A stretch of 64,000 nt of DNA from Candidatus Hadarchaeum sp. GTDB taxonomy: Archaea; Hadarchaeota; Hadarchaeia; Hadarchaeales; Hadarchaeaceae. The translations under genes were made by a program, and so were the position numbers. This document shows, in pieces, positions 1 through 64,000 of the stretch; positions within the stretch are counted from its first letter, which is position 1; each line of letters begins with the position of its first letter. The stretch covers positions 622-64,621 of the forward strand of contig DYFS01000002.1 of NCBI GenBank assembly GCA_020725055.1, given 5' to 3'. The notes below the pieces were generated by a model that saw nothing but the letters and a program-made list of their open reading frames with translations, was not told the DNA's origin and did not search any database.

Positions 1-2030
1 GTGTTCTGATAGATGGCTGCTTTAGCACCATGTACTATTTCCGCATTGCCGCTGTAAATAGACCTCCATTGTTGCCAAAACTCAGCAAAGGTATTAAAAC
101 TTCTGGTAGTATCCGAGAAAAGTACCCATATGTTACTGAAGGGTAACGAAATGGTATCGCTGCCATCATTATTGCTATCGATGATATCCCAGAGCGAGGC
201 CGCTACACGACCTTCAACCGTGTCGCCTGTATCAAACCACAACATATCTGCGTCTAACTCTAATCCTATACGACCGCCATAGTGTGCATGCATGAAGTTT
301 TCACAACAACCCCATGCCCAGTACGGGTCATTTTGCACGGCCAATGGGTAGAAATCTGCCCAGCCTTCGGACCATGCGGTGGTTGCATTGCTTGCGCTCT
401 CTATGAAATGGTTTTCGATGTAATCTGGAGGCTGAACTACGCCGCGTATCATATGCATGATGTAATGCCCATATTCATGTTGTAGAATGTCTCGGCTTCT
501 GTTATAACCCACCTCAACCTCGATCCATTTACCTATCTCAATTCCCCACAAGTAGTACACGACATAGCCCGTTCCAGCTGTTGGATATTCCACAGTTATT
601 TCCGGCATATCGTAGTTAACAGTATCGTAAAGATATTCCCAAGCGTTGTTAACATACGTAAGGATGCGTCCGATCCCTTGCTGTGTTTCATCCGCACCCA
701 GCAGTACATTTCCGAGATCTAACACACCGTCTGGAACGTCATAACTATCGTACCAGGTAGCGTAGTATGTACCGCCAAGCCAGCCGGGGGATTTTACGTT
801 GACGATACCATTTTGGGCAAAAATCTGTACGACGATATCAAGGGTGCCGGATTCACCAAACTCTGAATCTACATTTGATATCGGGCCGTAAGTGAACTCG
901 CCATTTGCATCTGTCAAAAGCTCGGTGAGAAGGGACCATCCCCACCACTCTTTATCAAAAATCTTGATTTTTGCCCACTTCAGTGGGCGAGAATAATCGT
1001 GTTCATCCTTATACAATACACGACCTGTTATCGTCAGCGAGGAACTCTGTAATTGTGTTCGCGCAGTTTCCCTATACTCGGGAGGGATCTCAGACTCCGA
1101 CAATTCTACGAGCTCCAACTTCGGGGGAGGTGGGGCATAACTCACCGAGGCATCATTTTCTCCAACTTCAACATAAAGATAGCTTCTGTCTTTAAGACGA
1201 TGCTCGCCGTTAACCAACTCAGCGAGTGTTCTTATCTCATAATCGCCAACCTCGAGTGCTTTCACTTTTAACGTAAATTCAACCTTGGAACTTTTTTCAA
1301 TCTTGCCCCTCCAGCTCTTATCTCCACTCACCACGGCGAAAGCATCTGGTAATTCAACTTGGGCTGTAACATCTGGCGCGTCGAATGCTGATTCTATATC
1401 GCATGAAAGATCCACTACTCGACCTAAAACTGGCGGATCGGAAAGGGATAGATTCACGCTAAGAGGGGGACGAGGTACGCTAGTGAATGGCAGCGGTTGC
1501 AAGTTCTCATTTTTGAGAGGAGGGCTTGATGGCGCATTCTCTACCCAAGCCGAGTTTTCTGTAACTGTAACATAAAGGTGGGAACCGAAGCCGCTACCGC
1601 CCCCAGCCATAAGCCCATACGCTCTTATGTGCCACCCTACTCCAGTTTGAACAGCTTTTATAGTCCCGCTTATTTCAATCGGTTGATTTAAAACCAATGT
1701 AATATTTTCGAGTAGAGTTCTGTTGTCTACGATTGTTCTTCCTTCAGGGATTTCGCCCACCCAAACGAATCCTTCAGGTAGCACGATCCCAACGGAACAA
1801 GATAGCTCGTTTTCCCTGCCCAGAGTTCTGGGGGTTATGACATACGTTAAAGTGGCGGTTTGATTCAACGCGGGCGGATCATGTAGAAGAAATATTCCCT
1901 TTACCCCCGGAGCAGGGGGGATCGAGAGCTGGTTACTAAGCAGGTACCTCCCTACGAGAGCACCCCCTATTGCTATTGCAACGGCAGTGATTATTAATGC
2001 AATACGTAATTGTTTTAACATTTTTTTCAT
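1..2030 (-). CDS. Secreted or membrane-anchored HExxH zinc metallopeptidase. The ATG is at 2030 and the C-terminus runs off the window start, so the gene is partial.
   Basis: The reverse-strand translation starts MKKMLKQLRIALIITAVAIAIGG (signal/TM) and later shows LQHEYGHYIMH, an HExxH zinc motif, near 400-460. There is no stop before position 1. It is absent from the ORF track only because it is open at the edge. Confidence 0.5.
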   Translation of the reverse strand, partial: MKKMLKQLRIALIITAVAIAIGGALVGRYLLSNQLSIPPAPGVKGIFLLHDPPALNQTATLTYVITPRTLGRENELSCSVGIVLPEGFVWVGEIPEGRTIVDNRTLLENITLVLNQPIEISGTIKAVQTGVGWHIRAYGLMAGGGSGFGSHLYVTVTENSAWVENAPSSPPLKNENLQPLPFTSVPRPPLSVNLSLSDPPVLGRVVDLSCDIESAFDAPDVTAQVELPDAFAVVSGDKSWRGKIEKSSKVEFTLKVKALEVGDYEIRTLAELVNGEHRLKDRSYLYVEVGENDASVSYAPPPPKLELVELSESEIPPEYRETARTQLQSSSLTITGRVLYKDEHDYSRPLKWAKIKIFDKEWWGWSLLTELLTDANGEFTYGPISNVDSEFGESGTLDIVVQIFAQNGIVNVKSPGWLGGTYYATWYDSYDVPDGVLDLGNVLLGADETQQGIGRILTYVNNAWEYLYDTVNYDMPEITVEYPTAGTGYVVYYLWGIEIGKWIEVEVGYNRSRDILQHEYGHYIMHMIRGVVQPPDYIENHFIESASNATTAWSEGWADFYPLAVQNDPYWAWGCCENFMHAHYGGRIGLELDADMLWFDTGDTVEGRVAASLWDIIDSNNDGSDTISLPFSNIWVLFSDTTRSFNTFAEFWQQWRSIYSGNAEIVHGAKAAIYQN

Positions 2031-2082
2031 CCTCGGTCAAGTAAATAATTTTTGACTTCTACTAAATAAATCGATGTTATAG

Positions 2083-2457
2083 TTAAAGACATAAGTATCG
2101 AAACATTTCGTCCGCAAAAAAATCCTTGTTTTTGATCTGTTTTCTAATCACGCGTTTCATTTCCTTTGTGCTGTATAAGAGCTTGTTCCCGAGCTCTTTT
2201 TTGATGTCTTTCCCGCGCGGCTCAACGGGGTTGAGCTCGGGCGTGTATGGCAGGAAGAACACGAACTTCAGCCTGTGTTCGTTCGCCGCAGCCCACGCTT
2301 TCACCTTCTTCCCTCTGTGCCACCGTGCGTTGTCCAGCAGAAGCAGAACTTTTTTTCTCTTTTTCAGCAGCTTGCGGAGAAATGCGATGAATACCCGTTG
2401 ATTCACCCTCTTGCTGAACTGACACCAGAAGCTGCGTCTCCCGAGCGCACCTGTCAT
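2083..2457 (-). CDS. IS630 transposase OrfB (DDE catalytic part). It is probably expressed as an OrfAB fusion by a -1 frameshift at 2615-2621.
   Basis: DNARWH and LPYTPELNPVE motifs. The -1 frame is open from the A7 run (2615-2621, minus strand) down to this ORF. The fusion reads ...HFKKK|IHRLIGRY...ALYCLDESAIVLQPYLTYCW...MTGALG. Confidence 0.55.
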   Translation of the reverse strand: MTGALGRRSFWCQFSKRVNQRVFIAFLRKLLKKRKKVLLLLDNARWHRGKKVKAWAAANEHRLKFVFFLPYTPELNPVEPRGKDIKKELGNKLLYSTKEMKRVIRKQIKNKDFFADEMFRYLCL

Positions 2458-2543
2458 GTAAAATCGTTCTCGGCTGTGATTGACGGCGGCGGTTGGCCTA
2501 CCACCCCGTCTGTGCCAACAATATGTCAGATATGGCTGCAGGA

Positions 2544-3119
2544 CTATTGCGCTCTCGTCCAGACAGTAGAGCGCGAATCCGCGCGCCCTGTATCTTCCGA
2601 TGAGTCGGTGAATCTTTTTTTAAAATGCTCCTGCGAGCGTTTTGGCGCGGCTTTGTAGTGCCTCTGTCTGGGCTTCTGGCAGGTGAAGCCGAGCTTGTGC
2701 AGCAACCTCGTCATGTGGCGCTCCACAAATGAGGCGCCGAATCTCTTTCGCACGTGTTCTTGTACAAGCTTTCTCGTCCACAGCTGCTCACCGTATCCGC
2801 ACGCCTGCGGACCTTTCAAAAGATCCGCTCTCAACTGTTTCAGTTGGCTCTTTTTCAGCTTGGGCGGTCTCCCTGGCTGTTTCTTATCACGAACACCAGC
2901 TAAGCCACGCTGTTCAAATCTGTGTAGCCAGCCATGTACAGTTCGTCTCGGCTTGTTAATCGATGCCGCGATATCATCTATTGACAGCCCTTCCTTCCTC
3001 TTTATCGCGGCAAGCAGCCTGAGCTTTCCCTTCGCGCTGTCCTCTTTATCATACAGCAAACGAAGCATACGCAAGGGTACCCCGCGCAAAAATGCATCGC
3101 CACGTTTGAGTTCCCACAT
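2544..3119 (-). CDS. IS630 transposase OrfA (HTH DNA-binding part)
   Basis: MWELKRGDAFLRG...GRPPKLKKSQLKQL is a helix-turn-helix of the IS630/Tc1 type. It ends just after an A7 run. Confidence 0.6.
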   Translation of the reverse strand: MWELKRGDAFLRGVPLRMLRLLYDKEDSAKGKLRLLAAIKRKEGLSIDDIAASINKPRRTVHGWLHRFEQRGLAGVRDKKQPGRPPKLKKSQLKQLRADLLKGPQACGYGEQLWTRKLVQEHVRKRFGASFVERHMTRLLHKLGFTCQKPRQRHYKAAPKRSQEHFKKRFTDSSEDTGRADSRSTVWTRAQ

Positions 3120-3183
3120 GAAACCACCTCCATTTTTACAGGGAAGAGGTGGTTTATAAAAGTTCCTAAATTAAAGTCTTAAC

Positions 3184-3833
3184 CTATAGATTAACGTTAG
3201 GTGGAGATGATAAAGGCTCAATAAAGACCTCAATCGGCCCATCGCTTGATGTTCGATCAAGAGAGTTGTCTAGGGTTGGATCGACAAATCCCGGCAAGCG
3301 AGGAGCAATCAATGGTTCCTCTTTGTAATTGGTGATGTACGCCGAGTTTTCTGAAACAAAAATCGAAATTTCTTTCATCTGCTCAGTAATACTGAAAGGA
3401 CTAGTGTAGATGTAACCGTTTTTTTCATTAACTTTCCTCAAACCATTCTCATATTCTATTCTGACGCGTATCGTCCACCCCCCCAACACTGACTGAAGTA
3501 ACTGCCCACGTGAAAGTTTTAGGAGTAGCATCGAACGTCAGATCCCCTTCCCAAGTGGTGTTATCACTAGTGACAAACCCCTCTGGCAAGAGCAACGTTA
3601 TTCTGACATGGCCTGAGAATATTCCATGCTTGAGCCAATCATCATGAAGAGATACGTAATATGTCAGGTTTGAGGTTTCATTTAATGGTGGCAAATTGAT
3701 CGAAGCGCAAATTTTGGACAAGCGGGAACACCTTGGAAGGTGTGGTGCTACCTGTAAATAACGAGAAGTATGTGTACCCCCCAACCGCTATTGTGACGAT
3801 TGCCACGAGTGCTACTACTTGAACTTTCCTCAT
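3184..3833 (-). pseudogene. Decayed gene for a secreted or membrane-anchored protein, truncated by IS630 copy 1
   Basis: Three consecutive minus-strand ORFs (3678-3902, 3449-3784, 3184-3531) join into one protein. It starts MRKVQVVALVAIVTIAVGG (signal/TM) only if two frameshifts are assumed. The final stop codon (3184-3186) lies inside the IS terminal repeat. The region is AT-rich. Confidence 0.4.
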
Positions 3834-3943
3834 CCCCGACTCACCTCTATTTGCCGCCCCGCATTTTAAAACACCACGCTGAAAGGCCCGGTCTCGCTCC
3901 ACTCCGAGTTCTCCATCCTATCGTACAAACGAAGGATTTAACA

Positions 3944-4129
3944 CTATCGAACCCTGAGCGCGTACTTGCCGGGGGCGCTGATGTTGAGCTTTTGGGCGAT
4001 CGCCGAGTTCGCCGGGTCGAGGATGATGACGTAGCCCGCCCAGTCGCTTGAGAGCGATGAGGTCTTGCAAACCGGACAAACGCTCCCAGGGGTGATCATG
4101 TGGCAGTTGCGGCAAGCCTTCTCGGTCAA
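3944..4129 (-). CDS. spt4: Transcription elongation factor Spt4 / RNA polymerase subunit E''
   Basis: 61 aa. It has a zinc ribbon (CRNCHMI...CPVCK) followed by DWAGYVIILDP. It sits immediately downstream of rpoE', as in other archaea. Confidence 0.8.
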   Translation of the reverse strand: MTEKACRNCHMITPGSVCPVCKTSSLSSDWAGYVIILDPANSAIAQKLNISAPGKYALRVR

Positions 4130-4704
4130 GCCTTCGCCTCCTTGGCCGCCTTACGCGCCTCCTCGATCCACTCGAGCTTGCCCAATCCAGGCTGGCGCAT
4201 CGTGAGCCCTATCTTGCCCGCCGCTCCCGCAGCCCCCGCAACCCCCCGCCTCATGCTCACCGTCACAATCCGCGCGCGGACCTTGTCGCCCTCCTTCAAA
4301 GCACGCTTTGTCTCTTTCCCGTAGAGGGAGCCCTTCTTCTTGTCGTACCCCACGAAGTCATCCGTGACCTGTGAGACGTGGATCAGCCCGTCAATCGGCC
4401 CAAGGCGCACGAAAGCCCCGAACTCAACTATCTCAACCACCTCGCCCAAAATCACCTCGTGCAGCTCGGGCCTGTATGTGAGGGCCTCCAAGGTGACGTC
4501 GTGGTAGCTGGCGCCATCCCCCATCACTATCTTTCCAGTACCGATCTCCTTGACCCCGGTGATCGCGAGCACCACACCGATGTCCTTGTCTGTTATCCCC
4601 TCATAGGTCTTGCGCAGGATATCGACGACAACTTCATCGAGCGGCTCCCCAAAGCGGCCCGGCGGCACCCGAACGGTATCGCGCACCGTCAAGATTCTGT
4701 ACAT
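4126..4704 (-). CDS. rpoE: DNA-directed RNA polymerase subunit E' (Rpb7 homologue, S1 domain)
   Basis: 192 aa with the conserved N-terminus and an S1 domain (LGEVVEIVEFGAFVRLGPIDGLIHVSQV). It overlaps spt4 by 4 nt. Confidence 0.8.
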   Translation of the reverse strand: MYRILTVRDTVRVPPGRFGEPLDEVVVDILRKTYEGITDKDIGVVLAITGVKEIGTGKIVMGDGASYHDVTLEALTYRPELHEVILGEVVEIVEFGAFVRLGPIDGLIHVSQVTDDFVGYDKKKGSLYGKETKRALKEGDKVRARIVTVSMRRGVAGAAGAAGKIGLTMRQPGLGKLEWIEEARKAAKEAKA

Positions 4705-6705
4705 TTATCCCAGCACCCCAGCCATCACGAAGATCAGTGCTACTATCGACATCAGCTTGATTAAAATGTTTAGCGACGGGCCCGCGGTGTCTTTGAACGG
4801 GTCCCCGACTGTGTCGCCGACCACGGCTGCCGCGTGCGTTGGTGTGCGCCTGCCCCCGAAGTGCCCCATCTCGATGAATTTCTTGGCGTTGTCCCAAGCC
4901 CCGCCGGCGTTCGCCATGAGGAGCGCAAAGATGAGCCCCGTGATGATGCTCCCCGCGAGAAAGCCGCCGAGCGCCGCTTTTCCAAGAACAAACCCCACTG
5001 CCACGGGCATTATTAGAGCCGTGATCCCGGGCGCTACGAGTTCCGTTAGTGCCCCCTTTGTGGCTATATCGATGCACCGCGCGTAGTCCGGCTTCGCCCT
5101 GCCCTCGAGTAACCCGGGGATTTGCCTGAACTGCCTCCGCACCTCCCCGACCATCCTGAAAGAATTCCTCCCAACCGCCATGATAGTCAACGCGCAGAAG
5201 AGCGCCACCACGCCACCGCCGAGGAACACGCCGGCCACAACTCGCGGCTCAAGCAAGTTCAACGCGGCAACGCCTGCTTTACGCGAATATGTCACGAAAA
5301 GCGCGACCGCCGTCAAAGCCGCTGCGCCTATCGCGAAGCCCTTGCATATCGCCTTCGTGGTGTTCCCAACGGAGTCGAGGGTATCCGTCACCCCTCGAAC
5401 TCTTTTTGGCATACCAGACTGCTCCACTATTCCGCCCGCGTTGTCAGCCACCGGGCCGTAGGCGTCCGAAGCAACTACCGTACCAGTGACCGAGAGCATC
5501 CCAACCCCAGCCAAACATATTCCGTAGAATCCGGCGAGCCCCCCGCCTAAGACCGCGTACGCAACCACCACTGACGCCGCTATCGCGACTATCGGGAGAA
5601 CCGTGCTGAACAGACCGATGGAGAAACCGCTCAGCAGATCTATGGCTGCCCCAGATTGCGCGGAACGGGCTATGAACTGGGCAGGGCGGTGAATCCTGTT
5701 TGTGAAATAATCCGATGTGAGGCCGATGACCACCCCCGCCACGAGGCCAGCAAGTATCGCGACGAAAAGCCTCCACCCGGTATCCCAACCGAACATGCGC
5801 TCCGCAACGAGGATTGAACCTATCGCCGTGATGGCGCACGCAGCTATCGTTGCGCTGTTGAGGGCGTAGCTCGGGTCGCACCCTTTCTTCACCCTGACGA
5901 AGGCGATGCTGATAATCGATGCGAGTATGCCGATCGCTGATATAACCAAAGGTAGGAGCACGGCGTTCGCACCAACGCCCAGCCCGGCTGTAACTCCCAT
6001 CATCATCGCAGCAACGATGCTCGCCACGTAAGATTCAAACAGATCCGCACCCATGCCTGCAACATCGCCGACGTTGTCCCCCACGTTGTCAGCTATCACC
6101 GCGGGGTTCCTCGGGTCGTCCTCGGGTATGCCGGCCTCGACCTTTCCGACGAGATCGGCCCCCACATCGGCGGTCTTGGTGTAGATGCCCCCACCCACCC
6201 TGGCGAAGAGCGCTACCGAACTCGCCCCAAAACAATAAGGCAGGATAAACTCAGGATTGCCGAACCAGGTGTAGAGCAGCAGCACGCCGAGGATGCCTAT
6301 ACCAACGACCGACATGCCCATCACAAGCCCGCCGCGGAACGCCACCTTGAGCGCCTTGCCGACGCCCGCGCGAGCCGCGGTCGCCGTCCTGGAGTTTGCT
6401 CTAACGGCGACGTGCATGCCCACGAATCCAGCGATCGTCGAAGAGAGCGCACCACCTATGAAGGCCACCGACGCCAGCCCCCCCCAACCAGGGGCGATGA
6501 AGAGCAGGGCTGCTATGATCGCCGCAACCGCCCAAATCGTTGTGTATTGCCTCTTCAGGTAGGCGCTTGCCCCTTGGTGAATCGCGCCGGATATCTCCCT
6601 GACCCTCGGAGGGCCCTGGTCCTCCCTGAGAACCAAGTAAGCCGATACCGCGGCGACGATGAGCGCAGCAACTCCCGTTATCAAAGGGATGAGTTCGAGC
6701 TCCAC
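4705..6705 (-). CDS. hppA: Membrane-bound H+/Na+-translocating pyrophosphatase
   Basis: 666 aa, polytopic. It carries the hallmark motifs GGIYTKTADVGADLVGKVE and DNVGDNVGDVAGMGADLFESY. Confidence 0.9.
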   Translation of the reverse strand: MELELIPLITGVAALIVAAVSAYLVLREDQGPPRVREISGAIHQGASAYLKRQYTTIWAVAAIIAALLFIAPGWGGLASVAFIGGALSSTIAGFVGMHVAVRANSRTATAARAGVGKALKVAFRGGLVMGMSVVGIGILGVLLLYTWFGNPEFILPYCFGASSVALFARVGGGIYTKTADVGADLVGKVEAGIPEDDPRNPAVIADNVGDNVGDVAGMGADLFESYVASIVAAMMMGVTAGLGVGANAVLLPLVISAIGILASIISIAFVRVKKGCDPSYALNSATIAACAITAIGSILVAERMFGWDTGWRLFVAILAGLVAGVVIGLTSDYFTNRIHRPAQFIARSAQSGAAIDLLSGFSIGLFSTVLPIVAIAASVVVAYAVLGGGLAGFYGICLAGVGMLSVTGTVVASDAYGPVADNAGGIVEQSGMPKRVRGVTDTLDSVGNTTKAICKGFAIGAAALTAVALFVTYSRKAGVAALNLLEPRVVAGVFLGGGVVALFCALTIMAVGRNSFRMVGEVRRQFRQIPGLLEGRAKPDYARCIDIATKGALTELVAPGITALIMPVAVGFVLGKAALGGFLAGSIITGLIFALLMANAGGAWDNAKKFIEMGHFGGRRTPTHAAAVVGDTVGDPFKDTAGPSLNILIKLMSIVALIFVMAGVLG

Positions 6706-6709
6706 ACCC

Positions 6710-7117
6710 TCACCAAATTCGACCGTCTAATGCAAGGTGTGACTTTTGCCTTAAAAATACCACAGGCACACCCAGCCCGCGGAGCCCTTTCCGCAGAGCC
6801 GCGTCAGTCGTAGCGGCTACGCAGTCGCCCCCACCAGCGGCGGCCAGAACAGCCTCATCCGCCGAGCCCCGGGCCTCGATTACCTTCCCGCGTTTGACCA
6901 ATGCCAGCGCGAGCCGGGCAGCCGACCGCTCAGCGGACGTGCCCAATTTGGAGAGTTTTTTTAGCTCTCCCACAACCGGCGATGGGACTACCAACACGTA
7001 ACGCCGCTCGACTAACCTATTTAGCTCGCTGATTACATCAACGCCGAACAACCCGGGTATCATCAGAAAACTCGTGTCAGCGATCACCTTTAACTCCGCC
7101 AAGTTTTCCCCTCGCAT
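6710..7117 (-). CDS. PIN-domain protein of the conserved aIF2gamma/RpoE neighbourhood (predicted RNA nuclease, Fcf1-like)
   Basis: 135 aa. The N-terminal IADTSFLM strand with an acidic residue is typical of PIN domains. Its position between aIF2gamma and rpoE' matches the conserved archaeal gene order. Confidence 0.5.
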   Translation of the reverse strand: MRGENLAELKVIADTSFLMIPGLFGVDVISELNRLVERRYVLVVPSPVVGELKKLSKLGTSAERSAARLALALVKRGKVIEARGSADEAVLAAAGGGDCVAATTDAALRKGLRGLGVPVVFLRQKSHLALDGRIW

Positions 7118-7139
7118 GACCTCAAATCGAACTGCACCG

Positions 7140-8372
7140 CTAGCCGATGATTCCGTGGCCTATGAGGCGCCACCTTCCGCCGATGCGCCTGCTTATCGCC
7201 ACCCTCGAGCCTCGCTCCGCACAAACAGGCAGCTTCAGCCGGGTTTCGACGGTGTTTCCGCGTGCGCTCGTTATCGCGCCCACCGTGGTTGTGGTGCCGA
7301 TGTTTATCATCAGCGGCTCCCCGGTGACGAGCGGCTTGACCTCTAGCTCCTCAGCCGTGCCGACGACGCGCTCCATCAGGTGGACGTCCAGAGTGAGCGC
7401 CTCCATGGTCGGCGGAAGGCTACCCGGCGCCCCCGCGACCGCCCCGGCCAAGCGATCCCCCTTGGTGAGCGCTGGGTCAAGCTTCGTACCAACACCCAAC
7501 AAACCACCCGGCAACGCCTCATCGACCGACTCGTCCCCGACCTGCAGGCTGACCACCTCCGAGGTGAGCGGCTGCCAGGAGGTCCTGCCCTTCTGCGTGA
7601 CCTGCACCCCCGGACGTATCTCCATCCGCTCGCCGACCCTCAACTTCCCCTGTACGAGCGAACCGCCGATCACGCCGCCTACAAGCTTCTCTGGCCTTGC
7701 CCCGGGGTGGTTGACGTCGAAAGAGCGTGCGACGCACACGCGCGGGGGTTTGGAGGGATCGTGCGCGGGGGTCGGGATCCGCTCCTCGATGGCGTTAATC
7801 AGCGCGTCGATGTTCGAGCGGTGGATTGCGGATATCGGGATGATTGGCGCGCCGGCCGCTGAGGTCCCATGGAGGAACTCCCTGATCTGATTGTAGTTTT
7901 CGACCACCTTCTCACGCGGGATGAGCTCTATTTTGTTCTGCGCCACGACGATGTTCTTCACGCCCAAGATGTCGAGCGCCATCAGGTGCTCCTTGGTCTG
8001 CGGCTTTGGGCATGGTTCATTTGCCGCGATCACGAGCACCGCGCCGTCCATGACCGCTGCCCCCGAGAGCATCGTCGCCATAAGGGTCTCGTGGCCTGGG
8101 GCATCGACGAAAGAGACACGGCGCAAGGATTCTGTCACAGAGCCGCAGTGAGAGCATCTTTCTTTGGTGGTGTAGCACGCGGGAGGATCGCAGGATGGGC
8201 ACTTTCTAAAAGTAACATCGGCGTATCCCAAGCGGATGGAGATGCCGCGGCGGATCTCCTCGCTGTGGGTGTCCGTCCAAATTCCAGAGAGGGCCTCGCA
8301 GAGTGTCGTTTTCCCGTGATCCACGTGCCCGACTAACCCGATATTCACAACAGCCTGAGGCATACCTACCAC
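7140..8372 (-). CDS. eif2g: Translation initiation factor aIF2 gamma subunit
   Basis: GTPase motifs [21 protein letters not shown] and NKIEL. A zinc knuckle ([21 protein letters not shown]) is also present. The true start is probably the ATG at 8363 (MPQAVVNIG). Confidence 0.9.
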
Positions 8373-8458
8373 TGTAAATTGGTGGCGCGGCTTTAGTTAT
8401 TAATGATTGGCTCACTCCGCGGTCTAGATTCCTCGCAATGTTTGTAAATTACGGGGTA

Positions 8459-8494
8459 ACAAACGTTTGACATGCCTGATAAACGTTTGACATC
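8459..8494. promoter_or_regulatory. Two copies of AAACGTTTGACAT in the S6e-aIF2gamma spacer, each with a perfect AAACGTTT palindrome. This is a candidate internal promoter or regulator site.
   Basis: The sequence reads gtaacAAACGTTTGACATgcctgatAAACGTTTGACATcatt. It is read directly from the 160-bp intergenic spacer upstream of aIF2gamma. Confidence 0.3.
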
Positions 8495-8531
8495 ATTAAA
8501 ATCGTAAACAGTGCAGTCATACGTCAAAATG

Positions 8532-8924
8532 CTATGCCTTCACCTCGGCTTTCTTGGGCACGAGCTCCTCGACCGGCTTCTCGCCCCGCTTCACTATTTT
8601 TGCGTTTATCTGCACGATGTCGTCCGAGATTGTCCGCCCGCGAACGCGCTTTCGCCTGCGCTCGCCCCGCTCCCGCGGCTTGTACCCCTGGCCGCCCGAG
8701 AGCACGAGGTAGACGCGCCCGGAACCCGAAACATCCGAGCGCATAGGGAAGCCGTCCTTATCCGTGCCCCCGGTTATCTCGAGCTCGTACCCCTGCAGGC
8801 CGACGATCGCGCCATCGAACTTCTCCCCGATTCTCAACCCGACCAGCTTCCTGGCGGCCGGCTCGTGCGCCTCGAGGGAGTAGGACTTCCTGCCTTCAGG
8901 ATCGGCCGCTACAACTTTAAACAC
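8532..8924 (-). CDS. rps6e: Ribosomal protein S6e
   Basis: 130 aa. Carries the S6e signature GYELEITGGTDKDGFPMRSDV and a basic C-terminal region. Confidence 0.85.
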   Translation of the reverse strand: MFKVVAADPEGRKSYSLEAHEPAARKLVGLRIGEKFDGAIVGLQGYELEITGGTDKDGFPMRSDVSGSGRVYLVLSGGQGYKPRERGERRRKRVRGRTISDDIVQINAKIVKRGEKPVEELVPKKAEVKA

Positions 8925-10742
8925 CTACATCACCCCATATGTTGAATCTCGCTTCTGTTTTATCGCGATTATCTCGTTCATCACCGCCAATTCATCCCCG
9001 GACAATAAATCCTTTAGCTCCCCCTTCAGCGCGAGCACGTGGTCGCGGGGGACGTCCACGTAAAGCGCGTCCCCCTCCCGGATGTGGCGGTCGACGATTG
9101 CGCCCTCGATAGAAACCGCAACTTCGTCCCCCAGCTTCGCCTCGTGCACACCTTTCTTCTCCCGCTGGATCTCGCGGATGGTCCCAACTTGGTGGCCGTC
9201 CTTGCGCATCACTGGATATTTCGGTTTGATCACGCCGCCGAGCACATCTACGCCCACGATCGCCGGGTGGCTGCGCCTGAAAACGTAGCCTGGTTTAATA
9301 ACAACTTTGCCTGGCCTAACGAAACCCTCCAAGCGTTGTGCCCTGACTTTTTCACGCTTCTCCTTGGACCACTTCTCATAGTTCTCCATCAGGCGGTAGA
9401 TCACGTTCTCCTGTAGAATTGATACCTGCTGTGCCTGCGCTTCGTCTTGGGCGTCCTGCAGGACCTTCACGTTGAATGCGAGGACTGCCCCGAGTAAGGG
9501 GTCGGTTTTCGCGACTGTCACGGCCTCAATCACGTCCCGGCGAGATACGTCACCTATATCGGCTTTTCGGATTGCCACCCCCTTCCCTCGGAGTTGCGTC
9601 TCAAGGGCCTCAAGCGACCCGAGCGCGTCCGCCTTGAGGACCACTCCGCTCACGTCTGCCTTGATGCGCACGCGTTCGACCTCTTTCAACAGCTCTTGCT
9701 TGAACTTCGCGACATCGGCCTCATCCTTCACCACCCACAGCGGGGCGCCAGCGATCACCCCTTCGAGACCTGGGGCTGCCACCTTTACCCCGGCTGCCGC
9801 AAAAACTCGTTCGACAGACCTGAACCTATCCTGGGGGTCACGGATTTCATCGAGCGGTTTCGGCTGCAACAGAGCGCGCACCCGTGAAGTTACCACCTTG
9901 TCGAGCCCCCCGGCGGCGAAATCATCCCCCTTTGAGAGCGTGCCATCGTAGATTATCACATCGATTGCCGGGCCAAGACCGACCTCCTCTTTTACCTCGA
10001 GGACCGTGCCGCGCGCCGGGCCGGTGACCTCCACCGCCAGCTCGCGCTCGAGGAAACGCTGGGCTAAGCCTGCTAGTATCGATAACATCTCGGGCACGCC
10101 CTCCCCCGTCTTCGCGCTAGCTGGGACTATCGCTACCTGCCTGCGAAAATCGCTCACACGATCAAAACGCTCCGCTTCGAACCCCAGCTCGTGGAGTTTG
10201 CCTATGAGTTCGTAGATTTTGTCGTCCAACGCGCGCTGGATGTCAGGACGCTGGCGGGCAAATGAATCTAAAAAACAAGCCTTCTGGATAGGCTGCCACC
10301 CCTGAATCAAATCGATCTTGTTTGCCACCAGCATGAAAGGCGTCTTGTACGATTTCAAAATAATCAGCGACTCGAGCGTCTGCGGCATGAATCCCTCGTT
10401 GATGTCGACGACGAGGGCGGCTAGGTCTGCGAGGGCACCGCCGCGTCTGCGCAGATTCGTGAAGGCTTCATGCCCCGGGGTGTCTATGAATAAGAGCCCT
10501 GGGATCGTGACTCGAATGCCGAATCTTTCAAGTAACTTGCCACAAACTTTCTGAATTACTGAAACTGGAACCTCTGACGCCCCAATCCATTGAGTTATCT
10601 GGCCGGGCTCTCTAGACGCAACTGCGGTCCCTCTGATCGTATCAAGCAATGTGGTCTTCCCGTGATCTACATGCCCCAAAATTGCCACTATGGGACATCG
10701 AAGCCGATTCATGCTGCTGCTCCCTCTAGAACTCTCTTGCAT
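8925..10742 (-). CDS. infB: Translation initiation factor aIF5B (archaeal IF-2)
   Basis: G-domain motifs [25 protein letters not shown] and NKID. Size and domain layout match aIF5B, and there is no intein. The likely start is MNRLR at 10712, which is preceded by AGGGAG. Confidence 0.9.
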   Translation of the reverse strand: MQESSRGSSSMNRLRCPIVAILGHVDHGKTTLLDTIRGTAVASREPGQITQWIGASEVPVSVIQKVCGKLLERFGIRVTIPGLLFIDTPGHEAFTNLRRRGGALADLAALVVDINEGFMPQTLESLIILKSYKTPFMLVANKIDLIQGWQPIQKACFLDSFARQRPDIQRALDDKIYELIGKLHELGFEAERFDRVSDFRRQVAIVPASAKTGEGVPEMLSILAGLAQRFLERELAVEVTGPARGTVLEVKEEVGLGPAIDVIIYDGTLSKGDDFAAGGLDKVVTSRVRALLQPKPLDEIRDPQDRFRSVERVFAAAGVKVAAPGLEGVIAGAPLWVVKDEADVAKFKQELLKEVERVRIKADVSGVVLKADALGSLEALETQLRGKGVAIRKADIGDVSRRDVIEAVTVAKTDPLLGAVLAFNVKVLQDAQDEAQAQQVSILQENVIYRLMENYEKWSKEKREKVRAQRLEGFVRPGKVVIKPGYVFRRSHPAIVGVDVLGGVIKPKYPVMRKDGHQVGTIREIQREKKGVHEAKLGDEVAVSIEGAIVDRHIREGDALYVDVPRDHVLALKGELKDLLSGDELAVMNEIIAIKQKRDSTYGVM

Positions 10743-10848
10743 ACCACTACCCCATTCTAAAGTGTTTGTCTTGATTTATAGCAAACTTGCTGGCGGGGGC
10801 ATTCGGTAGACTTGTTATATTTATAACAACTATCCGCACCGGGTGCTT

Positions 10849-11283
10849 TTATCGAAAAACAAAAAATTCGGGACCTAATCCTTCCTTGAAAAATATGGGT
10901 ATCTCGTACTCGGCACTTTCAAGCGAATCGGCAGCGTGAATGATGTTCTCCGTGATGCTTGACCCAAAATCTCCTCGAATAGTCCCCTTGGCGGCCTTCG
11001 CCGGGTCGGTTGCACCTATCAGCTCCCGCATCCGCGCTACCGCACTTTCACCTTCGACGAGCATCACGACAACCGGCCCCGACAACACGTGCTCGACCAG
11101 CCGCCCGAAGAACTCCTTACCGCGATGAACTGCATAAAGTCGCTCGGCAGTGGTGCGATTCATGTTTATTTGTTTCATGGAGACTATACGAAGGTCAGCC
11201 TGCTTGATCCTGCCGATTATCTCGTCCGTCAGGCCCTTCGCAACACCGTCTGGCTTTACCATGATGAAGGTGCGTTCGGTCAT
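10849..11283 (-). CDS. ndk: Nucleoside diphosphate kinase
   Basis: 144 aa. Motifs TFIMVKPDGV and NIIHAAD are present (the catalytic His is in NIIH). Confidence 0.9.
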   Translation of the reverse strand: MTERTFIMVKPDGVAKGLTDEIIGRIKQADLRIVSMKQINMNRTTAERLYAVHRGKEFFGRLVEHVLSGPVVVMLVEGESAVARMRELIGATDPAKAAKGTIRGDFGSSITENIIHAADSLESAEYEIPIFFKEGLGPEFFVFR

Positions 11284-11471
11284 GCCTTCGCCCTAGCTCG
11301 TCTCGCGCGCTCGGTCCACTTGACTCTAGCTGGCTTTCTCCCGAGCCCCAGGTTGCGCTCGCACTTGCTCGAACAAAAATACAGGATTGTGCCGTCCCGC
11401 TTGACCAGCATCAGCCCGGCCCCCGGCTCCACCCTTCCGCCGCAGAAAGAGCACTTTCTCGCGACTGGCAT
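11280..11471 (-). CDS. rpl24e: Ribosomal protein L24e
   Basis: 63 aa, [12 protein letters not shown]...LYFCSSKCE, a zinc-binding L24e. Its ATG overlaps the S28e stop as TGATG. The 205-aa ORF-track entry is a low-complexity upstream extension of this gene. Confidence 0.8.
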   Translation of the reverse strand: MPVARKCSFCGGRVEPGAGLMLVKRDGTILYFCSSKCERNLGLGRKPARVKWTERARRARAKA

Positions 11472-11695
11472 CAAGGCACCCTGATTTCCCTGGCCTCTCG
11501 ATCGGTCTCGCGCAACATCAGCACATCGCCAACGCGCACCGGGCCCTTGACGTTGCGGATGATTATCCTCCCCTTGTCGCGGCCCTCTAGCACGCGGCAC
11601 CTGACCTGCAGGATCTCGCCGGTTATACCCGTCCGCGTGCGAATTTCTATAACCTCGGCTGGGATGCCGAACTCCCCGACTTGCATTCGGCTCAC
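11471..11695 (-). CDS. rps28e: Ribosomal protein S28e
   Basis: 74 aa. [22 protein letters not shown] is the S28e C-terminal signature. Confidence 0.85.
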
Positions 11696-12063
11696 TTCTT
11701 AAGCTCTTTGATCCGCTCGATGATGCCCTTGACCGCGTGGGTCGCCTGCCCGGGATCCGCGATCGCGATCGCGGCGGTTGGCACATCAATGCCAGCTGCG
11801 GACCCGAGCTCGCGCTTGCTTGGGACGTAGACGTATTGGATTTTCTTCTCGTCACAGAGCGGCGGCAGGTGAGCGACAATCTCGGCCGGCTCGACATCCT
11901 CGGCGATCACCACAAGCACCGCCTGACCCCGCTCGACCGCCTTCGTCACCTCGTTCGTGCCTTTTCGGACCTTGCCTGTGTCGCGGGCCGCCTCCACCGC
12001 GGAGTAAACCTGATCAGCCAGCTCCTTCGGCACCTCGAATTTTACATAGATCGGCTTAGCCAC
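11692..12063 (-). CDS. rpl7ae: Ribosomal protein L7Ae (kink-turn RNA binding)
   Basis: 123 aa, [26 protein letters not shown]...GSAAGIDV. It appears to start on a GTG at 12061-12063, 5 nt after GGAGGTG. Confidence 0.85.
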
Positions 12064-12142
12064 ACAAACACCTCCTTCAGCTTCACCTCATCATTCACGG
12101 GCTGTGGCTCATACAATTTTTAGTTTAAGCTATTAAAGGCTA

Positions 12143-13870
12143 CTACCTGTGCCCAAAAATGGCCACAAATTTCGGCTCGGTTGCATCCACCATGACAAAG
12201 CCGAAGCGCTCGAACTGAACGACCTCGCCCACCCTAAGGACCGCGGCGGCTGGCTCGACAAGCCCCAGCTCGCGCGAGGCATCCGGCTTTATCACCTCGG
12301 CCTCGATTGCGCCCGCCGAGACCCACTGCAGCTTGGGCACATCCATGACCTCGCGGCTGTGAAACTCGGCCTTCAGCGGCTCGCGCGAGGTTAGCCGGAC
12401 ATTCATGAAATCCTTCAGCCTGAACACCTGCCCCTCCCGCAACGAGGCTGCATCCGCCCCCGGGATGTAGGCGGCGAGGGCATCACCCTCGTACAGCAGC
12501 GGCAACACCCGCTCCCCGCGCCCCGGGTGGCTCGGGTGGAGGCGCAGGCGGAGCTCCTTGAGCCTTGGCGCGCCCTCGACCAGCAGTTTGACGGCACCCG
12601 GCGCGAAGAAGTAGCGATTCGCGCGGGCGTCGGCCACCCTCCGGTTGTATGCGGCGAGGGTCTCCCAGCTCAACGCCGAATCCACATGGGTCGGGCCCAA
12701 GTCCAATATCACCTGCCTTATCGTTTCAGGTAGGAATCCACGGCGCCTGAGCGCTGCGATGGTGCCGAGCCTCGGGTCATCGTATCCGGAGAACTCCCCG
12801 CTGCGTATCCCCTTCATCGTCTGGGTCTTGCTCAGCACCGCCCCGCCTATCGTCAACCGCCCGTACTGCACCGCCGTCGGGTACCGCCAGTCGAGGTGAC
12901 CGAAGAGGAAGCGCTGCCTGAGCTCGTTGACGACGTGCTCCTTCCCGCGAATGACGTGCGTCACGCCCATCTCGTGGTCATCGACGGCGACAGAAAAGTT
13001 GTAGAGCGGCCACACCCGATAGCGATCCCCAACCCTCGGATGACTCACCGCAGCCACGCGCAGGGCGGGCCAGTCGCGCACCGCTGGATTAGGGTGCTTC
13101 AAATCCGTTTTGACGCGGACTACCCCGTGCTCCCCCTGGTATTTGCTCTCCAACATGGCGCGCCATCGCTCGAGCTGCTCGCTCGCTGGCAACCCCCTGC
13201 ATGGGCATGGCTTACCCCCGTCCCTCAACCGTCTGAATTTCATCACGTCGCATGTGCAGACGTATGCACCCCCGGCTTTCAAGAGCCCCTCGGCGTGTTT
13301 GTAGTATTTATCCAAGCGATCCGATTGCACGTATTCCTCGTCCCATTTGATTCCGAGCCACCGCAGGTCCTCTCTTATCTTGTCGTACATCTCAAGCATC
13401 GCGTTCGCCGGGTTGGTGTCCTCGAAACGCAGGATGAACTTGCCGCCGTATTTGCGAGCGTACTCGTAGCTCAGGAATGCCGCGCGGACGTGGCCGATGT
13501 GTAACGGACCGTTCGGGTTCGGGGCAAATCGCGTCACCACCTTTGGATATTTATCGACATCTGGCAACTCCGGAAGGCCCCGCCGCTCCTCCCGCTTCGG
13601 CGCCTCCGCAACGCCGAGCTCCTGCAATTTGGCCCGCTGTTCCTCGAGTGAAAGTTTATTGATTTCTTTCACGACCTTTTCGACCGTTTCCATCACTTGT
13701 CTGATCCTCGACCTGAGTTCGGGTTGGGTTGCGATCAATTTACCGACGACTGATTTTGCGTCTGCGTGACCGCCGTGTTCAACGGCATTCGTCAGCGCCC
13801 ACCGGAGCGCTTCCCTATCAAACTCTTTCAACCGATCACCGCCACATGAGGATTTTAGTTGCTCTCGCAT
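12143..13870 (-). CDS. gltX: Glutamyl-tRNA synthetase, archaeal type
   Basis: Class I HIGH motif (PNPNGPLHIGHVRAA) and a KMSKS-like motif (VLSKT). GatD and GatE are present in the window and no GlnRS is, which suggests the non-discriminating type. Confidence 0.85.
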   Translation of the reverse strand: MREQLKSSCGGDRLKEFDREALRWALTNAVEHGGHADAKSVVGKLIATQPELRSRIRQVMETVEKVVKEINKLSLEEQRAKLQELGVAEAPKREERRGLPELPDVDKYPKVVTRFAPNPNGPLHIGHVRAAFLSYEYARKYGGKFILRFEDTNPANAMLEMYDKIREDLRWLGIKWDEEYVQSDRLDKYYKHAEGLLKAGGAYVCTCDVMKFRRLRDGGKPCPCRGLPASEQLERWRAMLESKYQGEHGVVRVKTDLKHPNPAVRDWPALRVAAVSHPRVGDRYRVWPLYNFSVAVDDHEMGVTHVIRGKEHVVNELRQRFLFGHLDWRYPTAVQYGRLTIGGAVLSKTQTMKGIRSGEFSGYDDPRLGTIAALRRRGFLPETIRQVILDLGPTHVDSALSWETLAAYNRRVADARANRYFFAPGAVKLLVEGAPRLKELRLRLHPSHPGRGERVLPLLYEGDALAAYIPGADAASLREGQVFRLKDFMNVRLTSREPLKAEFHSREVMDVPKLQWVSAGAIEAEVIKPDASRELGLVEPAAAVLRVGEVVQFERFGFVMVDATEPKFVAIFGHR

Positions 13871-13888
13871 TAAAGTTGAGCCCGTTGA

Positions 13889-13923
13889 ATTTCGGTGACA
13901 CCTGTCACCGATATTTTTTTTTT
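13889..13923. promoter_or_regulatory. Repeat copy 1: 26-bp near-palindrome ATTTCGGTGACACCTGTCACCGATAT plus a T10/A10 tract, 19 nt upstream of the gltX ATG
   Basis: The core CGGTGACA-CC-TGTCACCG (13893-13910) is a perfect 8-bp inverted repeat. The A-run on the gltX strand sits where a TATA box would. The palindrome lies between that run and the start codon, a typical operator position. Confidence 0.4.
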
Positions 13924-13925
13924 GC

Positions 13926-14210
13926 TCATGCCAGCTCCTCTATAGCATAGATTTTTGCATTTTTACAACCATAATATTTGGCAAGCTCCATCACTGCCAT
14001 AGCTGTGGCCATGCGTTTAGTCGCGATAACACTGTACTGCAACATCCAACCATCTTGCATCAACTTAAAAATCCGTTTCAAATTATCAAAAAATTTTGGT
14101 GGTATCTTCTTGCCTTTGAAATCATAAATGATGAGCTTTAACTTTCTTGGCTTGGGGTCTACTTTTTCGACTGTTAAGCATATCTTGTCAGCGGTACTGC
14201 GTCTCCCCAT
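13926..14210 (-). CDS. Small basic protein (94 aa from the second Met) with a ferredoxin-like beta-alpha-beta pattern resembling Cas2/VapD. Function unknown.
   Basis: An AT-rich islet contains a clean 300-nt ORF. KLKLIIYDF...NLKRIFKLM...MLQYSVIA is reminiscent of the Cas2 beta1-alpha1-beta2 core. The start codon overlaps repeat copy 2, with TTTAAAAAATAT about 25-30 nt upstream, which suggests a leaderless promoter. Confidence 0.35.
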   Translation of the reverse strand: MGRRSTADKICLTVEKVDPKPRKLKLIIYDFKGKKIPPKFFDNLKRIFKLMQDGWMLQYSVIATKRMATAMAVMELAKYYGCKNAKIYAIEELA

Positions 14211-14239
14211 TTCGGTGACACCTGTCACCGATATTTTTT
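14209..14239. promoter_or_regulatory. Repeat copy 2 (identical 26-bp palindrome plus T6/A-rich TATA-like tract) overlapping the start codon of the small ORF
   Basis: ATTTCGGTGACACCTGTCACCGATATTTTTT at 14209-14239. The module layout is the same as copy 1. Confidence 0.4.
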
Positions 14240-14255
14240 AAACACCCATTTAAAG

Positions 14256-14285
14256 ATTTCGGTGGTGGGTATTACCGATATTTTT
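14256..14285. repeat. Repeat copy 3: degenerate copy that keeps the outer arms, ATTTCGGTG...ACCGATATTTTT
   Basis: ATTTCGGTGGTGGGTATTACCGATATTTTT lies 16 nt after copy 2, just downstream of the GGPP synthase stop. Confidence 0.4.
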
Positions 14286-14288
14286 ACG

Positions 14289-15287
14289 TCAAAATTCGCG
14301 CTCAATTGTGAAATCTGCAAGCTCGAGTAAAAATCGCTTCGCTTTGGAATCGGGCAACACACCCAATTTGGACTTCGCCCTTGCGACGAGCCCCCGTGCT
14401 TTTTTAGCGGCGTGGTCGATGGCGCCTGTGTCTTTCAGCACCCCGATGGTCGTTTTTATTTCTGCCCTTGAAGCTTTTCTGTTGCCAAGCGTGAGGGTGA
14501 GCGTTTTCCTGTCTTTAGGTGATGCAGTTTCAAGCGCCCGGACTATGATCAGCGTGCGCTTACCCTCGCGGATATCACTCCCTATCGGTTTTCCGAACTT
14601 CTCCTGCTCCCCGACCACACCAAGCACGTCGTCGTGGATCTGAAATGCCATGCCAATCAGTCTGCCGTACTCCGCGAGCGCCTTGACCTGCTCAGGCTTT
14701 CCCTTTCCGAGCAACGCGCCAACCTTGGTCGACGCCTCTATCAGCGCCCCCGTCTTTCCGCTCACCATCTTGAGGTACTCCTCCTCCCCGATGTCCTTCC
14801 TCCCCTCGAACAGCATGTCGAGCGCCTGCCCCTGGCATATTTCAAAGCTGGCTTTGCTCACGGTATCGAAAATCTCCACCACCCGATCCGCGGGCAGCCC
14901 CAACCTCCTCGCGTTCGCAGCCACCGCCTCAAAAACTTTTGCAAAAAGGGCATCCCCAGCTATGATTGCAACCGGCTCCCCCCACAGCTTGTGCACCGTC
15001 TTGACGTTGCGCCTGAACTCGTCGCGGTCCATTATGTCGTCGTGTATCAGGGTGAAGGTGTGCAGGAGCTCGAGTGCCGCCGCGGTCTCCAGCGCGTCCC
15101 CGGCCCGACCGCCGACAGCCTCGCACGCCAAGAGCACCAGGCACGGGCGGAGTCGCTTCCCCCCGGCCTCGAGCAGGTGCCGCGACGCCTTAGCCAAGAC
15201 CTCGGGCTCTATGCCGTCGGGGACCCATCTGTCCATCTCAGCCTCGATTTTTTTTGCCTGCTCTTGTATGTATTGCGTGAATTCCAT
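14289..15287 (-). CDS. idsA: Geranylgeranyl diphosphate synthase (polyprenyl synthetase)
   Basis: The first Asp-rich motif LIHDDIMD and the second motif DDVLG are both present. 332 aa. Confidence 0.85.
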   Translation of the reverse strand: MEFTQYIQEQAKKIEAEMDRWVPDGIEPEVLAKASRHLLEAGGKRLRPCLVLLACEAVGGRAGDALETAAALELLHTFTLIHDDIMDRDEFRRNVKTVHKLWGEPVAIIAGDALFAKVFEAVAANARRLGLPADRVVEIFDTVSKASFEICQGQALDMLFEGRKDIGEEEYLKMVSGKTGALIEASTKVGALLGKGKPEQVKALAEYGRLIGMAFQIHDDVLGVVGEQEKFGKPIGSDIREGKRTLIIVRALETASPKDRKTLTLTLGNRKASRAEIKTTIGVLKDTGAIDHAAKKARGLVARAKSKLGVLPDSKAKRFLLELADFTIEREF

Positions 15288-16613
15288 TTACCCACCCAGC
15301 CTCAGCGCCTCGCCGTTTTCCAACATGTGGAGCCTTTCGCGCGAATACCCGAGCCCGCGCCCGATGTCAGACATGAACTGCAGCTTGTCGCGTGTGCCGT
15401 GGCACGGGATGAGGTGCTCGGGGTTCACCAGCTTGAGGAACTCCACCGTGTCGCGCCGCCCCGCGTGGCCAGAGACGTGAACGTTGCGATGGATTCGCGC
15501 CCCCTGCGCCTGCAGTTTTGCCTCGAGGATCCTGCGGTTCGACTCGTTTATCGGGTTCGGGATGATGCTCGCGGAAAAAATCACCTCATCCCCCTTCACG
15601 ATCTTGAGGGGGCGCTCCCCATCCGCGATCCGCGTGAGGAGGGCGGTCGGCTCCCCTTGGTGACCGGTTGCTACCACCACGTAATCCCTCCGCGCTCGCT
15701 CGACCTCCCGAAGGGTGTTGCGCACCGCGTTCGGCCGCCCGTGGATGGTGAGCTCGTGCGGGAAATCAACCAGGCCGAGCTTTGTGGCGGCGGCGCAGTA
15801 ATTGCTCAGCGACCGCCCGAGCAGGACCGGGGTGCGCCCGAGCTCGAACGAGAGGTCGACTATCGATTTCAACCGAACGATGTGGGAGGAAAAGGTCGTG
15901 ACCAAAACCGCCCCCCTGCTCGGCGTGACGTCCTCCATCACCTCCCTCAACCTATCGCGGGCATAGGCCTCGGACGGTGTCGGCCCTGGCTCGTCCACCC
16001 GAATCGACCCAACGAGCGCCGCGAGCACCCCGCGCTTCCCAAGCCGCCTAAGCCTGCCGTAATCAGTACGCGCGCCCAGCAGCGGCTCGTCGTCCAGCTT
16101 AAAATCGCTCGCGAAAAGCACGGTGCTCCCACCCCCACTCGCCGCCACAAGCGCCGTCTGCAGGATGCTGTGGGTGGCGCGGATGAATTCCAGCCTGATG
16201 CCATCCACCTCGACGACCCCTCCCGGCTCAACCACCACCAGCCTGTTCTTCACCTTGCGGCTACGCTCCTCCCTGATCACTCGTTTCGCCAGCTCGATCG
16301 TGAACGGGGTGCCGTAAATCGCCGCATTGTACGCGCCTGCAAGCTTCCCGATCGCCCCGATGTGGTCGAGGTGCCCGTGGGTGAGCACGATCGCCCGCAC
16401 GTCCCGCCCGCGTAGCTTCCTGTCGTCGGGTATCCCGTTTATCGAGATGAGCTCCTCGCGGCTCATGGTGCCCAGATCCGCGTCCTCGTAGTTCAGGATG
16501 CTGTCGAGCCTTATCCCCATGTCCACGATGATGTACCTGCCGTCGAAGCCGATCGCGGTCATGTTCTTGCCTACTTCGCCGAGGCCGCCGAGGGGGAGGA
16601 TTTCGACCGCCAT
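15288..16613 (-). CDS. rnj: Archaeal RNase J (beta-CASP metallo-beta-lactamase ribonuclease)
   Basis: HGHLDHIG motif and beta-CASP motifs. The likely start [10 protein letters not shown] at 16613 overlaps the IDI-2 stop by 1 nt. Confidence 0.75.
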   Translation of the reverse strand: MAVEILPLGGLGEVGKNMTAIGFDGRYIIVDMGIRLDSILNYEDADLGTMSREELISINGIPDDRKLRGRDVRAIVLTHGHLDHIGAIGKLAGAYNAAIYGTPFTIELAKRVIREERSRKVKNRLVVVEPGGVVEVDGIRLEFIRATHSILQTALVAASGGGSTVLFASDFKLDDEPLLGARTDYGRLRRLGKRGVLAALVGSIRVDEPGPTPSEAYARDRLREVMEDVTPSRGAVLVTTFSSHIVRLKSIVDLSFELGRTPVLLGRSLSNYCAAATKLGLVDFPHELTIHGRPNAVRNTLREVERARRDYVVVATGHQGEPTALLTRIADGERPLKIVKGDEVIFSASIIPNPINESNRRILEAKLQAQGARIHRNVHVSGHAGRRDTVEFLKLVNPEHLIPCHGTRDKLQFMSDIGRGLGYSRERLHMLENGEALRLGG

Positions 16614-17698
16614 CACCCGCCCCTCTGCGCAAACTTGTCGGGATCTAGGCCACGGGCGATGAACCAATCGCGCGTCGCCCCGAGGATCGCCAGAGGGGTG
16701 CGGTGGAGATCCTCAACGCGCGTGCAACCCGTCAAAAACATCGCGGTCTGGAGCTCATCGATGAAATCTTTCAACAAGCTAACGACGGCTCCCCTCCCCT
16801 CAGCCGCCGCCCTCAAGAGCGGGAGCGCGACGCCTACGATATCCGCTCCGAGCGCCAGGGCCTTCGCGGCATCCAGCCCCGAGCGCACGCCGCCGCTCGC
16901 TATCACCGGCACATCGACTGCTCCGGCGACCTCAGCCGTGCAAACCGCCGTCGGGATGCCCCACTCCCAAAAAACGTAGCCGAGGCGTGAGGGGGAGCGG
17001 AGTGCCTCGACGCCTGCCCAAGAGGTTCCCCCAGCCCCGGCAACATCGATCGCCGAGGCGCCGGCGCCGACGAGCTTTCTCGCCGCCTGCACGCTTATCC
17101 CGCTGCCGGTTTCCTTCGCTATCACGGGTGAGCCGAGCTTATCGCAGAGCTCGGTGAATCTGTCGAGGCAGCCGCGGTACCACGGTTCGCCTTCGGGCTG
17201 CACCGCCTCTTGCAGCGGGTTGAAGTGGATGGACAGGGCGTTCGCGTCTATCATCTCCAGAGCCCGTCGCGCCTCCACCGCGCCGTAACCACGGACGAGC
17301 TGGGCCACACCCAGGTTGCCCACGAGGAAAACGTCGGGTGCGACGTCCCTGACCTGATACGTCCTCGCGAGCTTTGGGTTCTCGATTGCCGCTCGCTGGC
17401 TACCGACGCTGAAAACCAGCCCGAGCTCTTGAGCCGCCGCAGCCAACGCTAGGTTCAACTTGCGGCCGCGGGGGTGGCCACCGGTCATCGCGCATATCAT
17501 GATCGGTGCCTTGAGCTTTGCCCCCAAGAAAGAGGTGCCGAGGTCGACATCGCTCAAGTTTATCTCCGGCAACGCGTTGTGGATGAGCCCGACCTGCGTG
17601 AAGCCAGGGGCTTTTATGAGCGCCTCGACGTCCTCCCTCAAACATATGCTGATGTGGTCGAGCTTGCGGCTCGTGGTTTTTTTGCCCATCCTCATCAC
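16613..17698 (-). CDS. fni: Isopentenyl-diphosphate delta-isomerase type 2 (FMN-dependent)
   Basis: TIM-barrel FMN enzyme pattern (ICAMTGG..., [32 protein letters not shown]). It lies next to IPK. Confidence 0.8.
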
Positions 17699-18483
17699 CC
17701 CGTGGTTATCCTAGTCCCCAACCCCCGCTCGCCTGATACCTCACGCTTCAGGATGCCGGGCCTCGCCGCGTTTACGATTTCTGCCTCAATGCCCAGTTCG
17801 GCCAGGGTGAGGAGCTCCCTCACTTTATTTGCGATGCCCCCGGTCACGTCTGGGCCACCCGGCGCACCGAGGGATTTGGCGACCCCTGGCCAATTTTTTG
17901 GGGTTATGGCTGGAACCAACCTCGCCTCACGGTGTTTTCTTGGATCGAGGGTGTAGATGCCATCGACGTCAACGCCGAGGATGACGCGCGTCGCCCCAAG
18001 CTCCCGCGCGAGGTGGACGACGAGCTGATCGCCAGAGATGATGCTCATCCCCCTGCCGAGATCCGGCACCGCATCCCCATACAAAACCGGCACGAGACCT
18101 AGCTCGAGCAGCTTCCGCACGGGTGCCAGCTCCATGGATCTGATGCGTCCATCGCTGACCACCGCGCAAGCCGAGAGCTGAATCGCGATTGCAGGCAGGC
18201 CGGCCTTCTGAAGGGAGTCGACAACATAAGCGTTGAGCTTTTCCATCGCCCGGTGCGTGAGCGAGAGGCCCATCAGCTGCCGCTCGCTCTCGTAACCCCC
18301 CGCGATGTTGTACCTCGACGCCACCGGGTGCCCGAACGAGCCGCCGCCGTGCACGACGACGAGCGGCCCTTTCGCAGCTGCCAGCTCGCCGGCGAGGCGC
18401 TTGAGCGCGGCTTGCTTGACGGCGAACTTCCGGCGCTTGTCGGTTATCACGCTCCCGCCGAGTTTAACGATCAGAGGTCGCAT
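17695..18483 (-). CDS. ipk: Isopentenyl phosphate kinase (amino-acid kinase fold)
   Basis: [13 protein letters not shown]...[11 protein letters not shown]. 262 aa. The mevalonate-pathway context supports the call. Confidence 0.8.
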
Positions 18484-18487
18484 TCGG

Positions 18488-19330
18488 TCACCTCAAAACA
18501 GCGATCGAGCCATAGCCGACAACCTGTGACATGGGACCAGCAGTATCCCCGCTCGTCGCGTACTTCAGAAGCTCTGCCTGCTTCCCCCCGAGATCCGACG
18601 CGGCGCGCAACATCGCAGCGACTGGTCCGTAACCGCACATGGTGATGCCCTCATCGTGTACGGTACGGAGGAGTCCGCGCCAGTCGATCGCCAATATCCT
18701 TTCACTCGCCTTCCTATCCTTCGCAACGGCATGCTGCTGGGGCTCGTAGTGGGTGAAATCTGTGGAAGCGATGATCACAACATCCTTCTTGGCAGCTGCT
18801 TTGGCGATCGCGCGGCCGGCCTCCCCGCTCGTTTCTTCGTCCTGCATCATCATACAAATCGGTGCTATCTTGAACTTGTCGCCGAACAGGTGTTGCATGA
18901 ATGGGAGCTGCACCTCCAGTGAATGCTCCCCCGCGTGCGCGACGGCGTCTTCGTCAATTATCTCGGAGGCTTGCTTGATCGAACCCGCGAGTTGTTTGTC
19001 TATCTCGACTTCACCGAGCGGGGTTCGCCATTTTCCCGAAGTCATGATTGAAACGCCGGAGCCGGCGCCAGTGTGGTTGGGCCCGATTACCACAACCGAG
19101 CTCGGTATACCATCCTGTGCCATTAAGGCAAATCCGTGCGCAGCGACCGGGCCGGAGTACATGTAGCCTGCATGAGGGGAAACCAGCCCCACCAGCCGCC
19201 GTGGTCCAGCCTGCGCGCGGGGCACTTTGCCAGGCCCGTGGGCGTGTGTATAGCACCACTCGATCTGCTTTAGCAGGGCTTGCTTAGTGCCGGCGTAGAA
19301 CTGCCCCGCAACCACAGGTTGTCGAATCAC
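18488..19330 (-). CDS. MEMO1-family protein (AmmeMemoRadiSam system protein B-like)
   Basis: 280 aa. Motifs [23 protein letters not shown] and DFTHYEP are typical of the Memo family. Confidence 0.6.
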
Positions 19331-19959
19331 TCCTTCACCGCTCCGGGCTTGGTTTCAAATTCTTCAACCGAGACCCCAAAAGGCGCATCCGGCACAAGCT
19401 CCCCACGCTCCCTCAACACCTGCCGCGCCAGAAGCCAATAAACGAGCGCCAGCGCCTTTCGGCCCTTGTTGTTCGTCGGTATCACTAGGTCGATATCCGC
19501 GGTCTCGTTGTCCGTGTCGCAGAGCCCGATGACCGGTATGCCGGCCTCCGCCGCCTCGGAAACAGGCTGCGCGTCGGCGAGTGGGTCGGTCGCAACCAAG
19601 GCGTGCGGCTCCATGTACCCCTTGTAGGTGGGGTTCGTCAGCGTGCCTGGGATGAACCTGCCGGCGATCGCGATCGTCTTGGTCACCTCTCCGAACTTCA
19701 GCACCGGCTGCTGGCCGTACTGCCGGGCAGAAACCACGACCACGCGCGACGGCTCAAACTTCGCGAGGAGCTTGCCCGCCGCCCGGATGCGCTCGTCCGC
19801 CTTCCGAACGTCGAGCACGTAAAGCCCATCGGGTCTGACGCGGTAGATGAAAGGCGCCATCGCCCCCGTCTTCTGCCTCGTACCGATGTGGACGCCGCTC
19901 GACAGGTACTGGTCCATCTCCACAAGCCATTCCCTACCTTCGATTTCTCCTACTTCCAC
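19327..19959 (-). CDS. rps2: Ribosomal protein S2
   Basis: [14 protein letters not shown]...[24 protein letters not shown]. 210 aa. Confidence 0.85.
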
Positions 19960-21215
19960 GGCAACTCCCCCATTTTCGCCTTTTTGCCTAATTCTTCTTC
20001 AATGCGGATGAGCTCATTAAGCTTGGCTATCCGCTCGCCCCCAACGACCCCCGTCTTGATGAGCGGGCAACCCCAGCCAACAGCCAGGTGAGCGATCGTC
20101 TCGTCAGGCGTCTCTCCAGAGCGATGTGACATCACCGGGACGCAGCCGTGCTTTTTTGCAAGCTGCACGGCTTGGAAAGCATCGGTCAGCGTTCCTATCT
20201 GATTGGGCTTTATCAGCACGGCGTTGGCCGCACCAGCTTTTATCCCTTTTTTAATCCTCGCGGTGTTCGTCACGAAAAGGTCATCTCCACATACCAGACA
20301 TCGCTTGCCGATTTTTCTTGTCAATTCGGCGAAACCATCGAAATCCTCCTCTTCCAGCGGGTCCTCGACATAGAAAAGCTTGTATTTCTCAACCAGCCCA
20401 ACGACAAAATCTATCTGCTCCCCGGCATCGCGGGATTTACCTTCACGCTCATAGATGTACGCCCGTTTTTTATCATCGCAGAGGCTACTTGCTGCGACAT
20501 CCAACGCTAGCCTGACTTCGAACCCAACTTCATCGCTGATATCCCCACAGGCTTTATAAACAACTTTGAGGGCAGCCAAATTATCGAGGTTGGGGGCCCA
20601 GGCGCCCTCGTCGCCCTTGCCGCCCGTGAATGTTTTGTCTCTAGCCTCGATCAACGCCTTAACCCTCTTATGAACTTGGGTGTTCGCAAGCACCGCGTCT
20701 ACAAATTTCTTCGCGCCGACCGGTATCGCTATGAACTCTTGAATATCCGGCGCCATTTTGCCCGCGTGCGCCCCGCCGCCGAGCACGTTTCCGAGGGGGT
20801 ATGGTAACCTCGTCACTCGCTCGCCTCCGAGATATTTAAACAGAGGTATGCCGCGCGCTGAAGCCGCTGCTTTTGCCACGGCCATCGAAACCGCAACCGC
20901 TGCATTTCCACCTATCTTTGAAAAGTTCGATGTCCCATCAACCTCGTGAAGAAGCGAGTCAACTTTCTCTTGATTGTCCACGGCAACACCGAGCAACTTT
21001 GCGGCCACCGATTTTTTCACAGCCCTGACCGACGCACCAACACCGCCTTCTGGGAACGCAACTACTTCATGTTTGCCCCTGCTCGCGCCGCTCGGAGCCG
21101 CCGCTCGACCGAAACCGGCCACTCTGCCCTTAGCTGTCACTTCCACTTCTATCGTCGGATTGCCGCGGCTATCGAGAACCTCGCGAGCGGTCATGCTCTC
21201 AATAATCGCACCCAT
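19950..21215 (-). CDS. eno: Enolase
   Basis: [26 protein letters not shown]...[18 protein letters not shown]. 421 aa. Confidence 0.9.
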
Positions 21216-21312
21216 CCCATCGCCTACTGAACATGGTTATCTATAGTTTAAGTAAGCTGCGTCGAGAATTAGCTGGTTCAGGTGTTTAATAGGCAGGTGG
21301 CCAAAAAATATC

Positions 21313-22125
21313 TTGGTTGGGATGCGGACACAAAAACCTGTCTTAACTAGGCGCCGCGGGAGGGCGCGGCGGGTAACGCTGTTCAAAGCGGCTACGATTG
21401 CCACACTTGCGTTTTTGATCGGTGCCTGCGTTGGAACCACCGTCTACCGCCTTGGGGGTATGCGGCCCCATCCAAAACCCGTCGCATTTTTCGGGGAGAA
21501 CTACCGCGAGGCATCTGGCAACATCGCAGCGGTGCGCTCGGATGGCGCGGGTGTAATTGCCAATTTAACCGTCAGAGTAAGCCTTGGCGATGGCCGCATC
21601 TTAGTGGATACTCATCCCTTGATCGGATTCAATTTCCAGTACTCAGAGCGGATTGCGGTAAAGGTGGCCGCGGAACTCACGAATACCCTCCTCGATAACG
21701 ATGGCGTGGGGCTGCATGGGGCAAACGTCCTTTTCATTGTATCAAGCAAGGCCGGAGAAGTGGAAATTCATGCTATCGATGGGCCAAGCGCAGGGGCCGC
21801 AGCGACCATCGCCACTGTGGCCGCGATCGAAAACAGAAAGATGAGGGGGGATGTCATCATTACTGGCACCATCAATGAAGACCACAAAATCGGGTTCATC
21901 AGCGGGGTTGCTGCAAAAGCCAAGGCTGCCAACGACGCCGGGGTCCGCCTCTTCCTTGTCCCAAAAGGCCAGTATGTCGAGGTGTACGAGCAAGTGGGGA
22001 TGTTCACTATCGTGCGCCACAGGCCCATCTCTCATCTGCAAAACTACGCAGCTCAGCAGGGGTGGCAGATACAAATCCGAGAAGTGACAACAATGGAGGA
22101 AGCTGCTGAGCTCATGCTCGAATAG
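21313..22125 (+). CDS. Membrane-anchored Lon-like (S16) protease-domain protein without an ATPase module
   Basis: N-terminal TM (ATLAFLIGACVG). The Lon proteolytic core IDGPSAGAAATIATVAAI...K with a Ser-Lys dyad is present. Confidence 0.5.
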   Translation: MVGMRTQKPVLTRRRGRARRVTLFKAATIATLAFLIGACVGTTVYRLGGMRPHPKPVAFFGENYREASGNIAAVRSDGAGVIANLTVRVSLGDGRILVDTHPLIGFNFQYSERIAVKVAAELTNTLLDNDGVGLHGANVLFIVSSKAGEVEIHAIDGPSAGAAATIATVAAIENRKMRGDVIITGTINEDHKIGFISGVAAKAKAANDAGVRLFLVPKGQYVEVYEQVGMFTIVRHRPISHLQNYAAQQGWQIQIREVTTMEEAAELMLE

Positions 22126-22568
22126 GCGCTTAAGAGTTGCCCGTTTCTGCCGAAATCTGTCAACATGTCCCCAAACTAAATTCGCGGGTGGGTTTTGTTC
22201 TTTGAGGTGTTTTACGAAACCTTTTTCTGAGATGGTGGGGCCGCCGGGATTCGGAGTTCCAGAGCTGAATTCAGGGATTCGAAAAAGGAGCGAGAGAAAA
22301 GGCAAAAGCGGGTGCTACATCGCGAGGGGTATGGAATTGCCTAATGGAACCGAGAAGTCCTACCCCCATCCTGGGAGATGCACAATCATCTGCACCGATG
22401 GGAAGAAGCCGTTGGCGTACTGCTTGGACTCAAAAAAGACGATCGATGGCTCACGGTCAAATTAAGTCATTTCCCCCAAATCACACCGTAGTTTAAATAT
22501 AACATGGTCCAGTAATAGTGGAGGCTGACTAGGCGGTGGGAGGACAAAACCAAAAGAGGTGATGTCCC

Positions 22569-23102
22569 ATGGTCAGGCCGACCATTTTGCCCCTGAGCAA
22601 GGGGGAGATAAAGGAAATAGAGGAGTTCGCAGCCAAAGCGAAATCTTCAAGGGAGTACAAGAGAGCTCAAGCGGTGCTTTGTAAATCGAAGGGGATGTCG
22701 GCTACGAAGATAGCCGAGGCCCTCGGCGTGCACTGGAGGACGGTCCAAACGTGGATTGCGAATTACAGTGAGCGAGGGATGGTGAGTTTCAAAGATAGGT
22801 CGAGATCAGGAAGACCGCCGAAACTTACGGAGGAAGCCAAGCGGAAGCTCCTGAGCGCTGCGCTGAAGAGCCCGAGGCTTTTCGGCTTTTTGAAGAACAA
22901 CTGGAGTCTAGAGATGCTTGGGCTCTACCTGAAGCGCGAAACAGGGGTGGACATAAGCAAGAGCCACATCCAGAGACTCCTGAGAAAGCACGAAATAGTT
23001 TATAAGAGACCGAAGCTCGTTGCGCCCGAAAAACGTGGAAAGAGGGCCAAGAAAGTCGAAAACTACAAGCGGGTCGCCAGCGCCCTCCGAAAAAAAGGGT
23101 GA
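22569..23102 (+). CDS. IS630 transposase OrfA (HTH part)
   Basis: MVRPTILPLSKGE...GRPPKLTEEAKRKLL. It ends 4 codons after the A7 run at 23090-23096. Confidence 0.6.
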   Translation: MVRPTILPLSKGEIKEIEEFAAKAKSSREYKRAQAVLCKSKGMSATKIAEALGVHWRTVQTWIANYSERGMVSFKDRSRSGRPPKLTEEAKRKLLSAALKSPRLFGFLKNNWSLEMLGLYLKRETGVDISKSHIQRLLRKHEIVYKRPKLVAPEKRGKRAKKVENYKRVASALRKKG

Positions 23103-23596
23103 TGGTGGCTTTCGAGGACGAGACTTGGGCGGAACTTCTGCCGAAGCTGTGGAAGTGCTGGTACATCAAAGGCAAACAGCTCGAGATCGAGACGCCTGGG
23201 ATAAACGAGCGGATAAACGTGTTCATAACGCTGGACTTCGCCGGCGGCGAGCTGATCTACAGCATTCACCAGAGAAGGAGGAGCAGGGAATTCAAGTACC
23301 ACTTGAGGAAGGTGATGGAGCGAGCGAGGAAAGGGAGGTTCAAGCGGGTGATCCTGATAGCGGACAACTCGCCGGTACACCGTAGTGTCGAGAGCAGGAG
23401 ATTTCTCAGGAAAAACACGGGTTTCCTAAAGGTGCTCAACCTGCCTTCCTATTCGCCGAACCTGAATGAGGTCGAAGGCGTGAACAGGCAGCTCAAGCGA
23501 GATGTCTGCGCTAACTGGCACTACGGCAACCTCAAGGATCTAGGGAGGGTCGTCAGGGAATACCTCAAGAACTACACTACGGTAAAATTTAGGTGA
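23099..23596 (+). CDS. IS630 transposase OrfB (DDE part), in the -1 frame relative to OrfA
   Basis: ADNSPVHRS...LPSYSPNLNEVE (DDE motif). It overlaps OrfA by ATGA. cgA_AAA_AAA_ggg at 23090-23096 is in the X_XXY_YYZ register. A -1 slip gives ...ALRKK|RVMVAFEDETWAELLPKLWKCW. Confidence 0.6.
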   Translation: MMVAFEDETWAELLPKLWKCWYIKGKQLEIETPGINERINVFITLDFAGGELIYSIHQRRRSREFKYHLRKVMERARKGRFKRVILIADNSPVHRSVESRRFLRKNTGFLKVLNLPSYSPNLNEVEGVNRQLKRDVCANWHYGNLKDLGRVVREYLKNYTTVKFR

Positions 23597-23690
23597 TAAG
23601 ACTTAAAGATTGTTACAAAACAATTTTCGTCGCCGAATGCCCCTCGTGCAACTATTTAACTTTGTGAACCTTATTTTTTCGGGGGTTGAA

Positions 23691-24677
23691 ATGGAGTTGA
23701 TAACCGCCAGCGCGGGGAGTTATCCACGCATAGGTACTGCGCCTGAAAAACAACGGCTCAGGGCTGAGTACGCCCGCTTGGATAGGGGCGAGATCTCAAA
23801 GGAAGATTTCGCAAGGGTGCAGGATGAAGTGACCAAAGAAGTCATTGAGGAGCAGAGGCGCGCGGGAATTGAGCTGGCGACAGATGGGCAAGTGCGCTGG
23901 TATGACCAAATCTCCCACTTCGCTCGAAAACTCGATGGTTGTGAAATCAACGGTCTGCTCAGGCTGTTCGACACCAACTTCTATTTCCGCCAACCCGTGA
24001 TAAAAGGCAATGTTAGATGGGCCGCCCCAATAGTCGTCGGTGAATTTAAGTTTGCCAAAAAAGTTTCACCCATCCCAATCAAGCCCGTCGTGACCGGCCC
24101 TTACACGCTCGCCAGGCACTCTATCGACAAACACTACCACGATTTTTCGTCGCTCGTCGCTGATTTTGTCGTCGCGATTGGTAAAGAGGTGAATGCGTTG
24201 GCAAAAGCCGGAGCTGAGGTAATTCAGCTGGACGAACCTTCCATTCTGAAAAACCCTCAAGAGTTCAAAATTTTTGAGAGCGCGGTCGGAGAGGTCAGCA
24301 AAAACAAGGGGAAAGCGCGGTTGGCACTCTACACGTATTTTGGAGACGCCGCAAAGCTGTACGACAAGTTGCAAAGCCTCCCCATCGACATCCTTGGGCT
24401 GGACTTCAGCTACAGCCAAAAATTGGCGGCCGTCATCGAAGGCATGGGCTCCGAGAAAGAACTCGGGCTCGGGCTCGTCGACGGAAGAAACACGCGAATA
24501 GAAAACGTGAAGGAAACCGCGAAGGTTGTTGCAAAAATTCTGAAAAAGCTAGATGTTGATCGGGTTTACCTGAACCCATCATGCGGGCTCGACGAATACC
24601 TGCCGCGAGAGGTGGCGTTCGAGAAATTGAAAAACCTAGTCGCGATAGCCAAGCAGGTGAGGGCGGAGATGAAATGA
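23691..24677 (+). CDS. MetE N-terminal-domain-like protein (non-catalytic paralogue of cobalamin-independent methionine synthase)
   Basis: About 329 aa from MELITASAGSYPRIG. It has the UroD/MetE fold pattern (VVTGPYTL, NPSCGLD) but lacks the full His/Cys zinc set seen in the downstream gene. The 4-nt ATGA overlap with that gene suggests translational coupling. Confidence 0.5.
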   Translation: MELITASAGSYPRIGTAPEKQRLRAEYARLDRGEISKEDFARVQDEVTKEVIEEQRRAGIELATDGQVRWYDQISHFARKLDGCEINGLLRLFDTNFYFRQPVIKGNVRWAAPIVVGEFKFAKKVSPIPIKPVVTGPYTLARHSIDKHYHDFSSLVADFVVAIGKEVNALAKAGAEVIQLDEPSILKNPQEFKIFESAVGEVSKNKGKARLALYTYFGDAAKLYDKLQSLPIDILGLDFSYSQKLAAVIEGMGSEKELGLGLVDGRNTRIENVKETAKVVAKILKKLDVDRVYLNPSCGLDEYLPREVAFEKLKNLVAIAKQVRAEMK

Positions 24678-25681
24678 GGGAGAAACTCGAGTCGCTGGGA
24701 TTGGACCTGCCCCTGCTCCCGACGACGACCGTTGGTAGCTTCCCGAAGCCCAGGGAAGTGATGGAGGCCAGACAGAAACTCTTGGCTGGCAAGCTGACGA
24801 AGAAGGACCTGCGACCGCTAGAGGAGCAGGCGACGCGCTTCTGGATAAAGACGCAGGAGGAAATCGGGATCGATGTGTTGGTCGATGGCGAGATGTACCG
24901 CGGCGACATGGCCACGTACTTCGCTGAAAACCTCGATGGCTTCAAGATAAGCGGGCTCGTGCGCAGCTACGGCAACCGCTACTATCGAAAACCAATCATC
25001 TCCGGCAAGGTCAAGTGGCGCGGCCCCATCACCGTCGATTGGTGGAAGTTCGCACAGAGCCTGACGAAAAAACCGGTCAAAGGGATGCTCACGGGGCCGT
25101 ACACGATGATGGACTGGTCTTTCAACGAGTACTACCCGAACCGCCGAGAAGCCTGTCTCGATATGGCCCGCGCGTTGCACGAGGAGGTGAAGGCGCTCGC
25201 CGACGCTGGGGCCAAGATAATCCAAGTAGACGAGCCGGCTCTCTCGGCAAGGTCTGAGGAACTGGACGACTTCATCATCAAGGCGCTCGACATCGTCACA
25301 AAAGGCGTCGGCGCTTACTTCATCACCCACTCCTGCTACGGCGCGTTCGAGTTCATCTACCCGGACATGCTGAAGCTGCCCGTTGATAACTTTGACTTGG
25401 AGATGTCGAACTCCGAGCTCGACTTGGTTGAGATTTTTAGGCGCCACCCGTTCACAAAGGATATTTCATTCGGCGTGGTCGACGTTCACTCCCACGTGAT
25501 CGAGGATGTCGAAACTGTGAAGAAGCGAATCAAACGCGCGCTAGAGGTTTTGAAACCAGAGCAGCTCTGGGTAGACCCGGACTGCGGGCTCAAAACGCGG
25601 ACCCGGGAAGAAGCAATCGGAAAACTCCGGGCGATGGTGGGTGCAGCCGAAGAGGTAAGAAAATCGCTGAGCGAAAAATAG
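24674..25681 (+). CDS. metE: Cobalamin-independent methionine synthase, archaeal short form (MetE C-terminal catalytic domain)
   Basis: LPTTTVGSFPKP, ITHSCYGAF and DPDCGLKTRT provide the His/Cys/Cys zinc ligands. 335 aa. Confidence 0.75.
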   Translation: MREKLESLGLDLPLLPTTTVGSFPKPREVMEARQKLLAGKLTKKDLRPLEEQATRFWIKTQEEIGIDVLVDGEMYRGDMATYFAENLDGFKISGLVRSYGNRYYRKPIISGKVKWRGPITVDWWKFAQSLTKKPVKGMLTGPYTMMDWSFNEYYPNRREACLDMARALHEEVKALADAGAKIIQVDEPALSARSEELDDFIIKALDIVTKGVGAYFITHSCYGAFEFIYPDMLKLPVDNFDLEMSNSELDLVEIFRRHPFTKDISFGVVDVHSHVIEDVETVKKRIKRALEVLKPEQLWVDPDCGLKTRTREEAIGKLRAMVGAAEEVRKSLSEK

Positions 25682-25736
25682 CCTTAATATTGTTTTTATA
25701 CGTGAAATGAGAAGGGTTTTCGGAGGTGAAAGTAGA

Positions 25737-26045
25737 ATGGCGCAAACGTCTTCGCTGGCCTCGCGGATATTCTCGGAGTCTGTAGTTACTATTTGCATAG
25801 CAATCGGCGTACTTCTAATGTGGATTGCTACATTGGTCGGAACATTCGGCGAGGGAATTTCTGCAGTCAAAGCCATGATGGCATTAAGAAATACTGGGGT
25901 CGCTTTGGTAGGCGCGATGCTGGTCTGCGGAGGAGCGGCTAACCCGAAGATAGACAGGATCGTTAGGGTTGCAATGGTGGTAATGGGTACAATGATTCTG
26001 CTGGTGTTAGTTAGCGATGCCGTTACGACTCCGCGGATGTTCTAG
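25737..26045 (+). CDS. Small integral membrane protein, function unknown
   Basis: About 102 aa from MAQTSS, with three predicted hydrophobic helices. Confidence 0.35.
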   Translation: MAQTSSLASRIFSESVVTICIAIGVLLMWIATLVGTFGEGISAVKAMMALRNTGVALVGAMLVCGGAANPKIDRIVRVAMVVMGTMILLVLVSDAVTTPRMF

Positions 26046-26182
26046 AAGGGCCGCGTCGAAAAGTTTCCAATAAGTCAGCCTACTTTGCTCGAAAACGCAT
26101 CCGGGGCAGTTTAAGTGATAAGGTAGGGCATGGTATCAAACGTTACGGCGAGAACACTTCACGGCCGTGTATAGGTGAATGA

Positions 26183-26587
26183 GTGTCAAAAAAGGCGATT
26201 TGGGGTATCGACCGGGAGGCTCTCGAGCTAATCTTGGGAGCCTCGCGCTTGAGCCATCCCTGGGAATTCGCTGCGGTGCTACGCGCGAGGGAAAGTGTAA
26301 TCCGAGAGGTTTTGTTCTTGCCCGGGACCTTAGCTTTGAATCAATCGGCCGTACTCCGGCTTCACATGCTGCCCATCGACCCTAGCGCCTGCGGCACGGT
26401 ACACAGCCACCCATCCGGCAGCGCATCCCCATCGCAGGAGGACCTCATGCTTTTCACAAAGTACGGGCGCGTGCACATAATTGTTGCAGAACCTTTCGAT
26501 GAGCACTCTTGGCGGGCGTACGATTACCGCGGGAACGAGCTTAAGCTTGAAGTGACGGAGTTAAAAAAGCAGGTATCTAAAGGTTAG
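26183..26587 (+). CDS. Stand-alone JAMM/MPN+ metalloprotease (putative isopeptidase or deubiquitinase-like)
   Basis: 134 aa. GTVHSHPSGSASPSQEDL matches the H-x-H-x7-S-x2-D JAMM motif. The upstream Glu is in EFAAVLRARE. Confidence 0.6.
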   Translation: MSKKAIWGIDREALELILGASRLSHPWEFAAVLRARESVIREVLFLPGTLALNQSAVLRLHMLPIDPSACGTVHSHPSGSASPSQEDLMLFTKYGRVHIIVAEPFDEHSWRAYDYRGNELKLEVTELKKQVSKG

Positions 26588-26597
26588 TGAGTAAAAA

Positions 26598-28022
26598 ATG
26601 GGAAGCATCGCCCGAGGGAGGGCTTCACAAGTGAGGATGGATTTTGGCACGTCAAGGCGTAGAAACTTGGCCTTGGTTCTCGTTTTGGCGCTTGGGATTT
26701 CAATCGGGTTTTATGCAATTTTTCTGGTCCCTGAGAAGCCAAAGATACAGGAATACATGGAGGCCGTTTCCGAGATCCGGGGTCTGGGATTTAAGCGGCG
26801 GGTCCCTATGCGGACCATGACGCAGGAGAACCTTAGAAATTACCTAACAGAACGCTTAGACAGAGATTTCTCCCCAGAGAAATTGAAGAAGGCGGAAAGA
26901 ACCATTCGAGCTTTTGGGGTTTTCCCCGAAGACAGGGCCCTCAGAGAAACCGTGCTGGGCTTCTATAGCCAACTGATAATAGGTTTCTATGATCCGGAGA
27001 ACAAGGAATTTTTCCTAGTTGAGGAAGAAAACATTTCACAATATCTTCGCGAACAGGGAGCTCTGCTGGAAGCTTTCTTCAAAACTACGATAGAGGAGTA
27101 TGTGATCATCCACGAATTAACACATGCCCTTCAGGATCAGTACTTCGACCTGCAGACCCTCCCCATGAGGAAGGAAAATAACGATGACCTCTCTCTTGCC
27201 GTCTCAGCGTTGATCGAGGGTGATGCTCAATACACCACGCTGGACTACCTTTACCGGAAGATAGGCAAAAACCTCCAGATGTTTAGCACACTTATGAAAT
27301 CGAGTTATCTGCAGGTGATGAACACCGCGCAACCGATACCCGGACTCGAGAACTTCCCAATATTTTTGACGAAAATTTACATGTTTCCATACACTGGAGG
27401 ACTCCTCTTTACTATGGAGGGGCGAACGGAGAACTGGGGCGAAATCAATGAAGCTTACGCAGACCTCCCAGCTTCCACGGAGCAGATCCTCCATCCAGAA
27501 AAATACTTCGAAAATCGGGATTATCCCACCATCTTAACTCTGCCGGAGTTAGGCTCCATTCTAGGGGCAAAATGGGAACTGCAGGAAAACAACAACTTCG
27601 GCGAGTACGCTCTCGGCGTTCTGCTTCTACACTTCTTCCAAGAATCCGCAGATGTTCAGAAAAATCTGGAGGCTCGAGATGGATGGGATGGAGACTCCTA
27701 TTTTAGCTACTACAATGAGGATGAGAATACCGTCGCTCTGGTCTGGTTGACCACATGGGATAGCGAGGGGGATTCCGCTGAGTTCCAACAGCGATACCGG
27801 GAGCTACTAGAGAAAAAATACCCTGATGCGGAGATCCTCACCGAGGAGGAAAATTTACTGATTCTCGGAATCGAAAATAATCGAGTGCTCCTTCAGCGGA
27901 GGCAGAAAGACGTGCTCGTCTTGGAGAGAATCCCCGCCCGCCACCTTCAGGACGTTGCCGCAGAGATCTGGGAGAACACGGAGAGACACGAACTGAAGAA
28001 TGTCGAACGGGTTCCCGAGTAG
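26598..28022 (+). CDS. Membrane-anchored gluzincin-type metallopeptidase-like protein (HExxH...E), function unknown
   Basis: 474 aa with an N-terminal TM (LALVLVLALGISIGFYAIFLV). IIHELTHALQD (HExxH) is followed by EGDAQ about 28 aa downstream. The gene is visibly AT-richer than its neighbours. Confidence 0.45.
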   Translation: MGSIARGRASQVRMDFGTSRRRNLALVLVLALGISIGFYAIFLVPEKPKIQEYMEAVSEIRGLGFKRRVPMRTMTQENLRNYLTERLDRDFSPEKLKKAERTIRAFGVFPEDRALRETVLGFYSQLIIGFYDPENKEFFLVEEENISQYLREQGALLEAFFKTTIEEYVIIHELTHALQDQYFDLQTLPMRKENNDDLSLAVSALIEGDAQYTTLDYLYRKIGKNLQMFSTLMKSSYLQVMNTAQPIPGLENFPIFLTKIYMFPYTGGLLFTMEGRTENWGEINEAYADLPASTEQILHPEKYFENRDYPTILTLPELGSILGAKWELQENNNFGEYALGVLLLHFFQESADVQKNLEARDGWDGDSYFSYYNEDENTVALVWLTTWDSEGDSAEFQQRYRELLEKKYPDAEILTEEENLLILGIENNRVLLQRRQKDVLVLERIPARHLQDVAAEIWENTERHELKNVERVPE

Positions 28023-28083
28023 GTGTTTGCAGTGTTGAGCTCGAGAAGGCTTCCGGACCCGAGCTGGGTTTCAGAAAGATAGT

Positions 28084-28821
28084 TTGGGGGATTGCATGCG
28101 CTGGGAACTCTGGCGTCCGTGGTATGAAGAAATCGTGGCTAGGTTAGGGCTAGACAAAAAAGCAGATGAAGCCGCCGCAAAAATGTTAAACGATCTTTTG
28201 CCGAAGCCGGACATCAGAAAGTTGACGAGTTTGACCAAAGGAAAAGAATGCATTGTGCTCGGCGCCGGCCCGTCGCTCGACGACGACCTCAAGAAGCTCG
28301 AACGGGCTGGCTTCCCAAACAAAACATTGATATCTGCTGACGGCGCGACCTCAGCCGTGCTCAAGTACCGCGACCCTGAAATTATCGTCACCGACCTTGA
28401 TGGTAAAGTTGACGATCAGCTCTGGGCTTGGCGGCGGGGTTCGTGGCTCGTCGTGCACGCACACGGAGACAATATCGAACAGGTGCATAGAATTTTGCCC
28501 AAGCTGAGCGAACGCGTCATCGGCACCACGCAGGTCAAGCCCTTCGGCAGGCTCTTCAACTTTGGGGGGTTCACGGACGGTGACCGCGCGGCTTTCATGG
28601 CCCACGAGTTGGGGGCATGCAAGATTTATCTCGCGGGGATGGACCTAGGGACAAAAATCGGTAAACACTCGGGCGACAAGGATGTCAAACGAAAGCTCAT
28701 CAAGCTTGGGGTATGCAAGGAGTTGCTGGCATGGCTCGCGGGTAAACCCGGTGCGAACATCGTCAACCTAACGTCTAAAGGGGAGGAGATACTTAATGTG
28801 CGAAGGGAGGAATTGCCGTGA
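28084..28821 (+). CDS. DUF115/MptE-like Rossmann-fold protein (putative 6-hydroxymethyl-7,8-dihydropterin pyrophosphokinase)
   Basis: CIVLGAGPSLDDDL...ISADGATSAVL...HAHGDN is the pattern of the archaeal MptE family (COG1634). The assignment comes from motif recollection only. Confidence 0.4.
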   Translation: MGDCMRWELWRPWYEEIVARLGLDKKADEAAAKMLNDLLPKPDIRKLTSLTKGKECIVLGAGPSLDDDLKKLERAGFPNKTLISADGATSAVLKYRDPEIIVTDLDGKVDDQLWAWRRGSWLVVHAHGDNIEQVHRILPKLSERVIGTTQVKPFGRLFNFGGFTDGDRAAFMAHELGACKIYLAGMDLGTKIGKHSGDKDVKRKLIKLGVCKELLAWLAGKPGANIVNLTSKGEEILNVRREELP

Positions 28822-29171
28822 AAGACCCTGCCAGAAAATACTTTGGTAAAGTCACCGACCGCGAGCGCGCGATATTCGAAGGGGCGATCACCCTCGGCGC
28901 CCTCTACCACCAGTTCATCGGCGCTGCCGTTCACGACGCCAAGGCACTCGAGCGCGCGATGGAGCAAGCAGCAATCGCGCAACCGTTCATCGAGAGGGTG
29001 AGGGTCAAAATCAAGTGCCCCAAGAGGAAAAGAATACGCCCGTACGTCTATCCCGAGCTTTCTGCGGAGATGCTGGAAATCGCGCTAGTCGCGAAATACG
29101 GCGGGGCCCGTGTGCGCGTTGGCATGCGCTACGTTCGCGAGCTTGAGTACCCGCTGATGTTTATCGTCTGA
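28818..29171 (+). CDS. COG2098-like small protein (putative archaeal dihydroneopterin aldolase MptD)
   Basis: 117 aa, co-oriented with the MptE-like gene and overlapping it by 4 nt. FEGAITLGALYHQFIGAAV is consistent with the MptD family. Not verified. Confidence 0.35.
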   Translation: MKDPARKYFGKVTDRERAIFEGAITLGALYHQFIGAAVHDAKALERAMEQAAIAQPFIERVRVKIKCPKRKRIRPYVYPELSAEMLEIALVAKYGGARVRVGMRYVRELEYPLMFIV

Positions 29172-29172
29172 G

Positions 29173-29466
29173 CTACTCCTGCCCTTCCGTCTGCTCCGGT
29201 TGTTGCTCGGTTTGCTCCTGCTCTGCTTGTTCAGGCGGTTGCTCGGCTTGCTCCTGCCGCTCCTCTTTTTCGGGCGGCTTCTTCGAGACGAGCTCCAAGT
29301 ACAGCCGCTTAAGTTCCTCTTCCTTCTGCCTTTGGGCCTCCGCGGATGGTTTCGGCAGGCTCATGCTTTCCCCCGCCTCTCTGAGCTTTTGTTTGTATTT
29401 GATGATCTTCGCAGCCCGCGCAAGCTGCTTGGCCTTCACGGCCTTTGCCCCGGTTTTTCTGGTCAT
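29173..29466 (-). CDS. Small basic protein with an acidic E/Q-rich low-complexity tail, function unknown
   Basis: 97 aa, MTRKTGAKAVKAKQLARAAKIIKYKQKL...QEQAEQPPEQAEQEQTEQQPEQ. Confidence 0.3.
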   Translation of the reverse strand: MTRKTGAKAVKAKQLARAAKIIKYKQKLREAGESMSLPKPSAEAQRQKEEELKRLYLELVSKKPPEKEERQEQAEQPPEQAEQEQTEQQPEQTEGQE

Positions 29467-29507
29467 CTCCCCACCCTATTTCAAACGTACTCTCTATCGC
29501 CTCTGTT

Positions 29508-29858
29508 TTACCCCTTTGGCCCCTCCGACATGAGCCAGTACTCGGCCTCTTTCCTTATCTCTCTCAAGAACTGGCTGAACCCCTCATAGCTTAGGTAATA
29601 AACCGCCTTCCCCCCTGCCCGCCTAGTCGAGATCATCCCAGTCTCGCGCAACGGCCTGAGCAACAAGTAGAAATGTTTTCTCCCCGCCGCCGAATTTGGA
29701 TCCAAACTGAGGGCCCCCATGAGTTGCCCCATGTTTTGGGCTCCGCCCTCTCGCAAAGTTTTCAATACTTTCAGCCCCTCGGGTTTCAGCGAAACGCTCT
29801 TCGGGTGATTCCCGTACGCCAATTCCAACAGCCGATTGACACCGCTCTTTGCCTCCAT
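29508..29858 (-). CDS. Winged-helix (ArsR/MarR-like) transcriptional regulator
   Basis: 116 aa. LKVLKTLREGGAQNMGQLMGALSL...GMISTRRAGGKAVYYLS is a wHTH pattern. A strong SD (GGAGGGAGG) precedes the ATG. Confidence 0.5.
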   Translation of the reverse strand: MEAKSGVNRLLELAYGNHPKSVSLKPEGLKVLKTLREGGAQNMGQLMGALSLDPNSAAGRKHFYLLLRPLRETGMISTRRAGGKAVYYLSYEGFSQFLREIRKEAEYWLMSEGPKG

Positions 29859-29870
29859 TTCCTCCCTCCA

Positions 29871-29889
29871 ATGACTCTTGTAGAGTCAT
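29871..29889. promoter_or_regulatory. Perfect palindrome ATGACTCT-TGT-AGAGTCAT in the leader of the wHTH regulator gene. It is a candidate autoregulatory operator.
   Basis: An 8-bp inverted repeat sits 13-31 nt upstream of the ATG at 29858. A second AGAGTCA half-site lies near 29955, and a TTTAAATA TATA-like box lies near 29921-29933. Confidence 0.35.
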
Positions 29890-30105
29890 TTCTACCTTAC
29901 TTATGAGTAATTCTAGTATTTAAACCTTATCCTGAGTAATAAAATAACTCATTAAGAGTCAAAAAGGGATATAACCTACGTGTTCTTAGCTTATCGACAT
30001 TACTTTATACAAGGTAACTAGCCCACTCGATGGGGGTAGATTGGCGCAAGATTGCAAAGCAGGGGACCGTTGTCTTTAGATTGTTACTCTACAAGAGTAT
30101 TTTCA

Positions 30106-30603
30106 TTATCCAGGCCGCAATCCGGTGGCTTCTGCCCAGATATCATCTACCTTTTTTAAAAGTTTTTTTGCTAATTCTTGAATTTTTTGAGGTTTTTCTG
30201 CAATTAAATTAGTTAATTCTCCCCTAATCGATGTTAAATACTTAGATATGGCGTTTTTATCCATCTGCTCCCTCAAACGGCCTTTAATCTCTCGTTCAAA
30301 AAGTCTCTCTAGTTCTAGCTCTAATTCGGACAATTTTGCCATATAAAAGAGGTTTTCAATAATATCAGCCGTTTCTATGCCTAATTCTGTAAGTTTTACG
30401 AATTTAACTCTCCCAATCTCATCAAAACTGACTAATTTTAGCTCATTTAGTTTAAAAATCACATTTAAAGTGTGTGCATACGTGCTATCTATCTTTTTTG
30501 AAATTATTGCCGGATATAATGGTTTATTTTCCTTTTTTAAAGTTAAAAGTACTTTTACAGGCTTTTCTTGCAATAGCAACGATTTTAAGTCGTTTTTTAC
30601 CAT
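30106..30603 (-). CDS. AT-rich gene encoding a winged-helix DNA-binding protein with a C-terminal coiled coil
   Basis: The start is assigned to MVKNDLKSLL at 30603 because GGGGTGGTGAT lies immediately upstream. The longer ORF-track extension lacks such a site. LYPAIISKKIDSTYAHTLNVIFKLNELKLVSFDEIGRVKFVKLTELG is a wHTH pattern. GC is well below the window average. Confidence 0.45.
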   Translation of the reverse strand: MVKNDLKSLLLQEKPVKVLLTLKKENKPLYPAIISKKIDSTYAHTLNVIFKLNELKLVSFDEIGRVKFVKLTELGIETADIIENLFYMAKLSELELELERLFEREIKGRLREQMDKNAISKYLTSIRGELTNLIAEKPQKIQELAKKLLKKVDDIWAEATGLRPG

Positions 30604-30760
30604 ATCACCACCCCTGCGTTTTAAATCTCGATCCTCCATCCTTATAAATGTATCGTTTGATAAATTTATTTTAGTGTATATACACTTTATTAAATTCTTT
30701 ATAGTGAAGTTGTGAAAATGTCGAATCCAAAAATATGGGCGGCGCAAAAAAAAAGGAGGG

Positions 30761-32170
30761 GTGGGGAAGGCCAAAAAATTTATCAGCCCGAGAATCGATG
30801 CAAGAAGCGCGATGGGGGAAGAGGTGATAGAGTTGAAAGCGGTGAAGAGACCGAAGATAGTTGCACCGCCGCCTGGCCCGAAGGCGCGGGCGTTCATCGA
30901 AAGGGACCACGCCGTGACCTCGCCTTCGTTGACGAGGACCGTGCCACTCGTTGGTGTTGAGGAGGAGGGTGTGTGGGTGAAAGATATCGATGGAAACGTG
31001 TTTTTGGACTTCAGCTCGGGCATAGCTGTAACTAACGTGGGGCACCGCCACCCAAAGGTTGTGGAGGCGATGAGGCGCCAGATGGAGAAGCTGATCTTCA
31101 TCAACAGCTGCGATTTCTACACTTTACCCCAGGTCGAGCTCGCTGAGCGATTGTTTGAGGTGACGCCCGGAAAATTCAAGAAGCGTGCGTTCTTCTCGAA
31201 CTCTGGCGCCGAAGCCGTTGAGGCAGCGTTGAAGATCGCGCAGTGGCACACCCGCAACTACTACGTGATAGGTTTCATCGGGGGCTTCCACGGCCGGACG
31301 ATGGGCTCACTCCAGCTCACCACCACGAGCGTCGCGGTGCGCAGGCACTTCAAGGGGATGATGCCGGGGGTATTCCATACCCCGTACGCCTACTGCTACC
31401 GCTGCCCATTCAAGCAGGGCTACCCTGGCTGCGGGCTGTGGTGCGTTGGGTACATCGAAGACATCCTGCTCAAGAAAGTCGTGCCCCCGGACGATGTCGC
31501 ATGCATGGTGGTTGAGCCGATCCAGGGGGCTGGCGGCTACATCGTGCCCCCGGATGAGTACCTGCCGGCCCTCGCCGACCTCTGCAAGCGGAACGGTATC
31601 ATCTTGGTGATCGACGAGATACAATCGGGCTTCTGCCGCACGGGCAAGTGGTTCGCGTGCGAGCACTGGGGGGTTGAGCCGGATATAATCACAATGTCGA
31701 AGGCGATAGCCGCTGGCATGCCGTGCGGAGCCACGGTCGCGCGAGCCGAGCTAATGGATTGGGAGCCGGGGGCGCATGAGAACACCCTCGGCGGCAATCC
31801 CGTCGCTTGCGCAGCTGCGTTGGCGGTGCTCGACATCCTGAAGTCTGAGAAACTCGCCGACAACGCCACAAAGGTTGGCGGATACCTACTCAAGCGCTTG
31901 CGCGAACTGGCGGAGAAGCACGAGCTCGTTGGCGACGTCCGGGGGAAGGGGTTGATGATTGGCGTTGAGTTTGTCAAAGATAAACGCACTAAAGAGCCGG
32001 CGAGGGAGGAGCGCGACAGGGTCTTGGAGGAGGCGTTCAAGCACGGTCTGGTGTTGCTCGGCGCCGGGGCGTCGTCGCTCAGGCTCGCACCGCCGCTGAT
32101 CCTGACCCGCGAACAGGCCGATGTTGGACTTGAGATATTTGAGGAAGCGCTCAACGCGATCGAGCGATGA
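30761..32170 (+). CDS. Class III (omega) aminotransferase, 4-aminobutyrate/acetylornithine aminotransferase-like
   Basis: PLP fold-type I. Motifs LVIDEIQSGFCRTGKWFA, MSKAIAAG (Schiff-base Lys) and GGNPVACAAALAVLD are present. Confidence 0.75.
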   Translation: MGKAKKFISPRIDARSAMGEEVIELKAVKRPKIVAPPPGPKARAFIERDHAVTSPSLTRTVPLVGVEEEGVWVKDIDGNVFLDFSSGIAVTNVGHRHPKVVEAMRRQMEKLIFINSCDFYTLPQVELAERLFEVTPGKFKKRAFFSNSGAEAVEAALKIAQWHTRNYYVIGFIGGFHGRTMGSLQLTTTSVAVRRHFKGMMPGVFHTPYAYCYRCPFKQGYPGCGLWCVGYIEDILLKKVVPPDDVACMVVEPIQGAGGYIVPPDEYLPALADLCKRNGIILVIDEIQSGFCRTGKWFACEHWGVEPDIITMSKAIAAGMPCGATVARAELMDWEPGAHENTLGGNPVACAAALAVLDILKSEKLADNATKVGGYLLKRLRELAEKHELVGDVRGKGLMIGVEFVKDKRTKEPAREERDRVLEEAFKHGLVLLGAGASSLRLAPPLILTREQADVGLEIFEEALNAIER

Positions 32171-32189
32171 AGATGATGAAATCCCGTAG

Positions 32190-33149
32190 GTGAAAAACAC
32201 GTTAGGTGGATACCTAGGCACCGCCATCCTCACCGTGGTCCTACTTGGAATCGGGGCCGCTGCACAGCGCGTTTGGGTGGCCAGACCCTTTTTCCGCGTT
32301 ATCGACAAGCTGGCGCTCTGGGTGTTATTGCCGGCGATCGTGTTCACTTCGATAGCGTACCGGACCATCCCGGAGATCCGGGGCTTAGCCGCCGCCGTCT
32401 TATTCGCGTTCGTTGGGCTCGGCGTTTGTTTTGTCCTATCAGTCATCGTGGCGAGCGCCGCGCGTATGGACAGAAAGATGACCACCGCTGTCACCATGAA
32501 CGCGTCTTTCATGAACGTCACGTACCTCGGCCTCCCAATCGTTTACGCCCTAGTTGGAGAACAGGGGATGGCGCCAGCTAGCTTATACGCGATGGCGATA
32601 GGAGTTCTACACCTCATATTCGGTGTTGCCCTCGCCTCCTCCGCCGCCGGGAAAAAATTGAGTGCCCGTCCAATAATTTTGGGAGTTCTAACGTTTCCTG
32701 CAGCCTTTGCCGCGATCGTCTCGCTGCTCTTCGTGGGGTTTAAGGCACCTCCTCCGTTCCGGACCGAGATGCAAACGGCACTTGGCTACTTAATCAAACC
32801 GTCGACCGTCCTCTTCTTGTTGCTCGTTGGGTATTACATGCCAATCGTGAACCCGCGTAAATACTTGTCACCACTCGCGACAGCGGGTACAATCCGCCTG
32901 CTGGTATGCCCGCTCGTCACATTCGCCTGTATGGCGCTGCTCGGGCTAGAACTCGGGGAGATCACCCCACGACCAGCGCTGATAATGTCCGTGATGCCCC
33001 CGGCGGTCTTTAACGTGTACCTAGCCCACCGCTTTAAGCTGGATCTAAAACTCTACGGAGCAACGGTATTCTACCTCACCTTGATATCGCTTTTCATCGC
33101 TCTGCCGCTCATGGCGTATCTCGTCGGAATTCCTCTGGGAGGCGCTTAG
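32190..33149 (+). CDS. Auxin-efflux-carrier (AEC) family membrane transporter
   Basis: 319 aa with about 10 TM segments. Its length and hydrophobicity pattern fit the AEC/malate-permease-like family. Confidence 0.45.
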   Translation: MKNTLGGYLGTAILTVVLLGIGAAAQRVWVARPFFRVIDKLALWVLLPAIVFTSIAYRTIPEIRGLAAAVLFAFVGLGVCFVLSVIVASAARMDRKMTTAVTMNASFMNVTYLGLPIVYALVGEQGMAPASLYAMAIGVLHLIFGVALASSAAGKKLSARPIILGVLTFPAAFAAIVSLLFVGFKAPPPFRTEMQTALGYLIKPSTVLFLLLVGYYMPIVNPRKYLSPLATAGTIRLLVCPLVTFACMALLGLELGEITPRPALIMSVMPPAVFNVYLAHRFKLDLKLYGATVFYLTLISLFIALPLMAYLVGIPLGGA

Positions 33150-34668
33150 CCCCAACCTGGGCTCCGGCCTCTCCGAACTTGATTTCATCACGGAGCAACG
33201 AACGCAGCACGCCGTGGAGCCCCCCTACCAGAACTCGGATTTGCGTCATGGTGTCGCGGTCCCTAATCGTCACGGTATCATCTTCGAGGGTTTTGTGGTC
33301 GACTGTCACGCAATAAGGCGTCCCGACCTCATCGGCGCGCGCGTACCTGCGCCCGATCGAGCCGGAGTTGTCGTGCACCGCCATTAGCCCCTCGCGCTTT
33401 AACTTCTCGCATACCTCACGAGCCTTCTCAGGCATGCCGTCACGGTTGAGGAGCGGGAAGACGCCAACATCGATCGGAGCTAGACTCTTCTTCAGCCGCA
33501 TATACGTGCGCTTCTTTTCCTCCGCGTACGCATGCTCGAGCACGCAGTAGAGCGGGCGGTCTATGCCGTAGGATGGCTCGACCACGTGGCAGAGCACCTT
33601 CCGCTTTTTATCCGCAGAAAACATCGTGAGGTCTTTGCCGCTGAATTTAGCGTGGCCGGAGAGGTCGTAATCCGTGCGGTAAGCTAGCCCCGCGACCTCA
33701 ACCCAACCAAACCGCTCGGTCGACACCTCCGCATCCCACGTTTCCGCTGAGTAGTGGGCTCTCTGGCCCTTGGTCTGCTCCCTGAACCTAATCGCCCCCT
33801 CTGGGATTCCAAGGTCCAACAAGAAACGTTTGGTGAGGGCGAGGTAGTAAGCCATCAGCTCGTTGCACACGAGTTTCTTCTTCACCGCTTGCTCCGCCGT
33901 GACCTCGGTCAATCGCTCCTTGCCCTTCTCCTGGTCGCCCGCCAGCCAAAGCCTGAGCACCTCGTTCGCCGCATCCTTGAATTTTGGGTGATGCGGATCC
34001 TCGGGGTCGAAAAAGACCTCTGCCTCGGCCATCGTGAACTCCCTCAACCTTATTATCCCCTGCCTGGGCGAGATCTCGTTGCGGTAGCCGCGACCTATCT
34101 GCACAACACCGAAGGGCAGCCGCCCACGGGCGTAACGCTGGAGCCTGTTGAAATCCACGAAAATCCCTTGGGCCGTCTCAGGCCTCAGATAACCGACTTT
34201 CCGGCTTCCTGGCCCGATTGTTGTTCGAAACATCGCGTTGAAATCAAAAATCTTGCCCAGTACCCCGCCGCAGTCAGGGCAACGCACCTTGTGCCTCTCT
34301 ATGAACTGCTCAATCTCCCCTTTGGGCATACCTTCGATGTCCCTGCCGGTGGCCTCGCGAGCAACGTCCGCCACCCTTAACGCCGTGCCGCATTTTTGGC
34401 ATTCCACCATGGCATCTATGAAATGATCAACATGTCCGCTCGCCTTCAACACTTCTTCGGGCATTACGCTCGGCGAATCTATTTCGAAGAACCCTTCTTC
34501 GAGCACGTAATGCTCGCGCCACTTTTGGATTATTTTATTTTTCAAAAGCGAGCCGAGGGGGCCAAAATCGTAAAAACCGCCAACCCCGCCGTAAATCTCA
34601 AACGACGGCCAGATGAAGCCGCGCCTTTTGGCGAGGTCCATGAGCTTCTCACTTTTACCCGATGGCAC
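33109..34668 (-). CDS. glyS: Glycyl-tRNA synthetase (archaeal/eukaryotic alpha2 type)
   Basis: KRRGFIWPSFEIYGGVGGFYDFGPLG at the N-terminus, class II motifs, and an anticodon-binding C-terminal domain. Confidence 0.85.
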   Translation of the reverse strand: MPSGKSEKLMDLAKRRGFIWPSFEIYGGVGGFYDFGPLGSLLKNKIIQKWREHYVLEEGFFEIDSPSVMPEEVLKASGHVDHFIDAMVECQKCGTALRVADVAREATGRDIEGMPKGEIEQFIERHKVRCPDCGGVLGKIFDFNAMFRTTIGPGSRKVGYLRPETAQGIFVDFNRLQRYARGRLPFGVVQIGRGYRNEISPRQGIIRLREFTMAEAEVFFDPEDPHHPKFKDAANEVLRLWLAGDQEKGKERLTEVTAEQAVKKKLVCNELMAYYLALTKRFLLDLGIPEGAIRFREQTKGQRAHYSAETWDAEVSTERFGWVEVAGLAYRTDYDLSGHAKFSGKDLTMFSADKKRKVLCHVVEPSYGIDRPLYCVLEHAYAEEKKRTYMRLKKSLAPIDVGVFPLLNRDGMPEKAREVCEKLKREGLMAVHDNSGSIGRRYARADEVGTPYCVTVDHKTLEDDTVTIRDRDTMTQIRVLVGGLHGVLRSLLRDEIKFGEAGAQVGAKRLPEEFRRDTP

Positions 34669-34714
34669 CAGCCCACCGCACCTCTCAAGGCTTCCAAACC
34701 TAAAAAGTTACTCT

Positions 34715-35554
34715 TTACCCAACGAGCGCCCGGAGGAGGTCGATGTCCCGAACCATCCCGACAAACTCATCCTCGCCTGATATGACCGGGACTTGCTCAA
34801 TCTTGTGTTGTTTCATCAACTCGGCGCACTTGCTCACGGTGGTGCGCTTGGTGATGGTCACGAGTTCCTTACACATCACCTCTCGGGCTAGTTTGTCGGG
34901 GAGCTCCATTCTCTTTTTTGTGATGTAAATCCTGTCCTCACTGTCCCACGTCCAGGCGTCGCCCTCACTCCGCCCCGCCATGTGGCTCATCCTCGACTCC
35001 GTCTTGACCTCGCTCAAACCTATGATATCCGCGTCATCCACCATACCGATAAGCTTGCCCTCGGTATCAATCACCGGTAGCGCGCGGAGGCCTGCTAATC
35101 CCATTATCTCTATTGCTGCCCTAATCGGGGTCCCCTCCCACACTGCTGCGAGGCGGCGGCGCATGAAATCCGAGGCCGGCCTCTCTATACCCATCGCCGC
35201 GACTGCGCGGTAGACTATGTCCCTCACCGTGACGATGCCAACCAGCTTGCCCTCCCTGATAACGGGAAGCCTCCTGGCCCCGGTCTCCAGCATACACCTC
35301 ACCGCATCCTCGAGGGGATCATCCGGCGAAACCTGCGGGACTTCGCGGTCGACCAGCATCGCGAGCTGCTCCTCGTCCGGGTGGTCGAACAAATTTCTAA
35401 GGGTGACCATGCCTGCGAGCTCACCCGTGTCCCGCTTGACGACTGGCACGGCACTCACATCGAGTTTTCTCAGGAGCTCCAGCGCCTCTGCCCTGCTCCC
35501 AGGTATCTCAACCCATTTGACGTCTGTGGTCATCACATCTTTGACCTTCATCAA
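34715..35554 (-). CDS. Protein with four tandem CBS domains
   Basis: Four repeats of the V(K/R)D(V/I)M...hxhV motif. 279 aa. Confidence 0.6.
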   Translation of the reverse strand: MMKVKDVMTTDVKWVEIPGSRAEALELLRKLDVSAVPVVKRDTGELAGMVTLRNLFDHPDEEQLAMLVDREVPQVSPDDPLEDAVRCMLETGARRLPVIREGKLVGIVTVRDIVYRAVAAMGIERPASDFMRRRLAAVWEGTPIRAAIEIMGLAGLRALPVIDTEGKLIGMVDDADIIGLSEVKTESRMSHMAGRSEGDAWTWDSEDRIYITKKRMELPDKLAREVMCKELVTITKRTTVSKCAELMKQHKIEQVPVISGEDEFVGMVRDIDLLRALVG

Positions 35555-35605
35555 CCAACCCTCCGATATCCTCCACCGATAACAGCGTAGAATTTCAAAG
35601 AAATC

Positions 35606-36748
35606 TTAGTCGCTTGGCTTAAATCTTTTACCGTTCACAAAAATCGCTCTGAGGTTGCCTGCCCTAGCGCGGTTCACCAACCCCGCGTAGGTTTCAGTTA
35701 GATCGAGTAGGTTATTCCTCCTCGATAGGGCCAAAAACGTCGCCCGGGCCCCCTCTTGAACAGCGCTCCAAGGCAAATCAAAAATCTTGAGTGGTTCAAC
35801 CGTGGCGGCCCGCAAAAGCGCTCGCGCCTCCTCCCCCCCAACTCTGCTATCGGCGCGGCGCAGGCATGCCCACGCAAACGAGAGCTCACTAAACATATCG
35901 GGCTGGCTGACCGCGACGTTGTCAGTTCCGAGGCAAAATCTCACCCCATACCCAAGCGCGCGCCTTATCGGTGGCACACCAACACCCAACAGGCTATTCG
36001 CTCTCGCGCAAAAAACCACTGGCGTGTCAGCCCGGTGTAGGGCGACTAAATCGTCCTCGCTAGCCCAAGTCGCGTGTACAACGAACGAGGGGTGCAGCTC
36101 GAGCGCCCGCCTAACCTCAGATTTCTTTGTTACCCTAATAGATGCAGCGTTAGCTTCCGCGGTTTCGGCGGCGTGCATGGCGAGGATTTTATTTGCCCCC
36201 AAAACCTCCCGCACCACTTCCTTGAGCGCCCGGGCCCTAATTGCATCTAAAGAGGGCAACCCGAGACCATCGCACGCACGTAAGAGTCTGCTCAGCTCCG
36301 CCCATTTCGAGGAGCGGCCCAAAATTACGCTCTTTGGAAGAGCGCCCCCAGCTTTTTGGAGAACCCTTACCCCGGCCAAACCGCCCTCCCTAAAGTCGCA
36401 GTGGGCGAGCGTTCCGGTGCACAGCATATCTAGAAGTACCGAGCGGATTGCCCGGATGAGCTGTGACTTAGGTCCCTTGAGCGCGCGAAATTTGGCCCCC
36501 CTAGGCCCAACCACTTCCGGCTGGGTTTTTTTGAGGTAGAGCTCTTTGGCGATTGAGTCGGCAACGTGGGTGTGGGCGTTGACGAACGGGGGGAGCACAA
36601 AACCGCGCTTGAGATCAACACCCCGGTTGCGCGGCATACCAACCCCAATTTTTTCAATCACATCATCGCGGACAACGAGATAACCGCGCGCCTCATCTAA
36701 CTCCTCGCCCTCCAGTATCGTTGCGTTGTAGAGTACGAGTTTGCCCAT
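35606..36748 (-). CDS. Metal-dependent amidohydrolase (chlorohydrolase/deaminase-like, e.g. MTA/SAH-deaminase family)
   Basis: PPFVNAHTHVADS (HxH metal site), HAAE and GTD motifs. 380 aa. Confidence 0.5.
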   Translation of the reverse strand: MGKLVLYNATILEGEELDEARGYLVVRDDVIEKIGVGMPRNRGVDLKRGFVLPPFVNAHTHVADSIAKELYLKKTQPEVVGPRGAKFRALKGPKSQLIRAIRSVLLDMLCTGTLAHCDFREGGLAGVRVLQKAGGALPKSVILGRSSKWAELSRLLRACDGLGLPSLDAIRARALKEVVREVLGANKILAMHAAETAEANAASIRVTKKSEVRRALELHPSFVVHATWASEDDLVALHRADTPVVFCARANSLLGVGVPPIRRALGYGVRFCLGTDNVAVSQPDMFSELSFAWACLRRADSRVGGEEARALLRAATVEPLKIFDLPWSAVQEGARATFLALSRRNNLLDLTETYAGLVNRARAGNLRAIFVNGKRFKPSD

Positions 36749-36772
36749 GTACCCACCTGTTATAGCTTAGAT

Positions 36773-37297
36773 TTGTTATATTTAATTGGGACCATGCAGC
36801 TCGTCGTTTACAGCGCCCGGGAGTGCGACCCAAAAAAATGCACCGCCGTGCGCCTGCGCCGCGCTGGAAAAATTCGCATGGTTTATAGGCCGGGGAACTT
36901 GCCAACCGGCGCCGTTTTGCTCGACCCATTCGCACAGAGGGCGCTCTCCAAGGCGGATGCTGCCATCGCTGAAAAACACGGACTCGTAGCTCTCGACTGC
37001 TCGTGGAAAAAAATTCAATGGATTGGGGAACTCAGGGCCCGAATGGTGCCGCGAAGCCTCCCCTACCTTGTCGCGGCCAACCCAACCTACTACGGACGGC
37101 CGACAACGCTGAGCACCGCCGAAGCGCTCGCCGCTGCACTTTTCATCTTGGGGAATCGTGAACGGGCGAAAGAAATTCTCGCTGGGTTCAAGTGGGGATC
37201 GACTTTCTTTGATTTAAATCACGACCCGCTGGAAGCCTATGCTGGCGCAAAAGATAGCGCTGAAGTAATCGCTGCCCAATCCGGGTTCCTACCGTAG
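36773..37297 (+). CDS. tsr3: 16S rRNA aminocarboxypropyltransferase Tsr3 (DUF367)
   Basis: RECDPKKCTAVRL...ALDCSW...LVAANPTYYGRP matches the Tsr3 family signature. Confidence 0.7.
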   Translation: MLYLIGTMQLVVYSARECDPKKCTAVRLRRAGKIRMVYRPGNLPTGAVLLDPFAQRALSKADAAIAEKHGLVALDCSWKKIQWIGELRARMVPRSLPYLVAANPTYYGRPTTLSTAEALAAALFILGNRERAKEILAGFKWGSTFFDLNHDPLEAYAGAKDSAEVIAAQSGFLP

Positions 37298-37340
37298 AAA
37301 AGTTTTAACCCATGAAAAATTAGTAAAAGATGGTGCTGAC

Positions 37341-37517
37341 ATGCGCAGGCGAGAAGGTGAGATGCCAGCGACCGGGGCCGGCTTGATACGTTACTTTAAG
37401 GAGGAGGGCCACGGATACAAGATCTCGCCGAAAGCCGTACTCGGCGTAGCTATCGGCCTAATAGTTTTTGAAGTGCTCCTACGGATGGGCCTCGGCTCGG
37501 CATTACTCGGCTTCTAG
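37341..37517 (+). CDS. secG: Preprotein translocase subunit Sec61beta (SecG). It is 58 aa, so it falls below the ORF-track cutoff.
   Basis: MRRREGEMPATGAGLIRYFKEEGHGYKISPKAVLGVAIGLIVFEVLLRMGLGSALLGF. The GAGLIRYF...KISP..V.GV motif and the single TM helix match archaeal Sec61beta. Confidence 0.65.
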   Translation: MRRREGEMPATGAGLIRYFKEEGHGYKISPKAVLGVAIGLIVFEVLLRMGLGSALLGF

Positions 37518-38413
37518 AACCTGCCGCTGGCCGCCATTTCCTCCAGCCGTCTGATCCGCTCCTCGGTAGACGGATGGGTCGAGAAAAGCTCCTTCCTAAA
37601 CGGGTTCACAATAAACATGTGCGAAGTCGATGTGTTCCCTTGCTCAATGGGTTTGCTCCTCGCTGCCGCTTGTAACTTCCGCAAGGCGCCTGCTAGCGCG
37701 AGGGGTTTCCGAGAGACTCTGGCCCCATCTCGGTCCGCCCCGTATTCACGCCCGCGGGATATCGAGAGCCTGACCAACATGGCGGCGAAAGGTATCAAAA
37801 CTATTCCGATGAGCGCTAGGGCTGAGGCGCCCCCACCACGACCCCTGCGCCCGCCAGCAAACATCGAAAAATACATCACGTAGGAGATCACCGCACCTAT
37901 AATCGCCGCCATGGTGTTGATCAGCATGTCGCGGTTTTTGATGTGGGCGAGCTCATGCCCCAACACGCCCTCAAGCTCATCGTCGTTCAGCAGCTTCATC
38001 GCACCATCGGTTACGGCAATCACCGAGTGGGAGGGGGAACGACCCGTTGCGAAGGCGTTCGGCGTGTCCATCGGAACGATCGCGACTTTGGGTTTCGGCA
38101 GGCGTTCGCTTAACGCCAAGCGAGTGACCATCTGGTGAAGCTTGGGCTGCTCAGCCTCACTAACGACTTTCGCGCGGTAAAGCTTCAGCACCCACCTATC
38201 AGCATACCAATAGATGAAGAGGTTCATCAACACGGCGATGGAGAGGAAGATGCCGAGGGTGTAGGTTACATTAATACCGGTGAGGTAACCTGCGGCCAAA
38301 CCTATCAACATCAAAAGCCCTGTAAGCGTGCCCATCAAGAGCGCCGTTCGCGCGGTTCCACCCATGATTATCCCATCGTTTCTTTCGTTTTCATCGTTAA
38401 AAAACTTCCTCAA
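37514..38413 (-). CDS. htpX: HtpX-like M48 zinc metalloprotease
   Basis: TM segments, HELAHIKNRD (HExxH), and a downstream EYGADRDGA glutamate. The start is probably at an internal Met near 38365, since the listed start overlaps the upstream gene. Confidence 0.8.
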   Translation of the reverse strand: MRKFFNDENERNDGIIMGGTARTALLMGTLTGLLMLIGLAAGYLTGINVTYTLGIFLSIAVLMNLFIYWYADRWVLKLYRAKVVSEAEQPKLHQMVTRLALSERLPKPKVAIVPMDTPNAFATGRSPSHSVIAVTDGAMKLLNDDELEGVLGHELAHIKNRDMLINTMAAIIGAVISYVMYFSMFAGGRRGRGGGASALALIGIVLIPFAAMLVRLSISRGREYGADRDGARVSRKPLALAGALRKLQAAARSKPIEQGNTSTSHMFIVNPFRKELFSTHPSTEERIRRLEEMAASGRF

Positions 38414-38936
38414 GCCAGCTGACCTTGCCTGGCCTGAGTGAGATTTCTCCGACCAGCGCGTCCAAGAACGATTTTACCGCCGTATCTGGCTTTACCCTAG
38501 TAACGTCTATCTCGTAAACTCTATCGATACCGTGGGCTTGAATGGCCTCCCACAGAATTACGTCGAGCGCCTCCGCCTCCACATTCTCGCGCGTTTTTGC
38601 CACCGAATACCCCCGATCTCGAAGGCGGCGCTCGAGCACCTTTGGATTAGTCCGGAGGACGACCACATGGGTGATGATCTGCTTCGGCAGCAAGTGTGCG
38701 AGTAGTCCCTCGACAACGACCGGACCTGGAGAACCTCGAGTTGCGCGGGCGAACTCCATCCGCATTTTTGGGATGCTAGCAACCTTCGTGCCATCGACGT
38801 CGAGTGTGTAAATTTTTTTCCTGTTAATCAGCGCGTTGAGGTCAATCACCCTCGCACCGAGCTTTTTCGCGAGCGCCCGGGCAAAAACTGACTTCCCCGT
38901 TCCCGGGGTACCGCTGACTGCGACCACAACTCTCAT
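38397..38936 (-). CDS. Adenylate kinase isoenzyme 6 / Fap7-like P-loop NTPase
   Basis: VVAVSGTPGTGKSVFARALAKKLG is a Walker A motif. The 179-aa length fits the AK6 family. Confidence 0.65.
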   Translation of the reverse strand: MRVVVAVSGTPGTGKSVFARALAKKLGARVIDLNALINRKKIYTLDVDGTKVASIPKMRMEFARATRGSPGPVVVEGLLAHLLPKQIITHVVVLRTNPKVLERRLRDRGYSVAKTRENVEAEALDVILWEAIQAHGIDRVYEIDVTRVKPDTAVKSFLDALVGEISLRPGKVSWLEEVF

Positions 38937-38944
38937 AAAATCAG

Positions 38945-40057
38945 CTAAAGTTTTTCCGCGCGTAGGTCTATTACGTCCCCGATGCCTTGGCCGACCGATA
39001 TCATTGTGACCGGGACGCCCAGCTCACCCTCGACGCGCTTGACGAAAGCTTGGGCATCGGCCGGGAGCTGTTCGAATTTTTTCGCCCCCGCACAGCCTTT
39101 GAACAGCCTGTCCAAGCATGTTATCACAATCTGCGTCGCGCTGTTTGTCATCACTGCCCGCCTCGCCAGCTCGAAGTCAAACGTGCCGATGCGCCTGCGC
39201 CTCCCCGTAACTGTGCCGAACTCGACGATGCCCATGCGCTCCGCTTCCCCCTGCGGAATCTCTGTTGGAAACGGCCCCGCACCAACCCTGCTCGCGTAAG
39301 CCTTGAACACGAGCATCACCTCGTCGACCATCGTTGGCCCCACCCCGACATCGGCGGCAGCGGTGCTCGCACACGTGTCTTTACTCGTGACGTACGGATA
39401 GGTGCCGTGAACGAGCGAGAGTCCAAAGCCCTGTGATCCCTCTATCAGCACGAGTTCACCCCTGCGCAGGACGTCATTTACCTCCTTGGGCACGTCCGCG
39501 AGGAAGCGCTGGAGCTCCTGAACGCTTTCTGCGAGCCTTGCGGTGCGGTTCACCCGTGCGACGTTCGCCGGACCGCAACCGGTGCCCGTCGTGCCTATCT
39601 TACCTTTGAGGTGCGCCGAGGTTCGATCCTGCTCCACGTGACTCGCCTCGATAACGGCGCAACGGCGGTCGACGCCAAATCTGTTGCCGGTGCCCGTTTC
39701 AGCTACCTCTTTCACCACAATTTCAGGATTGACGAGCACCCCGGGCCCTATGAGCATTCGAGCGCCCTCGTAAACGAAACCGCACGGGACTTGGCGTAAA
39801 CCGAATTTTTTTCCTTGAAAGTACACGGTGTGGCCTGCGTTAGGGCCGACTCCCGCGCGAGCGACAATCTTCGGTTTGTCGTGGAGCGCTAGGTGAGCAA
39901 CAATCTTCCCCTTGCCTTCGTCGCCGAATTCGCCGCCCACCACGATGGTGCAGGGCAACCCATCACCTCTGCCCACTACGCAACTGTAGTTTAAAATGTT
40001 TCGTGAAGAAGCTCTCCACAAGCTCCACAGGAAACGGTGCTTTAGAAAGAAAAGCAT
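38945..40057 (-). CDS. purA: Adenylosuccinate synthetase
   Basis: [31 protein letters not shown] and GVTGRRRR motifs are present. The true start is probably downstream of the listed Met. Confidence 0.85.
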
Positions 40058-40182
40058 AAAAAAGTTGTTTTAAACAAATAAAGGAAGAGAAATGCCGCTT
40101 CTACAGAAAGCTTTAAATAACTACCCCCTAAAAGAAAAATCTGCTTAGGGAAGGGCTGGCTGAATTACCGAGGAGGTAGGAA

Positions 40183-40389
40183 ATGGTTGAATTACCTGTC
40201 GCAGCTGTTGACCGCGTCATTCGGAAATCAGGGGCTAAGCGCGTCAGCGAGAATGCCGCAGTTGCTCTGGCCGAAGTTTTGGAGGAACGCGCCATAGTCA
40301 TCGCTGCCGAAGCGGCAAAGCTCGCGGAGCACGCGGGGCGGAGAACCGTTCGCGATGTCGACATCCGCCTGGCCGCGAAGCGAGTTTAG
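40183..40389 (+). CDS. Archaeal histone (HMf-like histone fold)
   Basis: 68 aa, MVELPVAAVDRVIRKSGAKRVSENAAVALAEVLEERAIVIAAEAAKLAEHAGRRTVRDVDIRLAAKRV. Upstream lie a TTTAAATA box and GGAGGT. Confidence 0.85.
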   Translation: MVELPVAAVDRVIRKSGAKRVSENAAVALAEVLEERAIVIAAEAAKLAEHAGRRTVRDVDIRLAAKRV

Positions 40390-40465
40390 TACTCAAAATT
40401 TAAATTGTGCTGGCCTGAATATCTCAGGGGTAAAGGTGGATAGCGAAGAGATACGCGTAAGCCAA

Positions 40466-40750
40466 ATGCCTCGCCTTTACGACGTTTTCAAGATGCCCGA
40501 GATCAAAGCCCTTCGCGCCGTAACTGCCCTGCGTTTCAAAGTGGGCCTTGAGGAAGTCCTGAAACTCCCCCGCGTGAGGAAAATACGAACGGCGGGCAAG
40601 GAGGTCGTGAAATTTGAGTTCCGCCGCGGCACCTACCTCCTGCTTTTCCCTAACGGTTATGTTGAGGTGCGCGCGCCGAGTGAGGAAGGCGTGCGTGAGG
40701 CTCTACTCGCTTTTAGAGATGAGCTGTTCAAACACGGCTTGATCAAATAG
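40466..40750 (+). CDS. Small conserved-looking protein of unknown function
   Basis: 94 aa from MPRLYDVFKMPEIK. It has a mixed alpha/beta pattern and no recognisable motif. The start is uncertain (alternative at 40493). Confidence 0.3.
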   Translation: MPRLYDVFKMPEIKALRAVTALRFKVGLEEVLKLPRVRKIRTAGKEVVKFEFRRGTYLLLFPNGYVEVRAPSEEGVREALLAFRDELFKHGLIK

Positions 40751-40760
40751 CGGCGAGATC

Positions 40761-41711
40761 ATGGGGCTACTGAGAGCTGCGCGTATCGCCGTTCGGACGT
40801 GCATGGGTGTAAAACCGTCTGAAACTGTGCTGGTTGTGACCGACGGGTTGCGGGTGAAAATCGCGGAGGCTCTGACTGAGGCCGCGGGGGAGGTTGCGGG
40901 TGAAACTTTACTCATGGTGATGCGGGAGCGGAGACGGCACGGTGAGGAGCCGCCGAAAGTCGTCGAGCGGGCGATGTGTGCGGCCGACGTCGTTCTCGCC
41001 CCAACCACCCACTCGCTCACCCACACCCAAGCGCGGATGAGGGCCTGCGAGGCCGGCGCAAGGGTGGCAACGATGCCTATGATAACCGAAAGCATGATGC
41101 GGCGCGGCGCCATGCTCGCGAATTATAAAAAAGTCAGAACACTCACCCTAAAAGTTGCTAGGATGCTCAACGCGGCACCGAGCGTCAAGGTCGAGACGCG
41201 GGCTGGAACGAGGTTACGTCTGGACATCTCCGGCAGAAAAGCCCACCCAGATACCGGCATTTACCTCAACCCCGGTGACTTCGGCAACCTACCAGCCGGC
41301 GAGGCATTCATCGCACCGGTTGAAGGTTCCGGCGAAGGCGTGGCGATAGTCGATGGCTCAATGGTCGATGTGCTCCGCGCGCCGGTCAAAATAGAGGTGC
41401 TGAGGGGGCGGGCGTTGAGGATTACTGGAAAACCCGCACGAAAACTGCGCAGCATGTTAGACGGGGCAGGCCCAAAGGCGTACAATCTGGCCGAATTCGG
41501 TATAGGGACAAATTATGCGGCTAGGCTCATAGGCAACGTGCTCGAGGACGAGAAGGTCCTAGGCACATGCCACATCGCGCTCGGGGATAACTCGACGTTT
41601 GGTGGGCGGGTAAAAGCTGGAATCCACCTTGACGGTATCATGCTGCGCCCGACGGTAAAGCTGGATGGAAAAACCATCATGCGCGACGGTAAACTGATGT
41701 TGCAAACTTAA
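40761..41711 (+). CDS. M29-family (AmpS/aminopeptidase T-like) metallopeptidase-like protein
   Basis: GEAFIAPVEGSGEGV...GTCHIALGDN resembles the M29 metal-binding core. At 316 aa it is shorter than the canonical enzyme. Confidence 0.4.
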   Translation: MGLLRAARIAVRTCMGVKPSETVLVVTDGLRVKIAEALTEAAGEVAGETLLMVMRERRRHGEEPPKVVERAMCAADVVLAPTTHSLTHTQARMRACEAGARVATMPMITESMMRRGAMLANYKKVRTLTLKVARMLNAAPSVKVETRAGTRLRLDISGRKAHPDTGIYLNPGDFGNLPAGEAFIAPVEGSGEGVAIVDGSMVDVLRAPVKIEVLRGRALRITGKPARKLRSMLDGAGPKAYNLAEFGIGTNYAARLIGNVLEDEKVLGTCHIALGDNSTFGGRVKAGIHLDGIMLRPTVKLDGKTIMRDGKLMLQT

Positions 41712-41745
41712 AATAGAACCGCGTACAACTCTGCTTAGTGATGAC

Positions 41746-43569
41746 ATGTGTGGCATCTTCGGTTGCCTGTTGAAAGGGGGTAGTGCTGCACCCCTCATTC
41801 ACGTGGCGTTGAAGCGCCTGGAGTACCGCGGTTACGACTCAGTCGGGGCGGCGACGGTTTACGAAGGCCGCTTGTACGTGAAGAAAGACCAAGGAAACGT
41901 CGATGCTGTCCACGCAAAGCTGCACTTGGACAACTTGCCGGGCAGGCTGGGAATCGGCCATACGCGCTGGGCGACACACGGGGCGCCACTCCAGAAAAAC
42001 GCTCATCCACAGCTCGACTGCGACAACCGTATAGCGGTGGTTCACAACGGCGTGCTCGAAAATTTTTCTGGCCTCAGGCAGGAGCTGGAGGAGCGGGGGC
42101 ACGTCTTCAGATCAAAAACGGACACCGAAGTCATCCCGCACTTGATCGAGGAATCCATGAAGGCTGGGCTTGGTTTTGCCGATGCAGTGCGTGAGGCCGT
42201 GAAGAGGCTTGAGGGATCATACGCGATAGCTGCGATCTGTACCCAGGAGCCAGACAAAATAGTCTGCGCGCGCAAGGAGAGCCCGTTGGTCGTGGGGATC
42301 GGTGATAGCTCAATTTACTGTGCGTCTGATATCCCCGCGTTCCTCCCGCTGACAAAACGGGCGATTGCCATGCGCGACGGCGAGTTTGCCATCCTATCCG
42401 ACGCCGGGGCCGAGATCAAAAAAATCGCCGACTGGAGCCCGGTTGAGCGGGAGCCCGAAACCATCACGTGGGATCTCGAAATGGCTGAAAAACTCGGTTA
42501 CCCGTACTTCATGATCAAAGAGATCCACGAACAACCGGAATCCCTGAGGAACACACTCAGGCTTCAGGATACCTACTTGGACCTGATGGCGACTTTTCTC
42601 GACAGGGCGCGGGAGGTCTTCCTCGTGGCGTGCGGCACCTCCTACCACGCCTGCCTCGCAGCCTCGCACATGTTCTCCAAGCTCGCGTTCAGGAGCACCC
42701 AGCCGATAATTGCTTCAGAATTCGTCCAGCGCGCCGGTGACTCGATCAGCGTTGACAGCACCGTGCTTGCGGTGAGCCAATCGGGGGAGACAGCCGATAC
42801 CCTGAGCGCTGTGATGCATGCGAGCAACCGCGCTGCGACCATCTTGGGGTTGACGAACGTCATCGGCTCAACCTTGACGAGGGTTTCAAGGACCTACACA
42901 TGCCAGCAGTCCGGGCCTGAGATAGGGGTGGCTGCGACAAAAACATTCACGGCGCAGGTCTCGGTGCTCGCGCAAATCGCGATAAAACTCGGCGAGAAGC
43001 GAGGGAAGCTATTCCACGAAGAGGCAAAGACGCTCAGGAAAAAGCTACAGCAGATTCCTGAGATCGTTGAGCGGATAATCGCGACCCAAGAAGAGAAAAT
43101 CAAGGGGCTAGCGAAAAAATATAGGGACAAGCGGTGCTTCTTCTTCCTCGGGCGGGGGATAAGCACGGCGACCGCCTCTGAGGGCATGCTGAAACTTATG
43201 GAAATCGCCTACGTGCCAGCGATCACCTACCCTGCCGGTGAGAGCAAGCACGGCCCCATCAGCCTAATAGAGGAGGGCTTCCCCGTGGTTTTCGTCTGCC
43301 CTAACGACAGTACGCGCAAGGCGACAATCGGCAACATCATGGAGATGAAGGCAAGGGGGGCCGTTGTTCTCGCGATCATCGAGGAGGGAGACGAGGAGAT
43401 AAAGAATTTGGCGGACGATTACGTTGAGGTGCCTAAAGGCGTGCCGGAGGTCTTAACCCCGATCCCTTACGTCGTGCCGCTGCAGCTTTTCGCATATCAT
43501 ATGGCGATAGAGCGTGGATGTAACCCGGATATGCCGAGAAATCTTGCGAAGTCTGTCACGGTCTTATGA
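41746..43569 (+). CDS. glmS: Glutamine--fructose-6-phosphate aminotransferase
   Basis: MCGIFG gives the N-terminal nucleophile Cys. The glutaminase domain is followed by two SIS domains. 607 aa. Confidence 0.9.
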   Translation: MCGIFGCLLKGGSAAPLIHVALKRLEYRGYDSVGAATVYEGRLYVKKDQGNVDAVHAKLHLDNLPGRLGIGHTRWATHGAPLQKNAHPQLDCDNRIAVVHNGVLENFSGLRQELEERGHVFRSKTDTEVIPHLIEESMKAGLGFADAVREAVKRLEGSYAIAAICTQEPDKIVCARKESPLVVGIGDSSIYCASDIPAFLPLTKRAIAMRDGEFAILSDAGAEIKKIADWSPVEREPETITWDLEMAEKLGYPYFMIKEIHEQPESLRNTLRLQDTYLDLMATFLDRAREVFLVACGTSYHACLAASHMFSKLAFRSTQPIIASEFVQRAGDSISVDSTVLAVSQSGETADTLSAVMHASNRAATILGLTNVIGSTLTRVSRTYTCQQSGPEIGVAATKTFTAQVSVLAQIAIKLGEKRGKLFHEEAKTLRKKLQQIPEIVERIIATQEEKIKGLAKKYRDKRCFFFLGRGISTATASEGMLKLMEIAYVPAITYPAGESKHGPISLIEEGFPVVFVCPNDSTRKATIGNIMEMKARGAVVLAIIEEGDEEIKNLADDYVEVPKGVPEVLTPIPYVVPLQLFAYHMAIERGCNPDMPRNLAKSVTVL

Positions 43570-45465
43570 AGTTTCAGTTCTAAATTCAAACTTTCGTAGC
43601 TCGCGCTCCAGCAGCTGGTGCACGAGCTTCCCGTCAACCCGGCCGCGGACTTTCCCCATTAAAACACCCATCAGCGGCTGTAGGGCACCAACGCCGCGCT
43701 TTTTGACTAACTCCCAGTTCTCCCGAACCACCTCAGAAACCATCTTCGAGAGCTCAGCTTCTGTGATTCTCCCAAGACCTAGCCGCTGCACAGCGTCCTG
43801 CACGCCGATTCCGCCTGCAACCTCCCGCAGCACATCGGGCACCGCTTCCTTCGCAAGCTCGCCCTTGGCGATGAGACTAAAAATTTCGTCAAAAACCGCC
43901 TTCTGGATGTTATCCACCGCCACCCCCTCGCGTTTCAGGCCGACGAGCGTCTCTTCCAAGGTTGTGGCGACCAGCGTCGGCTCGACCGCGTGTTTTCTCA
44001 CGAGCTCTTCGAACAGCCCGAGATTTTCAGATAGACTCATCCGCTCCGCAAGCTCTCTGCTCAGCCCGTACTCCTCCACGTACCGCTTGCGCCTCTGTTC
44101 CAGCGGCTCTGGTAGCCTCTTTCTGATTTGCTCCAACCTTTTCTCATCTATGACCATCGGCGGGATATCGGTCTCAACGTACATCCGTGCCGCCCCTGGC
44201 AGCGGGCGCATGAACTCCGTGTTACCGTCGGGCAATGCCCTCCGCGTCTCCTCGGGTACAGCGAGCAGGGCTTGGTTGGCTCTAACAACCACCGCGCCGA
44301 GCGCCTTCTCTGCACTTTCCTTCCCAGCCGCCACGATCACCACCGCATCGCCCGGGGATGCCCTCAGCACCCCTCTTAGCTTTTCGACCTCCCCCACAGA
44401 TATCCCGTAGCCGGGCAATTCGTCGGTGTGGAAGATGCCACCAACTCCGCCGTAGACCTTGGCGTAATCCGCAAGTTCGGTCCCAAACCTCCTGCCGGGC
44501 TGCAGCTCCCCCCCAACCAAACCAGCGAACTTCGGCAACTTGACCGCCAAAACCACGCCTCGCCTCGCCAGAACGCTCGCTATTACCTTACACCTAGTGC
44601 CAGAGAAGATTTTGCTCACGTCCACGATTTCACGCGCGACCTCGGTGGCGCCGCGCTTCTTTAGCTCATCACTCACTCCCAAAAGCGCGAGCTGCCTTCT
44701 AACCTCTCTCTCGATGACCGCCGGGATCAAAGCGAGCTCCTGGACCCCCTTGATCTCCTGCCGCGCCCCATCCCTGATCGAGACGTTTATGTCTTGGCGA
44801 ATTGTCCCGATGCCGCGCTTCACCTTGCTTGTGGCACGCATGAGCTGCCCAACCATCAGCGCAACCTCAGCTGGCGTCTGGGGGTCTGTGAAATCGGGCC
44901 CGGTGGCGATTTCAACGAGCGGTATCCCCAGCCTGTCCAGCCTGTAGTCGATGAACTCCGCATCCTCACCCACTTTTCTTGCCGCGTCCTCCTCTAAGCA
45001 GATAGTTTGAATTCGCGCCATGCCTTTTTTCGTTTCCAGGTAGCCTTCGGTTGCTATGAGCATCGTCCGCTGAAAGCCGGAGGTATTGCTCCCGTCGATG
45101 ATAGTTTTGCGCATAACGTGGATTTCGTCGACTGGTTTAGCATTAAGCAACAGTGCAACTTCAAGCGCGATATCAAGTGCTTCTTCGTTGACCGGGTGCG
45201 GTGGTTCACAATCAAGCTCGACTAGGCAAACATTATCAGTAACTTGATACCTAAATCCCTTGCCTTTTATTGCCTCCGCAAGCGCGGCTCGATCCACCTC
45301 GCCCAACTCGCTTTGCGTTGGACGCAACCTTCGCTTCACCTTAAGAGCGGGTTCCACATCATACAAAACTGATGGGCAATTGCAGAACAATTTATGGGTG
45401 TCCAGCTCTTGGTGTATCTCAAAGCCTACCTTCAGTCCTAATTTTTCATACATGTTTTCTCTCAT
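43564..45465 (-). CDS. gatE: Glu-tRNA(Gln) amidotransferase subunit E
   Basis: YEKLGLKVGFEIHQELDTHKLFCNCPS. 633 aa with GatB-like and GAD domains. Overlaps glmS by 6 nt. Confidence 0.85.
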   Translation of the reverse strand: MRENMYEKLGLKVGFEIHQELDTHKLFCNCPSVLYDVEPALKVKRRLRPTQSELGEVDRAALAEAIKGKGFRYQVTDNVCLVELDCEPPHPVNEEALDIALEVALLLNAKPVDEIHVMRKTIIDGSNTSGFQRTMLIATEGYLETKKGMARIQTICLEEDAARKVGEDAEFIDYRLDRLGIPLVEIATGPDFTDPQTPAEVALMVGQLMRATSKVKRGIGTIRQDINVSIRDGARQEIKGVQELALIPAVIEREVRRQLALLGVSDELKKRGATEVAREIVDVSKIFSGTRCKVIASVLARRGVVLAVKLPKFAGLVGGELQPGRRFGTELADYAKVYGGVGGIFHTDELPGYGISVGEVEKLRGVLRASPGDAVVIVAAGKESAEKALGAVVVRANQALLAVPEETRRALPDGNTEFMRPLPGAARMYVETDIPPMVIDEKRLEQIRKRLPEPLEQRRKRYVEEYGLSRELAERMSLSENLGLFEELVRKHAVEPTLVATTLEETLVGLKREGVAVDNIQKAVFDEIFSLIAKGELAKEAVPDVLREVAGGIGVQDAVQRLGLGRITEAELSKMVSEVVRENWELVKKRGVGALQPLMGVLMGKVRGRVDGKLVHQLLERELRKFEFRTETS

Positions 45466-46862
45466 TTTCTCGCCTGCGAGTGAGTTGGAGTGAAAGCCGG
45501 CTTCGGGAACACATCGGGTCTAGTCCTCGGGGTGATCTCACCGGCCAAGTTCTTCCGCATCAGCTCGGAAACTTTTTTGGGATTCTTGGTTTGGCCGAGC
45601 GCGTACATCAATTTCACCCAGGCTACTTCTGGAAGCATATCCTCCCCTGGTATCACCCCGAGCTGGAGCAAATCACGACCCGTCGAGTAGACCTTCATGT
45701 CAACCCGTCCCCAGAGGCACTGCGAGGTCATCACGACCGCCGTGCCGCGTTTCACCGCTCGCTTGATGGCGGGAAACAGGTATTCAGGGGTATGGCCGAG
45801 GCCGGTGCCCTCGAGGACGATGCCCCTGTAACCAGAATTGAGCAGCGAGTCTACGACCTTTGGCTTCATGCCGGGACAAACCTTAACAAGCGCCACCATC
45901 GGATCAAACCTCGCATCTACCCTGACCCTGCCCCCTTTTGCCCTGTTGTACCCGCCGAGCGTGGTTATTTCGCCACCTCTGACCATCCCGATCGGCAAAT
46001 CGTTTACCGTTTGGAAAGTGTCCCTACGGCTGGTGTGGCATTTTCTGACCTTCGCGCCACGGTGAATTAAGCAAAAATCGTCTTCAGCTGAACCGTGCAT
46101 GACCACGCAAACTTCGGCTATATCTGACTTGCTCGCGACCGACACGGCACTGAGCAGGTTCAACGCTGCATCGCTGCTCGGCCTGTCCGAGGAACGCTGC
46201 GAGCCGACGAGCACGACAGGCCCGGAAAGGTTTTTTAAGGCGAAGCTTAGAGCTGCTGCAGTGTACCCCATCGTGTCCGTGCCGTGAGCGATCACAACAC
46301 CCCGCGCCCTGGAGTTCAGCTCCCTCGCCGCAGCCCTGGCGATTTTTATCCAGAGCTCTGGCGTCATGTTTTCGCTGAACACGTTGCACACGGGGGCGGT
46401 TCTGATGTTCGCGAGCCCCACCAGCTCTGGTACTGCAGCATAGAGCTCCTTTGCTGTGAAAGCGGGATAAACGGCACCGGTGCGGTAGTCCACGCGGCTC
46501 GCTATGGTTCCCCCGGTGCCCAAAATCGACACGCTGGGTTTGCTGGGGTCGGGCTTGAATTCCGGGGGGGGCAGGCCCATCTTCGGCACCCTCCCAACCC
46601 CGACTTTGCTAACCTTCGCCCCCCTCGTCAGCCTTACCCCGATGTTATAGCCGCTGTTGAGTTTTATCACGAGATGGTTCGGATCACCGAGCTCGGTGCG
46701 CGGCATTAGAATCCCCTCGTGGATTTGGCCGGCTTTTTCTATCCGTAGCCTATCCCCAACTTTAGCTGAAATTGACCTGAGGGTTTTCAAAGCTTTGCCC
46801 TGATAACCGAACACGCGAGCACCAGTAAGACTAACGTCTGCACGCTTAAATCGGTAATCCAA
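45462..46862 (-). CDS. gatD: Glu-tRNA(Gln) amidotransferase subunit D (asparaginase-like)
   Basis: ILGTGGTIASRVDYRTG...HGTDTM is an asparaginase motif. It overlaps gatE by 4 nt. Confidence 0.85.
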   Translation of the reverse strand: MDYRFKRADVSLTGARVFGYQGKALKTLRSISAKVGDRLRIEKAGQIHEGILMPRTELGDPNHLVIKLNSGYNIGVRLTRGAKVSKVGVGRVPKMGLPPPEFKPDPSKPSVSILGTGGTIASRVDYRTGAVYPAFTAKELYAAVPELVGLANIRTAPVCNVFSENMTPELWIKIARAAARELNSRARGVVIAHGTDTMGYTAAALSFALKNLSGPVVLVGSQRSSDRPSSDAALNLLSAVSVASKSDIAEVCVVMHGSAEDDFCLIHRGAKVRKCHTSRRDTFQTVNDLPIGMVRGGEITTLGGYNRAKGGRVRVDARFDPMVALVKVCPGMKPKVVDSLLNSGYRGIVLEGTGLGHTPEYLFPAIKRAVKRGTAVVMTSQCLWGRVDMKVYSTGRDLLQLGVIPGEDMLPEVAWVKLMYALGQTKNPKKVSELMRKNLAGEITPRTRPDVFPKPAFTPTHSQARK

Positions 46863-46926
46863 AAGTGGCTGTTCAAAGCGTGAAAAGCTTTAAGGCTGTG
46901 GCAGTTAAGAGAACTTGGCGTTTGAA

Positions 46927-47394
46927 ATGAAAGTTCTAATCCAGGGGCTCGGCGAGGTTCCGACTACAATCGAGTTTGCGTTGGAGAAAGAAAGGCCAGA
47001 CGTCACCCATATCTTGTGCTCCGAGTACCAGATGCAAATCGTGGCATCTCACGCCGGTTATAACGAAACCAACGAAGCAGTCATCAAAAAGGCTGCTGAA
47101 AAAACAAACACCAAAGTCCTGTTTCAGAAATGTGATATCTTTGATCCGAAGTCAGTTGGCGAGGCAATTGCTGGAGTGATCAAGCAACTCAAGCCCGAAG
47201 ATGAAATTGTGATAAACTACACGGGCGGCGGCGCCAGCGTCAAGCTGCTCCTAGGCGCAACCGCGGTCGTCCTTTCGCGACTCATGCCGATCCGCATCAT
47301 CTATGCGCTCCGCTACAAGGGCGGCATCGAGAGATACGCGGACCAGACTAAGGAGCTGAAAGAGATTTTCAAGAACCTCTACGAGTTCTTCTGA
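46927..47394 (+). CDS. Small stand-alone Rossmann-like protein with CARF-like features (Csa3 N-domain-like), copy A
   Basis: MKVLIQGLGEV...PDVTHILCSE...KCDIFDP...EIVINYTGGGASVKLLLGATAVVLS. The pattern h-N-x-(S/T)-G-G...K after beta4 and the overall spacing resemble CARF (compare Csa3 VVNLSGGMRILTLA). 155 aa with no HTH. Tentative. Confidence 0.35.
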   Translation: MKVLIQGLGEVPTTIEFALEKERPDVTHILCSEYQMQIVASHAGYNETNEAVIKKAAEKTNTKVLFQKCDIFDPKSVGEAIAGVIKQLKPEDEIVINYTGGGASVKLLLGATAVVLSRLMPIRIIYALRYKGGIERYADQTKELKEIFKNLYEFF

Positions 47395-47404
47395 GTGATT
47401 CCAG

Positions 47405-47871
47405 ATGAAGGTTCTCGTTCAGGGTCTCGGTGAAGTTCCTGCGACCATCGAGCTCGCCCTAGAAAAAGAGAGGCCTGATGTCACCTATGTCGTGTGCTCT
47501 GAGTATCAGTTGAAAAAAGTCGCCTCTGCCGCAGGCTACACCGAGCCGAACGAGAGCGTCATCAGGGGGCAGCCGAAAAATTAAACACGAAGGTAATCTT
47601 CAAGTTATGTGATATTTTTGACCCAGCATCCATGTGCGCTACAATTGCCGAGGTTGTCCGAGAGCTAAAACCAACCCATGATGTAGTGGTAAATTACACG
47701 GGCGGAGCTGCGAATGTGAAGCTGTTCTTGGGTACTACGGCTGTTGCTCTATCGAGTTTCCTCCGCGTCAAGATTATTTACGCGCTTCGGTACGAGGATA
47801 GAATAGAGGTGTATAAAAACCAGACCGAGGAACTCAAGTCCATCTTCAAGCGGCTTTACGAGTTCCTTTAA
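47405..47871 (+). pseudogene. Paralogue (about 65% identical) of the CARF-like gene, copy B. It is interrupted by a 1-nt frameshift in a G5 run near 47570-47574.
   Basis: The N-terminal part (MKVLVQGLGEVPATIELALEKERPDVTYVVCSEYQ...ESVIRG) is in one frame. The remainder (AAEKLNTKVIFKLCDIFDP...VVNYTGGAANVKLFLGTTAVALS...YEFL) is in the -1 frame. The join aligns codon for codon with copy A. Confidence 0.4.
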
Positions 47872-47874
47872 ATT

Positions 47875-49068
47875 CTAGCCGATTTTATTCATGAACTCCT
47901 CGATCCTGTCCATCCCTTTCGCAATATTCTCCATCGAGGTAGCATACGAGAGCCTTAGGTGGTTGTCATCGCCGAAGACAGCCCCTGGAACCACAGCTAC
48001 TCTGGACTCTGTGAGGAGCAGCTCGGTCAACGAAATCGAGTCTTTGATCGTTTGCCCCCCATGCCTCTTACCCAAGATTTGCGACACGTCTGGAAAAGCG
48101 TAGAAAGCACCTTCCGGCATGAGGCAACTGATCCCCCGGATGGAATTCAGCCTCTCCACGATATAGTTTCTCCTCTCTGCAAACGCTCGAACCATCTCCC
48201 CCGCGCTCTCCTGCGGGCCTTCTAGGGCTTCCAAAGCGGCTTTTTGGCTGATCGATGTTGGATTCGAAGTGGAGTGATCTTGCAGGTTGGACATCACCTG
48301 GATTATCTCCCTCGGGCCCGCGGCGTAGCCAATCCGCCAACCGGTCATGGAATAGGATTTGGAGACGCCGTTCACCACGATGGTCAACCCCTTCATCTCT
48401 GGATTCAGGGAAGCGATGCTGACGTGCTCTCTGCCATCGTAGATGATTTTTTCATAAATTTCGTCGGAGATGCAGCAGATCCCGGCCTCCACCAAAATTT
48501 CGGCGAGGGGGCGCAGCTCTTCCTTGGTGTAAACCATCCCTGTTGGGTTTGAGGGGGAATTCAGGATGACGAGTTTTGTTCTCGGCGTGATTGAATCGCG
48601 CAGTTGTTCGGGCGTGATTTTGAAATTGTTTTGCTGGGTGGTTTTAATCACGACCAAGTTTGCCCCCGCGAGCTTGATCATCTCGGGGTAGCTGACCCAG
48701 TAGGGGGAAGGCAGAATCACCTCGTCACCCCCGTCACACAAGGCGAGGATTGCGTTGAAAATAGAATGTTTCGCCCCGCATGATACGAGGATCTCCTCTT
48801 GCATGTAGTCAAGGTCATTGTCCCTTTTGAGTTTTTTACAAATCGCCCTTTTTAACTCCGGGATGCCAGAGGTGGGAGTATATTTCGTGAAGCCGGCATC
48901 TACCGCTTTCTTCGCCGCTTCTTTGATGTTCGCCGGTGTATCAAAATCTGGCTCCCCCGCACCAAACCCGATGATGTCGATGCCCTTGGCCTGCATCTCC
49001 TTCGCCTTTGCCGTTATGCCCAAAGTCGGCGAGGGGGCGATTGAGCTCACCCTTTTCGAGAACCGCAT
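47875..49068 (-). CDS. Aspartate/aromatic aminotransferase (fold-type I, class I)
   Basis: NPTGMVY, GVSKSYSMTGWRIGYAAGP (PLP Lys) and FGAGEPDF motifs. 397 aa. Confidence 0.8.
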   Translation of the reverse strand: MRFSKRVSSIAPSPTLGITAKAKEMQAKGIDIIGFGAGEPDFDTPANIKEAAKKAVDAGFTKYTPTSGIPELKRAICKKLKRDNDLDYMQEEILVSCGAKHSIFNAILALCDGGDEVILPSPYWVSYPEMIKLAGANLVVIKTTQQNNFKITPEQLRDSITPRTKLVILNSPSNPTGMVYTKEELRPLAEILVEAGICCISDEIYEKIIYDGREHVSIASLNPEMKGLTIVVNGVSKSYSMTGWRIGYAAGPREIIQVMSNLQDHSTSNPTSISQKAALEALEGPQESAGEMVRAFAERRNYIVERLNSIRGISCLMPEGAFYAFPDVSQILGKRHGGQTIKDSISLTELLLTESRVAVVPGAVFGDDNHLRLSYATSMENIAKGMDRIEEFMNKIG

Positions 49069-49276
49069 GGAGTCACCTCACTGGAGCCTTTCCCCTGTTA
49101 GTTTTTCTAGTGCGCTTAAATACTCCTCGCCAATTTGTCAGGTTGGATGTAATCTCCGTATTTTTCCCTCGCCTCGATCAGCCGCCGCTTTTGCTCCTCT
49201 AACACTTCAAACGATATCTTTGGCGCACCTGGGGCCTGCGTTTTGTAGGTTTTTTTATCCTCTCGATTAAGTCCTT

Positions 49277-50449
49277 ATGGCCCCTCACCATCTAAAGCTT
49301 TTGGGACGAGTATTTCAATTATCAGTCGGTGACAGAATGGTTGAAACCCTCGTGCTAAAGGTAAACCCAAAACAACCAGAGCTAGAGAAGATTCGGGTTG
49401 CGGCACAAGTCGTTCGTAAGGGTGGGTTAGTCGTATTTCCAACCGAAACCGTGTATGGTCTCGGCGCCAACGCACTCGACGATGCGGCTGTTTTGAAGAT
49501 CTTTAAAGCGAAGGAAAGGCCCGCGGATAACCCTTTAATCGTGCACATAGCTGACGGGGACGATTTACACATCCTGGCTGAGCACGTTCCGAGCGAGGCA
49601 AAAAAACTCATCACCCAATTTTGGCCTGGTCCCCTAACGCTGCTTCTGAGAAAGTCAGAGCTTGTGCCGGATGCTACGACCGCTGGTTTGGCCACGGTGG
49701 CGATCAGGATGCCGAGCCACCCGATAGCCAGGGCGCTAATAGCTGAAGCAGACGTGCCAATAGCCGCGCCGAGCGCGAACCTTGCGGGTAGGCCAAGTCC
49801 GACGACCGCTAAGCACGTGCTAGATGACCTCTCAGGCAGGATAAATATCGTAATCGATGGCGGTGCAGTTGGTTTCGGCGTTGAATCGACTGTTCTTGAC
49901 CTAACTACTGAGGTGCCTACCGTTCTCCGGCCAGGCCCTGTGACGGTTGAGGAACTCGGCCAAGTTTTGGGCGAGGTCAAAGTCCACCCGGTTGCGAAGG
50001 CTGAGGCACCGGCAGAAGTCGTCGTAGCGCAGGCCCCTGGGATGAAATACAAACACTATGCACCGAGAGCCGAAGTGATTTTAGTTGAAGGGGCGCTGGA
50101 CGGCATGGTTTCAAAGATTCAAGAGCTAACAGTCAAGCACAAAAGCGCTGGTAAAAAGGTCGGCATCATGGCAACCGTAGAAACCGCACGCAAATATCGC
50201 GCCGACGTTGTGAAGGTAGTTGGGGTGCGTCGAAAACCTAAAACGATTGCTAAAAACTTGTTCAAAGCATTCAGGGAGTTTGATGAGATGGGAGTCGACA
50301 TCGTCCTAGCTGAAGGCTTGAAACCCAAGAGTATCGGACTCGCGATCATGAATAGACTGAGAAAGGCAGCAGGTTACAACATCGTCCGTGTACGTGGTTC
50401 AACGAAACGGCTAAGATCGAACGCAAAACGTGGGTTTTATAAAAGCTAA
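49277..50449 (+). CDS. sua5: Threonylcarbamoyl-AMP synthase Sua5 (YrdC domain plus Sua5 C-terminal domain)
   Basis: VVFPTETVYGLGANALDDAAVLKIFKAKERPADNPLIVHIAD. The start may be at 49337 (MVETLV). Confidence 0.8.
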   Translation: MAPHHLKLLGRVFQLSVGDRMVETLVLKVNPKQPELEKIRVAAQVVRKGGLVVFPTETVYGLGANALDDAAVLKIFKAKERPADNPLIVHIADGDDLHILAEHVPSEAKKLITQFWPGPLTLLLRKSELVPDATTAGLATVAIRMPSHPIARALIAEADVPIAAPSANLAGRPSPTTAKHVLDDLSGRINIVIDGGAVGFGVESTVLDLTTEVPTVLRPGPVTVEELGQVLGEVKVHPVAKAEAPAEVVVAQAPGMKYKHYAPRAEVILVEGALDGMVSKIQELTVKHKSAGKKVGIMATVETARKYRADVVKVVGVRRKPKTIAKNLFKAFREFDEMGVDIVLAEGLKPKSIGLAIMNRLRKAAGYNIVRVRGSTKRLRSNAKRGFYKS

Positions 50450-50487
50450 GGCCCAACCCATATCGGTTGATATCGCGAGGTTGAAAA

Positions 50488-50736
50488 ATGTTCTGGAAAA
50501 TACTGGGGGAATTGATGGCCAGCGGTTATTTGTCCCATCTCGAAAAGCTCGGCATTGTCAGGGCTCTCCGGTGGGATGCGGTGACTGGGCCTTCAGGCGT
50601 GCCCCTGCCCCTCAAAGCTGGCTATACGATGAATCACGCGGCCTTGCTGCTTTTCAGCGCGTTTGTTATCACCCTATTCATCTTGTACCGATTACGCTCG
50701 AGTGGTGCTAAATTCATGGTGCGAAAAACCAAGTGA
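50488..50736 (+). CDS. Possible small membrane protein. Uncertain because it overlaps the convergent small ORF at 50714-50905.
   Basis: 82 aa with a hydrophobic C-terminal helix. There is no motif support. Confidence 0.2.
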   Translation: MFWKILGELMASGYLSHLEKLGIVRALRWDAVTGPSGVPLPLKAGYTMNHAALLLFSAFVITLFILYRLRSSGAKFMVRKTK

Positions 50737-50905
50737 GCAAGAAAAACAACAACGTCAGAAGACCAGTGATGGCGTGAGCGACCCTGAGCGGTCGGTACCA
50801 TCCTTTGGGTTTCTTGAAAAATAACATGACGCCTGTTGCAGTAGCCATCAGTAGGAAAAACAGCGTTATCGTAGCAAACGTGATATGCAACTCGAGGTTG
50901 TACAT
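50714..50905 (-). CDS. Small two-TM membrane protein, start-stop adjacent to the upstream nitroreductase-like gene
   Basis: 63 aa with two clean hydrophobic helices. Its ATG abuts the stop of the upstream gene. Confidence 0.35.
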   Translation of the reverse strand: MYNLELHITFATITLFFLLMATATGVMLFFKKPKGWYRPLRVAHAITGLLTLLFFLLTWFFAP

Positions 50906-51631
50906 TTAACTCACCGGATGCCCGATCGGGATGATGTAGAGCGGCTTCTGATCTGTGGGTAACTGCAGGAGCTCTTGAACCTGATCGTCGTCGAAAGCTC
51001 CAACCACCACCATGCCAAGCCCCCTGGCCTCGGCTTGCAGGTACAGGTTCTGCCCGACGTGCCCAACCTCCATATGCACGTAGCGGATACCGCGGTCGCC
51101 ATACCTGCGCGTTGTGCGCTCGTAGACCGCCGCGATGACGATGTTAACCGGGGCTTCTCTCACACAGCTCTGCCCCAGCGCAGCATCCGCCAACCTCGAG
51201 CGCAGGTCGCCTCTCAGGACATTCTCCAGTTGGTGTTCGGAAGGATCATAGCGGTAAACGCCTTCCGCTATCCCTGTTACACCGTTGCTGCCGACGACGA
51301 TGTAGACCTCAAGCGGATAAGTAGCACCTGCAGATGGGGCTGCCCTGAACTTTCGGGCGGGATCTGTAATCCCTTGGGCCGCCCACACCAGTTGCGAGAT
51401 GTCCTGCAAACTCAAGGGCGCGTCTGTATAGCTCCTTATCGATCGCCTCCGCAGAATCGCCTCTTCGACCGACATCGGGCCAGTGGTCTCTGGGCTGGGG
51501 AGCTTCACGGTGCCAAAAGCCTTTGGGAACACATCTCCATTAGGTCTGAGCCAAACCAGGTAAACCGCGGCGAGCCCAACCAATATTGCTGTAGCCACGA
51601 TTACTGCGGTAGTCCTTTTCTTCTTGAACAT
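50906..51631 (-). CDS. Membrane-anchored nitroreductase-family (SagB-type dehydrogenase-like) protein
   Basis: N-terminal TM, then RRRSIRSYTD...QNLYLQAEARGLGMVVVGAFDD, a nitroreductase fold pattern. Confidence 0.55.
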   Translation of the reverse strand: MFKKKRTTAVIVATAILVGLAAVYLVWLRPNGDVFPKAFGTVKLPSPETTGPMSVEEAILRRRSIRSYTDAPLSLQDISQLVWAAQGITDPARKFRAAPSAGATYPLEVYIVVGSNGVTGIAEGVYRYDPSEHQLENVLRGDLRSRLADAALGQSCVREAPVNIVIAAVYERTTRRYGDRGIRYVHMEVGHVGQNLYLQAEARGLGMVVVGAFDDDQVQELLQLPTDQKPLYIIPIGHPVS

Positions 51632-51641
51632 CCGTTTACCT

Positions 51642-53033
51642 TTATGCCTTGGGTTTGAAGTAACCCCAGTGGTCTAAAACCCTTTTGAGTTCCTTATGTG
51701 TTTCGGCATATTCCTCAAGCGAAATCCTCTTCATAACCGCATCCACTGCCTGTCTCGCCGCTATCGTGCCTGCTCTACTGCCATCAGGATGTCCGTGTAT
51801 GCCACCGCCAAACTGTATGCCCACATCATTACCAAATTTTTCAACAATTTCTGGAACGAGTCCTGGGTGTAGGCCGCCAGAAGAAATAGCAAGAACTGGT
51901 TTCATGCCACACCAATTCTGCTCAAAAACTCTCTGTTCAGCATTTGGAAATTCTTTGAATTTCGGTACGAAAGCCGTTTTGACCCCTTTCGTTACTTTAG
52001 CTTCAAGCATCGCCTGACTAGCTTTAACTTCTGCTAATTCACCATGCATCTTACCAACGACTGTCCCAATATGGAATTGATCACCGCCGGCCAATCTCAC
52101 AAGTTTCGCAAGAACATTCATAGAGATCCCATGGAATCTATTTCGTGTGAAAGAAGCGTGCATGCATCTGTGCACATGAATAGGGACTTTTATCGCTCCC
52201 CTCAGTTCTTTTAGACCAGGGAATCCGCAGGTAATAACGTCCATCATTACGGCATTGGCACCCATCTCGGTTAATTCCTCAGCCCTTTCTATCATTTTTG
52301 CATTGTCATGCGTGACATTTACCGTGTAAAGCACTGTTTTGCCTGTCTCGCTTTTTGCCTTATCAAGTGCTTCCATCATTTTGCTTAATCTCCGCTCAAT
52401 TGGACATATTTTCCTTTGATCGGCAAGCGTCTCATCATCCTTTATGTGATCTATACCTCCCATAGCAACTTCGTAACCAACTTTCGCCGTAATTTTTGGC
52501 GTCAAACCCACTTTCGGCTTTATTATAGTTCCAACATGGGGTCTTCTGTATTTTGTAGTGCCGACAATCTTTCTGATGCCTTCAAGACCAAACCTTGGTC
52601 CTTTGAAACCCCTCACATATTTTTTAGGAAGCCTGATGTCGAGGAGTCTGCAGTTTTTGATTGCTTTTAAACCAAAAAGATTTCCAGCAACGACTGATAG
52701 CAATTGGGGGATATTTCCTGGTTCAAATAACTCAATAGGGAAGGCCACCATCGCATAATTTCCTTTTACATCAATAACCCTGCCAGCAAATCTCCATGCC
52801 CGTTTTGTCTCCGTCAACACATGGGTCCATGTTCCTATGCTGCTTTCAGCCGCTATCGCCGCGGCCACATTCGTTGGCGTATATCCCTCAGAGCCTTCAA
52901 CATAGTAGTAGCACACGAGCCAGTCTTCGAGGCCTATCCTCTCCCCCAATGCAAGAAATTCATTAAACTTTCTTTCTAGCTCATATGTTTCTTCTTCGTA
53001 TTCGCCAACTTGTACGACTTTTTCTTTCGGCAC
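51642..53033 (-). CDS. rbcL: Ribulose-1,5-bisphosphate carboxylase/oxygenase large subunit, archaeal type III-like
   Basis: IIKPKVGLTPK (carbamylated Lys region), GGIDHIKDDE and VGKMHGE motifs. 463 aa. No small-subunit or PRK gene is nearby. Confidence 0.8.
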   Translation of the reverse strand: MPKEKVVQVGEYEEETYELERKFNEFLALGERIGLEDWLVCYYYVEGSEGYTPTNVAAAIAAESSIGTWTHVLTETKRAWRFAGRVIDVKGNYAMVAFPIELFEPGNIPQLLSVVAGNLFGLKAIKNCRLLDIRLPKKYVRGFKGPRFGLEGIRKIVGTTKYRRPHVGTIIKPKVGLTPKITAKVGYEVAMGGIDHIKDDETLADQRKICPIERRLSKMMEALDKAKSETGKTVLYTVNVTHDNAKMIERAEELTEMGANAVMMDVITCGFPGLKELRGAIKVPIHVHRCMHASFTRNRFHGISMNVLAKLVRLAGGDQFHIGTVVGKMHGELAEVKASQAMLEAKVTKGVKTAFVPKFKEFPNAEQRVFEQNWCGMKPVLAISSGGLHPGLVPEIVEKFGNDVGIQFGGGIHGHPDGSRAGTIAARQAVDAVMKRISLEEYAETHKELKRVLDHWGYFKPKA

Positions 53034-53049
53034 TTTCGCACCTCACCCA

Positions 53050-53802
53050 TCAGACTAATTTAGGGGGATATATGCATGCACGTTCCCGCCCCCACTTCAA
53101 TTTTAGCGCTTGCGCCATCTCCATCATAACCTTAAACGGAACACGCGCTTTCACGATCGCGCTTCCGGCACCAACTCCCACCACCCCGAGGTCTAAAGCC
53201 GCTTCTACGTCTTTCCCGCTTGTGATGCCCGCACCACATACCACGTAAACCTTTGGGTTGACACGTTCGACCGCTTCGAGAGTTTTTGTGATGATCTCGG
53301 GTTTTGCTTTGGACACGGCACGTCCCGTCCCGATCAACTCTGGGTGTTCGATCAATATCATGTCTGGATTGAATCCTGCGACCGTCGCGCTTAACTCGGG
53401 ACTATCTGTACAAACGCACGAGATCAGACCGACTTCTCTGGCCCTTTTCACAGCTTTTTCGATATCATCCAATTGAAGTTTCTTCTCGGAGTGGTTGATC
53501 AGGGTTCCGGCTGCCCCCGCCTCCTTTACCGCCTCTGGGAGAACGTGTCCCGTAAAGCTTCCGGGTTTTATGGGGTCTATATGCTGCGCAAATACTTGTA
53601 CGTTGACTTGGCGGACAATCGCTGCGATATCAGTGTACTGGGGAATCGAAACTATGCTGATGCCTGTTTTTTTAGCGATTTTCTTGGCGATCTTTGCAAG
53701 TTGGAGTGCGTTTTTTCCAGTAGCTTCGGTGTATGTTTTGAACCCGACTAGAAGAAGTGGAAGACGTATTTTTTGCGCCACCATAGTTCCCACATCACCC
53801 AA
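53050..53802 (-). CDS. tpiA: Triosephosphate isomerase, archaeal short type
   Basis: LLVGFKTYTEATG...INHSEKK...IEHPELIGTG...VVCGAGI. The likely start is MVAQKIR. Confidence 0.8.
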   Translation of the reverse strand: MGDVGTMVAQKIRLPLLLVGFKTYTEATGKNALQLAKIAKKIAKKTGISIVSIPQYTDIAAIVRQVNVQVFAQHIDPIKPGSFTGHVLPEAVKEAGAAGTLINHSEKKLQLDDIEKAVKRAREVGLISCVCTDSPELSATVAGFNPDMILIEHPELIGTGRAVSKAKPEIITKTLEAVERVNPKVYVVCGAGITSGKDVEAALDLGVVGVGAGSAIVKARVPFKVMMEMAQALKLKWGRERACIYPPKLV

Positions 53803-53814
53803 AATAAGTGTGAT

Positions 53815-54798
53815 TCATGTCTTCGCTGAGATCAATTCAACTATCGCTCGATGCGTTTCGATCGGTGGTTTGACGGTATTGACGAGGTATACATCGGTCT
53901 GGTCCATGAGCCCATTGAAGAACCCCTTCCTGAGCTCCATCTTGCGCTTGTCTCTGACCAACTGGTGCGGGTTGCAGAAATCGTTCGCCAAGAGGTAATC
54001 CAGTCCTTCGTCCGAGTCGATTTTCCTCGCCAAGCTCACATCGTGTTCATCCCTCTTCAAAAGGATCACCTTCCTGAGCGTGGTCATCGGAATGACCCCA
54101 CCGCTGCCGACGATCCATCTGACGTTGACGATCGCCCGCCCTCTCTGGTCGAAGCGCGCTTTCTCGACCAGCTCCTCGTATTCCCCCCAGATTTTTCCTA
54201 TGTCGGCTTCAACGTAGGAGTTCTTTTCCGAGCCGAATGCCAGCGCTCCGCGCTCGAACATCCGAACGAAGAACCAGTCGTCCGCCACCAGCCTTGCCCC
54301 CTTGAGCCTGAGCAGGCCGAAGGAGTGCGTAGTCTTCCCCGTGCCGGCCGGAGCGATTATCGACACGCCGATTCCTTCGACATCGATCGCCGCGCCGTGG
54401 ACGTGATATATCCCATGCTCATCCTCGAGGATGTCTCCCGCCATAGCGAGCGCGATGCTTTTTATCCAGCCGTAGTAGTCGGTGCCCGTCAAAAAGGCGG
54501 TGTTCGTGTATGGGTCGTACTTCACCCTGGGTCTGTCTCCCTCCTTGAGCACGATGAGGCGGCCGTGGGAGCGGATGTTCTCGTCCATGGTGAAAAAATT
54601 GTCTTCCCAGCGATCCTTCACCTCCTCGATTTCGGTGAGCAGCTTTATGCAGCAGCCGTAGATGTTCGCCTTCCTCGTGTAGAGGTAGCGATCAGAGTAG
54701 CAATCGAAGAGTTCGGCCTTCTCCTCAGGCGTGATGACCTCGACCTCGTATTTCAAACACTCACCTTTGTCCCAAGTTTGGTATCGATTAAATAACAT
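53815..54798 (-). CDS. HprK-related (PEPCK-fold) P-loop kinase-like protein, function unknown
   Basis: A mid-protein Walker A (VSIIAPAGTGKTTHSFGLL) is followed by about 175 aa, as in the HprK C-terminal domain. The listed start overlaps the carbonic anhydrase gene by 46 nt. Confidence 0.35.
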   Translation of the reverse strand: MLFNRYQTWDKGECLKYEVEVITPEEKAELFDCYSDRYLYTRKANIYGCCIKLLTEIEEVKDRWEDNFFTMDENIRSHGRLIVLKEGDRPRVKYDPYTNTAFLTGTDYYGWIKSIALAMAGDILEDEHGIYHVHGAAIDVEGIGVSIIAPAGTGKTTHSFGLLRLKGARLVADDWFFVRMFERGALAFGSEKNSYVEADIGKIWGEYEELVEKARFDQRGRAIVNVRWIVGSGGVIPMTTLRKVILLKRDEHDVSLARKIDSDEGLDYLLANDFCNPHQLVRDKRKMELRKGFFNGLMDQTDVYLVNTVKPPIETHRAIVELISAKT

Positions 54799-55118
54799 TT
54801 AACTTTCATTTGGGGAAACGTTTCGGAGAGAAACTTTTTGACGTGTTTGAGGTCGGAGAGGTAGTGAGTTTGTTCATCCTGACCGAGCTGTTTGTAAAAT
54901 CCGCAATCGGTGTGGTTGGTGAGGATAATTTTGTTTGCGCCGAATCCCTTTGCGAGAATGTTGATTTGCTCAACAAGGTTGGATAATTCATCCCGCACTA
55001 AAAAATATTTGATGCTGCCAGTATTGGCGATGACTGAGTATTCTTTTTCCACGTCCAGGAGCTCGTCAACCGCTTTGTTGATTCTGGGGTCTGAGCAGCG
55101 GATCAATATTGTTATCAT
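54753..55118 (-). CDS. Minimal beta-class carbonic anhydrase (Cab-type), 122 aa
   Basis: LIRCSDPRI (CxDxR), VIANTGSI and ILTNHTDCGF (HxxC) align in order with the Cab-type zinc ligands. GGAGG lies 7 nt upstream of the ATG at 55118. The gene is AT-rich. Confidence 0.55.
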   Translation of the reverse strand: MITILIRCSDPRINKAVDELLDVEKEYSVIANTGSIKYFLVRDELSNLVEQINILAKGFGANKIILTNHTDCGFYKQLGQDEQTHYLSDLKHVKKFLSETFPQMKVKCYLIDTKLGTKVSV

Positions 55119-56155
55119 CCACTTGCCTCCACCGCTGCTGAAGCAGGTTGAGGAACTTCGCGCGCCCGCCTCCTTCTGACCAAGACGTACGCGACACACA
55201 CCATTACCGCCGCCATCGCAATACCAACGTAAAACAAGGGAATAGGTTCTTCGGCAAACAGATTTCTACCCTCGGCATTCGCTGGAGCTCGGAGCCCAAA
55301 CAGCGCGGTTACTGTAGGCGCTACGTCGATTATTTTGCCGCCCTCAAATTTGCCTACTCGAACCCCTGGGCCTGAAAAAATCAGCAGGATGCTCATGTCG
55401 CCAGGATCTTGAGAGCCATGGTCGGTTCCGGTCATACCATGGTCGGAGACGATGACGAGCAGCGTGTTCTCATAAATACCCAACCCCTTCAAGTTGTCAA
55501 CGAGCATCCCGATTGCTTGATCCGCCCTCTCGATGGCTTGCAAGTAATTGTGGCTGGTGTGCGAGTAGATGTGGCCAGTAACATCGACTACTGGTAGCAA
55601 GATAAACATCAATGTGGGTTGATTCTCTACAAAGATCTGAATCGCATTCTCCATCACGCGGATGTCGCCATTCGGGTCCTCGTACCCGGGCTGATATACT
55701 GCCCCATTTCTCCACCGGTAGTCAACGTTGTTTTTCACGTAACTCACGCCCACTTCCAATCCAGCTATCCTGCCCCCCTTGCCATCCACGAGAGCTGTTT
55801 TGTAGCCGGCTCCCTCGAAGACTTGAAATATCGTCTCGGTCTCCAACCTACTGCCAGGGCCTGTATACCGATGTACACCCGGCAAAGCCCCCGTGAACAA
55901 CGACGCGTGAGCCTGGGGAGTTTTGGACGGGTAAACCGTTTGCGCGCTCCAGCTGTATGCCGCGTCTTGTACTATCTCATCGATGTTCGGAGTACTGGCC
56001 TCAAGTAGGCTATCGGGCCTGCAGCCATCGATTGTGACGATGATCACATAAATGGGTCGCTCTGGTCGTGCTGTGGCACCAACAGCAACCGCTGGGACAA
56101 ATAACACGAAGAGAGCGATGAAAATACCTGAAATTATCAGAACTTTACGCATCAC
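55115..56155 (-). CDS. Alkaline-phosphatase-superfamily ectoenzyme (type I phosphodiesterase/nucleotide pyrophosphatase-like) with an N-terminal signal and a C-terminal TM anchor
   Basis: IVTIDGCRPD and VSDHGM metal-site motifs. Hydrophobic segments at both termini. Confidence 0.55.
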   Translation of the reverse strand: MMRKVLIISGIFIALFVLFVPAVAVGATARPERPIYVIIVTIDGCRPDSLLEASTPNIDEIVQDAAYSWSAQTVYPSKTPQAHASLFTGALPGVHRYTGPGSRLETETIFQVFEGAGYKTALVDGKGGRIAGLEVGVSYVKNNVDYRWRNGAVYQPGYEDPNGDIRVMENAIQIFVENQPTLMFILLPVVDVTGHIYSHTSHNYLQAIERADQAIGMLVDNLKGLGIYENTLLVIVSDHGMTGTDHGSQDPGDMSILLIFSGPGVRVGKFEGGKIIDVAPTVTALFGLRAPANAEGRNLFAEEPIPLFYVGIAMAAVMVCVAYVLVRRRRAREVPQPASAAVEASG

Positions 56156-56173
56156 ACCATGCTCCCCTGGCCC

Positions 56174-57820
56174 TTAACCGAGCGAACCCCGCATCTTGCC
56201 GAGCTTCGAAAGCAGGTCACGTGCGAGGGGGTCGAGCTTCGCGAGCTCCATCGCTGGCAACGTTTCAGCCTTGCCGCGCATTATGCTCAGGTAGGGTTCG
56301 ACGATGCTCACCATGGAGCCATAGCTCGGATCTGGTTCGAATTCTAGGCCGAGGAGCTCGCGGATTAAATCGATGTCCTCGGTCACGTCGCGGATGACCT
56401 CTTGAGGTAAGAAGTGCCCAGCTTTCTTCAGATCGAGAAAACGCCCGGCGAACTCTAGGTCGGCAGGCAAGCTCGGATAGTACTCCTTCAGCAATACTTC
56501 AAACACGTCCTTGTTTTTCTGACTCAATTCCAGCAAACCGCGCCCCGTGCCCACGAACTCAGGCGGCAGACACGCTGTGTAAAGCGAGCCGGTATAGCCA
56601 ATTGCACGTGGCAGCTCAAGGTCTTCTCCCTTTAGCTCGACCAGCTGCTTTGCGAGGTCTGTTTCTCCAGCCAGTGGTTTACACAGCTCGGCTAACTCAC
56701 GGGTCTGCGGTCCCCAGCGGGCGTAGCCAGCTTTGCCCGCGCGAACGAGTCTATCCCTTTGCTGGGGCAGGATATCCGAGATCTGTTTCACCGCAGGGGC
56801 AACGCGCATTAGGGTTGAGATGTAGTGCTTTGCGAACACGCCACATATGTAAAATACGTGCTGCCGTTGTTCCCCGGTGTAAGACAAGGGGCGCCCCTTC
56901 GGCAACTCTTGACGTAGGATTTTCACCAATTGTCTCGCTTTTTCTAGCTCATGGTCGTAACGGATGCCGGATTGAACTGTTATCGTGCGGACGCCGCAAT
57001 ACTCACGCAACACATTCTGGATGTTTTCAACCGTTACGTGTCCTCGGAACGGTAGCGCGCCGCCGCCGAATATAGGCGCCACGGGTACCCCCTCCTCCGC
57101 CCCGAATACGTAGGCATCCGCTATCGCAAGCTTGCACGCCATAACGGAGGCGATCTGACCGTACATTAGGGCTGAGTCCGACTTGCCGACGAAGACGCGT
57201 AGGTAGGGTATCTGCACACCAAGTTCGCTTCTGCACCCATGAGTATACTCAGCGAGCATTTTGCGGATGGATAGCTGTTGTGGCACCTCCTCGACCAAAG
57301 GGATTAACTCGATCGCTTGGCGGGTGGCCTCGCCGCCTGCAGCCCTCGCTAACCCTTCCATGGCAATTATCCGCTGACGGACCTCAACCAGCTCTGCGCC
57401 CGTCATCGTCATCGGATGTACCACCTCTATGACGCTCGCGCCAATGTGACGGGTGCGGTAGTTCGCTTCGACGGCAGCGAGTATCGACGCATACTGCCTA
57501 AAAATAGTTTCTTTCTCGGCGCTGGGCACCCGGGGCGTGATGAACACGTCGCGTCCGGGGACCAGCTTGAGTTCGTCGAGCAATTTGGTCGCGATATTCG
57601 CCACTTGGTGGTAGGGTGTCATTTTGCCCTCGTAGTCGACCATATACTCATCGCAGCCCAATCCAGCATCCTGCGGGGCCAGGCACTGTAGCGCTTCGAT
57701 TTCCTCGTCCTGCACAGGCACGTATCGCGACGCCGAGTCTGGGTGCTGTGTGGCCATGGCGCACGGGACGCGGGCACCGCGGCGTTCAACGAGTTTGCCC
57801 ATTTCTCCCACGCTTATCAC
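56174..57820 (-). CDS. ppcA: Phosphoenolpyruvate carboxylase, archaeal type
   Basis: 548 aa. N-terminal CAMATQHPDS plus overall size matches archaeal-type PEPC. Confidence 0.7.
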   Translation of the reverse strand: MISVGEMGKLVERRGARVPCAMATQHPDSASRYVPVQDEEIEALQCLAPQDAGLGCDEYMVDYEGKMTPYHQVANIATKLLDELKLVPGRDVFITPRVPSAEKETIFRQYASILAAVEANYRTRHIGASVIEVVHPMTMTGAELVEVRQRIIAMEGLARAAGGEATRQAIELIPLVEEVPQQLSIRKMLAEYTHGCRSELGVQIPYLRVFVGKSDSALMYGQIASVMACKLAIADAYVFGAEEGVPVAPIFGGGALPFRGHVTVENIQNVLREYCGVRTITVQSGIRYDHELEKARQLVKILRQELPKGRPLSYTGEQRQHVFYICGVFAKHYISTLMRVAPAVKQISDILPQQRDRLVRAGKAGYARWGPQTRELAELCKPLAGETDLAKQLVELKGEDLELPRAIGYTGSLYTACLPPEFVGTGRGLLELSQKNKDVFEVLLKEYYPSLPADLEFAGRFLDLKKAGHFLPQEVIRDVTEDIDLIRELLGLEFEPDPSYGSMVSIVEPYLSIMRGKAETLPAMELAKLDPLARDLLSKLGKMRGSLG

Positions 57821-57865
57821 CCCAATTACTAAAACGTTAAGCTTTTAAGCATTTTCGTTAACAAA

Positions 57866-58363
57866 ATGTTAAGGATAAGAATGAAGAAGTTGGACAAAGA
57901 AATACTGCTTCAACTGATAGAAGACAGCGAGCAACCCACATATCAAATAGCAAAAAAAGTCGGGACCACCAGGCAAACCGTCGCCAAAAAAATCGCTCAA
58001 TTCAAAGAAGCAGGGATAATCAGTTCATTCGTACCCAAGCTGAATCCGGAGAAGTTCGGCCTAGCCACGAAGGCATATGTGTTTCTACGTGAGGATCCGC
58101 GAACAGAGCTCAGAAGGAAAAACGAGGATGCCATCAAGAAGTTTCACGAGGTCTCCGGGTTCTACCGCCTCTTCGGCAGATACAGCGCAATCCTAGAAGT
58201 CAGGGTGAGGGGCAGCAAGGAGCTGACAAACCTGGTTAAGCGAATCCATGGCCTGAGGGGGGTGAGGGAAACCGAGACATTCATAGTTCACAGCTCGGTG
58301 AAAGACATGCCCGAGGCGCCATTTGTGCAAATTTTGAAATTAGGAGCTAAAACACCCGGCTAG
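57866..58363 (+). CDS. Lrp/AsnC-family transcriptional regulator
   Basis: An N-terminal HTH (LDKEILLQLIEDSEQPTYQIAKKVGTTRQTVAKKI) is followed by a RAM domain. Confidence 0.8.
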   Translation: MLRIRMKKLDKEILLQLIEDSEQPTYQIAKKVGTTRQTVAKKIAQFKEAGIISSFVPKLNPEKFGLATKAYVFLREDPRTELRRKNEDAIKKFHEVSGFYRLFGRYSAILEVRVRGSKELTNLVKRIHGLRGVRETETFIVHSSVKDMPEAPFVQILKLGAKTPG

Positions 58364-59121
58364 GTGAGGTCGCCACACGCGCAAAAAACCTCGTGCACGA
58401 TGTCGTAGAGCTCCCGCATCCCCTCGCCAGTTTTTGCGCTCGCCTTCACCACCCTGGCAGCGGGCAGAAGATCCGGCAACACCCTCGATAACCCTAACGT
58501 AAGGTCTATCATCACCCCCGAGCTTTCCTTCACCACTCGCTCCTTCAGAAGCTCTGCGTCTGCTAGCATGCGGTCGATTTCAGCCAGCTTGCCTTGGGCC
58601 AGATCTATCTTGTTCAAGACACTGATGGCAGGAACCCCCAGCCTGAGCCCTATCGATAGCCCAAGCAAACGTGTAAACACGAGCCCAGTCGCTTTCGCTG
58701 CGACCTCTGCGTCTGTCAGGAAGAGCGAGATTGTCACCCCCTCCATGAGCTTCGCTATCTCGGGTCCACCATGAAAGAGAAAAACTTCCATCTGCCCTGG
58801 GGTATCGATGAGCCTGATGTCGGCTTCGATCTCATTGATCTGCTTCGAAAATTCCCCCGCCCTCTGCTCTAGCATCTCAGAAGCGCGGACCATAGCCCCG
58901 TTCGGCCCGAGACTCTCATCGCGCATTATCTGAGCAATGGTGAAGTAGTCACGGATGTCGAAGTCCGGCTCAAACGGAACGAAGTCGCACCCGGGGTCGA
59001 GGTTGATGTAGGCCACCTTTTGGTCGGTGTTTTGTTCGATCCACTTGCCGAAGGTTGCCGTCAGCGCACTCTTCCCAGCACCAGCCGTGCCTAATACAAT
59101 CAGGTTGAGTGGGCGTGGCAT
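58360..59121 (-). CDS. GPN-loop GTPase (PAB0955/XAB1 family)
   Basis: LIVLGTAGAGKSALT is a P-loop. IDTPGQMEVF and NKIDL are also present. Confidence 0.75.
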   Translation of the reverse strand: MPRPLNLIVLGTAGAGKSALTATFGKWIEQNTDQKVAYINLDPGCDFVPFEPDFDIRDYFTIAQIMRDESLGPNGAMVRASEMLEQRAGEFSKQINEIEADIRLIDTPGQMEVFLFHGGPEIAKLMEGVTISLFLTDAEVAAKATGLVFTRLLGLSIGLRLGVPAISVLNKIDLAQGKLAEIDRMLADAELLKERVVKESSGVMIDLTLGLSRVLPDLLPAARVVKASAKTGEGMRELYDIVHEVFCACGDLT

Positions 59122-59125
59122 GCTT

Positions 59126-59626
59126 TCAACTCGTTATGGATTTCATGATTTCAGCGTAAACCTCGGCAGAACATCTCCAGCCGAGCTTTATCATCTCATC
59201 CACCTTCGCTTCCTCCACTGTTAACAGCCCAAGTTTCAAGAGCCTGAGCAGGATGTAACCAGTACCTCTATTAAGGACATCGTTAACGTCTGCCACCCCT
59301 CTAGCTTTGTCTTCATCCACGATAGCGGTTGCGTTCAACTCCTTGGCTAGGGCCAAAACCTCAGCGTCCGCTTTGTATAAGCCGGGGATCCGAGACAAAG
59401 TTTGGAGAAATTTTTTGTTTTTGACTTCTTTGACCTCAAGAACCCTCCTATCGAGAACTTTTTCAATCAGGAGGGCATCAGCCGCTCCTCTTTTCTTACC
59501 CTTAACAACAACCTCTTGGTGTACCGTACCCGGAATAACCTTTTTCTCGGGCAGTTTTTCCAGAAGTTCCAAAACGTTAACTTTAGCCAAGTAAATCAAG
59601 GGGGTCGAGTTTAAGACCAAGGCCAT
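59126..59626 (-). CDS. COG2405/DUF3368 PIN-like predicted nucleic-acid-binding protein (putative toxin)
   Basis: 166 aa. Starts MALVLNSTPLIYLAKVNVLELL, a PIN-like first strand. It is paired with the upstream UPF0175 gene. Confidence 0.45.
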   Translation of the reverse strand: MALVLNSTPLIYLAKVNVLELLEKLPEKKVIPGTVHQEVVVKGKKRGAADALLIEKVLDRRVLEVKEVKNKKFLQTLSRIPGLYKADAEVLALAKELNATAIVDEDKARGVADVNDVLNRGTGYILLRLLKLGLLTVEEAKVDEMIKLGWRCSAEVYAEIMKSITS

Positions 59627-59629
59627 GTG

Positions 59630-59932
59630 CTATTCCGCCGCAGCCTTTATGTCTGCCCTGATTTTTTCAACCGATTTTATCCACGTTACACCGGAACGCC
59701 TCACCAAATCCGCAAAACTCCACACATCCACGCCGGCGATCTCTGCGGCCTTTGTAAACGTGACTTCTCCCCGCTCAAGCAGCTCGAGGGCCTTTTTTTG
59801 TTTCCATTCCTGTAGCCCTGTCCAGAGGAGTTTCCTTACTGCAGCCGACTTCTCTAATTTTTCAGCCTGCATGAACTCCTCCACTCCTTCCTCGAGCTCT
59901 TTGGGTATTCTAGCCGATATAGCCTCCGTCAT
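59630..59932 (-). CDS. UPF0175-family small protein (putative antitoxin partner of the COG2405 protein)
   Basis: GEVTFTKAAEIAGVDVWSFADLVRRSGV matches the UPF0175 signature (..LGKAAELAG.S.WEF..LL...GI). It ends 4 nt before the COG2405 gene. Confidence 0.45.
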   Translation of the reverse strand: MTEAISARIPKELEEGVEEFMQAEKLEKSAAVRKLLWTGLQEWKQKKALELLERGEVTFTKAAEIAGVDVWSFADLVRRSGVTWIKSVEKIRADIKAAAE

Positions 59933-60037
59933 GCCAATTCCGTATTTATTTGTATACAGTTTACACATAAGCTTTGCTGGCCCTCGCCCGAGCCAGCGGT
60001 GCCTAGCCACAATTAGGTTGAACGAGGGGGCTCCACA

Positions 60038-60394
60038 TCATTTTTTACGAGTGCCCCACGCTCGGAATCCTGCCGCAACCGTCAGAATACCAATCAACAC
60101 GACAAACCCCGCCAAGGCCGCGATAACTGAGATCCTAGCGCTCAGAAACCACAACGCTCCTCCACCAAGCATTATGGCTCCCCAGATTCCCACGACGAAT
60201 GCCCCCATCTCGTATTTTTCTGGACTTGCGTGTTTTATAGCCGCTAAAATGATGGCCCAGATCCCGTACAAGACGGCGACGAGCGGCACCGTTTCCCACG
60301 GCGTTATGAGGTTAGCTGCGTAAGCAAACCCTGCCACGCCACATATCGCTAGGAAAACTCCGAATGAAATTGCACCGATTGGTCTTTTTACCAT
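60038..60394 (-). CDS. Small four-TM membrane protein, function unknown
   Basis: 118 aa with four hydrophobic helices. Divergent from the Spo0M-like operon. Confidence 0.4.
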   Translation of the reverse strand: MVKRPIGAISFGVFLAICGVAGFAYAANLITPWETVPLVAVLYGIWAIILAAIKHASPEKYEMGAFVVGIWGAIMLGGGALWFLSARISVIAALAGFVVLIGILTVAAGFRAWGTRKK

Positions 60395-60465
60395 TTACCC
60401 CACAGATACAGAAATGCAAGACAACCTTTTTAAAGTTCCGAACCACGTTATGACTGAGGGAGACA

Positions 60466-61059
60466 TTGGGATTTTTCAAGAGGCTGAATCCAATAAATGC
60501 CAAAGTCTCCGTTCTCCTCGATAAATCGGCATTTGCTGAGAGAGAGCCGGTTACTGGTCGTTTGGTTTTGGATTGTGATGAAGACGTTCGCGCCGATGAA
60601 ATCAGGCTCGAAATCCGGATAACGGAAACTGGTTACAGCTACGGTGGCCCATCTGTAAGCGTGGGAGGGATCACTATATCGGGTCGCTCGCGACCCCCAG
60701 AGAGGCATGTGATACGGAGGCATGCAGAAGATGTTAAGCTATCGGGTTCGCTTGATCTCTACAAGGGTTATAAGGGAGAGTTTCCGTTTTCGGTGAGCAT
60801 ACCCCCGATAGTTCCCACGATGCCGAGCGGAGCAATCGAACGAAAGATCAAAGGAGTGGTGGCAGCGAAGGGGCGACCGGACAAGACCCAAGAAATTAAC
60901 GTTAACATCATGCCAGGTTATGCCCCAGGAGCTGCACCAGCGCCGTCTAGGGAGGTCGTAGTCAAGGAGATCGTCAAAGTGCCGTGCAAGTACTGCGGTG
61001 CCCTTATACCGGTAGAAGCCGACAGATGCTCAACTTGTGGGGCCCAGCTCAGGAGATAA
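60466..61059 (+). CDS. Spo0M-like (prokaryotic arrestin-like) protein with a C-terminal CxxC...CxxC zinc ribbon
   Basis: The Spo0M-type N-terminus reads MGFFKRLNPINAKVSVLLDKS...GRLVLDCDEDVRADEIRLEIR. The C-terminus is CKYCGALIPVEADRCSTCG. Confidence 0.5.
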   Translation: MGFFKRLNPINAKVSVLLDKSAFAEREPVTGRLVLDCDEDVRADEIRLEIRITETGYSYGGPSVSVGGITISGRSRPPERHVIRRHAEDVKLSGSLDLYKGYKGEFPFSVSIPPIVPTMPSGAIERKIKGVVAAKGRPDKTQEINVNIMPGYAPGAAPAPSREVVVKEIVKVPCKYCGALIPVEADRCSTCGAQLRR

Positions 61060-61063
61060 AAAA

Positions 61064-61600
61064 ATGGCGAGAGAAGTACCTCTGAAAAAAGTCGAACGCG
61101 AGACGGCCCTTCTCGAAAAAATCTCGTTGGCGATTCCGGGATTCAGGGGGTACAAATTGAAGGAGATGCGAAGGGAGGCAGATAAGCTCATAAGGGACCA
61201 CTTATACCGAAGGCTCGTGGAGGCAAAATCGAGCATGAAGGAAATATTCCAGCGTTTAGTCATCAACAAACTCATGGATGTTTTGGAAGATACAGATCGA
61301 TTGATCGCCAAGTTCGACAGGGTGGCGGAGCTGATAAACCACGCGCCCTACGGGTACAGCGGATTTTTCAGCGCTGTCAAGATCGAAGAAGATGATCTCG
61401 AAAACATGATTGACTTTGACTTGAAACTTGTCGGCAGCGTCAAAGGGATAGAGGCGAAGGTCAAGCAACTCAGAAGCGAAGTCATGAGTGGAAAGTTCGA
61501 AAATGTGAGGACCCACGTGGATGACATCCGCGGGTCAATAGAAGACTTGGAAAACACATTTAACGAGAGAAAAGAAGTGATAATGGGGGTGCAGTTCTAA
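61064..61600 (+). CDS. All-helical coiled-coil protein, function unknown (PspA/ESCRT-III-like not established)
   Basis: About 178 aa from MAREVPLKK with heptad-like periodicity throughout. It starts 5 nt after the Spo0M-like stop, and its own stop overlaps the next start. Confidence 0.35.
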   Translation: MAREVPLKKVERETALLEKISLAIPGFRGYKLKEMRREADKLIRDHLYRRLVEAKSSMKEIFQRLVINKLMDVLEDTDRLIAKFDRVAELINHAPYGYSGFFSAVKIEEDDLENMIDFDLKLVGSVKGIEAKVKQLRSEVMSGKFENVRTHVDDIRGSIEDLENTFNERKEVIMGVQF

Positions 61601-62574
61601 TGCCACAGGTCATAGGGTGGACGAATCCGGGAGCGAACGACATCGTTTGGAAATACCCCGATGAGAACATAATGTGGGGCGCCCAGTTGATAGTCCGGGA
61701 GATGGAGGCAGCCGTTTTCTTCAGGGATGGAAAGGCCTATGACGTGTTCGGGCCCGGAAGGCACACTTTGACGACGAGGAATTTGACCCTGCTCACGAAG
61801 GTCCTCACACGGATAGCGGGGTACAAAGAGACGCCGTTCAAGTCGATGGTTGTGTTTGTGTCTACTAAGCAGTTTGACGGGAAATACGGGATGAGGGCCC
61901 AGACCACCGAGCTCGCACCCCTGATGGCCCACGGCTCATTCTGGTTCAAGATCGAAAATCCACAGCTCTTCGTGAACGAGGTCGTGGGCGGACAAGGCGC
62001 ATTTCACACGATCGATGTCAACGAGTTCCTGAGAGGCTTCGTGAACGAGAAAATGATCGACGAACTTTCCCAGTACGACTTGCTCACGGTATTCACAAGG
62101 CTTGATGAAACTTCTATGGTCGTCAAGGCGCACATCTTGGATGCTTTCAAGAGGCTGGGGATGGAACTCGTAGACCTCAAGTTTGAAGGGATAGATACAG
62201 AACCCGTGTACAGAGAGAGGTTGTTCTGGATTAAAGCCGGAAGAGCTGCACCAACAGAGGTCCTCAGGATGGAAACGGTGAAGGAGTCGGCGAAGGAGCT
62301 CGGCAAGTCCCAGGGGGCCGGCCTCGGGGCCGGGATGATGATAATCCCGCCGATGTTCCAGCAGCCAGCCGCTCCTGCAGCGCCAGCGGTAGCATTGGTC
62401 ATCTGCGCGAAATGTAATGCACAAGTCCCAGCAACTTCAAGGTTCTGCCCGAGTTGTGGCATTGCGATTGTTGCACCAGCCGCCCCAACTCAAACTAAGA
62501 AATGCTCAAAGTGCGGGCAAGAGGTTGCGGCTGAAGCCAAGTTCTGCCCAAGTTGCGGGAAGAAAATACCATAG
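61600..62574 (+). CDS. SPFH/band-7-like protein with a C-terminal double zinc ribbon (COG4260-like)
   Basis: The N-terminal domain resembles the SPFH-with-Zn-ribbon family. The C-terminus carries two CxxC-x10-CPSCG ribbons (CAKCNAQVPATSRFCPSCG; CSKCGQEVAAEAKFCPSCG) after a low-complexity linker. Confidence 0.45.
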   Translation: MPQVIGWTNPGANDIVWKYPDENIMWGAQLIVREMEAAVFFRDGKAYDVFGPGRHTLTTRNLTLLTKVLTRIAGYKETPFKSMVVFVSTKQFDGKYGMRAQTTELAPLMAHGSFWFKIENPQLFVNEVVGGQGAFHTIDVNEFLRGFVNEKMIDELSQYDLLTVFTRLDETSMVVKAHILDAFKRLGMELVDLKFEGIDTEPVYRERLFWIKAGRAAPTEVLRMETVKESAKELGKSQGAGLGAGMMIIPPMFQQPAAPAAPAVALVICAKCNAQVPATSRFCPSCGIAIVAPAAPTQTKKCSKCGQEVAAEAKFCPSCGKKIP

Positions 62575-62688
62575 GTCGCCGAAAAGCGCTAGAGCTCTTT
62601 TACCATGTAGGGCCGTGCCTGCAAACACGATGATTCTATGCACATCGAGCTTCAGTGCACCGTGTTCGTCACGGTGACATCACTCCCG

Positions 62689-63096
62689 CTAGCTTATCCT
62701 CTCCACCAACCCATCGAAGCCGGTGTCGAAACTCGCGATTCTCCCTATCCTATTTTTCTCAACGAGTGCAAGCGAGGTGCAGTCCGTGAAGCTCATGGGT
62801 CTTTCCTTGAGCGACTTGAACCGCTCCCATGCCGCGTCGAAGACCTCTTCGGAGACCCGCAACTTCCCTATCCTAGGCGAACTCAAGATGTATTCTCCAA
62901 CGTCGATCGCGAGTTCGAGCCTTTTCGTTCTAGCCAAAGCTGTGGTTATCGCTTCATCTATCACGTAATCCGAGGTATAGATAACGCCGAATTCAGCCCG
63001 GAGGATGCGCGCCATCAGCTCCTTGGCCCTTCGATGATATCTATCTGCTGCGTTTCTCAGCGCGATGAAGACCCCCGTATCAACAAAGACAGACAA
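62689..63096 (-). CDS. vapC: VapC-type PIN-domain toxin
   Basis: MSVFVDTGVFIAL...FTDCTSLAL...SFD carries the PIN acidic residues. 135 aa. Confidence 0.7.
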   Translation of the reverse strand: MSVFVDTGVFIALRNAADRYHRRAKELMARILRAEFGVIYTSDYVIDEAITTALARTKRLELAIDVGEYILSSPRIGKLRVSEEVFDAAWERFKSLKERPMSFTDCTSLALVEKNRIGRIASFDTGFDGLVERIS

Positions 63097-63387
63097 TTAT
63101 CCACCGTAAACGTATTCGTCTATCTTCTCGGATGCGTCTTTGACTCCCCAATTTTTCGGCTTCTGGAGCATTTTCCAAGCTGGGTCCTCCTCCAAGGGCG
63201 GCAGTTCCTCAAGCTTCTCGGCGAACTTCTCGCACTCGAGAGCGTGATCCACCATCATCCCTAAGGCTTTTTGCATCGGGATTTTCTCGCCCCGTTTGAT
63301 CAGACGTGAGGCGAGGTACCTCTCGAGCTTCTGCTTGTGCTCCTCATCAATTTTCACGGTTGTTGCCACTTTTCCACCAGTATACAA
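63097..63387 (-). CDS. vapB: VapB-type antitoxin (adjacent to vapC)
   Basis: 96 aa, directly upstream of vapC and end-to-end with it. Its N-terminus is TVKIDEEHKQKLERYL. Confidence 0.5.
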   Translation of the reverse strand: MYTGGKVATTVKIDEEHKQKLERYLASRLIKRGEKIPMQKALGMMVDHALECEKFAEKLEELPPLEEDPAWKMLQKPKNWGVKDASEKIDEYVYGG

Positions 63388-63423
63388 GTTTCTTTTTCTA
63401 CTTATAAACCTTGTGGAGCCGAG

Positions 63424-64000
63424 TCAGCTCAGCTCCTTCACCATGTAGGGCCCCTCACGCCCGTAACCGAACCGCCTGTAGTACTCCCGAGCCCCTATCC
63501 CCGCGAGCACGATGACCCTGCACGCATCGAACTCCTCGCGTGAAACCCGCTCCGCCTCCTCGAGCAACCTTGCGCCGTAGCCGCGGTGTTGCCAAGCGGA
63601 AGTGGGGGCTTCCGCCCGACCTCCAACCCGAACGAGCGGCCCGTAAACGTGTAGCTCCCGCACCAGCGTTGCCCGCGCCGCCTTAGCCTCTGGTCGGTGG
63701 GCCTTCTCCGATGGGTACCTGAGCCTGAGCAGCCCGATCAAGATATCCTGCTTCACATCCTCAAAAGAAAGGAAGAGCTCTTCCCCTCCGGAGGCGCGAT
63801 ATCTCTCGGTCACTAGCTTTACATCATCTGGGTTCGGATCTGCCCCCTGCTCACGCTTTATATGCCCGACCTCGCGGCAGCGGATGCACCGGCAGCGGGC
63901 ACCCTCATTTCTCAGTTTTTCCTTGACTAAAGCCCGTAGGTCTCCTCGCCTGACTCCTTCGACTATCAGGTTTGATGGGATATCTCTCTGAATGCGTTGA
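63424..64000 (-). CDS. elp3: Elongator protein 3 (Elp3) homologue, C-terminal GNAT half only. The gene continues beyond the window end.
   Basis: The reverse frame stays open to position 64000 (...CRCIRCREVGHIKREQGADPNPDDVKLVTERYRASGGEELFLS...). It ends with WQHRGYGARLLEEAE...RRFGYGREGPYMVKELS, the Elp3 C-terminal signature. Confidence 0.6.
   Translation of the reverse strand, partial: QRIQRDIPSNLIVEGVRRGDLRALVKEKLRNEGARCRCIRCREVGHIKREQGADPNPDDVKLVTERYRASGGEELFLSFEDVKQDILIGLLRLRYPSEKAHRPEAKAARATLVRELHVYGPLVRVGGRAEAPTSAWQHRGYGARLLEEAERVSREEFDACRVIVLAGIGAREYYRRFGYGREGPYMVKELS

Follow-up and report, generated by a model that had tools for sequence, protein, structure and literature searches.

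A conserved four-gene set encoding a candidate membrane-associated SPFH scaffold module in Candidatus Hadarchaeum

Within a 64,000-nucleotide stretch of the Candidatus Hadarchaeum sp. genome (contig DYFS01000002.1), which we refer to as the window, four genes were found that make up a conserved set that is widespread in archaea and occurs in some bacteria. Three of these genes, g1 (60466–61059), g2 (61064–61600), and g3 (61600–62574), lie on the forward strand, and the fourth member of the set, tm118 (60038–60394), lies on the reverse strand and is divergent from g1. We have moderate confidence in the explanation that the set, which in this genome numbers four genes, constitutes a chromosomal SPFH scaffold module that is inherited vertically and associated with the membrane. 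Its probable site of action is the cell membrane, and, on what we take to be the best reading, it may be analogous to the PspA-YdjGHI (SamGHI) system of Bacillus, although without PspA.

The initial annotation of this region had described g1, g2, and g3 as three co-oriented genes packed end to end and encoding, in order, an arrestin-like (Spo0M-like) protein with a zinc ribbon, an all-helical protein, and an SPFH protein with a double zinc ribbon. The list of open reading frames places the three genes exactly there, and domain matches agree with the assignments. The spacing between the genes required one correction. In particular, because the TAA stop codon of g1 occupies 61057–61059 and the ATG of g2 begins at 61064, these genes are separated by 4 nt rather than by the 5 nt originally given; the 1-nt overlap between g2 and g3 was correct, the TAA of g2 (61598–61600) sharing a nucleotide with the ATG of g3 at 61600 (TAATG). 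Shine-Dalgarno-like motifs are present at both junctions, the one ahead of g2 (AGGAGA) lying within the 3′ end of g1.

The adjacency of g2 and g3 recurs far beyond chance. By a tblastn criterion, an SPFH gene directly follows g2 in 80 of the 81 independent loci with room for it (median spacer 4 nt), and in the remaining locus g3 is found 81 nt downstream of g2. The trio is supported as one conserved functional unit rather than as three housekeeping genes without relation to one another. The dyad is kept in all seven bacterial loci, and g2 followed by a gene for an SPFH protein with a zinc ribbon is seen in Hadarchaeota, Bathyarchaeia, Nitrososphaerales, and Chloroflexi-type bacteria. Unbiased clustering of the open reading frames of 92 loci returned as broadly shared only g2 (92 loci), the SPFH gene (87), tm118 (68), and a gene for a protein with an N-terminal zinc ribbon (67), the other clusters reflecting lineage synteny. 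Across archaea and bacteria, g2 and g3 form an invariant, translationally coupled core. (The initial annotation recognized the trio as a unit but missed both this core and tm118.) The accessory genes vary by lineage and nearly all encode zinc-ribbon proteins or small proteins with four transmembrane (TM) helices; they include arrestin-zinc-ribbon proteins, proteins of ~250 aa with an N-terminal zinc ribbon, 2TM-PCI/winged-helix-zinc-ribbon proteins, and tm118-like or YccF-like 4-TM proteins.

The g3 product is an SPFH protein of the Band_7_1 (YdjI/COG4260) type. It has Pfam matches to Band_7_1 (E = 1.8e-30) and Band_7 (E = 1.4e-15). The Band_7_1 domain (residues 16–208) is followed by a short helical region, a linker rich in Gly, Ala, and Pro, and two C-terminal zinc ribbons (residues ~266–290 and ~298–323) that match DZR (E = 7e-11) and, over two stretches, Zn_Ribbon_1 (E = 1e-14). 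No TM segment or hairpin anchor was found in g3.

The g1 product is a soluble, adaptor-like protein of 197 aa. Its start codon is TTG, and homologues begin with MGFF or MGLF at that same codon. An N-terminal beta-sandwich (residues ~10–150) is joined by a disordered linker to a C-terminal zinc ribbon whose cysteines (C174, C177, C188, and C191) are invariant in 24 homologues; this invariance, together with the DZR and Zn_Ribbon_1 matches of g3, refutes the idea that the zinc ribbons are frame artifacts. Pfam detects a weak Arrestin_N match (E = 1e-3) and Zn_Ribbon_1 in g1, and its homologues carry PF00339 and PF07070. With an AF2 model (pLDDT 82.6) as the query, the best Foldseek matches were TXNIP-N, ARRDC3-N, and Spo0M (E ~2e-8; TM-score ~0.5 on the query and ~0.7 on the target), on which the N-terminal domain superposes. 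Note, however, that g1 departs from this Spo0M/alpha-arrestin (ARRDC, TXNIP)/Vps26 fold in having one beta-sandwich lobe of ~150 aa, where arrestins have two, and in adding a C-terminal zinc ribbon. A TM segment was looked for in g1 and none was found. The g1 family is tied to g2 and the SPFH gene in all Hadarchaeota-type loci. The wider arrestin-zinc-ribbon family is linked to them in several arrangements and with divergent paralogues (g2 at 26–37% identity), and among its 27 loci with at least 2 kb on both flanks the linkage holds in 10. Neither g2 nor an SPFH gene lies nearby in the other 17, and thus g1-type proteins also function outside this setting. Within the module, g1 is a lineage-variable adaptor.

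The partner of the SPFH gene, g2, encodes a 178-aa protein that belongs to a large uncharacterized family, with 604 homologues, 1,845 clusters when matches at E ≤ 1e-3 are grouped at 50% identity, and a presence in at least 580 species genomes. The gene starts with the ATG at 61064, homologues start MARE..., and alignments reveal two conserved motifs, PGFRGYKxKExRREADK and NHAxYGYxGFF. The initial annotation had described g2 as an all-helical coiled coil; the AF2 model (pLDDT 81.7) is all-helical, with five helices, but these are arranged in a compact bundle rather than in a long coiled coil. There is no Pfam model for the family, and fold and profile searches gave no specific match. The only curated model to detect g2 and its relatives is NCBIfam NF047596 ("LIMLP_15305 family protein", from Leptospira), which matches g2 at E = 1e-20 and diverse members of the family at E = 1e-8 to 1e-17. 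With scores of 35–74 bits against an equivalog cut-off of 210 bits, all of these matches fall far short, and g2 is thus a distant relative rather than a member of NF047596. In the literature the family has left a single trace, a Leptospira locus tag listed in one table. Fusion proteins join g2 to a zinc ribbon (P0199) or to DUF4178, which has been reported as a domain of PspA operons.

The suggestion that g2 might be a PspA, Vipp1, or ESCRT-III protein did not hold, since a direct check found no detectable relation. We regard as very unlikely the explanation that g2 is a cryptic, highly diverged remodeling polymer of the ESCRT-III/PspA type that the SPFH protein recruits, as YdjI does PspA, for PSP-like or ESCRT-like repair. 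Among the closest known systems are the archaeal 'Meth_adaptin' ESCRT loci, which encode SPFH, coiled-coil, and zinc-ribbon proteins and in which an archaeal SPFH protein with zinc ribbons is the proposed partner of membrane-remodeling and adaptor proteins (Makarova et al. 2024, PMC10936438). Those loci, however, carry genes for Vps4, ESCRT-III, and adaptin-appendage and GOLD-domain proteins, and no such gene was found near g2-g3 among the locus gene calls and shared ORF clusters.

The product of tm118 is a small integral membrane protein of 118 aa with four predicted TM helices, and a Kyte-Doolittle scan shows the same number of hydrophobic segments. Of the 77 loci with room, 55 have a homologue on the same strand as the SPFH gene and just 3′ of it; in all Hadarchaeota-type loci the homologue is upstream and divergent. 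These proteins match no Pfam family, with weak LiaF-TM matches in only 2 of 21 members. The 71-bp divergent intergenic region between tm118 and g1 (60395–60465) contains an A/T box, TTTTTAAA (60427–60434), ~32 nt ahead of the g1 start, and purine-rich GAGGGAGA (60456–60463) upstream of that start. At the same positions, 10 Hadarchaeota-type loci have an A/T box (TTTTTAAA, TTTATAA, or TTATATA) and a G-rich stretch. We consider TTTTTAAA a putative archaeal TATA box and GAGGGAGA a putative ribosome-binding site, which would make the region a presumed promoter. (Note that scanning for sigma-70 promoters does not apply to archaea.)

In Bacillus subtilis, YdjI/SamI needs YdjG, which starts with a zinc ribbon, and YdjH for recruitment to the membrane, and then recruits PspA (PMC8581546; bioRxiv 10.64898/2026.02.06.704340; PMC11237479). 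Both YdjI/SamI and g3 are TM-less SPFH proteins of the Band_7_1 type, each having a linker of low complexity and a zinc finger at the C terminus. In the module, as in the pspA-ydjGHI (samGHI) envelope-stress operon, the SPFH protein is encoded together with membrane proteins on which its recruitment to the membrane would depend, and a partner starts or ends with a zinc ribbon (YdjG on the one hand, g1 and the ~250-aa zinc-ribbon protein of relatives on the other); moreover, both are chromosomal and of stress type rather than mobile. The likeness of the ~250-aa protein to YdjG is architectural only, with weak PepSY matches in 3 of 11 members. The module differs in that it has g2 in place of PspA and the TPM-domain protein YdjH, its membrane partner is a small 4-TM protein, and the zinc-ribbon adaptor of Hadarchaeota has an arrestin fold.

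Because g1, g2, and g3 are without membrane segments, the SPFH protein is probably recruited by one or more membrane partners. Integral membrane proteins would bring it to the membrane on the cytoplasmic side, in the way that YdjG/YdjH recruit soluble YdjI/SamI in B. subtilis, through contacts mediated by zinc-ribbon modules on flexible linkers. The g2 protein would bind the SPFH oligomer stoichiometrically, and might either be an effector or regulator, the role of PspA in Bacillus, or supply in trans the long helices missing from the short SPFH protein; this role is a guess, as no relation of g2 to PspA/ESCRT-III could be detected, nor to any fold with a solved structure. We infer the physical contacts among the four proteins from gene order alone.

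Classical SPFH operons (HflK/C-FtsH, stomatin-NfeD, flotillin-YqiJ/YuaF) likewise couple the SPFH gene tightly to a dedicated partner, and a membrane-associated function is expected for them as for the module. An alternative is that the module serves in membrane-protein quality control, where the SPFH assembly would corral or regulate a membrane protease, as in HflK/C-FtsH or stomatin-NfeD, with arrestin-like and zinc-ribbon proteins as substrate adaptors; B. subtilis Spo0M is reportedly an FtsH substrate. Pairing with a protease is also the best-established SPFH function (see also PMC10936438). Genes for an M48 (HtpX-type) peptidase divergently adjoin the module in 11 loci, a rhomboid gene does so in L004, and an Rce1-like protease gene lies 3′ of it in L091, but such neighbors are present in only ~12% of loci and absent from the window and from all Hadarchaeota-type loci. 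Furthermore, the conserved core is without a protease, g2 being neither that nor an NfeD OB-fold protein, and g3 has no TM or hairpin anchor and only a short post-SPFH helical region, whereas SPFH proteins that form cages have a TM anchor and a long coiled coil. We think quality control unlikely.

Another idea, which we consider distinctly unlikely, is that the module is a signaling or regulatory device tethered to the membrane, in which the SPFH complex releases or sequesters zinc-ribbon and winged-helix/PCI proteins and so controls transcription, similar to the effects on transcription reported for SamGHI. Such a device would fit the global transcriptional changes that follow loss of SamI (bioRxiv 10.64898/2026.02.06.704340), and a gene for a 2TM-PCI/winged-helix-zinc-ribbon protein is found with the module in L006, L008, L094, L087, L089, and L092; in the first three this gene lies between the SPFH gene and ELP3, a slot that holds nothing in L093. 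The window itself, however, is without this gene, and the invariant core g2 and g3 is without a DNA-binding domain. In Bathyarchaeia, 30 loci have a gene for a PadR-like regulator ~2 kb upstream, but the gene for an unrelated FAD protein separates it from the module, and its position may be plain synteny.

Two toxin-antitoxin (TA) pairs bracket the trio, as the initial annotation had described and as Pfam matches and coordinates confirm. Both are on the reverse strand: a TA-like pair (59126–60010) comprising a PIN-like/DUF3368 gene (59126–59626) and a UPF0175 gene (59630–60010, likely start 59932), and a pair (62689–63387) in which a VapC PIN toxin (62689–63096; E = 1.4e-13) abuts an upstream 96-aa putative antitoxin (63097–63387). 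The latter pair sits in the slot that holds the 2TM-PCI/winged-helix-zinc-ribbon gene in some relatives. As a functional clue, the bracketing carries no information, since the closest relatives (L008, L093, and L094) keep the same block, AsnC - GPN GTPase / 4TM / arrestin-zinc ribbon - g2 - SPFH / ELP3 - helicase, with both TA pairs absent at that site. (In L093, a 322-kb contig, g2 is 85% identical to g2 of the window.) The four TA genes have no homologue in 87 other loci. Both pairs are recent, strain-specific insertions unrelated to the module.

An anti-virus defense or abortive-infection module in a defense island, as first suggested, is extremely unlikely. The flanking UPF0175 pair does match PADLOC candidate PDC-S70 (E = 1e-21 for the PIN-like/DUF3368 toxin and E = 3e-6 for its partner), and two bacterial loci, L089 and L092, likewise have TA pairs inserted within the module or next to it. 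No PADLOC model, however, matches g1, g2, or g3, and the TA pairs of the window are missing at the same site in the closest relatives and do not occur in any of the other loci. The neighbors are housekeeping genes (GPN GTPase, AsnC, ELP3, and a Hel308-type helicase), gene order is stable throughout the class Bathyarchaeia, a search of 72,556 plasmids and 50,697 phages gave no match to g2, and local GC resembles the surroundings. We infer that the module is not one of anti-phage defense. Of the original proposal of a membrane-remodeling, stress, or abortive-infection-like module, it is the membrane or stress role that provides the best reading, and the membrane-associated SPFH scaffold would likely serve in sensing or stabilizing the stressed membrane, or in organizing membrane protein complexes.

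The initial annotation had placed three co-oriented genes between 60466 and 62574, and all three are present on the ORF map: g1 (60466-61059, + strand; 197 aa, TTG start), g2 (61064-61600, + strand; 178 aa) and g3 (61600-62574, + strand; 324 aa). Of the packing described for them, the 1-nt overlap between g2 and g3 stands and the 5-nt gap between g1 and g2 does not; read directly, the junction has the g1 stop codon (TAA) ending at 61059 and the g2 ATG at 61064, which leaves 4 nt. An AGGAGA motif lies inside the 3′ end of g1, before g2, and at the second junction the g2 stop codon and the g3 ATG share one base (TAATG), with a G-rich stretch immediately 5′. The start codons are backed by the N-termini of homologues. 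In the 71-bp spacer between g1 and the gene divergent from it, an A/T box (TTTTTAAA, 60427-60434) and a purine-rich stretch 5′ of g1 are conserved in ten Hadarchaeota loci and would fit a putative archaeal TATA box and ribosome-binding site. (Note that a scan for sigma-70 promoters and intrinsic terminators, which is not applicable to archaea, gave no enrichment.)

By family tests, g3 is classed as an SPFH protein of the Band_7_1 (YdjI-COG4260) type. It matches PF13421 (Band_7_1) with 106.6 bits against a cut-off of 24 (E=1.8e-30), the alignment covering positions 1-193 of the 211 in the profile, and PF01145 with 58 bits, and residues 266-323 match DZR and, in two stretches, Zn_Ribbon_1, in agreement with the earlier description of an SPFH protein with a double Zn ribbon. 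The scan found no hydrophobic segment above the TM threshold in g3. Its linker is rich in Gly, Ala and Pro, its two Zn ribbons are C-terminal, and only ~30-60 residues separate the SPFH domain from the ribbons. YdjI (SamI), encoded in the Bacillus subtilis pspA-ydjGHI (samGHI) operon, has the same architecture, with no TM segment, a low-complexity linker and a C-terminal Zn finger (PMC8581546).

The middle protein had been described as all-helical, and the AF2 model of g2 (pLDDT 81.7) is indeed a packed bundle of five helices. Pfam gave nothing meaningful for g2 (Snf7, E=0.063), and its 604 close-to-moderate homologues likewise carry no Pfam domain. The family is large: an exhaustive HMMER profile search (E<=1e-3) yielded 1,845 clusters at 50% identity, and at least 580 genomes contained members when each GTDB species was represented by a single genome. 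The only curated model that detects g2 is NCBIfam NF047596 (the 'LIMLP_15305 family' of Leptospira), with a score far under the cut-off, and in the Leptospira literature LIMLP_15305 appears as no more than a locus tag in an sRNA table. Members share the signature motifs PGFRGYKxKExRREADK and NHAxYGYxGFF, and residues P25, Y30, R37, D40, R44, D119 and R169 are invariant among 115 diverse members. Fusions are rare: representative P0242 carries a C-terminal DUF4178, and P0199 an N-terminal Zn ribbon joined through a Pro/Thr-rich linker. (DUF4178 is a beta-rich domain found in PspA operons by Ravi et al. (PMC11237479) and also reported in PspA/polyamine operons.) Two further representatives, P0261 and P0266, have low-complexity tails of 200-250 residues rich in Pro, Gly and Gln.

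The initial annotation had proposed comparing the middle protein with PspA, Vipp1 and ESCRT-III, and no relation emerged from any of the comparisons made. Neither Snf7 nor PspA_IM30 is among the 25 Pfam families most often matched by the 115 members (E<=1), which are generic coiled-coil families; profiles of the g2 family run against all PDB sequences returned no ESCRT-III, PspA or Vipp1; Foldseek gave no match to the g2 model at E<=0.001 and did not recover the ESCRT-III fold; and when the family profile was aligned with E. coli PspA by hhalign, the probability was 0.35%. The predicted structure is that of a monomer and would leave room for an ESCRT-III-like open polymer, and nothing supports membership in that family.

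The call of an arrestin-like (Spo0M) domain with a Zn ribbon for g1 proved right, with the refinement that there is one arrestin lobe and not two. Pfam itself gave a Zn ribbon and a weak Arrestin_N match (E=1e-3) below its cut-off. There are 43 database homologues, in Hadarchaeota and Bathyarchaeia; for many of them Arrestin_N and Spo0M matches are precomputed, and the four Zn-ribbon Cys are invariant among 24 homologues. The AF2 model (pLDDT 82.6) consists of a single beta-sandwich (residues ~10-150), a disordered linker (pLDDT <50 at 153-167) and a small ribbon, and when compared with the PDB by Foldseek it gave 148 matches at E<=0.001, led by the N-domain of TXNIP, the N-lobe of ARRDC3 and B. 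subtilis Spo0M (E~2e-8). As modelled, g1 is an arrestin-type beta-sandwich; whereas arrestins have two lobes (N and C), the predicted g1 structure has one sandwich followed by the linker and the Zn ribbon.

We compared gene neighbourhoods, starting from contexts in Nitrososphaerales and on two metagenome contigs and then from 80 genome loci searched with the window proteins. All of the first contexts had the same order, namely a ~250-aa protein with an N-terminal Zn ribbon (the ZnR protein), a g2 homologue and a Band_7_1 protein with DZR. In 80 of the 81 loci with room for it, a g3 homologue comes immediately after g2 (median spacer 4 nt), and in the remaining one it is 81 nt away. The neighbourhood, whose conservation the initial annotation had proposed to check, does recur across genomes. 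The ZnR protein is encoded directly upstream of g2 in 58 of 78 loci, and a homologue of tm118, a 118-aa protein with four predicted TM helices that is encoded divergently from g1 in the window (60038-60394, - strand), comes just after SPFH in 55 of 77. Every Hadarchaeota-type locus (the window, L006-L008, L093, L094 and L095-L102) instead has tm118 divergent and upstream, with the arrestin-ZnR gene in the slot before g2. When the ORFs of 92 loci were clustered all against all, the widely shared clusters were g2 (92 loci), SPFH (87), tm118 (68) and the ZnR protein (67), the rest being lineage synteny or antisense shadow ORFs. The clustering and the neighbourhoods together imply that the module has four genes in the window. 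Thus, the trio first described is a conserved operon and is not the complete set, tm118 having been overlooked.

The link of g1 to this core is looser. A metagenome scan with the g1 family yielded 80 loci, 27 of which have at least 2 kb on both sides; g2 and SPFH genes lie within 4 kb of the g1-type gene in 10 of these and near none in the other 17, and they are present in all seven Hadarchaeota-type loci with room. g1-type proteins therefore also occur outside the module. In the 10 linked loci the paralogues are divergent in sequence (26-37% identity for g2, 35-54% for SPFH) and the arrangements vary: L131 has the g1-type gene divergent, L148 has it downstream of SPFH and L144 has it convergent. 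That the linkage recurs in different arrangements speaks for a functional tie of g1 to g2 and SPFH. Some of the divergent loci also contain tm118 and the ZnR protein; since both kinds of Zn-ribbon protein co-occur there, for example in L131, g1 is not a simple replacement of the ZnR protein. (Homology between g1 and the ZnR protein of Bathyarchaeia was considered and rejected, the BLASTP alignment being limited to the Zn-ribbon motifs.) In L131 (2239-5832), and also in L128, L136, L150, L165 and L167, a second g2′/SPFH′ pair is divergent from a distant arrestin-ZnR gene and has tm118 and the ZnR gene on its other side; this pair is ~26-31% (g2) and ~35-39% (SPFH) identical to that of the window. 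The presence of five component types together in a locus of this kind implies paralogous systems.

Assignment of tm118 to YccF, LiaF-TM or another known family was rejected, as no Pfam match was significant, and tblastn detected no similarity between tm118 and bacterial YccF-like proteins. In Bacillus, LiaH, a homologue of PspA, has small membrane proteins of the LiaI/LiaF type as its anchor; a LiaF-TM match in 2 of 21 tm118-family members (E>=0.017) is too weak to use. Among genes beside the module, an M48 (HtpX-type) peptidase gene is divergent just upstream in 11 loci (for example L001:4106-5134 and L004:3228-5051, both on the - strand), a rhomboid gene is also found in L004, and an Rce1-like protease gene lies downstream in L091. 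Such neighbours hint at a link to membrane-protein quality control; M48 or rhomboid genes accompany only ~12% of loci, and in this the module differs from protease-coupled SPFH operons. In about 30 Bathyarchaeia loci a gene ~2 kb upstream of g2 (for example L024:2841-3311, - strand) encodes a PadR-like regulator whose C-terminal extension is rich in Cys, with a gene for a 463-483-aa FAD protein between it and the module, an association that may be plain synteny. (PadR-type regulators have been associated with PSP systems in the literature.)

The module was first read as part of a defence or stress island, owing to the toxin-antitoxin (TA) pairs on either side. The pairs themselves are as described: a PIN-like/DUF3368 and UPF0175 pair at 59126-60010 (- strand), identified with Pfam, and, at 62689-63387, a VapC PIN protein (E=1.4e-13) with a 96-aa ORF that ends where vapC starts, this putative antitoxin having no family match. 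In L093, the closest relative (g2 85% identical; 322-kb contig), the order is PEPCK-like, AsnC, GPN GTPase, tm118 (-), arrestin-ZnR, g2, SPFH, ELP3 (-) and helicase, and both sides of the module are free of TA pairs. The genes that flank the module in the window are the same, and L008 and L094 share these flanks and also lack TA pairs. (Note that the window ends within an ELP3-type radical-SAM/acetyltransferase gene, whose C-terminal part is the GNAT-like ORF at 63424-64000, - strand; L006, L093 and L094 have ELP3-type genes in full length.) Because syntenic relatives lack them, the TA pairs are strain- or lineage-specific insertions, and the 87 other loci contain no homologue of any of the four TA proteins. 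PADLOC (PADLOC-DB v2) gave no match for g1, g2, g3 or tm118; the only defence-database match in the region is that of the PIN-DUF3368/UPF0175 pair to the PADLOC candidate PDC-S70 (toxin E=1e-21, partner E=3e-6). The GC content of the module is unremarkable, and g2 had no match in plasmid or phage collections. Given the PADLOC results, the synteny with relatives and the absence of g2 from plasmids and phages, the defence-island reading is not supported and was set aside, as was the idea that the TA context bears on the module. Unrelated TA pairs (HEPN/MNT; DUF4258 with an 82-aa partner; DUF2281/PIN) lie inside or beside the bacterial module at L089:4231-4956 and L092:2091-3324; these insertions could reflect TA-rich genomes or a preference for operon borders as insertion sites, and are possibly trivial.

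Relatives of P0250, a distant member of the g2 family, provided seven bacterial loci (two from Anaerolineae and one labelled 'bacterium'). In six of the seven, a Band_7_1 gene, in most cases with Zn ribbons, comes immediately after the g2 relative; the exception, L090, has a 154-aa ORF without a Pfam match between the two genes (L090:4521-4985). The accessory genes of these loci conform to the archaeal pattern: a YccF-type 4-TM protein is encoded in L087, L089 and L091, and a 2TM-PCI/winged-helix-Zn-ribbon (2TM-wH-ZnR) protein in L087, L089 and L092. The 2TM-wH-ZnR gene also follows the SPFH gene in Hadarchaeota (L006:3604-4113, L008:6784-7077 and L094:4535-5080, in each case before ELP3). It is missing from the window, in which VapBC sits at that place (62575-63423), and from L093, which has neither, and the VapBC insertion may have displaced an accessory gene of the module in the window. 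Four loci labelled Nitrospirales (L015), Sulfotelmatobacter (L038), 'bacterium' (L062) and Limnocylindrales (L071) encode a g2 44-51% identical to that of the window, with SPFH after it; the ZnR-g2-SPFH-tm118 set is complete in L038, and in L071 tm118 is present without the ZnR protein. These four may be mis-binned archaeal contigs and not bacterial occurrences.

The closest known system is PspA-YdjGHI/SamGHI, with which the module has the SPFH component in common. In B. subtilis, soluble YdjI/SamI reaches the membrane only together with YdjG and YdjH and then stabilises PspA foci, and its loss alters membrane fluidity and leads to constitutive stress signalling (PMC8581546; bioRxiv 10.64898/2026.02.06.704340). 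By Pfam, PspA_IM30 has no match in the interval 58360-63813, which encodes ten proteins; no TPM domain (YdjH-type) was found among the window proteins scanned or the gene calls of 16 related loci; and a YdjG-type partner is absent from the window. The ZnR protein of relatives matched Zn-ribbon families in 11 of 11 cases and PepSY weakly in 3 of 11 (E>=0.085), and that of L001 has no hydrophobic stretch visible by eye. As the PepSY matches are weak and there is no solved relative, the likeness of the ZnR protein to YdjG is kept as architectural. Thus, because PspA and YdjH are absent and the relationship to YdjG is unproven, we view the module as working like PspA-YdjGHI/SamGHI and not as a member of that system. 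It differs as well from 'Meth_adaptin' loci, which combine Vps4/ESCRT-III with SPFH-CC-ZnR proteins (PMC10936438). A limited literature search, from which absence is absence of evidence only, found no description of the g2 family, of its coupling to Band_7_1 or of a gene link between arrestin/Spo0M and SPFH proteins.

The conserved, tightly packed gene set thus encodes one integral membrane protein (tm118) and three soluble proteins, with g2 and a YdjI-type SPFH protein as the invariant core and with variable members that either carry flexibly linked Zn ribbons or are small 4-TM proteins. That it is a conserved membrane-associated SPFH module we hold with high confidence; the specific mechanism merits moderate to low confidence. 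tm118, and the 2TM-wH-ZnR protein where present, would anchor the complex at the membrane, g1 and the Zn ribbons of SPFH would mediate assembly, and g2 would bind the SPFH oligomer as effector or regulator, in the place that PspA has in Bacillus. SPFH proteins that form baskets require an extended helical domain; because g3 has so few residues between its SPFH domain and the ribbons, we speculate that g2 may supply long helices in trans. The role could be sensing or stabilisation under membrane stress, or the organisation of membrane complexes. As an overall explanation we lean, with no great assurance, towards a membrane-associated SPFH scaffold module. The operon and the membrane or stress flavour of the original interpretation are thereby retained, and its defence-island, TA-context and PspA-like ideas are dropped.

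SPFH proteins are found in every domain of life, yet little is understood of what they do at the molecular level in prokaryotes. To our knowledge, Bacillus is the only setting in which the YdjI/SamI branch has been studied; there, the SPFH protein links PspA to the membrane. In the SPFH scaffold modules found here, both the obligate partner family and the adaptors are new: across many archaea and in some bacteria a YdjI-type SPFH protein is locked to the different, unannotated g2 family, and a recurring set of Zn-ribbon adaptors, one with an arrestin fold, accompanies it, which points to Zn ribbons as the 'glue' in the assembly of such modules. It is unlikely, in our estimation, that the g2 family represents a new class of SPFH-coupled membrane effector, doing the job of PspA/ESCRT-III by a different fold or completing an SPFH cage in trans, with arrestin-fold Zn-ribbon proteins as cargo or membrane adaptors; if true, this would amount to an as yet undescribed prokaryotic arrestin-SPFH membrane-organising machine in Bathyarchaeia, Hadarchaeota, Nitrososphaerales and Chloroflexi. 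The flanking genes offer a cautionary case, as a TA pair beside a module can be an insertion particular to one strain and is not necessarily the sign of a defence island. For g2, a family worthy of a name, there is now a clear functional context. The module to which it belongs is widespread, unannotated and clearly delimited, makes testable predictions, and provides testable candidates for membrane maintenance in archaeal lineages in which, according to one survey, more than half of the genomes lack any PSP protein.
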